NCBI GenBank assembly: GCA_016699935.1
Contig: CP064992.1
Location: forward strand, 270,001 to 302,000
From: Candidatus Saccharimonadota bacterium
Lineage (GTDB): Bacteria > Patescibacteriota > Saccharimonadia > Saccharimonadales > UBA4665
DNA: 32,000 nt
Direction of reading: 5' to 3'
The translations under genes were made by a program, and so were the position numbers. Positions within the stretch are counted from its first letter, which is position 1, and the number at the start of each line of letters is the position of its first letter. The notes beneath the pieces were generated by a model. It did not search any database. It was not told the DNA's origin and was given only the letters and a program-made list of their open reading frames with translations. Below, piece by piece: positions 1 through 32,000 of this stretch.

Positions 1-67
1 GACCATCTACAAAGATGCTATATCTTCCCTCACGTTTCACCTGCGTTTTTATGGCCGTAATGTTCAT
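1..67 (-). CDS. partial CDS (first 22 codons; continues off the left edge), RecX-like
   Basis: The ATG at 67-65 overlaps the TGA stop (66-64) of the upstream hydrolase gene (ATGA coupling). The translation MNITAIKTQVKREGRYSIFVDG resembles RecX N-termini, and the gene lies in the recA operon. The fragment is too short to be certain. Confidence 0.4.
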   Translation of the reverse strand, partial: MNITAIKTQVKREGRYSIFVDG

Positions 68-651
68 TTTAATCGACCAAGCATCCTTGCAAGGATTGGA
101 AAACTGGCGTATTTCTTACTTTTTTCGAGGTTGAAGTGTCCTTGGCCGGGGATGATGGTAAGGTCGGCATCTAGCTGACGAGTGATGTATTCGGCCTGTT
201 TAAACGGCACATAGGGGTCATCGTCTGAGTGCAATATGATGATCTGGTTTTCGACGTTCGCCTTTATCTTTCGCCAGTCAAACGGTACATCAAATAGCCG
301 GGCGTTTGCTTCCCATTCGGTGGCGACACTTTCACCGCATTCGTTTGTGAAAACTGATACGCAGACGACTGTTTTTAACTTGGTTTGATTTGTTTGGGCG
401 ATCAGCAGCGCCAGATCTGCACCCGACGAATGGCCAATAACTATCATGTCTTCATCGAGTACGAACGGTGCGTTCTGTTGCACAAAAGCCAGCCATTCAC
501 GCAGACTCGGCTGTTCGGCATGAGGTAACTGTGGCAGCCAGACATCATAGCCTTTGGCTTTTAGTTGAGCCTCCAGCCACCGGAACCAATTCCCTTCCGG
601 CGACCCTTCTGACCCATGCAAAATGACTGCTCTTTTTATGCCTTTTCTCAT
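64..651 (-). CDS. alpha/beta serine hydrolase, YdeN/RBBP9-like
   Basis: The ORF track gives 64..666. N-terminal ILHGSEGSPEGNWFRWL and the nucleophile elbow GHSSGA fit this family. The preferred start is the ATG at 651, which overlaps the upstream TGA (ATGA); position 666 is a TTG. Confidence 0.7.
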   Translation of the reverse strand: MRKGIKRAVILHGSEGSPEGNWFRWLEAQLKAKGYDVWLPQLPHAEQPSLREWLAFVQQNAPFVLDEDMIVIGHSSGADLALLIAQTNQTKLKTVVCVSVFTNECGESVATEWEANARLFDVPFDWRKIKANVENQIIILHSDDDPYVPFKQAEYITRQLDADLTIIPGQGHFNLEKSKKYASFPILARMLGRLK

Positions 652-1193
652 GCGTCCTTTAACCAAGTTAAGTCGAGTTCTACGACAGTGGCATTACCGT
701 GATTCGGCATATCATAAAACCATTTAGGATCCTTGCCAATTCTTAGGCAGTCAATCAATCTTGATACCCCTCCATGGGCAACAATCACCACCGTGCCCGA
801 ATCCTCCCAAGCACTATACAGAGCTGATTTTACTCTTTTCGCGAATTCAGCTGGCTTTTCAGCGCCGGGGAAGCTTACAATTTTTTCGGCTGTCATACCT
901 TCGAGTGACTGCCCTTGACCCACTCCTAATTCATACTCTTTTAGCCGCGGATCTAGCTCTATTCTCTGTACGTCATAGCCAATTTCAGCGGCAATTATCT
1001 GGGCAGTTTCGAGAGCTCGACTCAGCGGAGAAGTTATGATTTTATTGATTGAATTATTCTTCAGCGCTCGACCAGCCTGTCTGGCTTGCTGCCTTCCGAG
1101 ATCAGTTAGGTTGCTATCGTTAGAGCCACCAGCCAATATTCCAGCTAGGTTTGCTTGGCTTTGACCATGTCGAATATAAAGCACTCGACCCAT
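648..1193 (-). CDS. histidine phosphatase family protein (phosphoglycerate mutase-like)
   Basis: Intact 181-aa ORF with the RHG catalytic motif (LYIRHGQSQANL) and a second catalytic His context (VAHGGVSR). It starts 4 nt after the recA stop. Confidence 0.8.
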   Translation of the reverse strand: MGRVLYIRHGQSQANLAGILAGGSNDSNLTDLGRQQARQAGRALKNNSINKIITSPLSRALETAQIIAAEIGYDVQRIELDPRLKEYELGVGQGQSLEGMTAEKIVSFPGAEKPAEFAKRVKSALYSAWEDSGTVVIVAHGGVSRLIDCLRIGKDPKWFYDMPNHGNATVVELDLTWLKDA

Positions 1194-1197
1194 CTAT

Positions 1198-2233
1198 CTA
1201 TTCCTTTGTGGCGGCTTCGCGGACCTTGGCGGCTATTTCAGATTGGACTTTGGGGTTTTCTTGCAGATATGTCTTGGCAGCTTCACGTCCTTGGCCTATT
1301 TTCTCGCCGTTATAGGCAAACCAGGCACCAGCTTTTCGACAATGTTTTGCGTGACGGCTAGGTCAAGTATGTCGCCGGCAACCGAAATGCCTTGGTTATA
1401 CATTATGTCAAACTCGGCTTCGCGGAAGGGCGGGGCAATCTTGTTTTGACCACTTTCACCCGAGCGCGATTGCCTATAACTGCATCACCAGCTTTGATTT
1501 GCGAAATACGGCGTATATCCATCCTGACACTTGCGTAGAATTTAAGCGCGTTTCCACCGGTGGTAGTTTCTGGGTTACCAAACATAACACCAATCTTCAT
1601 GCGAATCTGGTTGATGAAAATGACGGTAGTTTTACTACGGCTTATAACCCCAGTTAGTTTACGCAAAGCCTGGCTCATGAGACGCGCTTGTAGTCCCATA
1701 TGGCTATCGCCCATGTCACCTTCTATCTCTGCACGGGGTACGAGTGCTGCAACAGAGTCAACAACGATAAGGTCGACGGCATTGGAGCGAACCAGCGTTT
1801 CGGTAATTTCAAGTGCTTGTTCCCCGTTATCTGGCTGACTGAGCAGCAAATTCTCAATATCCACACCAATGCGTTTGGCATATGAAGGGTCAAGTGCGTG
1901 TTCTGCGTCTATGAAAGCCGCTGTGCCACCGCGCTTTTGCACTTCGGCTATGGCGTGAAGAGTGAGCGTGGTTTTACCACTCGATTCCGGACCGTAAATC
2001 TCGACGATACGGCCTTTCGGAATTCCTCCGCCAAGCGCAAGATCAAGCGAGAGACTACCGGTAGGCGTACACTCAACCTCAACACCTTGGTTTTCACCGA
2101 GCTTCATGATAGAACCTTTGCCGAATTGCTTCTCTATGGTTTCGAGCGCAAGACCTAGTGCCTTAGCTTTGCCTTCGCCCTCTTGCTTCGCTTCTTTTGT
2201 ATTATCCACCTTATCGCTTGCTGTTTTTGCCAT
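1198..2233 (-). CDS. recA: recombinase RecA (two frame disruptions in this sequence)
   Basis: The ORF 1403..2233 carries the Walker A motif [10 protein letters not shown] and the FIDAEHALD and [10 protein letters not shown] blocks. The C-terminus continues in other frames ([26 protein letters not shown]..., ...[26 protein letters not shown]...KE*) if one base is restored in the runs at 1444-1447 and 1333-1336. Confidence 0.95.
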
Positions 2234-2335
2234 TTCTGGTCCTCCCGTCTACGGCCACCTCGCCGGTGACCTGAATCAAATAATATTGTATGCAATGGTA
2301 TACGCCCTCACCCTTCCAAAAGCAAACTAATTTTC

Positions 2336-2362
2336 ATTTTGGGAGGACAGTCCTCCCAAAAT
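2336..2362. repeat. perfect palindrome, 13-bp arms (ATTTTGGGAGGAC a GTCCTCCCAAAAT)
   Basis: Read directly from the sequence. It lies 10 nt beyond the corrected transposase stop and shares a 21-nt core with 3012..3042. Confidence 0.9.
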
Positions 2363-2372
2363 GGTTTTGACT

Positions 2373-2989
2373 TTAATATTCGTTAGCGAGTTCGCGCTTT
2401 AAAATATCCATCATCTTCTTATTTTCTTCATAATCAGCGACAAATTCGAGGTATCTGTCGCTATTCGAAACAGCTCAAGTATACGCTCCGGCCGCATCCA
2501 CGCCTCTTGGGCGCGTTGCAAATAATACGGCAAACTAGAGTATTCATAGGTGCGCCATGTGCGCGGATTGAGGTGAATATATCGAGTAATATGTTGCAAG
2601 TAGCTGTCATCACTGACGAGTGAGGAACGGAATCGTGACTCGAAAAGCGAACCAGTACGTTTATACTTTTGGTTGAAATAACGACTGTAACTAGTCATCA
2701 GGCTTTGCATGAAACTGGTTAATGCGCCTTGCTGGTACTGATACGCTAGTAAATGAAAGTGGTTCGGCATGACACAGAACGCTACCAAATCGACCTTGTG
2801 GTAAAAATTTGGATAAGAAATACCGTACGGATCTTTCGCTTCTTCGGGAGAAAGATATCTGGCAAACAGTTTTAAAAATGTCAAATAATCTTGTTCGTCG
2901 ATAAAAATCCGCATTTTGCTGTTGCCACGGGCATAAACGTGGTAGAAACTATCTGGCGCATCAAGACGGATAACATTCCTTCTGGGCAT
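2373..2989 (-). CDS. Y1 (HUH) transposase, REP-associated tyrosine transposase / IS200-like (one frame disruption near 2463)
   Basis: FYHVYARGN, the HUH motif MPNHFHLL and the catalytic-Tyr helix YLQHITRYIHLNP are present. The start is placed at the internal ATG at 2989, because the ORF-track extension to 3127 reads through the palindrome. The C-terminus continues as FRNSDRYLEFVADYEENKKMMDILKRELANEY* after a 1-nt correction. This matches the C-terminus of the paralog at 15590..16269. Confidence 0.8.
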
Positions 2990-3011
2990 ATAGCTACTAT
3001 ACCACAAAAGA

Positions 3012-3042
3012 CCACCTTGGGAGGACTGTCCTCCCAAGGTGG
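3012..3042. repeat. perfect palindrome, 15-bp arms (CCACCTTGGGAGGAC t GTCCTCCCAAGGTGG)
   Basis: Read directly from the sequence. It lies 22 nt upstream of the transposase ATG and 46 nt upstream of the divergent pilB ATG. Confidence 0.9.
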
Positions 3043-3087
3043 GGATGAGGCTGGGATTGCGGTTGTGGTTTTGGTATACTGTTAGGA

Positions 3088-4907
3088 ATGCGTGTATCAG
3101 ATAGTTTGGTGGAGAAGCTACTGGCATCGACTGGCAAGTTTAGCGATGAACAGCTTGAGGCCCTCCGAAAACAAGAAAAAAGCGAGAAAAAACCCCTACA
3201 AGATGTCGCGGTTAGCTCAAACACACTCACCGAAAAAGAGCTGACCCAGTTGTATGCTGAAGAAATTGATGTGCCTTTGTGGAATTTGCGGCGCGAGACC
3301 TTCCTCGAGAGATAGTCGAACTAATACCTGAACGTGTCGCTCGGCAACACCGAGCAATTGCCTTCCAGACCGGTGAAGACGGTGTGGTGTTTATTGCGAT
3401 GGAAGATCCAGACGATGTACCAGCGATAAGTTTTCTGCAAAAACAGCTCGGAAAACCAGTGCGCGTTCACATTGCCACTACGACAACAATTCAGAGCGCG
3501 CTTGATTTATATAGCGGCGACGCCAGCAATGTTGGAAGTGAGATTGAACGAGTCATTGCTATACAGGAAAAGGATGATGCGGATGAGGTGGTCGATAAAG
3601 CAGACGTGGCCGAGGACTCACCCATTGCTCAAACGGTTAACCTCGTCATTGACTATGGGGTGAAAAATGGTGCAAGCGACATTCACATTGAACCACGCGA
3701 GAACTTCGTTGTGGTGCGGTACCGCGTGGATGGCATTTTGCGTGAGGTCAATAAATTGCCGCGCAAGGTGCTCGGCGCACTGGTTTCGCGAATAAAAATT
3801 CTCGCTAACCTAAAGATAGATGAGCACCGTGCGCCACAAGACGGGCGTTTTAAAATAGTAGTAAATAACCATGTTTACGCGCTGCGCGTCTCGACGCTAC
3901 CCATCGTGGACGGCGAGAAAGTCGTCATGCGTATCCTCGATGAGTCGAGCAAGCCTGCTACGCTAGAGGAACTCGGTTATTGGGGAGGTGCTCTAGAGGC
4001 TGTACAGCAGGCAATCGTCCAACCACACGGCATGGTACTTGTGACTGGCCCGACTGGCTCAGGTAAGTCAACGAGCTTGTTTAGTGTACTCAGTATGCTC
4101 AACAGCCCCGGCGTGAATATCAGCACGGTTGAGGATCCAGTCGAGTACCGTATTTTCGGTGCTAACCAGACACAGGTAAACCCACTGGCCGGCATGACGT
4201 TTAGCGGCGGCCTGCGTGCCTTGCTCCGGCAAGATCCCAACATCATCATGGTCGGTGAAATCCGCGACGGCGAAACCGCTGACCTTGCAGTCCAAGCGGC
4301 GCTGACAGGACACCTTGTATTCAGCACTCTGCATACCAACAACGCTGCGACCTGCCTACCCCGTTTGCTTGACATGAAAATTGAGCCGTTCCTCATCGCC
4401 AGTACCGTACGAATCATAATCGGCCAGCGTTTGGTTCGAAGGTTGTGTACTGATTGCCGTGAGACCTACGAACCTGACGCAGCTCACCAAGAAAAAATGT
4501 ATAAAATATTCCAGCTTAAAGGAGAAGCATTTAAACGACTTCACGAGCTTGAGGCGAACGCTCTCGCAGCGGGCATTGGTGCGACCAATCCAAGCAAGAC
4601 TAACACTGCCGACCCTAAGACTTTCGGCACTTCAGGCAACGCAATCGTACGACTCTGGCGCGCCCATGAAGACGGCTGTAATACATGCAATCACACTGGT
4701 TACCATGGCCGGATAGGTATATACGAGGTATTGCGCAATACCGATGATATCCAGCAGCTCATTGTCAGTAATGCCACCAGTGAAAAACTACAGGAACAAG
4801 CGCTCCAAGACGGTATGCTTACCATGCAGACTGACGGCCTCGTGAAAGCACTGCGTGGGCAAACATCTATAGAAGAAATCTTGCGCGTAACCGCCGAGAA
4901 AGCTTAG
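3088..4907 (+). CDS. pilB: type IV pilus assembly ATPase PilB (GspE family); one frame disruption at 3276-3278
   Basis: The N-terminal T2SSE_N-like fragment (3088..3315) joins 3279..4907 as ...EEIDVPFVEFAARDLPREIVE... if one T is restored. Walker A GPTGSGKST, the Asp/His boxes and a C-terminal CxxC...C..C cluster are present. Confidence 0.9.
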
Positions 4908-4916
4908 TATAAGCAT

Positions 4917-6125
4917 ATGCTATTTACCTACAAAGCCCTGCGCAAAGACAACTCCAACGTATCGGGCAGCATAGAGGCCGCCGATCGAGAGGCCGCCATG
5001 ACAGCGCTCAGTAAGCAGGGTTTGCACCCGCTCCTTGTTTCGGAAGCTGGAGCTAAACGAGGGTTTGGCATCAGCAAGAAAGTTAAAAGCAGCGATATGG
5101 TTATATTTACGCGGCAGCTTTCGACAATGATTTCGGCCGGCGTACCAATTGCGAAAGGCTTGTCGACACTCCAAGATAGCACCAACAGTACTTACTTTAG
5201 GGAGGTGTTGGGGAAAATTACAAAAGATATCGAAGGTGGAACCCAGCTCGGTGATGCATTTGCAAAGTTCCCCGGTGTTTTCGATGACGTGTACGTGAAT
5301 ATGGTCAGAGCCGGTGAAGAGGGCGGCATACTTGATGAAATTCTGAAACGCCTCGCCACTCAGGTTGAGCAAAATTCGAGCATAAGAAAAAGATAAAGGG
5401 CGCCATGACTTACCCAATAGTAATTCTTGGCATCACAGTCATCGCATTTTTGGAATTATGTTTGTCCTCATGCCCAAGATATCAAAGATACTACTGGATT
5501 TGGGCGGACCAAATGCCAAGTTACCGGTGTATACACAGATGCTTATTGATTTGAGTAATTTTAGCCGAAAATACGCGTTCATTCTCATACCTGGCATGAT
5601 TTTAGTCGTATGGGCACTGCGTCGCTACATACAGACACCGAAGGGTAAATATCAGCTCCACGCACTGATGCTTAAGATTCCAGTCGTAAAAACAATCGTG
5701 ACAAAGGTTGCAATTGCTCGGTTTTCGCGCACATTCGCATCACTTATGTCTGCCGGGGTTGGGGTGCTTGATTCGCTCGCCGTAACAGGCGGGGCGATTG
5801 GCAATAAAGTTATCGAAAAGAGCTAGCCGAAGCTGCCGTACAGGTTAAAAATGGCAAACAGCTTTCCGAAGTCATCGGGCAAAGCCCGCATTTTCCAAAG
5901 ATTGTCGCACAAATGCTTGCAGTCGGCGAAGAAACCGGTGCGACCGATACTGTGCTTATAAAGGTAGCTGACTTTTACGAGGAGGAGGTAACAACGGCAA
6001 TTGACAGTCTCGCCTCTATAATCGAGCCAGTGATGATTTTGTTCCTTGGTGCAGGTGTTGGACTTATCGCTGCTAGTGTTATGGGACCGATTGCGAGCCT
6101 GAGCAGCAACGTGGGCAATAGCTAA
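4917..6125 (+). CDS. pilC: type IV pilus platform protein PilC (GspF family); three frame disruptions
   Basis: Fragments 4917..5396, 5458..5826 and 5913..6125 form one GspF-type protein with two repeated T2SSF domains (FTRQLSTMISAGVPI / FSRTFASLMSAGVGV). The joins fall at the runs 5397-5401 (A), 5448-5452 (T) and 5816-5819 (A). Confidence 0.9.
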
Positions 6126-6303
6126 ACGCAGTCTTAAGTACTTGACTTACGCCACTAACAATACCGCTATCCTTTCTGCCTCATGTCTTACGTCGCTACT
6201 AACGAGTCGACATCAGATGGAAGTGCTATGAAAATCACCACAAAACTATGCCTCTTCCTCCGGTCATCGATATCATTCCAGAGAGAAGGAAACTGATTCT
6301 GAC

Positions 6304-6331
6304 TTGACGCCACAGAGCTTATGGTTATAAT
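6304..6331 (+). promoter_or_regulatory. candidate sigma70-type promoter for the pilin gene
   Basis: TTGACG (6304-6309), a 16-nt spacer and TATAAT (6326-6331) lie about 65 nt upstream of the pilin ATG. The RBS AAGGAGG is at 6380-6386. Confidence 0.45.
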
Positions 6332-6396
6332 CAGATACAGACTTACGGGATAATAGCCCGTCAAGCAATAATTCATAACAAGGAGGGTGGGCCCTT

Positions 6397-6878
6397 ATGG
6401 TTTCACTAAAGAATAAAAAAGGTTTCACAATCGTTGAACTATTGATTGTGATTGTAGTCATCGGCATCTTGGCGACGCTCGTTATCGTCACATTTACGGG
6501 TATTCAACAAAAAGGTCGCAATAGTCAGAGGCAAACGGATATTAATGCCATTCAGAGCCAGGCCGAGGCATTCTTTGCCCAGCACGGTTTCTACCCAACA
6601 CTTGCAGATTTGCAAGACACGTCAACACCATCGTTTATCGCGACACATATGAAGGGGCTACCCCTGAGGCACTGAAAGATCCAAAAGGTCCAACGGCGAA
6701 TATTGCTGCTACAACTGATAGCGATCAATACAGCTATGTAGCAACTGGGACAGCATGCACAAACACTACAGCGACAACAGTTACTGCTGGTGAGCTGGTT
6801 GAGAATGGTTGCGACGCCTTTACTGTCCAAGCCACGCTTGAAGGTAGTACAACTCCGTACACTAAAAAAAGTAATTAG
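6397..6878 (+). CDS. pilA: type IV pilin (prepilin with N-terminal methylation motif); one frame disruption at 6654-6657
   Basis: The class III signal and cleavage motif KKGFTIVELLIVIVVIGILA is present. After the G-run at 6654-6657 the frame continues as ...GATPEALKDPKGPTANIAATTDSDQYSYVATGTACTNTTATTVTAGELVENGCDAFTVQATLEGSTTPYTKKSN*, which includes a Cys pair. Confidence 0.8.
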
Positions 6879-6894
6879 AACGCTAATTTCTTGG

Positions 6895-6929
6895 AAACAG
6901 GGCTGCTTGAACCACAGCCCTGTTTTTTT
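6895..6929 (+). terminator. rho-independent terminator after the pilin gene
   Basis: An 11-bp perfect stem AAACAGGGCTG / CAGCCCTGTTT with a 9-nt loop runs directly into a T-run that ends at 6929. Confidence 0.75.
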
Positions 6930-6950
6930 GTCCTAAAACCCTACAATAGC

Positions 6951-7110
6951 CTGAGTTCGACATAACTGTCGACCTCAGCAGTGGAGGGATCGCCCTCCCC
7001 ACTTTTTGGCTGGAGTAAATCCAGCCAAAAAGTCCCCCACCCCTATAAAGGCGTTGCTCTCGCATCGCTGCTGACGGCGAGTGGAGCCTTTGTCGTATGC
7101 TTATGTCGAA
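6951..7110 (+). other. cluster of stem-loops of unknown function (candidate structured RNA or regulatory region); strand unresolved
   Basis: H1 spans 6951-6978 (11-bp stem, 1 mismatch). H2 spans 6983-6998 (GGAGGG atcg CCCTCC). H3 spans 7001-7033 (14-bp perfect stem, loop GTAAA). H4 spans about 7056-7087. In addition, 6956-6965 (TTCGACATAA) is perfectly complementary to 7101-7110 (TTATGTCGAA). Confidence 0.3.
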
Positions 7111-7309
7111 TTGGGGTTAAAATAACTGTAAATCGCATCCCCCAGATAGTCGTCTAGAATACAGCGCTGAACGCTCACCGTACATGGGCAGAGAGCTTGA
7201 GTCGACGCCCGCCCTATTGGCCAGATTCGTTACGTCAGGCTTCCTATATATAGCCCTGGGTGTGTTATGATAGTCAGAGAAAGTACATATGCTTTAATGA
7301 GTGGGCGGC

Positions 7310-8380
7310 ATGAAAAAAACACGCGAGATACCATACCTGTTTGAAGACAAACCTCTGTTTGGTTTAGACATTGGCCATAACACAGTTCGAGTCATGCAGC
7401 TTGATGCTGGTAAGCATAAACCGAGAGTACTAGGATATGGTGAAATATCATTCGATTCAAGCTTCATCGAAGATGGCGTTATTATCAGGCTTGAAGAACT
7501 CGCAGCAATTATACAAAAGCTATTCAAACACAGCCTCGTTGGAGATATAACTACTAATCGTGTTGCAATGAGCGTGCCGATATCAAGGGCATTCACGCGC
7601 TCGGTCGACTTTCCGAAGTTAAGCGAAAAAGAAATTCTCGCCGCAGTCCAAACCGAAGTTGAACAATATGTTCCAGCCGCAGCCGAAAGCCTTTACATCG
7701 ATTACTCGACGGTACAGTCTGGTAAAGAAAGATGGACGACATTTATCGTTGCAATGCCGAGACGAATTGTCGATTCTTATATGACCTTGTGTCGACTACT
7801 TGGGATAGAACCTATCATTATTCAGACTTCAAGTGGGGCTGGCGCGCACCTATTTTCACTAGATACACAGGGAGATCTACCAAGTGTTCTCGTTGATTTT
7901 GGCAGCGACAGCGCCGATATTACGGTATTTGACAAAAACCCCATAGTGAGTGGTACGGCCGAATGCGGTGGCGAGGATATTACCAAACTAATCGCAAAGG
8001 CGCTTGGAGTTAACCAGCGCGAAGCAACCATAATAAAAACGAAGTACGGGCTTAGCTACAGCAAAAAACAAAAACAGATTGAGAGTGCTCTCTCGACAAA
8101 TCTAACAACCCTAGTAAAAGAAATTCAACGCAGTATGCGGTACTACGAAGAACGTTCAAAAAGTAAGAGTGCCGTTGCGCAAGTTGTCATCATGGGCGGC
8201 GGAGCAAACATGCCCGGCTTAGCTGATTATCTTACCAGCACGCTTCGGATTCCCGTCAGAGCATTCGACCCGACACACTTTATCGAGTTTGGAAGACTAC
8301 AGCCAATCAACACCAGTGAACGCATGTCCTACGTGTCAGCGGCAGGATTAAGTATGCTTCAAGCTAAGGAGGCGTTCTAA
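7310..8380 (+). CDS. pilM: type IV pilus assembly protein PilM (actin-like ATPase fold)
   Basis: Intact ORF with the N-terminal phosphate-1 motif FGLDIGHNTVRVMQLD and a later GGGANMPGL motif. The ATG at 7310 is preferred over the GTG at 7301. Confidence 0.85.
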   Translation: MKKTREIPYLFEDKPLFGLDIGHNTVRVMQLDAGKHKPRVLGYGEISFDSSFIEDGVIIRLEELAAIIQKLFKHSLVGDITTNRVAMSVPISRAFTRSVDFPKLSEKEILAAVQTEVEQYVPAAAESLYIDYSTVQSGKERWTTFIVAMPRRIVDSYMTLCRLLGIEPIIIQTSSGAGAHLFSLDTQGDLPSVLVDFGSDSADITVFDKNPIVSGTAECGGEDITKLIAKALGVNQREATIIKTKYGLSYSKKQKQIESALSTNLTTLVKEIQRSMRYYEERSKSKSAVAQVVIMGGGANMPGLADYLTSTLRIPVRAFDPTHFIEFGRLQPINTSERMSYVSAAGLSMLQAKEAF

Positions 8381-8977
8381 TGCTCAACCTCTTACCTCCA
8401 TCAGTAAAACAGGCCTACCGCTATGGACGCTTTAATCGTCATCTTGTCCGCTGGATTATAACCCTCATCTTCGGTATTGTCGGCGTCGGCTTGATAACAG
8501 CTGCGGGGTATCTATACCTGAACCAGTCTACACAAAATTATTCCAAACAAGTCACAGCCACGAACTCGCAATTGGCAGCCCAAAATCTTAGTAGCGTGCA
8601 AGAGGAAGTAAAAGATATTTCAAATAATCTGAAGCTCGTTGTTGACGTTTTATCAAAACAAGTGCTTTTTTTCTGAGTTGCTGACGCAAATAACTACTCT
8701 CATGCCAGGCGATACAAACCTTACGGGACTATCGATTCTGCAATCGCAGGGTGGTATTGACATTACCGCAGCCGCCAAAACCTATGCTGCCGCAACACAA
8801 ATTCAAGTGAACTTGAGCGATAAAAACAATGGCGTTTTTAGCAAAGCAGATATCGTGAGCATTAACTGTTCCGGCACAACTACCTATCCGTGCACCATTA
8901 TGATGCGGGCTCTTTTTGCGAACAACAAATCGTACATGCTTATCCAGGACAACAAAGGAGGCACGAATGGACAATAA
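8380..8977 (+). CDS. pilN: PilN-like pilus assembly protein; frame disruption in the T7 run at 8666-8672
   Basis: The start overlaps the pilM stop (ATGA-type overlap). The N-terminal NLLP motif (MLNLLPPSVK) is followed by a single TM helix. Fragments 8380..8676 and 8639..8977 join as ...LSKQVLFSELLTQITTLMPG... Confidence 0.65.
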
Positions 8978-9569
8978 AAAACTCAGTCTTCTGCTTACGG
9001 CCTGCGCTACCTTCTTGTTGTTCGGGCTATTCGGGTCAGTATTGTATGCAAATCACATCCTGACGGCAAAGTCGCGTGAACTGAGCAAGCTTAAGGCACA
9101 GAGTCAGGTGGCCGACGAGCTCCAGATTTCGTTGAAAAAGAACAAAGCTGATATTGTAAAATATGCCGAGTTAAATAAAATTGCTAAGTCCGTCGTGCCC
9201 CAAGACAAAAACCAGGCTCAAACTGTCACTGAGATAGTAAAAATTGCAAATGATAGCGGCTTCGCAAAGCCTACTTCTATCACATTTCCGTCTTCTACAC
9301 TTGGTGGCACTGCTGGCGCGAAAAATTCCTCAGGTGGCCTAACTCAAGTGACCCCTGTCAAGGGGATACCTGGGGTGTACCTGCTGCCAATCACCATTAC
9401 TCAAGACACAAATAGCGCCATACGGTACTCTCAATTCATCACATTCCTGAATAAACTTGAAAACAACCAACGCACCGCTCAGGTAAGCTCAGTCAGCATT
9501 ACACCTGACCCGAAAAACCCAACTAACATTTCATTCAACCTTTCTGTAAACGTCTATATAAAACCATGA
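8967..9569 (+). CDS. PilO-like pilus assembly protein
   Basis: The ATG at 8967 is preceded by AAGGAGG. The protein has an N-terminal TM helix, a coiled-coil segment (SRELSKLKAQSQVADELQISLKK) and a C-terminal domain. The assignment rests on this architecture and on its position after pilM and pilN. Confidence 0.5.
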   Translation: MDNKKLSLLLTACATFLLFGLFGSVLYANHILTAKSRELSKLKAQSQVADELQISLKKNKADIVKYAELNKIAKSVVPQDKNQAQTVTEIVKIANDSGFAKPTSITFPSSTLGGTAGAKNSSGGLTQVTPVKGIPGVYLLPITITQDTNSAIRYSQFITFLNKLENNQRTAQVSSVSITPDPKNPTNISFNLSVNVYIKP

Positions 9570-9871
9570 ATACATCCATAGATAGCGAACAAATCGATAA
9601 GCAACTCCATGTTGTGCTCACCTCTTTTCGGAGACACATGGCGATTCTGTTTTTCCTGCTGCTGACCAGTCTCTATGCATTTCTAATCTGGCGCATTAAT
9701 GTGCTCAGCAGCGCTCCGCCAAGTCAGGAAGACATATCGTCGGCAACACAAAGCGCTCCAAAGCCAAAGATTTCTGAGGAAGTTGTTAGAACGCTACAAG
9801 GCCTAGAAGATAACAGTGTGCGGGTTCAAGCTATCTTCAACCAAGCGCGACAAAATCCCTTCCAGGAGTAA
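9566..9871 (+). CDS. small single-pass membrane protein, last gene of the pilM operon
   Basis: The 101-aa ORF starts with an ATGA overlap on the preceding gene and has one TM helix (MAILFFLLLTSLYAFLIW). I recognise no family. Confidence 0.5.
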   Translation: MNTSIDSEQIDKQLHVVLTSFRRHMAILFFLLLTSLYAFLIWRINVLSSAPPSQEDISSATQSAPKPKISEEVVRTLQGLEDNSVRVQAIFNQARQNPFQE

Positions 9872-9909
9872 GCAAACACCCCACCCCAAAAGCTACGCTA
9901 TCGCTTGCT

Positions 9910-9929
9910 AGCACCTCCGGTGCTTTTTA
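9910..9929 (+). terminator. weak candidate terminator after the pil operon
   Basis: AGCACC tcc GGTGCT (6-bp stem) is followed by TTTTT. Confidence 0.35.
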
Positions 9930-9966
9930 GTGTGTAACTGGGATGCGTATGTCGAGCTAAGGTGAA

Positions 9967-10635
9967 TTATGACTTCACGTCAGGCTGATCGTCGTTCGTT
10001 TGCTGATTGGAAGCAACTAATTGAACTTCTTCGTTGGCACGGGCTTGATACTGCTGGTAATCAAGAAACTTTTGGTAATCCGCGGCATCGACTGTGACGC
10101 TATGAGATTGCTGACCTTCTTTTCTAATAGAAGTCGGTAGTCGGCCACTTTCGAGCGCGGCAATGAAGTTTTCGTGTGCTTCTATCAACACTTTCGATGC
10201 TGCGTCTGGATTTGGGATGGCCGAAAATGTATAGTTTGCCTGTTCGCCTGGTGTTTCAACAGTAACCGCACCAAACCCTAGCAATGACCCAAAAAAGTCC
10301 TTGCGCACAGACACATCCGCCACGTGCTGCAAGCTGAGCTGCGATATTTTGCTCCCAAATAAACTTGGTTGAAGCACCTGCAGAACTGCTTCATCGGTCA
10401 CGACGAACTGTTCCTGCGATTTCAGCCACGCTGGTATAGTTGTTGCAATTGCTGCGAGTGCGCTAAAGAAACCTGCGCTAGCAAGAATTATAGATCGGTA
10501 TTGATTGGTGGCACTCTCTGCGTCAGCCGTTGGTGCCGTAAATGCAAGCGCCGATGCCATAATAGCAATCACTGCAAAAAACCCGACAAACCATATCGAC
10601 ACATACACAAACCAGTGGTGTCGAAACACTCCCAA
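9967..10635 (-). CDS. membrane protein with bacterial PH (YdbS/YdbT-like) domain
   Basis: Two N-terminal TM helices are followed by FVVTDEAVLQV...VSVRKDFFGSLLGFGAVTVETPG...FSAIPNP, the typical bPH_2 pattern. Confidence 0.55.
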   Translation of the reverse strand: MGVFRHHWFVYVSIWFVGFFAVIAIMASALAFTAPTADAESATNQYRSIILASAGFFSALAAIATTIPAWLKSQEQFVVTDEAVLQVLQPSLFGSKISQLSLQHVADVSVRKDFFGSLLGFGAVTVETPGEQANYTFSAIPNPDAASKVLIEAHENFIAALESGRLPTSIRKEGQQSHSVTVDAADYQKFLDYQQYQARANEEVQLVASNQQTNDDQPDVKS

Positions 10636-10710
10636 ATTTCCTCGTCTTCGCCTATTGGAAGACGCTTATGGAGGCGTTCATTCACTTTTGGGTCTATTGC
10701 CATAGGTGCA

Positions 10711-11750
10711 TTATACCAAACTTGTCTGGGAAGTGCCTTTTTCCTCTGTTGGTTTCACCCCAAGATGCTTATAGGCCTTTTGGGTGACTTTCCGGCCACG
10801 AGGTGTACGTTCTAGCAACCCAATCTGTAAAGGTACGGTTCGATAAAATCTTCGATAGTGCTTCGCTCTTCAGCAGTCATAGCGGCAATAGTCTCGACGC
10901 CAACCGGTCCACCTGCATAATTTTCTATAATGGCTTCTAATATCATCCGATCGGCCGGGTCCAAGCCCAACTCGTCAATCTCGAGTAACTCCAGCGCTTT
11001 TGTGCTGATTTCTGTGTCGACAATCCCATCTCCGTTGACATCGGCATAGTCACGAACACGCTTCAGTAACCTGTTTGCTATTCGCGGTGTCAGTCGACTT
11101 CGCTCGGCTAGCTTGAGTGCTGCCGCCGAATCGATTTTGACCCCAAAATACCAGAAGCCCGTTTTATTATGTCTTGCACTTCAGCGTGAGTATAAAACTC
11201 TAGTCTATGGACATGACCAAATCGATCGCGAAGTGGCGCAGCAAGGGCACCAGTACGTGTTGTCGCCCCTATGAGGGTAAACTTTGGCAAATCGAGTCGC
11301 ATGCTACGAGCGCTCGGGCCTTTGCCGAGCATAATGTCTAGCTTGTAATCTTCCATCGCCGAATACAGCACTTCTTCAACGGTGCGATGTAGCCGATGAA
11401 TTTCATCTATGAAAAGGATGTCGCCGTCCTGCAAGTTCGTCAGCAAACTGGCAAGATCACCGGCACGTTCGATAGCTGGACCGGAGGTTATGCGAATCTG
11501 GGCGCCCATTTCATTGGCAATCACGCTTGCCATGGTGGTCTTACCTAGTCCCGGCGGGCCGTAGAGCAGAACATGGTCGAGTGGTTCACCGCGTTTTTGG
11601 CAGCTGTTATCGCTAGCTGAATGTTTTTCTTCAGCCGTTCTTGGCCAATATAGTTGGCAAAATCATGCGGTCGCAGCTTCAGCTCAAACTCAACCTCATC
11701 TGCCGAGTCATCATCTACCACAGCCGTTTTACAATCCGCTCAATTGCCAT
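10711..11750 (-). CDS. ruvB: Holliday junction branch migration helicase RuvB; four frame disruptions
   Basis: The core ORF is 11108..11533 ([18 protein letters not shown]). The upstream frames give [15 protein letters not shown]...[44 protein letters not shown]. The downstream frames give ...[35 protein letters not shown]...[28 protein letters not shown]...*. The joins fall at the runs 11727-11730, 11594-11598, 11141-11144 and 10829-10831. Confidence 0.95.
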
Positions 11751-11814
11751 GGTTATAGTGTACCAGCAACTAGATACTAGTAGGAACTAAAAGCCGAACG
11801 AAGTACCAATGCTA

Positions 11815-12696
11815 TCAATGCTGGCCCAACAAAGGTAAAGAAAAATAAAAGTAGTAAAATGATTTTGAGCCATGAGTGACCGCCACTTCGTAGCGCTGTT
11901 TCTGTTTTTCCTCAAGCTCTGGATGTTTTTGAATATATAATCTGTACATGCCGATCACCACTATGCTGAGCGTCACGTCTACGATTGCCGATGCTGCAAG
12001 CAACCTTCCGTAAAAACCACTGAGTATGCTAGAACCGTCTGGAGCATACACGACGCCAAGTATGAGACAGGCCACAATAACCATGAATAAATAGTTTACT
12101 CGTACATATGAACGAACCTTTTCGAACTGAACCTGAATATCCATGAGCGATTTGCCATGAAGCACTAAAAATAGGCTAACTATATACGTGGCGTACAGGC
12201 GTGCAGCCAGACCGCCGTCCATTACTCCCCATATACCCATAACTGACGTAAAGAAACTGAGCATCGCTACAACCATGGAGGTGTTTATGACCATGTTTGT
12301 TGAACGAACAAGAAGCGGGTTGTTTGTAGCTGTTGTCGATACGATACCAAACAAGAGCGCTGTATGAATCATGGCCGAGAAGACAGTCCACACCGCCCGC
12401 CAACCAGCATCGCCCATTGAGCCAGCAAGTACTGCCACGACAGCAACACCCGCGGCTGCAATAACACAACCGAGCATGATTTTTAGGAGCAACGATCGTA
12501 GGTTTTGAGTATTTTCACTTGGCTGATGCTGCAACAATGCCTCACTATGTGCTTGATGCGAGTTTAGATTTTGATCCGGTTGTACCGTCAGATGCGGTTG
12601 TACGGTCAGTTGCGGCTGTACCGTCAGATCCGGTTGTACCGTCATATCCGGTTGGGTTTCTTGAGTAGGTTGAGCTTGTAAATCCTGTGGTTGCAT
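11815..12696 (-). CDS. multi-pass membrane protein with an N-terminal hexapeptide repeat, unknown function
   Basis: The 293-aa ORF has an N-terminus with (L/M)TVQP(D/Q/H) x4, followed by at least 6 predicted TM helices. I recognise no family. Confidence 0.55.
   Translation of the reverse strand: MQPQDLQAQPTQETQPDMTVQPDLTVQPQLTVQPHLTVQPDQNLNSHQAHSEALLQHQPSENTQNLRSLLLKIMLGCVIAAAGVAVVAVLAGSMGDAGWRAVWTVFSAMIHTALLFGIVSTTATNNPLLVRSTNMVINTSMVVAMLSFFTSVMGIWGVMDGGLAARLYATYIVSLFLVLHGKSLMDIQVQFEKVRSYVRVNYLFMVIVACLILGVVYAPDGSSILSGFYGRLLAASAIVDVTLSIVVIGMYRLYIQKHPELEEKQKQRYEVAVTHGSKSFYYFYFSLPLLGQH
12576..12654. repeat. tandem 18-nt repeat, 4.4 copies, in-frame within the CDS
   Basis: The units are CCGGTTGTACCGTCAGAT, GCGGTTGTACGGTCAGTT, GCGGCTGTACCGTCAGAT, CCGGTTGTACCGTCATAT and a partial CCGGTTG. 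Confidence 0.9.
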
Positions 12697-12806
12697 AATC
12701 GATCCATTTTATATTTATTCTCTCTAGTATACACCCACAGAACAATTTTGCTTTGATGCTCTGAAAGCAAATACAACAAGAATTGAACAAGGTACGCATA
12801 CCAACC

Positions 12807-13625
12807 CTATGGCACGCGGGTAGGATCCCAGCAGGTTCGCAGGCTTTGGTCGAGTTGGGCGAGACGGTTCATGTCTTCTGCGTCTAGTTCAAAATCGAAG
12901 ATGTTGATGTTTTGCTGGATACGTTCCGGTGTGATGGACTTCGGTAGCACTACTAGACCTTTTTCGATGCACCAGCGCAGCATAATCTGTGCATAGCTTT
13001 TATGGTGTTTTTGGGCGATGGCAATGATGGTCGGGTCATCCATTTTCTTCCCGTGAGCGAGCGGGCTGTAGGCCTCTACCGCGATATTGTTCTCGCGGCA
13101 GTACTCAAGCAGCTCCGGCTGCTGCAAAAAGACATGCAATTCCACTTGGTTGACCACTGGCATCTCTGTAGCGTACAACTTCATTTCCTCTAGATGTTTG
13201 ACCGTGTAGTTGCTGACACCGATGCTTTTTGCCCCACCATCGGCCTTAATTTTTTCCAATTCTTTCCAGGCTTTTTTTCTCGCTATAGACACAGGGAAAT
13301 GCAGCAGAAGTAAATCTACATAGTCAGTTTGAAGGCGTGCGAGCGAACGTGGCACACTCCATGCTGTCTTGCCCACTGCGATGATTTCAGTGCGTACTTT
13401 GGTGGTCAACCAAATGTCCTCACGTTTCAAGTCCGCGTCAACCCAGCATTTACCAAGAAACTGCTCATTTTCATAGGCTTGTGCGCTATCAAAGTGCGTA
13501 TAGCCCGCTGCCAAACCAGTGTCAAATGAAATCTTAAACTCTGTTTCGTCCTTAACCCGCCATAACCCCAAGCCAACCTGCGGGATTTCCCGCCCATCAG
13601 CCAGTTTCAAATATGGTACTTTCAC
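12807..13625 (-). CDS. aldo/keto reductase (2,5-diketo-D-gluconate reductase-like)
   Basis: Intact 272-aa ORF with N-terminal IPQVGLGLWRV, HFDSAQAYENE, and LLLHFP. Confidence 0.85.
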   Translation of the reverse strand: MKVPYLKLADGREIPQVGLGLWRVKDETEFKISFDTGLAAGYTHFDSAQAYENEQFLGKCWVDADLKREDIWLTTKVRTEIIAVGKTAWSVPRSLARLQTDYVDLLLLHFPVSIARKKAWKELEKIKADGGAKSIGVSNYTVKHLEEMKLYATEMPVVNQVELHVFLQQPELLEYCRENNIAVEAYSPLAHGKKMDDPTIIAIAQKHHKSYAQIMLRWCIEKGLVVLPKSITPERIQQNINIFDFELDAEDMNRLAQLDQSLRTCWDPTRVP

Positions 13626-14002
13626 GTTACCCCCTCGATTTTATGCAACAACTCAGCTTCATCCCGCCAAAAAACAAGTTTTTCGGCCGTAGCAAAAAGC
13701 TTAGATTCCGAGCCTTCCTGAGCAAAAATCCAGATAGGTTTTCGGCCGTAAGCATAGCCAACCTCGGCTGACATCCCTTCGCTGGCTGGGCCAGGTTTAT
13801 AAATAACGATTAGTACATCACTCTCGGCGATGTGGCCAAAGGCACGTAACAGTTTTTTGTTGTCATCTGGCTGAGGCGCCGCCAGTTCGGTTAGGTACGG
13901 TTCAATACCTGCTGTTTCAAGTGATGTCTTGAGTTTTGTAAGAAATTCTCTTAATTCTACCCTGCCTTCACCTGAAACTCTTGTTGCAACAAATGCTTTC
14001 AT
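13622..14002 (-). CDS. nucleoside 2-deoxyribosyltransferase-like protein
   Basis: The 126-aa ORF has the fold signature ...DVLIVIYKPGPASEGMSAEVGYAYGRKPIWIF. Its stop overlaps the downstream AKR start. Confidence 0.55.
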   Translation of the reverse strand: MKAFVATRVSGEGRVELREFLTKLKTSLETAGIEPYLTELAAPQPDDNKKLLRAFGHIAESDVLIVIYKPGPASEGMSAEVGYAYGRKPIWIFAQEGSESKLFATAEKLVFWRDEAELLHKIEGVT

Positions 14003-14011
14003 AATAACTCC

Positions 14012-14896
14012 TTACGGCTTAATGTCGGCCTCGTAGTCTAGTGACACACGATCCGAGATGAGTCTCTGATTTGGAAATTCCTCGGCTAGTTTTTGCCAGT
14101 CATCCTGACTTAACTCCCAGCCGAGGGCGCCGAGATTTTCGTCGAGATGCTCAGGGGTAGATGTCTTTGGTATGGTAATGACATACGGCTGCATGATGAG
14201 CCAATTTAGCGCTACCTGATACGCTGTTTTGCCATATTTTTGGGCCATGTCGTGTAGTATTTTTGCCTTTTTGAGCACACCCTTACTTAGCGGACCCCAA
14301 GCGGTCACAAAAATATCGTTCTCTTGGCAGTACTGCAAAATACCTTTGTCCGTTATTTCGCGGCAGTCCAGACTAAAGTGAAGTTGGTTGCATACAAGCG
14401 TATTTGCAGTATGTTTTTGCGCTTCCGTGTATCGATTTACAGTCATATTACACACACCGATGTGCCGCACCATGCCTTCCTCAACAAGACGATCCATCGC
14501 CCGCATCGTGTCATGGATGTTCGTGCCAGTGTCTGGAAAACGGTGCAGAAGGTACAAATCAAGGTAGTCAGTTTTGAGCCGTTTCAAGCTCGCCTCACAC
14601 GAACGTAGGAGATCGTCATATTTCTGATGGTTACCAGAAACTTTAGAAACGATAAACAGTCTAGAACGGTCAATCCCTTGTGTTGCAGTCGCAATGAGCT
14701 CCTCAGCGTGCCCATCACCATAGCTCTCTGCTGTATCTAGATGTGTGATTCCATTTTCCAAAGCGTAGCGTATGGCACGAATCTCTTTATCGTCTTGCGA
14801 GGTGTCGGTTTCCCACCGCCCGCCCATCTGCCATGTTCCCAAACCGTACACCGGCAACGAAAATCCAGTTTTTAGTGTTTTCGTAGGTATGGTCAT
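14012..14896 (-). CDS. aldo/keto reductase
   Basis: Intact 294-aa ORF with LPVYGLGTWQMGG, HLDTAESYGDGHAEE, and YLLHRFP. Confidence 0.85.
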   Translation of the reverse strand: MTIPTKTLKTGFSLPVYGLGTWQMGGRWETDTSQDDKEIRAIRYALENGITHLDTAESYGDGHAEELIATATQGIDRSRLFIVSKVSGNHQKYDDLLRSCEASLKRLKTDYLDLYLLHRFPDTGTNIHDTMRAMDRLVEEGMVRHIGVCNMTVNRYTEAQKHTANTLVCNQLHFSLDCREITDKGILQYCQENDIFVTAWGPLSKGVLKKAKILHDMAQKYGKTAYQVALNWLIMQPYVITIPKTSTPEHLDENLGALGWELSQDDWQKLAEEFPNQRLISDRVSLDYEADIKP

Positions 14897-15470
14897 ATGA
14901 ACCTTTCAAAGCTTGTTTAATCCGTTCCTCAGCTGGAAGTGACTTTTCGATTTTTTGCAGGGCGATAGTGGCGTCTTGCGGAGAGTAGCCTAGCGAAACG
15001 AGTGCTTCTACTGCTTCATCTTGATTATTGACACCAGGGCGATAGACAACATCCTCGGCAGAAGCCCCAGGTGCGAGACCTACTTTATCTCGCAGTTCTA
15101 CCACGATTTGCTCGGCGGCACGTTTGCCGACACCTTTGGCGCTTTGCAGGAGTTTAACGTCCCCAGCCGCAATTGCCCCACGCACCGTTGCGGCAGACCC
15201 AAGGTCAAGCACTGCCATCGCCACCTTCGGGCCCACGTTCTTGACGCCAAGCAACTGTTCAAACAATTTCTTCGTATCTACCAATAAAAACCCAAAAAGA
15301 TCATACCCCTGCTCCCGAATATGCTCATAGACGTACAGCTTAGCTTCTTTCCCATCGGCCATTTTGCCAAAATCCTCACTCGTCACACTCAACCCATACC
15401 CCACCCCTTCTACGTCCAACACAACCCCCTCAACAGTCTTTTCTACAATTCCCCGTAAACTTGCAATCAT
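14893..15470 (-). CDS. ruvA: Holliday junction DNA helicase subunit RuvA (probable 1-nt error near 14904-14906 hides the true stop)
   Basis: MIASLRGIVEKTVEGVVLDVEGVGYGL starts at the ATG at 15470, and the HhH motifs (GVKNVGPKVAMAVL, AKGVGKRAAEQIV) are present. As written, the frame runs on to 14787 and overlaps the AKR gene by 110 nt. Restoring one base gives ...IKQALKRFI* with an ATGA overlap on the AKR start and a typical 192-aa length. Confidence 0.9.
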
Positions 15471-15495
15471 ACCCCCATTATCCCACACTCCTTCT

Positions 15496-15578
15496 GCGTC
15501 AAGGACGGACCCTGACGCGTACAAATAACGAACATCTCGCAAGCCTCTACTGCTTGCGTCAGGGTCCGTCCTTGACGC
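15496..15578. repeat. REPIN-like inverted doublet (23-nt units at 15496-15518 and 15556-15578, 37-nt spacer)
   Basis: The two units are exact reverse complements of each other. Each unit is itself an imperfect hairpin (GCGTCA..GG / CC..TGACGC). Confidence 0.85.
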
Positions 15579-15589
15579 ATACTGTGACT

Positions 15590-16269
15590 ATGCCCGGGAA
15601 AAACATTATCAAACAATATGCACCAGATAGTTACTATCACATATACACAAGGGTGTAAATAAAAACATCACCTTTGACGGCGAGACTGATTTTAATGTAT
15701 TTATCGGTTTATTTAAGCGCTATCTTTCGACGCAATCGGTAAAAGCAATACCAGGCATACCTATCCCTCTTTCAATAATCGTCTTGAACTTCTCTCGTAT
15801 GCCTTAATGCCAAACCATATACATCTTTTTGTTTACCAGCACGACGAATACGCCATACGTGACTTCATGCGAGCTTTACTTACCAGCTATTGTATGCAAT
15901 ATAATAAAGTCCACAAGAGTCGGCCCACTTTTCCAAAGTCGCTACCGCGCTAGTTTGATAGGTGATGATGCATATCTCCAGCATATTTCACGTTATATCC
16001 ATCTGAACCCCAGCGACTGGAAAACTTCCGATAAAACAAGTCTCGATTTTTACCTCGGAAAAAGGTACGCCGACTGGATTAATACAGAACGAGTTATGGA
16101 GCACTTTTCGACAGCCGAAGCCTACATGAAATTCTTGGAGGATTATGAAGATGTCAACAAAATGTACGATGAGATAAAGTGGGATCTCGCCACCATAGAA
16201 GACTCCAACAACGAAGACGAGGCACCATATGAGATGTACGTGCGTCAAGGACGGACCCTGACGCAGTGA
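15590..16269 (+). CDS. Y1 (HUH) transposase, RAYT/IS200-like paralog; at least 3 frame disruptions (possibly a pseudogene)
   Basis: Reading across frames gives MPGKNIIKQYAPDSYYHIYTRG..., the HUH motif LMPNHIHLF, ...RVGPLFQSRYRASLIGDDAYLQHISRYIHLNPSDW... and ...AEAYMKFLEDYEDVNKMYDEIKWDLA. By eye it is about 45-50% identical to the 2373..2989 product. The last 9 codons are encoded by the 3' repeat unit. Confidence 0.7.
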
Positions 16270-16299
16270 CTTTTTGCGTCAGGGTCCGTCCTTGACGCA
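16243..16299. repeat. REPIN-like inverted doublet (23-nt units at 16243-16265 and 16277-16299, 11-nt spacer)
   Basis: The pair forms a perfect 23-bp hairpin lying 12 nt beyond the ruvC stop. The units have the same sequence as those at 15496..15578. Confidence 0.85.
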
Positions 16300-16310
16300 A
16301 AAAATGGGGG

Positions 16311-16787
16311 CTACGTGAGTTTGCGGGATTGGGCGTGGGTGAGAGCGGCGGCAAGGGCGTCGGCACAGTCATCAGGCTTGGGTACCTCAGTAAGACCAAG
16401 ATGGATGCGAACCATTTCTTGTATCTGTTTTTTATCTGCTCGGCCGTAGCCTGTTATGGCCATTTTTATCTGTAATGGAGTGTACTCAGAGATCTCCAAA
16501 CCGCTTTGGCTACCACATAGCAGTACCACACCGCGGGCCTGCGCCACTGTCATGGCTGTTGTCACATTGCGCGCAAAAAACAGCTTTTCTACAGCCATGT
16601 GCGTTGGGCTTGTCTGTACAATAATGTCTGTCAGCTCATCATAAATCGTCTGCAAGCGCACAACGTCATCTTCGTGTGCAGGTGTTCGTATCACACCGGC
16701 ATCAACCAGCTGTGTTTTGCCACCGGTGACGTCGATAACGCCAAAACCCAATATACCCGTTCCCGGGTCAATCCCCAGTATTCTCAT
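16311..16787 (-). CDS. ruvC: crossover junction endodeoxyribonuclease RuvC
   Basis: Intact 158-aa ORF with MRILGIDPGTGILGFGVIDV and the conserved acidic residues. Confidence 0.95.
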   Translation of the reverse strand: MRILGIDPGTGILGFGVIDVTGGKTQLVDAGVIRTPAHEDDVVRLQTIYDELTDIIVQTSPTHMAVEKLFFARNVTTAMTVAQARGVVLLCGSQSGLEISEYTPLQIKMAITGYGRADKKQIQEMVRIHLGLTEVPKPDDCADALAAALTHAQSRKLT

Positions 16788-17211
16788 TTACTTTCACCTG
16801 GGATTCAGTTTTCTTCTCTGTTGTCTTCACTTTGACAGCCTGTTTTTGTGGCCGGTAAAATATCGTCACGGGCGCAAGTAGCGCAGCCACAAGGCCAAGC
16901 CAAAACACGACGTTTACGACCGCATAAAACACACTGAACCGCTGGATATCATAGGTTGCACTTTCGTAGTTGCCGCGTACATACGACACGACTTCTTTCT
17001 CGGCAACAGTTGCTGGAAACCCGTACCATTTACGCGTAAATTTCGCCGCATCCTGTGTAGCAACCTGATTCACCGACTCTCCATAATAAAAACCCTTCGG
17101 CACATCAACCTGTCGCTGCCTCACCGGTACAAACGCCAGTACCACGGATACAACTGCTACGAGCAGCAGAAAAGTCAGGAAAATAATCGTCGCACGCTTC
17201 AGCTCTTTCAT
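16768..17211 (-). CDS. membrane protein, unknown function
   Basis: The ATG at 17211 (MKELKRATIIFLTFLLLVAVVSVV...) is preferred over 17232. The protein has two TM helices. I recognise no family. Confidence 0.45.
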   Translation of the reverse strand: MKELKRATIIFLTFLLLVAVVSVVLAFVPVRQRQVDVPKGFYYGESVNQVATQDAAKFTRKWYGFPATVAEKEVVSYVRGNYESATYDIQRFSVFYAVVNVVFWLGLVAALLAPVTIFYRPQKQAVKVKTTEKKTESQVKVNENTGD

Positions 17212-17260
17212 ACCAGCATAGTAGCACGCCACGTCTCAAGAACAGTGATTAAGGATACGT

Positions 17261-18062
17261 TTACGGCAAGGCCGCTGCTCTAATAATATCTAGCATTTTG
17301 CCATGAACTATTCCGTTGCATGATACGAGTAAGCCATTTGCGAATTCGTCATAGCGACGCTCTTTGCCGAATATGTCACTTGAAACTCCTCCTGCCTCAC
17401 TCACCAGAAGCGAAACTGCGGCACTATCCCAAGGAGATCCGTATAGTAAGAATCCTGCTACAAAATTACCCCTCGCAACCTGTCTTGCTCCGTACACGGC
17501 GGAAATAAAGTTGAACCCACGCACATCGGCTGTATTCAGCCTGGTGATAATATCTCCGATGGAAACGGCTGGTTGAAGACCCCAAACTCCACTCCCTGAG
17601 AAATATACTGCCCAGTCAAATCTTTCGACTGGCTTGTACGGAGCGGCGTCTTGCCGCAGAACGCCCGCCGTTCTTTGTGGCAAACATGAGCTCATCGAGA
17701 TAGGGGTCATATGTTACTGAAACGTACGGCTGTCCGTCTTTTCTATGGACCAGTGCAATTGAAAAGGTACTCACAGGAATCCCGCAGCTGAACGGGCTTG
17801 TGCCGTCTATCGGGTCGACAACCCAGAGTAGCTCACGGTGCGGCTCGAAAGATGCTTCTTCACCAAGCACACCGTATGCTGGAAACTCTTTTTTTACGCG
17901 CTCAATAACGAGCGCATTGATTTGGGTATCAGCGACCGTCAGTGGCGTTAAATCTTGTTTGTGAGTAATGGCAAGTTCGTCAGAGCGAAAGTAGTGGCGC
18001 ATAATCGCGCCCGCTTCAAGTGCTAAAGATTTTGCAAATTGAAGCTCTTTTTCATGAGCCAT
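17261..18062 (-). CDS. inositol monophosphatase family protein (SuhB-like); one frame disruption near 17660-17673
   Basis: Fragment 17616..18062 carries EEASFEP...WVVDPIDGTSPF. Fragment 17261..17710 carries WDSAAVSLLVSEAGGVSSDIFG. These are the hallmark IMPase motifs. Confidence 0.85.
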
Positions 18063-18066
18063 TGGG

Positions 18067-18787
18067 CTACCCTAGAAGGCTTTCGGATATGTCGAAGTTG
18101 ACATGCGTATTTGCGACATCGTCGCAATCATCTAGAGCATCCATAAGACGCATGATCTTGCCGGCCGTATCACGATCGGTTATTTCAATGGTGGTATTTG
18201 GCACATAGGTAAGCGCCGCCTCCGTAATCTCAAAGCCACGTGCTTTCAAGCCATCTCGCACGCGAGCAAGCTCGGTATCGACAGTGTAAACTTCGCTAAC
18301 ATCACCCGTATCCTGCACGTCTTCCGCGCCAGCATCAAGCGCTTCGAGCATGAAATCATCTCCGATGGCTTTCACGACAATTAGCCCTTTGCGAGCAAAC
18401 TGAAATGCCACTGCGCCCTTTTCGGCGATGTTACCACCATGTTTACTAAACGCAAGGCGAACTTCTGGATACGTTCGGTTTAAGTTATCCGTCGCAACCT
18501 CAACCAGTATGGCGACGCCCCTGGGCCATAGCCCTCGTATAACACTTCCTGCAATTCTGCCGCAGATTTGTCTTTGATTCGGTCGATAGCCCGCTGGATA
18601 TTGGCATGCGGCATATTGGCAATTTTGCTTTATCTATAGCGAGTCGTAGCGCAAAGTTAGTTTCAGGGTCGGTGCCACTGCGCGCCGCAATTGCGATGGC
18701 ATTGCCGAGTTTAGTAAAAACAGCCCCCGCGCGGCATCTTTCGCACCTTTTTCGTTTTATCGTAGACCACTTGCTATGACCAGACAT
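18067..18787 (-). CDS. yebC: YebC/PmpR family DNA-binding regulator; several frame disruptions
   Basis: The N-terminus [48 protein letters not shown] is followed, in other frames, by ...[14 protein letters not shown]...YEGYGPGGVAILVE...[17 protein letters not shown]..., and then by the intact C-terminal fragment 18067..18411. Confidence 0.9.
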
Positions 18788-18835
18788 AGTAGCTCCGTTT
18801 CTATCTGTTATAGTAGCACTTTTTCTTACAAAATA

Positions 18836-19534
18836 CTAGTGAGTTTCACCGTTTGCGCTCGCAAGCTCTAAGCCATCAAACTCATCACCCTTTTCAGATT
18901 TAAACAAGCGCTTACAGTCAACGATGTAGGTGAACTTTTGGTAGTCTATGAGGTTTTTCTTTCAGCTTGTGTAGTTCTACGGCAGCAGTCTCTCGCGTGA
19001 TACCCACCATTTCAGCTATGTCCTGGTGGCTGAGCCGCAGGCCTATTTTGCACCGTCCGTCAGCCTGCCATTCACCAAATCGCGTCACAAGATATTGCAG
19101 AATATAGATGAGCTTATCTTGCGCATATGAATGTTCAAGCGCATAGACATGCATGGTAGCCGCAATGTAATGCGACATATAATTCTGAAATATCTGTTCT
19201 TTTAGATCAGGGTTAGCGGCAAGAGCGTGCTCATACTCACTTTTGCTTACCGCGAGCACTGTGCAGTCGGTTAAGGCGTCGAAATAGTAAATACAGAGCG
19301 GTGATTTGCCAAATACCCAAGACATGGGGAACACGTCGCCAGCCGTCAGAAGCGTCACCGTACGTTGATCTCCATCACTTGTAATGCCATACACCTTCAC
19401 GATACCGCTACGCAGCAGCATGACACTCTGGGGTACTTCTCCCTGAAATAGAATAGTGTGCTTTTTGGGAAATGACGCGTGACAGCCATTGGCTCAAGAA
19501 CAGAAAGCTTCCCGAATTGCTTGCGTTCATCCAT
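18836..19534 (-). CDS. Crp/Fnr family transcriptional regulator; two frame disruptions (19462-19466, 18954-18958)
   Basis: The core ORF 18918..19421 has a cNMP-binding-like barrel and an HTH (LSHQDIAEMVGITRETAAVELHKLK). The N-terminus is restored as MDERKQFGKLSVLEPMAVTRHFPKKHTILFQGEVPQSVMLL. The C-terminus continues as ...NLIDYQKFTYIVDCKRL...*. Confidence 0.75.
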
Positions 19535-19549
19535 TACTTATTTATAGCA

Positions 19550-21010
19550 TTAATGCTCATTTGTGGCTAGCTCTGAAAACCATATTCGACGGCGCCTGTG
19601 GAGCAAGAAGACTCCCCAGAGTACCAACCCATAGCAGGTTGCCATATCAACCGCACTTAAGTACACATTTGTTTGAAAGACGTGCGGCAAACGTGCAAGC
19701 AAACTTGCCGTGTCGAGCATGTAGGTTAGCAGTAGCTGCGCAGGCCATGCTACCCACCCCGATGCAAGCGGGATAAGCATGCCCGCAAGTCCAGCAATGA
19801 AGCTCAGCAGCATAGCGATGGGGATAAACAACACGACAAGCACATTCGCCACGAGTGCCACCAATGATACTTGGCCAAATATAAACATAACCAGTGGAAT
19901 CGTCATAATCTCAGCAGCTAGTGTTTCGACTACCATGGCAGCGAGGAGTGGCGGACGCCGTTTAAGCCAGAACCTGCGGAGCACTGCCGGCGCCAAAACA
20001 AGTATTCCGAAAAATGCCAGCATGGATAGCCACCAGCCGATGTCACTCCAGAAGTATACTGGTGTCGCATACGCAGTCATTGCCGCCGCCAGCATAATCA
20101 AAACCATCGGCCGGACTGAACGACCGTAATACCATGCCGAGAGCGCAAGTCCACTTACGACTGACGCCCGGACTATACTGGCGCTCGCGCCCGTAACAAG
20201 CAAGAAGAATCCAATAAGTCCTAGTGCAGTGATAACCATGGCCTGTTTTGACCGTTTCTCTAGCAAACGTTTTGCTGCATTCACTAAGATTGTTAGGTTA
20301 TATCCACTGACAGCAATGATGTGCGTAAGTCCGACCATCAGAAACGCCTGCGTGATGGCAAAGGGCAACGTATTGCGCTGTCCTATCAACAGCCCGCTAC
20401 CAAACGATGCCGCTGGTTCAGGCAATGCTGTTTGCATACCAGCTACAAAACTACGACGGAAGCTGTCGGCCCAGGTTTGCTCACCTGCAATACGGCTCAC
20501 TTGCGCGTAACTCATCGTCGCTTGTTTGCCGCCACGCGTCGGGTAGAGCTTACCCGTAATCTCTACGACATCACCACGGTAGATTGCCAACTCACCAAAG
20601 CCGTTCACTTTGATCGTGCCGGGCACTTCGACATTTCTAGGTGATATGAAATGTACTTTTTTTACCTCAAAGCTGAGCTGTTTGCTCGTGCCGTACACGG
20701 CATCTTGACTGACCTTCGCCCGCAACGTTACCTTCTGACGGGCAAGTTCTTGATAGGGCTGTAGGGCCTGCAGGTACCCTGCCCCACGCCATACACCTAG
20801 GCTGAGGCCAAACAAAGCAAGCATTATGAAGTGAAATAATGGCTTTTTCACCCCTGTGAACGTCAACACTCCAAGTAAAATGACAAACAAGCCCGGCAAA
20901 TCCAGGTGCAACCGCGCGAGCAATAGCCCCACCAGAAAACTCACGCAAACAGCGAGCACTTTGTCTGTCCGTTTGACACGGATAGCTCGCGACCACCACA
21001 ATCGCTTCAT
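19550..21010 (-). CDS. comEC: ComEC/Rec2 family DNA internalisation channel (no beta-lactamase domain)
   Basis: Intact 486-aa polytopic ORF with an N-terminal OB-like segment and a competence domain (LLIGQRNTLPFAITQAFLMVGLTHIIAVSGYNLTILV). Confidence 0.8.
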   Translation of the reverse strand: MKRLWWSRAIRVKRTDKVLAVCVSFLVGLLLARLHLDLPGLFVILLGVLTFTGVKKPLFHFIMLALFGLSLGVWRGAGYLQALQPYQELARQKVTLRAKVSQDAVYGTSKQLSFEVKKVHFISPRNVEVPGTIKVNGFGELAIYRGDVVEITGKLYPTRGGKQATMSYAQVSRIAGEQTWADSFRRSFVAGMQTALPEPAASFGSGLLIGQRNTLPFAITQAFLMVGLTHIIAVSGYNLTILVNAAKRLLEKRSKQAMVITALGLIGFFLLVTGASASIVRASVVSGLALSAWYYGRSVRPMVLIMLAAAMTAYATPVYFWSDIGWWLSMLAFFGILVLAPAVLRRFWLKRRPPLLAAMVVETLAAEIMTIPLVMFIFGQVSLVALVANVLVVLFIPIAMLLSFIAGLAGMLIPLASGWVAWPAQLLLTYMLDTASLLARLPHVFQTNVYLSAVDMATCYGLVLWGVFLLHRRRRIWFSELATNEH

Positions 21011-21149
21011 TTTTCCAGCGTACCACCGAACTTCATGCTAACCATGAGGATAATATGGATAATGCTACGCAGCGGCTTGGAGAATTTCCATGACCGGCTT
21101 ACCTTCTACCGGAGGTCGGTAATGTACGATCCTGTAGTCCATATAGACA

Positions 21150-21530
21150 TCATCCGTACAGGCGGGTGTTGTGTTCGTATCGGAGATGGGCAAAGATTTT
21201 GAGGAGTTTTAGTAGCCTAATCAATCTTATGCCTCGCAGTATTTCAAAGGTGGTCGTCGGTATTGGCACAGCAGCAAATAGATAAAACCAGTTATGCCTG
21301 ATATATTTTGCCCTATCACGGGCAAAATACCATTCAAAAATGAATTCTGCCAGAAAGATCATGCCGACTACGACCTCAAATACCTCTGCACCCTTTAGCT
21401 GGGCGTAGGTCAGCCTTTCTAGGTGTTCGAGCGTCAGTAGGGCAAAGCTGCTCATGACTAAGGTAACCATCACCCCCTCTTTCACAAAAAGGAAACGCCG
21501 CAACTTTTGTCTCTGTTTTTTAGTATGCAT
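21150..21530 (-). CDS. ion-transport family protein consisting only of a voltage-sensor-like S1-S4 domain
   Basis: The 126-aa ORF has an S2-like FLAEFIFEWYFARDRAKYI, an S3-like NWFYLFAAVPIP and an S4-like LRGIRLIRLLKLLKIFAHLR with a basic residue at every third position. The 140 nt downstream contain no S5-pore-S6. Confidence 0.55.
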   Translation of the reverse strand: MHTKKQRQKLRRFLFVKEGVMVTLVMSSFALLTLEHLERLTYAQLKGAEVFEVVVGMIFLAEFIFEWYFARDRAKYIRHNWFYLFAAVPIPTTTFEILRGIRLIRLLKLLKIFAHLRYEHNTRLYG

Positions 21531-21618
21531 AATGCTTTTTTAAGTATAGCAAAGTGGGGATTGTTGGTGTCCAGCTAAATACTTGCTCTTGAGTAGTTTT
21601 CCGTTTTTGCAGCAACAT

Positions 21619-22236
21619 TCATTTCCCGCATAACGCTCGTCTAACCGCTTCCCAATCCTTGCAACGGATGATACCTTTTGGTAAGTTTTGCTGGCGATTC
21701 CACCCGTAATCTCCAAACAATATTGCGCTTATTCCAGCTTCTGCTGCGAGTAGGCAGTGCTCGAAGCAATCATCAATCAAATAGCTGGCCCCGATTTCAC
21801 TACAAATTTTTGCTTTGGTAGCCTCACTACCGTCACCCCATAACGGTACAAAATGTACATCACTAAATATATTTGGATAATGTAAGGCAAGGGATGAATG
21901 CGTCATTTTTATGCCACGTTGATCTCGGGAAGTTACTATAACTAAGTCATACTGTTTGTTAAGTTCATTTAGCACACTCAAGGCACCTGTAATCGGCTTA
22001 AGGTTTTCTTTGTAGGAAGAAACCACGAATTCTTCGTACATTGTAGTTGTTTCAGCTGAATTTTTGTGCCAAATATTCTCCCAATAATTATCAAAAGGTC
22101 CTTCTACTAAATAATCCTTAGCTGTGTGCTTAAACCCATAATGATTGTTCATAAAATGTCGAACGGCAGTATTTTCGTCGAACAGTGTGTCGTCAGCATC
22201 AATGGCAATTATTTTCTTTGTCATTTTCATAAGCAT
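21619..22236 (-). CDS. HAD-superfamily hydrolase (5'(3')-deoxyribonucleotidase-like)
   Basis: HAD motif I IAIDADDTLFD, motif II VIVTSR, and a C-terminal YLIDD are present. The ORF is intact, and the exact start among the N-terminal Met codons is uncertain. Confidence 0.6.
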   Translation of the reverse strand: MLMKMTKKIIAIDADDTLFDENTAVRHFMNNHYGFKHTAKDYLVEGPFDNYWENIWHKNSAETTTMYEEFVVSSYKENLKPITGALSVLNELNKQYDLVIVTSRDQRGIKMTHSSLALHYPNIFSDVHFVPLWGDGSEATKAKICSEIGASYLIDDCFEHCLLAAEAGISAILFGDYGWNRQQNLPKGIIRCKDWEAVRRALCGK

Positions 22237-22357
22237 AGCAAAAGTAATCAGAACAAACTAAAAATAATGTTCAAGATTCAATGAACAATTCAAGAAAAAA
22301 GACCTGCCTATGGCAGAGCTTTATTTCTTGGAGGGCCACAGTAAACGCTATCGGAAA

Positions 22358-22723
22358 TCAAAGACCTGTCGCTACAAAAGCAGGAAGATCGTCACCCGTT
22401 AAGCTCCATGCTTCGTATTTCTGTACCGGCTTAACTTGTAGCACATAGCCGTTTTTAAACGCGAGTGTTAAAACGTATTCGTTGGTTAATTCTATGCTGG
22501 TCAAATTAGTATGAAGGAGCTCTAGTGTCGGTTTGAGCGTGGAAACGTCGTTCGGATCTATAGTAGCTTTCTTAGTCTTAGTTTGAAGCTGAAATGGTAC
22601 TTCAATTTGTAAATTGGCATATTTTCCTTCACGCCTTTCACCACCAAGAAAGTTTAGGTCAACTTGATAACTAAAGCGCACGTAGTTAACTTCGGCACCG
22701 ACTAACTTCTTTAATTCATCCAT
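22358..22723 (-). CDS. hypothetical protein (121 aa)
   Basis: Intact ORF with no frame breaks. It ends ...KYEAWSLTGDD..., which loosely resembles small DUF6188-type proteins; this is a weak assignment. It is embedded among the tRNA-Lys-derived repeat fragments. Confidence 0.45.
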   Translation of the reverse strand: MDELKKLVGAEVNYVRFSYQVDLNFLGGERREGKYANLQIEVPFQLQTKTKKATIDPNDVSTLKPTLELLHTNLTSIELTNEYVLTLAFKNGYVLQVKPVQKYEAWSLTGDDLPAFVATGL

Positions 22724-22743
22724 TCGCTCAGTATAGCAAACAA

Positions 22744-22769
22744 AAAGACTCCCCTATTCAGAAGTCTTT
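22744..22769 (-). terminator. hairpin T1 following tRNA-like module 1
   Basis: AAAGACT / AGTCTTT (7-bp stem, 12-nt loop), flanked by an A-run on + and therefore a T-run on -. Confidence 0.4.
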
Positions 22770-22783
22770 CATAGTGCTTATGA

Positions 22784-22994
22784 TTGAGGGCCCAGTGAGA
22801 CAGCGCACTTCGTGCTTTTCCGCTGTGGCGTGCATCGCTACGCTCTTCCCTGTGATGCTCGATGAATTCAATCAAGCTTGATTCAACTTCGCTTCTCGTT
22901 CACCGGAATAAATTCCTGCGCGCGTTCTCGCTCCACCGAACTCACGACACAATGCATATTTTCTTCGAAAATCTGCAGTGCCGTAAGCCCAAGC
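22784..22994 (-). ncRNA. tRNA-Lys-3'-end-derived structured module 1 (candidate ncRNA, family unknown; ends approximate)
   Basis: A copy of the tRNA 3' end at 22784-22799 (1 mismatch) and CGAACTCACGAC at 22937-22948 are split by 137 nt. A two-tier hairpin spans 22941-22987, followed by the conserved CCCAAGC. Confidence 0.3.
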
Positions 22995-23013
22995 ATCACG
23001 AGACTGACCAAAT

Positions 23014-23042
23014 AAAAAGACCTATCTGCGACAGGTCTTTTT
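23014..23042 (-). terminator. hairpin T2 following tRNA-like module 2
   Basis: AAAAAGACCT / AGGTCTTTTT is a perfect 10-bp stem with a 9-nt loop, giving the shape of a bidirectional terminator. Confidence 0.55.
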
Positions 23043-23045
23043 ATT

Positions 23046-23179
23046 TGGAGGGCCCAGTGAGGCCTCGCCTGTGGCTCGCGCACTGCGCTGTCCTCGGAGC
23101 TAGCTCCTGTGGGCAGCTTCGTTGGCGTCGAACTCACGACATTTCAATTTGCTCACGCAAATTGGTCGTGAGCCCAAGC
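23046..23179 (-). ncRNA. tRNA-Lys-3'-end-derived structured module 2 (candidate ncRNA, family unknown; ends approximate)
   Basis: An exact copy of the tRNA 3' end at 23046-23061 and CGAACTCACGAC at 23129-23140 are split by 67 nt. A two-tier hairpin spans 23133-23172 with a GUGA loop in the tRNA sense, followed by the conserved CCCAAGC. Confidence 0.3.
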
Positions 23180-23199
23180 CCAGCTGAACCTTACCAATC

Positions 23200-23226
23200 A
23201 AAAAGCTCCCAAAACGGGAGCTTTTT
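23200..23226 (-). terminator. hairpin T3 immediately after tRNA-Lys
   Basis: AAAAAGCTCCC / GGGAGCTTTTT is a perfect 11-bp stem with a 5-nt loop. It lies 3 nt beyond the tRNA CCA end. Confidence 0.6.
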
Positions 23227-23229
23227 GAT

Positions 23230-23305
23230 TGGAGGGCCCAGTGAGACTCGAACTCACGACACGAGGCTTAAAAGGCCTCTGCTCTACCGACTGAGCTATG
23301 GGCCC
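23230..23305 (-). tRNA. tRNA-Lys (anticodon UUU), CCA encoded
   Basis: The reverse complement folds as a canonical cloverleaf: GGGCCCA ta GCTC agtcggta GAGC a GAGGC cuUUUaa GCCTC gtgtc GTGAG ttcgagt CTCAC TGGGCCC t CCA. Confidence 0.95.
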
Positions 23306-23542
23306 GCGCTCGGGTAATGAGACAAAACCTCGCGGTTTTTTCTCATCGCTCCGGGCGAAAAGCGCGGTTTTCGCTCGGGCTGCTCTTTTTCCCTCTCAGG
23401 GCTTGTCGTAGAAAGGGAAATTAACTCCTTACATTATCTATATTTCGGTCAAAAAGTCAACGTCTGCTTACGACTAGCCTCTTTGTTGCAAATGTAACTA
23501 ATGTTTGCTTTTTATATTAATCGTACTTACATTTATATTTAA

Positions 23543-23551
23543 TGCTATAAT
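23543..23551 (+). promoter_or_regulatory. candidate extended -10 promoter element for glnA
   Basis: TGcTATAAT lies 26 nt upstream of the glnA ATG in an AT-rich leader. The RBS GGAGG is at 23568-23572. Confidence 0.35.
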
Positions 23552-23576
23552 ACTTAGTGTAAATAATGGAGGTTTT

Positions 23577-25002
23577 ATGGACGAAAGTGTAAAATTAAAA
23601 AACTTTCTAGAGCTCGATTATGAAACAATCGAGGAAATGAACCTGGCAGCACGGGCCATTACCGACCCCAAGGATGCCCGAGAGAAACACATCGCCTACC
23701 TAGAGGAGACCAAGCAACTCAAAGCGGTGACAGTTTGCTTTAGTGACATCGAAGGTCGTTTGCATATGCTGGATTACGATCGTAAGTTTTCCTCGCCTCG
23801 CTCGATAATCTAACCTTTGATGGCTCGTCAGTGCGAGGACTCAGCGAGCAAAGCGAATCTGATCTACGTCTGCAAGTTGACTGGACGAGTATTACCTTTG
23901 TGCCAGCCGATATATTTGGCTCCGGGAAACTAATCATTTTTGCAAATGTTTGCGACCGTGAACTACAGCCATATGCGACAGATTTTCGAGCGCAGTTACA
24001 GTCATATACCACAAAGCTTAAGGCTAGTGATGGCCTTGAGGCTTTCATGGCGCCTGAGATCGAAGGCTTTTTGCTACAAGGTGTCGACGCCGAACAGCAT
24101 TATGATGGACGCAAGGGGTTTGAGCTTGTTTCGACCGGAGGGTATTTCCATTCTCTACCACTTGACGAGTTACGTCGTTTTATAGACGCGACCGCCGAAG
24201 CCCAAAGAGCAATGGGCTTTGGCAATGAAAAAGATCACCCAGAGGTTGCACCATCGCAATTTGAAATTAATTATCGCTACACAGACATCGTGCGCGCTTG
24301 TGACCAAGCACAACTGTACAAACTCGTTTGCCGGCAGATTGCTATGAATATGGGCATGACCGCAACGTTTCTGCCAAAACCAATTCAGGGTGTCAATGGC
24401 AATGGCATGCACACCAATCTTTCTCTGGCAAAAATGGCAAAAATCTATTTTATGATGCGGCTGGCCAGGATAGACTTTCCAAAATCGGCTGGGATTTTGT
24501 AGGCAATATATTACATCGTGCAAGTGATATATGTTTGGTGCTCAACTCAAGCGTCAATGCTTACCGCCGACTCGACCCAGCTTACGAAGCACCAAATCAA
24601 ATAAAAGTTTCGGCCAATGACCGAAGTTCAATGATTCGTATACCTTTTGGCAATGAAAAAACAGCTCGCATAGAAGTACGCTCCGTGGCACCCGATGCTA
24701 ACCCCTATCTAGTTGCCTTTACGCTGCTTAGGACTGGGCTAGACGGCAAACCACCGCGAGTTGATACGAGCAAACGACCTCGTATCCGTGTACTACCAGA
24801 CACCATCCACGACGCCATTCGTCTATATAAATCTAGCGACTACGTCTCGAAGCTACTAGGTGAGGACTGCAAACAGAAATATCTCGCACCAAAACAAGCT
24901 GTCGCAAACCGTAGTGGCATTGAACTTGGCAGTCGTATCAAATCGGAAGAAATCATCCACCACCACGAAGTCACCAACCAGTTTTTGTGGAACACATTCT
25001 AA
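23577..25002 (+). CDS. glnA: glutamine synthetase; two frame disruptions (23787-23790, 24430-24434)
   Basis: Fragments 23577..23813, 23831..24502 and 24328..25002 join as ...DYDRKFFLASLDNLTFDGSSVRG... and ...NGNGMHTNLSLAKNGKNLFYDAAG.... The GS motifs FDGSSVRG, APEIEGFL, HPEVAPSQFEINY, NGNGMH and SMIRIP are present. Confidence 0.9.
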
Positions 25003-25068
25003 AATAATTGTCCCCTTTCCTGAGTCCTTCACCCACGCCCGGCTCGCTTCTATAGTTATGTAGATAGA

Positions 25069-25108
25069 GAATTGTCCCGCTCAGGACGTTAAGACAATTC
25101 AGATTTTT
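25069..25108 (+). terminator. weak candidate terminator after glnA
   Basis: GAATTGTC / GACAATTC (8-bp stem, 16-nt loop) is followed by agaTTTTT. Confidence 0.3.
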
Positions 25109-25119
25109 CTATGCCACAA

Positions 25120-26630
25120 TTAGCCTAGGCTGGAGCGGAGGACCCCCATAGTTTCGATGAGGTCTCGGAGAGTTTCGCTTTCATCTCGTAGATTGAGAGC
25201 TGCCGAACTGAGCTTGCGATGCGACTCGTGTTTTTCTGCGACAGGCTCACATCGTACGCCTAAAATTCGCTCAGTTTCTTCAACATCTTCAACCACTTGC
25301 TTCCACGCTGGATTGTTGATAGCTAGCATTGCCAGATTGTGACGGTTCAGGTAGCGTCCAGCGTCGATAACGTCATGCGCAAGGTGCGGATAGAGGCTGA
25401 GCAGTGTGTCGAGCTCAGGTTTCGTCAAAGATTTTAGTGCTCGACCTAGACCAATAAATTCTGGGGGCACACCCACTGAGTAAAACGAACCAGTAAAGGT
25501 AATCGCCCGCGGTAAAGACTGGCCTTCGAGGCTGCGCGTATACGAAACGAGGCCAATGTGTTGATGCCGGTCGCGACGGCGTGGGAAGGCAGCAAAAACT
25601 GGCTGCACGTCTCTTACGAGCTCTCCAATCGTACTCTTATATAGCTTTGCTGCATCATGCGCAATGCGCGTGAGGAGCTTCGCATCTTTTGTCGCAATAG
25701 TAAGTGGCTGTGCTTTTGGCAGCTCGCGTTCGAGCTGGGATATTGCCCGCTTCACGGCCGACTGGGGGTGATCGTAACGGAAAGAAGACTGCAACGTTAC
25801 CGTACGAACTCCTGGCAATTCAGCAATAAACCTATCGATCGATGTCGGTGTCAGACCACCACGAAATGGCAGACTACCTGATCCGGTAATCGGGAAGACC
25901 GGGATGTCACTTTTTGCGGCAAATGTATAGAGCTCGGCGAGACCAAGCTTGTTTCCTATCCGGGCCGCCAAAAACCCTGATGACAACGCGGAATCAGAAC
26001 AGGCCAAAAAGCCCCGAATGTAGTCAGGCTTATGACCGAAGTGCTGTTTGTGCAGATCCACATACTCTTCGAGCAATCGCCCCATAGCCATCTGCCCTTC
26101 AGCATTTTCGACGAGGGAATAATCTCAAGATAGTCACTATTGGCTTTTTGGCTGGCTGTAAAATCCTCGGATTTAAAATGTGCCAGTTTCTCAAACAGTT
26201 TTTGCATATCCATAAGCTGACTAGCACGTTCGGTCATGGGAAGAATCACCTCAAACAGCGGGCGCTCATGAAACCCAATATCCCTGGCGAAATCTTCACT
26301 ACTAAGCAAAACGGTCATGGCTTGCAGCAAATTGTACCCACGCTCCTGCCAGATATTTGGAATACGAAAGGTGAGAAACTTGTCCAGACCGAGTTGGTGC
26401 TTAGCAAAATATTCATGATGTTGCGAAAAAAGTCTATCTATTACAGCCGCATCTGCGTGTTTGCCTTCCCAGTCCCACATGTACTCGCTCACCCCCATAT
26501 CTTTAAAGCACGTCACCGCTTCTAGAATCTCTTGGTGAGCGCCGATGAATGGTCGCCCGGCTGCGTCCCAGTATGGTGCCGCCGCATTGTCTGGGTGCTG
26601 GGTGGCCATGGTTGCCGGAATATGCCTCAC
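25120..26630 (-). CDS. ppcA: archaeal-type phosphoenolpyruvate carboxylase (PepcA family); one frame disruption at 26115-26117
   Basis: The N-terminal IPATMATQHPDN signature is present. Fragments 25956..26630 and 25120..26091 join as ...DYLEIIPLVENAEGQMAMGRLLEEY.... The GTG start overlaps the aminotransferase stop (GTGA). Confidence 0.85.
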
Positions 26631-27793
26631 GGTACCAGACCTTTCTGTGCAAATGTCGTTATGTGCTCAAGAGCCTCGGTCAGCAAGTGCTTTTCAGCGA
26701 CAAATGTCAGCCGAGCGAACCCCGATGCACTAAACGCTTCACCCGGTACAAGGGCAACGCCAGTTTCATTTAACAGCGTAGAACACCATAGCGCGCTATC
26801 GTTTGTGAGGCCACGCAAATCGAGGAAAACATAGAATGCGCCGCCAGGCGAATTGTGAGGGATGCCACTAGCATCAAGCGTATCGAGTACTAATTGGCGC
26901 TGTGCTCGAAGTGCACTAATGGTTGATAATGGAGGTTGGTCGTCGTGCTGCAAAGCGGCTAGTGCCGCGTACTGCGATGGCAGCGGAGCGTTTCCGGTCA
27001 TATGACTCAATAGGCTAGCAACGGCGTCGGCCACAAGTTTATCAGCAATCAGATAGCCAATGCGCCAGCCAGTTATGGCCTGACTTTTTGAGAAACCATT
27101 CACGACCACAAGATTATTGAAGCCACAAGTTGGAACGAGTGGTATATTGTCCTGGTATATAATTTTTGTATAAATATCGTCAGCTATGACCGTTATGTTT
27201 TTTTCATTCAGTAAACGAGCCAGTGATTCCAAAGCCTCTCTTGAAAACACAGTGCCAGTTGGGTTATGGGGCGAATTCACTATGACTAGCTTGGTTTTGG
27301 CTGTCAGCGCTGCTTCGATAGCTGTTGGGTCAATATCGTATTCGGCTGTCAATGGCACCTCTACCACAATGCCTCCAGCTAGTTCTATGAGCGGCCGATA
27401 GCTTGTCGTCCAACCTGGCACGGGCACAATAACTTCATCACCTGGGTTAAGCAGCGCCAGAAAGGTGGCAGATAAAGCGGCTTTTACACCTGTCGTTGCA
27501 ACCACATTTTCCGCTCGTATCCAGTCAAGCCCATAAAACTCAGAGGCGTGAAGGGCGACCGCAACGCGCAATTCAGGCAATCCAGCTACTGGTGTATATT
27601 TATTCAGATGTAGTCTTTCAGCTACAAAAGACTGTATGTAGCCGGGCGTATCAGTGGCAAGCTCACCCGCCGTAAGGTTATACACGGTTCTGCCTCCGGC
27701 TGCCATTTGCTTTACTTTTGCGTTGAGCGATAGCGTGGCGCTTTCTTGGACGCTCACCAAACGATTTGCCAGTTTTATTTGGTTATTTTTCAT
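26627..27793 (-). CDS. class I/II pyridoxal-phosphate aminotransferase (aspartate aminotransferase-like)
   Basis: The gene is intact. The ATG at 27793 (MKNNQIKLANRL...) is preferred over 27913. The PLP-lysine context NGFSKSQAITGWRIGY and the SPHNPTG motif are present. Confidence 0.85.
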   Translation of the reverse strand: MKNNQIKLANRLVSVQESATLSLNAKVKQMAAGGRTVYNLTAGELATDTPGYIQSFVAERLHLNKYTPVAGLPELRVAVALHASEFYGLDWIRAENVVATTGVKAALSATFLALLNPGDEVIVPVPGWTTSYRPLIELAGGIVVEVPLTAEYDIDPTAIEAALTAKTKLVIVNSPHNPTGTVFSREALESLARLLNEKNITVIADDIYTKIIYQDNIPLVPTCGFNNLVVVNGFSKSQAITGWRIGYLIADKLVADAVASLLSHMTGNAPLPSQYAALAALQHDDQPPLSTISALRAQRQLVLDTLDASGIPHNSPGGAFYVFLDLRGLTNDSALWCSTLLNETGVALVPGEAFSASGFARLTFVAEKHLLTEALEHITTFAQKGLVP

Positions 27794-27901
27794 CTTATAT
27801 AGATTAACACAGGATAAATTGTAACGTTGCACACTTAAGCTAGTTAGCATTGAGCTTTCTGGTTGTTGGGCGTACCATGATGTCATAGGAGGAGAGTAGG
27901 T

Positions 27902-28971
27902 ATGAAGGTACACAATTTCGGGGCAGGGCCAGCAGTCCTGCCAGATATAGCGGTGAAAAATACTGCCGAGGCAGTGCTGGAGCTCGAGGGTAGTGGTTTG
28001 TCGCTACTCGAAATATCACATCGTAGCGCAGCATTTGAGAAAATTGCTCAAGAAACCGAAACACTTCTACACGAGCTGCTCAATGTGCCAGCCGGGTACC
28101 GCACCCTCTTTCTTGGTGGTGGTGCCAGCACACAATTTGTAGTTGTCCCATATAACTTACTCAACACGAAAGCCGCTTACCTCGAAACGGGCGCTTGGGC
28201 AAAAAGGCCATTGCCGAGGCCGAACATTTCGGTGAAGTTGAAGTAGTAGCATCTTCTAAAGACAAGAATTTCTCATACATACCAAAGCAATACACCGTAC
28301 CCACTGACGTTGATTATTTCCATATTACGACCAATAACACAATTTTTGGAAGCCAAATTCACACTGATATAGCGAGTCCGGTACCACTTGTCGCCGATAT
28401 GTCATCTGACATCCTCAGTCGTCCGCTGGATGTTAGTAAATACGCTCTCATCTACGGTGGTTGTCAAAAAAATATGGGACCAGCCGGTGTGTCTTTTGTA
28501 ATCGTCCGAGAAGATGTACTCGGCCATGTCGAACGGCGCATACCAACCATGCTCGACTATCGCACTCATGTTGAACACAGCTCGCTGTACAATACTCCGC
28601 CAGTCGCTAGCATATTTACTGTCCGTGAAGTACTCAGGTGGGTCAAAGCCGAAGGTGGCGTGAGCGAAATGCAACAGCGTGCAGAAGCGCGCGCCAAGTT
28701 GCTATACGACGAAATTGATCGAAATACACTTTTCGCTGGTACGGTTGCCGCTGAAGATCGTTCACTTATGAATGCTTGTTTTGTTATGAGCGCAGGCAAC
28801 GAGTCAAAGGAACAAGCCTTTTTGGAATTCGTCACAAAACGAAATATGATAGGCCTACAAGGACACCGATCGGTTGGCGGTTTCCGGGCCAGTATGTACA
28901 ATGCCCTTGCCCTGGAAAGCGTCCAAGAGCTTGTCGATTGCATGAAGCTTTTCGAGGAGGAAAACATATGA
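27902..28971 (+). CDS. serC: phosphoserine aminotransferase; one frame disruption at 28201-28205
   Basis: MKVHNFGAGPAVLP is at the N-terminus. The fragments join as ...GAWAKKAIAEAEHFG.... GHRSVGGFRASMYNA lies near the C-terminus, and the RBS AGGAGG is upstream. Confidence 0.9.
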
Positions 28972-29883
28972 ACATTCTGCTTGCCACCCAAAAACCGTTT
29001 TCAAAGGAAGCAGTTAACCAAATTAAAAGATTGTTGTTGGTGCTGGCCATACTCTTAGTCTACTCGAAAACTACAAAGATCAAACTGACTTAGTAAAAGC
29101 TGTCAAAACCGCCGATGCAGTCATCGTCCGAAGTGATCTCGTGACAGAAGAAGTGGTAAAAGCCGCACCGAATTTAAAAATTGTAGTTCGTGCTGGTGCC
29201 GGCTATGACAATGTCGACTTAGCTGCTTGTACCAAAGCCGGCATAGTAGTTATGAACACCCCGGGACAAAATAGCAACGCCGTTGCCGAGCTAGCCATTG
29301 GCCTCATGATTTATAGTGCCAGAAACATGTTTTCACCTGGGACTGGCACAGAACTTCGGGGCGTTCACTTGGTTTGCAAGCGTTTGGCAATGTCGGCAAG
29401 CTCGTCGCTTCTCACGCTCGTGGTCTTGGCATGAAAATTTACGCTTACGATCCGTATGTTGGCAATGAAATAATGCGCGAATTCGAAGTTGAGCCAGTTG
29501 CGAAGCTAGAAGACCTATACAGCCAGAGCGACTACCTATCACTGCACATCCCTGCTCTGCCCGATACAATTGCTTCGGTCGGTTATGATTTGATTTCTCT
29601 GATGCCGCGTGGTGGGACATTACTAAATACAGCGCGTAAAGAAGTAATCCATGAAGCTGAGCTCAAACAAGTTCTAGCAGATCGTACTGACCTATCGTAT
29701 GTGGCTGATGTCATGCCTGATAGCTACGAAGAACTCATCGTGGCCTACCCTGGCCGAGTCTATGCCACGCCCAAGAAAATGGGCGCCGAAACTGCCGAAG
29801 CCAATGAAAATTCCGGCCGCGCCGCCGCAAAACAGATAGTAGACTTCTTCGCCACTAGCAATACCACCTTTCAAGTAAATTAG
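28968..29883 (+). CDS. serA: D-isomer 2-hydroxyacid dehydrogenase, short phosphoglycerate dehydrogenase-like; two frame disruptions (29025-29028, 29358-29361)
   Basis: The ATG overlaps the serC stop. The protein is restored as MNILLATQKPFSKEAVNQIKKIVVGAGHTLSLLENYKDQTDLVKAV...VVRAGAGYDNVDL...GLQAFGNVGKLVA (NAD-binding GxGxxG)...LLNTARKEVI. There is no ACT domain. Confidence 0.75.
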
Positions 29884-29894
29884 TAGTTTACTTT

Positions 29895-30381
29895 TTAATG
29901 TTTTTTACCGCCTTTTTCGGGCTTCCAACGAGTAGAAAATAGGTTATACATTACAAGCCCCGTGCCGCACAAGATAATGGCGGTCTGTAAACTATCGAGT
30001 TGATGCCAAAGTTGTGTCGACGTGACGGATGCCTGTAGCCCACGAGAAAAGTACGGCGTCGCCAAAAGCGCTAGGAGCGCTCCAGCGATAAGCGCCAGGG
30101 TCGCACTTAGTACAAGCTTAACACCTTTCGATTTTTGCGTGTCAGAGCGATAGCCACAAGCATGGGGCTACGAGTAGTCCGAGCTGTACCCATTGCATGG
30201 TTGTCAGCCCGCCGCCATTATTTGCAGAGTTCAACACCGTGTTAGCGTCACCGGCAACATATGTCGCTAACACACTCCCGAGAGACAAAGACAAAAACGT
30301 AAACACCCCACTTGCATGTAAGAGAATAACCGAGAGAGCTGGCGCTAACATAAGAAGACCGAGCAATAGCTGTGCGTCCAT
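29895..30381 (-). CDS. small multi-pass membrane protein, unknown function; frame disruption near 30140-30160
   Basis: The ORF 30142..30381 continues in another frame as ...TQKSKGVKLVLSATLALIAGALLALLATPYFSRG...LFSTRWKPEKGGKKH*, which is hydrophobic throughout. Confidence 0.4.
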
Positions 30382-30549
30382 ACTGACACTATACCATAAG
30401 CACTACTGGCGCATGGTGTAGCGTAAACATACGGTAATTACCACAAGCTGCAAAAACAAACGCAATGAAGCTACATAAACAAAATATTCACAAAACGGTA
30501 TTTATAGACTACGTGTGACGAAAGAGATTTTGTATTCAACTCGTGCAAA

Positions 30550-31062
30550 TTACGGGATATTCACATCAAGTGTCTGACCTACGTAAAATGATTGGTTTTT
30601 GGCAGATTCGGCTGGCAGCTCTAAAACGTATTTCGCTGGCTTCGCAGAACAGAACAGCTTGGGAAATGTCTCGGGCGACACTTTTTGTGCGATTTCGACG
30701 ATAGTATTTGCTTCGTCAAGCCAGATGATATCTATACTAAGGCGCATATCTTTCATCCACATACAGGCAGCGCTAGGTACATCAAACTTAAACAGCATGC
30801 CCGTGTTCGGAGTCAATCTCTGCCACCCGCTCAAGCCCCGTAGACGCGCCTCTTCGGTTCCGGCAACCTCTAGGGTAAACTGTGTCTTTTCAGTCTGGAG
30901 CCTTGCGGTTTTAATGCTGGGTTTGTAGAGAAATACGACCAGACAAAGCAGTATTAGCATTGCTATTAGCAGCACGCCTGAAACAGGTGATGCACGAATG
31001 ATGGTGTGCGTAGACGCCAACTTTGTCTTTGCGGCGGCAGCTTTTAGCGTGCTGTTCAACAT
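30550..31062 (-). CDS. DUF192 domain protein with N-terminal TM/signal anchor
   Basis: GLSGWQRLTPNTGMLFKF, the block MWMKDMRLSIDIIWLD, and the C-terminal YVLELPA are the typical DUF192 (COG1430) pattern. Confidence 0.7.
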   Translation of the reverse strand: MLNSTLKAAAAKTKLASTHTIIRASPVSGVLLIAMLILLCLVVFLYKPSIKTARLQTEKTQFTLEVAGTEEARLRGLSGWQRLTPNTGMLFKFDVPSAACMWMKDMRLSIDIIWLDEANTIVEIAQKVSPETFPKLFCSAKPAKYVLELPAESAKNQSFYVGQTLDVNIP

Positions 31063-31162
31063 ACTTAATAATTTTACCAGTCGCAGTACAACTAGTCACC
31101 CTTCTGTAATAAACTCGGACTTGCAAGTAGCACTTGTAGGCAATTTGCTACACGCGCTATTT

Positions 31163-32000
31163 TTACCTAGAAACAACCTGCTTTGTTCGAGGTTTTTGTA
31201 CCTTGATGGCAATCGCCTGCTCTAGCCTGCGAATGTCCGCAAGCACCCTGGATCTGTTTTTGTTAAAAGAATAATGTCGAACACCGGGTCATCACCATTT
31301 CGCGCAAAATCACACATATCGCCAATTTTTTTCTTTATCTTTATATTCGAAAATGATTCTAGCTTACGGACTTTATTCACCCCTTCAAGACTCACCAGTC
31401 GTCCTTTTTGATGAGCGTAGAATTGCATGACTACCGTGTAGCCTTTGGTCTTTTTAGGTAAGATCGGCTTTTTTGGAATACGTATGAGGATATCATTCAT
31501 GGAATGATCCATGCCATATGAAAGCTCATACATTTCGTGCCGAAAGCCACCTATACGAGGCCAACCTCTATTACTTTCCAACCATTTTCCGTCTTCATGA
31601 GTTCTATGTGGCAATTTGTGCTGCGTAGATTCAGTGCTTCGACTGCTTTTTCTGCAACACGTCTCGCTGCCTCTACCTTGTGTGGCAATATGTTTACTGG
31701 TGTGATACGCATGTATCCGAAAAATCTTCAAACCCAACCGCTCTGCCCGTTTTCACATGTACGAGCGGGGCGTGATATATAACACCTCTTTGGTTAACGT
31801 AGGTGTCGATAGAATACATGGAACCTTCCATGAACTCTTCGACAAGAATCTGAGGCTCACCACGTCCTCGTTTTTTCACGTATATTTGGTCGATTTTTCT
31901 GACAGTTTTCTTTAAGTACTCTTCGAGTTCTTCGCGGTGATAGCAGAGCGTCACAAACAAACTTGCCGCAAGCCCTGACGGTTTAATAATAAGCGGAAAT
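31163..32000 (-). CDS. ATP-grasp domain protein, partial (N-terminus beyond right edge); three frame disruptions
   Basis: ...ILVEEFMEGSMYSIDTYV... is followed, in a third frame, by EDFFGYMRITPVNILPHKVEAARRVAEKAVEALNLRSTNCHIELMKTENGWKVIEVGPRIGGFRHEMY... and then ...DIILFNKNRSRVLADIRRLEQAIAIKV...*. The joins fall at the runs 31720-31724, 31559-31560 and 31265-31268. Confidence 0.7.

Follow-up and report, generated by a model that had tools for sequence, protein, structure and literature searches.

Why does the 3' end of a tRNA-Lys gene recur, in tandem and split by hairpin-rich sequence, directly behind the gene itself? The question arises in a 32,000-nucleotide stretch of Saccharibacteria DNA (the window), in which a tRNA-Lys(UUU) gene, here called copy D1, is the source of every tRNA-derived block in two downstream modules (table). 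The 16-nt tRNA 3' end, TGGAGGGCCCAGTGAG, occurs exactly at 23230-23245 and 23046-23061, and with one mismatch at 22784-22799; the 12-nt T-block, CGAACTCACGAC, occurs exactly at 23249-23260, 23129-23140, and 22937-22948. Shuffled sequence gives an expectation of 0.01 and 0.15 matches, respectively, and none of 100 shuffles reached three copies of either block.

These recurrences, along with the gaps of 67 and 137 nt that separate the two blocks in the copies, formed the core of an original prediction, which saw structured modules with a frame of tRNA-Lys 3' sequence and additional sequence in the T-loop. That description is borne out. Both the outer stems (CTCACGAC/GTCGTGAG) and the inner stems are confirmed; RNAfold gives -64.1 kcal/mol (z = -4.2) for module 2 and z = -1.2 for module 1. 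The copies lack D and anticodon arms, as had been claimed: ARAGORN and the Rfam tRNA model RF00005 detect a cloverleaf for the genuine tRNA only. Other elements of the prediction have to be redrawn. The shared motif CCCAAGC is present, but belongs to a degenerate, inverted version of the tRNA T-arm; such an inverted copy, found in both modules, had been overlooked, as had the division of the modules into two different subtypes, A2 and A1. Relatives do not keep the 7-bp acceptor-like stem that had been proposed (GGGCUCA/UGGGCCC): they have GAACUCA, a part of the inverted T-arm copy that pairs within hairpin 1. Nor is the GNRA loop kept, since relatives have GCUA, CCUA, GAA, and others at this position.

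Table. Features of the tRNA-Lys locus, in window coordinates
Feature	Position	Strand	Details
tRNA-Lys(UUU), encoded CCA	23230-23305	-	ARAGORN; Rfam RF00005, 72 bits
T3 palindrome	23194-23232	none	perfect 17-nt arms; A-tract, stem, T-tract
Module 2 (type A2)	23046-23193	-	homologues L027, L028, L039, L044, L022
Module 2, degenerate inverted tRNA copy	23165-23193	-	inner part GGGCTCACGAC, 23165-23175
Module 2, small hairpin	23141-23164	-	
Module 2, direct copy D2a	23128-23140	-	GTCGTGAGTTCGA
Module 2, core	23062-23127	-	
Module 2, central hairpin Pa	23086-23118	-	AGCUGCCCACAGGAGCUAGCUCCGAGGACAGCG; alignment and pair counts
Module 2, direct copy D2b	23046-23061	-	
T2, palindromic terminator-like hairpin	23008-23048	none	perfect palindrome; starts at module 2 CCA
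Module 1 (type A1)	22784-23007	-	closest homologue L025
Module 1, inverted copy	22980-23007	-	inner part GGGCTTACGGC, 22980-22990
Module 1, small hairpin	22949-22979	-	
Module 1, D2a	22937-22948	-	
Module 1, core	22802-22936	-	
69-nt insertion, private to window	22834-22902	-	comparison with L025
Module 1, D2b	22784-22801	-	18 nt; one mismatch, in CCA
T1, terminator-like hairpin 3' of module 1	22743-22770	-	ordinary type, without A-tract
DUF6188 ORF, 121 aa	22358-22723	-	Pfam 3.8e-19
Partial fourth tRNA 3'-end copy and following hairpin	22303-22345	-	ACTGTGGCCCTCCA; includes GGCCCTCCA at 22329-22337
Terminator-like hairpin after partial fourth copy	22303-22317	-	

An A5-stem-T5 hairpin had been assigned to each module. 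Of these hairpins, T3 and T2 are perfect palindromes that begin at a CCA, whereas T1 has no A-tract. T3 runs from the CCA of tRNA-Lys to a TGG and, judged by its sequence, looks like a bidirectional terminator. T2 is the centre of 41-nt arms (73% complementary) that link the 3' block of module 2 with the inverted copy of module 1. T1 is similar to a hairpin located directly 3' of the tRNA in locus L019, which has no module. Within the cores, Pa is the covarying helix common to types A1 and A2; in module 1, the 3' side of the central hairpin is interrupted by the 69-nt insertion, which contains the palindrome AATCAAGCTTGATT.

Farther downstream, the DUF6188 ORF sits between module 1 and a previously overlooked partial fourth copy of the tRNA 3' end, which comprises GGCCCTCCA and a terminator 3' of the ORF. 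The ORF may be a cassette; a homologue also adjoins a module in locus L063. Genes are likewise inserted in or between units at loci L015 and L041. Two strains with identical MurB, L150 and L153, differ in the presence (L150) or absence (L153) of a module, and also throughout the downstream region. Between near-identical strains, synteny breaks off at the 3' end of the tRNA. The gene insertions and the synteny break at the tRNA end resemble island behaviour. An argument based on an "ancestral flank", CATAAGCA after the distal copy, was weakened: this motif resembles part of a promoter or 5' UTR ahead of downstream genes.

By sequence comparison, both modules belong to a conserved and hitherto undescribed family of folded Saccharibacteria elements; literature searches found no description of such elements in this group. 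Of 43 usable genome loci from Saccharibacteria, about half have a module at a distance of 170-200 nt after tRNA-Lys, and the same is seen in 13 metagenome loci. Since they are missing from about half of the loci, the modules are dispensable. They also occur behind tRNA-Lys(CUU) and tRNA-Arg(UCG). Each unit follows immediately on the 3' side of a tRNA gene, shares its orientation, and begins with a hairpin palindrome that starts at the CCA. Three copies derived from the 3' part of the adjacent tRNA then provide the frame: I, an inverted copy of tRNA nucleotides ~40-76, followed by a small hairpin; D2a, a direct copy of nucleotides ~40-57; and D2b, a direct copy of nucleotides 56/59-76, CCA included. 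Between D2a and D2b, at the position of the T-loop, lies a structured, non-tRNA core of 60-135 nt. The units are stacked in varying orders, A2 plus A1 in the window and B plus A2 in L039.

The frame follows the tRNA. Across 26 module/tRNA pairs, the unit sits immediately 3' of the tRNA and ends in its last 18-21 nt, with CCA. Most A-type D2b blocks are exactly the last 18 nt (G59-A76), those of type C comprise 19 nt, and those of type B start at C56; in every locus they are identical to the host tRNA, apart from scattered single changes. The tRNA-derived pieces track at least seven T-arm variants, including Lys-UUU, four Lys-CUU T-stem variants, and Arg-UCG, and the diagonal dominates a matrix of frame-versus-tRNA scores. 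In type B, D2b agrees with the host T-loop variants at positions 57 and 60 in all seven modules. The cores, by contrast, are shared: types A1, A2, B, and C are common to different tRNAs, and type C stands behind both Arg and Lys tRNAs. A covariance model built from type-B cores (R1) matches tRNA-Lys(CUU) modules on which it was not trained (E = 1e-14 to 1e-18), even though the tRNA genes concerned carry different T-stems. The core remains orthologous, yet the frame agrees with whichever tRNA it adjoins, which suggests that selection acts on pairing or identity with the 3' half of that tRNA.

Is the fold also conserved? For the type A central hairpin, 83.6% of cells are paired across 15 homologues, both window modules included, compared with 25-46% in controls in which the 3' partner columns were shifted by 1-3 positions. 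The covariation score is 0.67, against 0.07-0.16 in the control, and was reached in none of 500 shuffles. The view that the fold is retained while the sequence diverges is thus upheld for the central hairpin of both modules. Type B cores behave similarly: 91.5% of cells are paired (36-46% with shifted columns) and 31 pairs show double changes (8-12 in the control), values again reached in none of 500 shuffles. The type B helix GUGAG/CUCAC has support that includes a triple compensation in L006. For type A, a closing helix resembling a T-stem (GUGRAG/CUCAC) was rejected: GGUGUAG is still found where the tRNA T-stem is CCCUC or CCGUC, and therefore belongs to the core.

Evidence for the transcribed strand differs between elements. 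Hairpin 1 has 39 G-U pairs in the tRNA sense versus 13 in the antisense. Among type B cores, the sense strand is the more stable in 11 of 12, and one G-U pair is invariant in nine of nine. The type A central hairpin, with helices almost all Watson-Crick, has 4 G-U versus 8 A-C cells in the sense, and antisense A cores are as stable as sense; the tRNA-sense transcript assumed in the original prediction thus finds no backing in the A-type cores. For the inverted copy, a wobble bias of 24 versus 6 counted over sequences becomes 6 versus 6 over distinct changes.

The modules match no family in Rfam, in keeping with their initial description: cmscan of 22600-23450, at the gathering threshold and at E<=10, returned only the tRNA and noise, and 12 related loci gave only tRNA at gathering and relaxed thresholds. 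ARAGORN found no tmRNA in the window. The modules are not tRNA genes or pseudogenes, given that ARAGORN and RF00005 report no further cloverleaf with D and anticodon arms. Nor are they halves of a split or intron-bearing tRNA: the full tRNA is adjacent and the 5' half is missing, and bacteria are not known to possess the archaeal splicing endonuclease. RNAs that end in a T-stem/acceptor 3' strand plus NCCA, combined with non-tRNA helices, include the tRNA-like domain of tmRNA and the bacterial Y-RNA-like YrlA. In the modules, by contrast, the extra helices lie inside the T-loop, and a single uninterrupted inverted copy serves as the 5' partner strand, in place of separate 5' strands for acceptor and T-stem; moreover, there is no tag ORF, no adjacent Ro-type gene, and no Rfam match.

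A closer likeness comes from the Escherichia coli tyrT operon. Its 178-bp repeat, which encodes rtT (RttR) RNA (RF00391), likewise forms a tandem array immediately behind a tRNA gene and in its orientation. In each unit, the T-arm and acceptor of the tRNA recur in inverted form as GGGGAAGGATGAGAAGCTTCGA, matching at 19 of 22 positions; the 5' T-arm recurs as a direct copy; a 67-nt hairpin-rich core occupies the T-loop position; and the end is formed by the last 19 nt of tRNA-Tyr from A58, CCA included. When folded, the inverted copy pairs with the 3' block, as in the Saccharibacteria layout. E. coli rttR is annotated as a small RNA, and Bösl and Kersten are said to have found in 1991 that rtT RNA is processed from the tRNA transcript. 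The two groups also differ: the E. coli units have a spacer of ~60 nt and no terminator palindrome between tRNA and unit, whereas the Saccharibacteria units accompany several tRNAs and contain several core types. The likeness is one of layout: RF00391 had no match in the window at any threshold used (cmscan), and an HMM of 18 A-type cores found nothing at E<=100 in the tyrT locus (nhmmer).

This suggests a model, to which we give an even chance, in which the modules are tRNA-trailer RNAs of the rtT kind, with a frame that co-evolves with the tRNA. On a single strand, copy I would pair with D2a to form hairpin 1, and could also pair with D2b; the multi-helix junction closed in this way would display the core, with a tRNA-like NCCA tail left over. 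The unit RNA would arise by read-through from the tRNA promoter and be trimmed by tRNA-end processing, as rtT RNA of the E. coli tyrT operon is reported to be. Its putative role would be tied to the adjacent tRNA: control of maturation, decoy, or splint. Because a strong palindromic terminator-like hairpin separates the tRNA from each module, and no promoter consensus was seen for the modules, their transcription is putative.

Could the units instead be products of integration? This explanation, which we consider unlikely, sees them as remnants, or as miniature non-autonomous integrative elements, that target the segment from T-loop to 3' end of a tRNA. Each integration would add a new tRNA 3' end and terminator and displace the old 3' end outward, building an island of units bounded by partial tRNAs, with the hairpins serving as an att-proximal arm. 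Tyrosine integrases of the T-loop class cross over in the T-loop. Comparable islands are the integrase-carrying tycheposons beside Prochlorococcus tRNA genes and those made by accretion of CIMEs, non-autonomous, cis-mobilizable integrated elements stacked at one att site. The modules share with these att repeats the direct repetition of tRNA 3' segments, outward stacking, and variable genes starting at the tRNA end. In one published model, incoming elements displace older ones outward, leaving partial tRNAs (bioRxiv 10.1101/2020.12.28.424599). Here too the inserted DNA is bounded by a direct repeat of the tRNA 3' segment, which starts inside the T-loop (18-21 nt); the stacking order of units varies; 3'-end copies bound genes in the window (22329-22337), L015, and L041; and in the strains with identical MurB, homology ends exactly at the tRNA end.

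No integrase accompanies them, however. Pfam scans found none among the ORFs of the window, a crude motif search was empty as well, none recurs near the tRNA in the retrieved loci, and none is among the 25 most frequent Pfam families listed for 92 downstream ORFs (at least 220 aa, within 6 kb downstream of tRNA-Lys, from the loci retrieved by then). Viral contigs with the tRNA end or the cores are likewise lacking: IMG/VR has no contig with the 18-nt tRNA end or with the core motifs of types A and B, its matches to the C motif are all chance ones in coding sequence, and phage GenBank records match only in tRNAs. Furthermore, integration predicts neither an inverted copy nor a second direct copy (nucleotides 40-57) tracking each tRNA variant, and does not predict a 60-135 nt core that splits what should be a contiguous attR core. 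Unlike tycheposons and CIMEs, the units are only 150-260 bp, with a conserved, covarying fold. At one syntenic tRNA-Lys(CUU) locus, moreover, the type-B cores are orthologous although the frame varies along with the tRNA, which argues for evolution in place and not re-insertion. The original prediction had set selection on RNA structure against att duplication; covariation in the cores speaks for selection on a fold, but the synteny breakpoint at the tRNA 3' end is still compatible with an origin by insertion or duplication.

A second explanation, still less probable in our estimate, dispenses with an RNA role. Template switching, both at the terminator hairpin and in the variable/anticodon-stem region, would generate a DNA-level palindrome, a direct-inverted-direct copy of the tRNA 3' part; hairpin-templated gene conversion would preserve its likeness to the tRNA, and the core hairpins would be tolerated or would be single-stranded DNA sites. 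Tandem inversion duplication is a known direct-inverted-direct rearrangement that arises by template switching at quasi-palindromes, and the order of elements (D1, terminator hairpin, I, small loop or hairpin, D2), with junctions at hairpins, is alike. The palindrome centre of type B at tRNA nucleotides ~40-44, the 41-nt arms around T2, the almost entirely Watson-Crick A-type helices without strand bias, and the dispensability of the units all agree with this scheme. It leaves unexplained the shared non-tRNA cores, found behind both Arg and Lys tRNAs, and the maintenance of units over many species. Covariation in core helices unrelated to the tRNA requires selection on a fold, and type B cores have an invariant G-U pair and a sense bias. 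Finally, the inverted copy often has T or G opposite host G57 or U60 instead of the exact complement, which fits pairing selection better than copying.

A tRNA-primed or tRNA-templated retro-process, likened to a retroviral primer-binding site, would recopy the 3' block from the host tRNA up to the T-loop in each cycle and so explain its constant match to the host and its exact length (18 nt in most A-type units, 19 nt in type C and E. coli rtT), but is highly improbable: no reverse transcriptase was found among the window ORFs or the 25 most frequent families listed for the 92 ORFs, the type B block begins at C56, past position 58, E. coli tRNA is not known to carry m1A58, and orthologous cores at a syntenic locus oppose repeated re-synthesis.

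A broader and doubtful proposal is that E. coli rtT and the Saccharibacteria modules are two branches of a widespread, unrecognised class of retargetable tRNA-trailer RNAs. In such a class, the frame would be continually matched to the neighbouring tRNA, via pairing selection or tRNA-templated copying; the exchangeable cores would sense or recruit a factor that controls the maturation, repair, or decay of that tRNA; and the whole would constitute a cis-encoded, tRNA-specific regulatory or protective RNA system.

Together, these results provide a comparative context for the long-enigmatic rtT of E. coli, whose layout is found again, with covarying cores and next to several tRNAs, in a distant phylum with reduced genomes. 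That the frame copies its neighbouring tRNA is a simple rule, one that can be searched for in any genome. The findings also bear on how tRNA 3' ends turn into recombination hot-spots. Useless DNA is seldom retained in the reduced genomes of Saccharibacteria, and a conserved fold of 150 nt behind tRNA-Lys and tRNA-Arg therefore suggests a testable function linked to tRNA.

The tRNA-Lys-derived repeats described in the original prediction are confirmed. The last 16 nt of the tRNA recur twice (shuffle expectation 0.01), as does a 12-nt block of T-loop, T-stem and variable region (shuffle expectation 0.15). Block spacings of 67 and 137 nt, two-tier hairpins, and the terminator-like hairpins T3, T2 and T1 (after the tRNA, module 2 and module 1, respectively) are all found as first described. 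The window tRNA-Lys encodes its CCA and has U at discriminator position 73; a leader of about 120 nt separates it from a predicted promoter.

Coordinates of features in the window and at related loci (L handles, retrieved from genomes or metagenomes)
Feature	Sequence	Positions	Strand	Remark
tRNA-Lys(UUU)	window	23230-23305	minus	sole tRNA; ARAGORN, Rfam
Module 2	window	23046-23193	minus	type A2
Module 1	window	22784-23007	minus	type A1
16-nt tRNA end	window	23046-61; 22784-99		exact; one mismatch
12-nt block	window	23129-40; 22937-48		both exact
Partial fourth tRNA 3' end	window	22329-37		GGCCCTCCA, then terminator; 3' of DUF6188 ORF
Predicted promoter	window	23433-23460		TTGACT-16-GATAAT
Two leader hairpins, direct repeat	window	23331-23385		CGCGGTTTT
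Y1 transposase ORF	window	2411-3127	minus	IS200/RAYT-like
Y1 transposase ORF	window	15829-16269	plus	IS200/RAYT-like
Split-gene regions	window	23505-25002; 25120-26630; 18067-18787; 17261-18062; 11108-11533
Single gene before further tRNA 3' end	window	22329-22723
Single gene before further tRNA 3' end	L015	~180-1030		downstream of tRNA-Lys
Single gene before further tRNA 3' end	L041	~190-800		downstream of tRNA-Lys
Partial second type-C core	L046	10550-10640		after tRNA-Arg module
Orphan type-B module	L026	3650-3890		3 kb from tRNA-Lys

Read in the tRNA sense, each unit opens with CCA and a palindrome that starts with CCA and ends with TGG. Next is I, a tRNA copy in inverted orientation, decayed to varying degrees, which reaches from the 3' acceptor strand to around nt 40. 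A short loop or hairpin leads on to D2a, which repeats nt ~40-57 directly; then comes a core of non-tRNA sequence, and last D2b, which repeats nt 56/59-76 directly. Most A units have an 18-nt D2b beginning with G59; in type C its first base is A58, and in type B it is C56. In the palindromic hairpins after tRNA and modules, CCA pairs with the downstream TGG. The outer stem of the two-tier hairpin exists, though its nature is now recast as I pairing with D2a (hairpin 1); likewise, the shared CCCAAGC is present and proves to be part of I. In well-preserved units I is highly significant (at L046, 21/24 matches in the Lys unit and 22/24 in the Arg unit), and in the window decay has left GGGCTCACGAC and GGGCTTACGGC.

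The genomes of 45 GTDB species, nearly all Saccharibacteria, contain a 24-nt stretch of the tRNA. Of the genome loci with sufficient downstream sequence, about half carry a terminator-like palindrome and then a unit of ~135-160 nt ending in the tRNA 3' end again; a metagenome scan for two tRNA 3' ends spaced 160-190 nt added 13 loci. Units were sorted by their interiors into types A1 (window module 1, L025, L003, and others), A2 (window module 2, L027, and others), B, and C. Stacks vary by species: A2+A1 in the window, B+A2 at L039. Stacking also occurs behind Arg, where the partial second core at L046 lacks a tRNA 3' block. The orphan module at L026 is preceded by the tRNA-end-like GGTCGACCTCCA and a palindromic hairpin, whereas the tRNA-like end that closes it, AGTCCCACTCGGCCCCCA, is a different one; ARAGORN detects no tRNA at this site.

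The frame formed by I, D2a and D2b follows the adjacent tRNA; the core is independent of it. Behind tRNA-Arg(UCG), I (GGATTCGAACCGCCGAC), D2a (GTCGCGGTTCGG) and D2b (ATCCGTCCGGGTG) all derive from Arg, and the core has its homologues in type C units that follow tRNA-Lys. (More Arg cases exist.) Where the neighbour is a tRNA-Lys(CUU) gene with the T-stem GTGAG, CCGGG, GTGGG or GAGGG, all three blocks track the local tRNA, down to its variable region and the unusual loop TTCAATT. A type-B core covariance model (R1) matched untrained units at these loci (E = 1e-14 to 1e-18). These loci share synteny (murB, tRNA-Arg, tRNA-Lys(CUU)), so the most economical interpretation is that the core is orthologous and that its frame co-evolved in place with the tRNA. 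D2b agrees with host variants at positions 57 and 60 in 7/7 type-B units; I often keeps a wobble-compatible base there instead.

The central claim, that the fold is kept while sequence diverges, is borne out by covariation in both type B cores and the type A central hairpin, judged against controls with 3' partner columns displaced by 1-3 positions. Among nine type B cores, paired cells reach 91.5% (36-46% in controls) and double changes occur in 31/45 pairs (8-12 in controls); 0/500 shuffles reach these values. For the type A hairpin (15 sequences, both window modules included), the figures are 83.6% versus 25-46% paired cells, 48 versus 3-12 double-change cells, and a covariation score of 0.67 versus 0.07-0.16.

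Which strand is read? Hairpin 1 has 39 G-U pairs in the tRNA sense versus 13 antisense, with the sense more stable in 16/21. Of the type B cores, 11/12 prefer the sense strand, and one G-U pair is invariant. Type A cores, the window types, have no strand preference (4 G-U versus 8 A-C cells; antisense equally stable), and wobble bias in I stands at 24 versus 6 when sequences are counted but at 6 versus 6 when distinct changes are. No promoter consensus was found between terminator and module. tRNA-sense transcription is plausible.

The modules have no match in Rfam 15; the RtT model (RF00391) has no match in the window. A parallel exists in the 178-bp repeats of the E. coli tyrT operon, inspected in the K-12 record, where rttR is annotated directly after tyrV. 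In each unit the terminal AATCCTTCCCCCACCACCA equals tRNA-Tyr nt 58-76; GGGGAAGGATGAGAAGCTTCGA is an inverted copy of T-arm plus acceptor (19/22 matches) that pairs with the 3' block in the fold; then come CCAAGGTTCGA, which directly repeats the 5' T-arm, and a hairpin-rich 67-nt core. The layout is therefore that of the Saccharibacteria units. An HMM of Saccharibacteria cores has no match in E. coli. The modules look like rtT and may work like it, but fall outside the Rfam RtT family.

Could the modules be miniature or decayed integrative units? A partial-tRNA island model accounts for stacking, for the gene cassettes, and for synteny breaking off at the tRNA end when strains with identical MurB are compared, but leaves the inverted copy, split T-arm and conserved fold unexplained; we consider it unlikely. 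(At L150/L151/L152 versus L153, MurB is identical and homology ends exactly at the tRNA-Lys(CUU) 3' end; beyond it lie a type-B module and other genes in one version, and no module in the other.) Single genes lie between module and further tRNA 3' end at three loci; at L015 just the 3' half of an A1 core comes after the gene. Phage and IMG/VR collections contain neither tRNA end nor cores. For 92 ORFs (220 aa or longer, up to 6 kb downstream of tRNA-Lys in retrieved loci), the 25 commonest families include no recurrent integrase, and none is present among the window genes.

The other genes of the window are ordinary chromosomal ones, including RecA, type IV pilus, RuvABC, ComEC and GlnA. The DUF6188 protein of the window has the same sequence as IPL68_01890 (a Candidatus Saccharibacteria bacterium); a DUF6188 gene adjoins a module in L063 as well. 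GlnA, archaeal-type PEP carboxylase, YebC, an IMPase-like gene and RuvB are broken into 2-3 ORFs, through either sequencing frameshifts or widespread pseudogenisation. DNA hairpins are the substrate of IS200/RAYT-like Y1 enzymes. One of the two window Y1 ORFs matches Pfam Y1_Tnp (5.9e-11) and the other is a fragment recognised by eye alone; no connection to the modules was found.

A DNA-level palindrome that conversion keeps intact is slightly less probable still than integrative origin, and a product of a tRNA-templated retro-process is very improbable. Anatomy, distribution, covariation, the match to the tRNA and the parallel with rtT are demonstrated here. The leading reading, to which we give an even chance, is that the modules are tRNA-trailer structured elements of a new, rtT-like kind, with a frame kept matched to the tRNA and with cores under structural selection. 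Such modules would be transcribed and processed, and may have a function.
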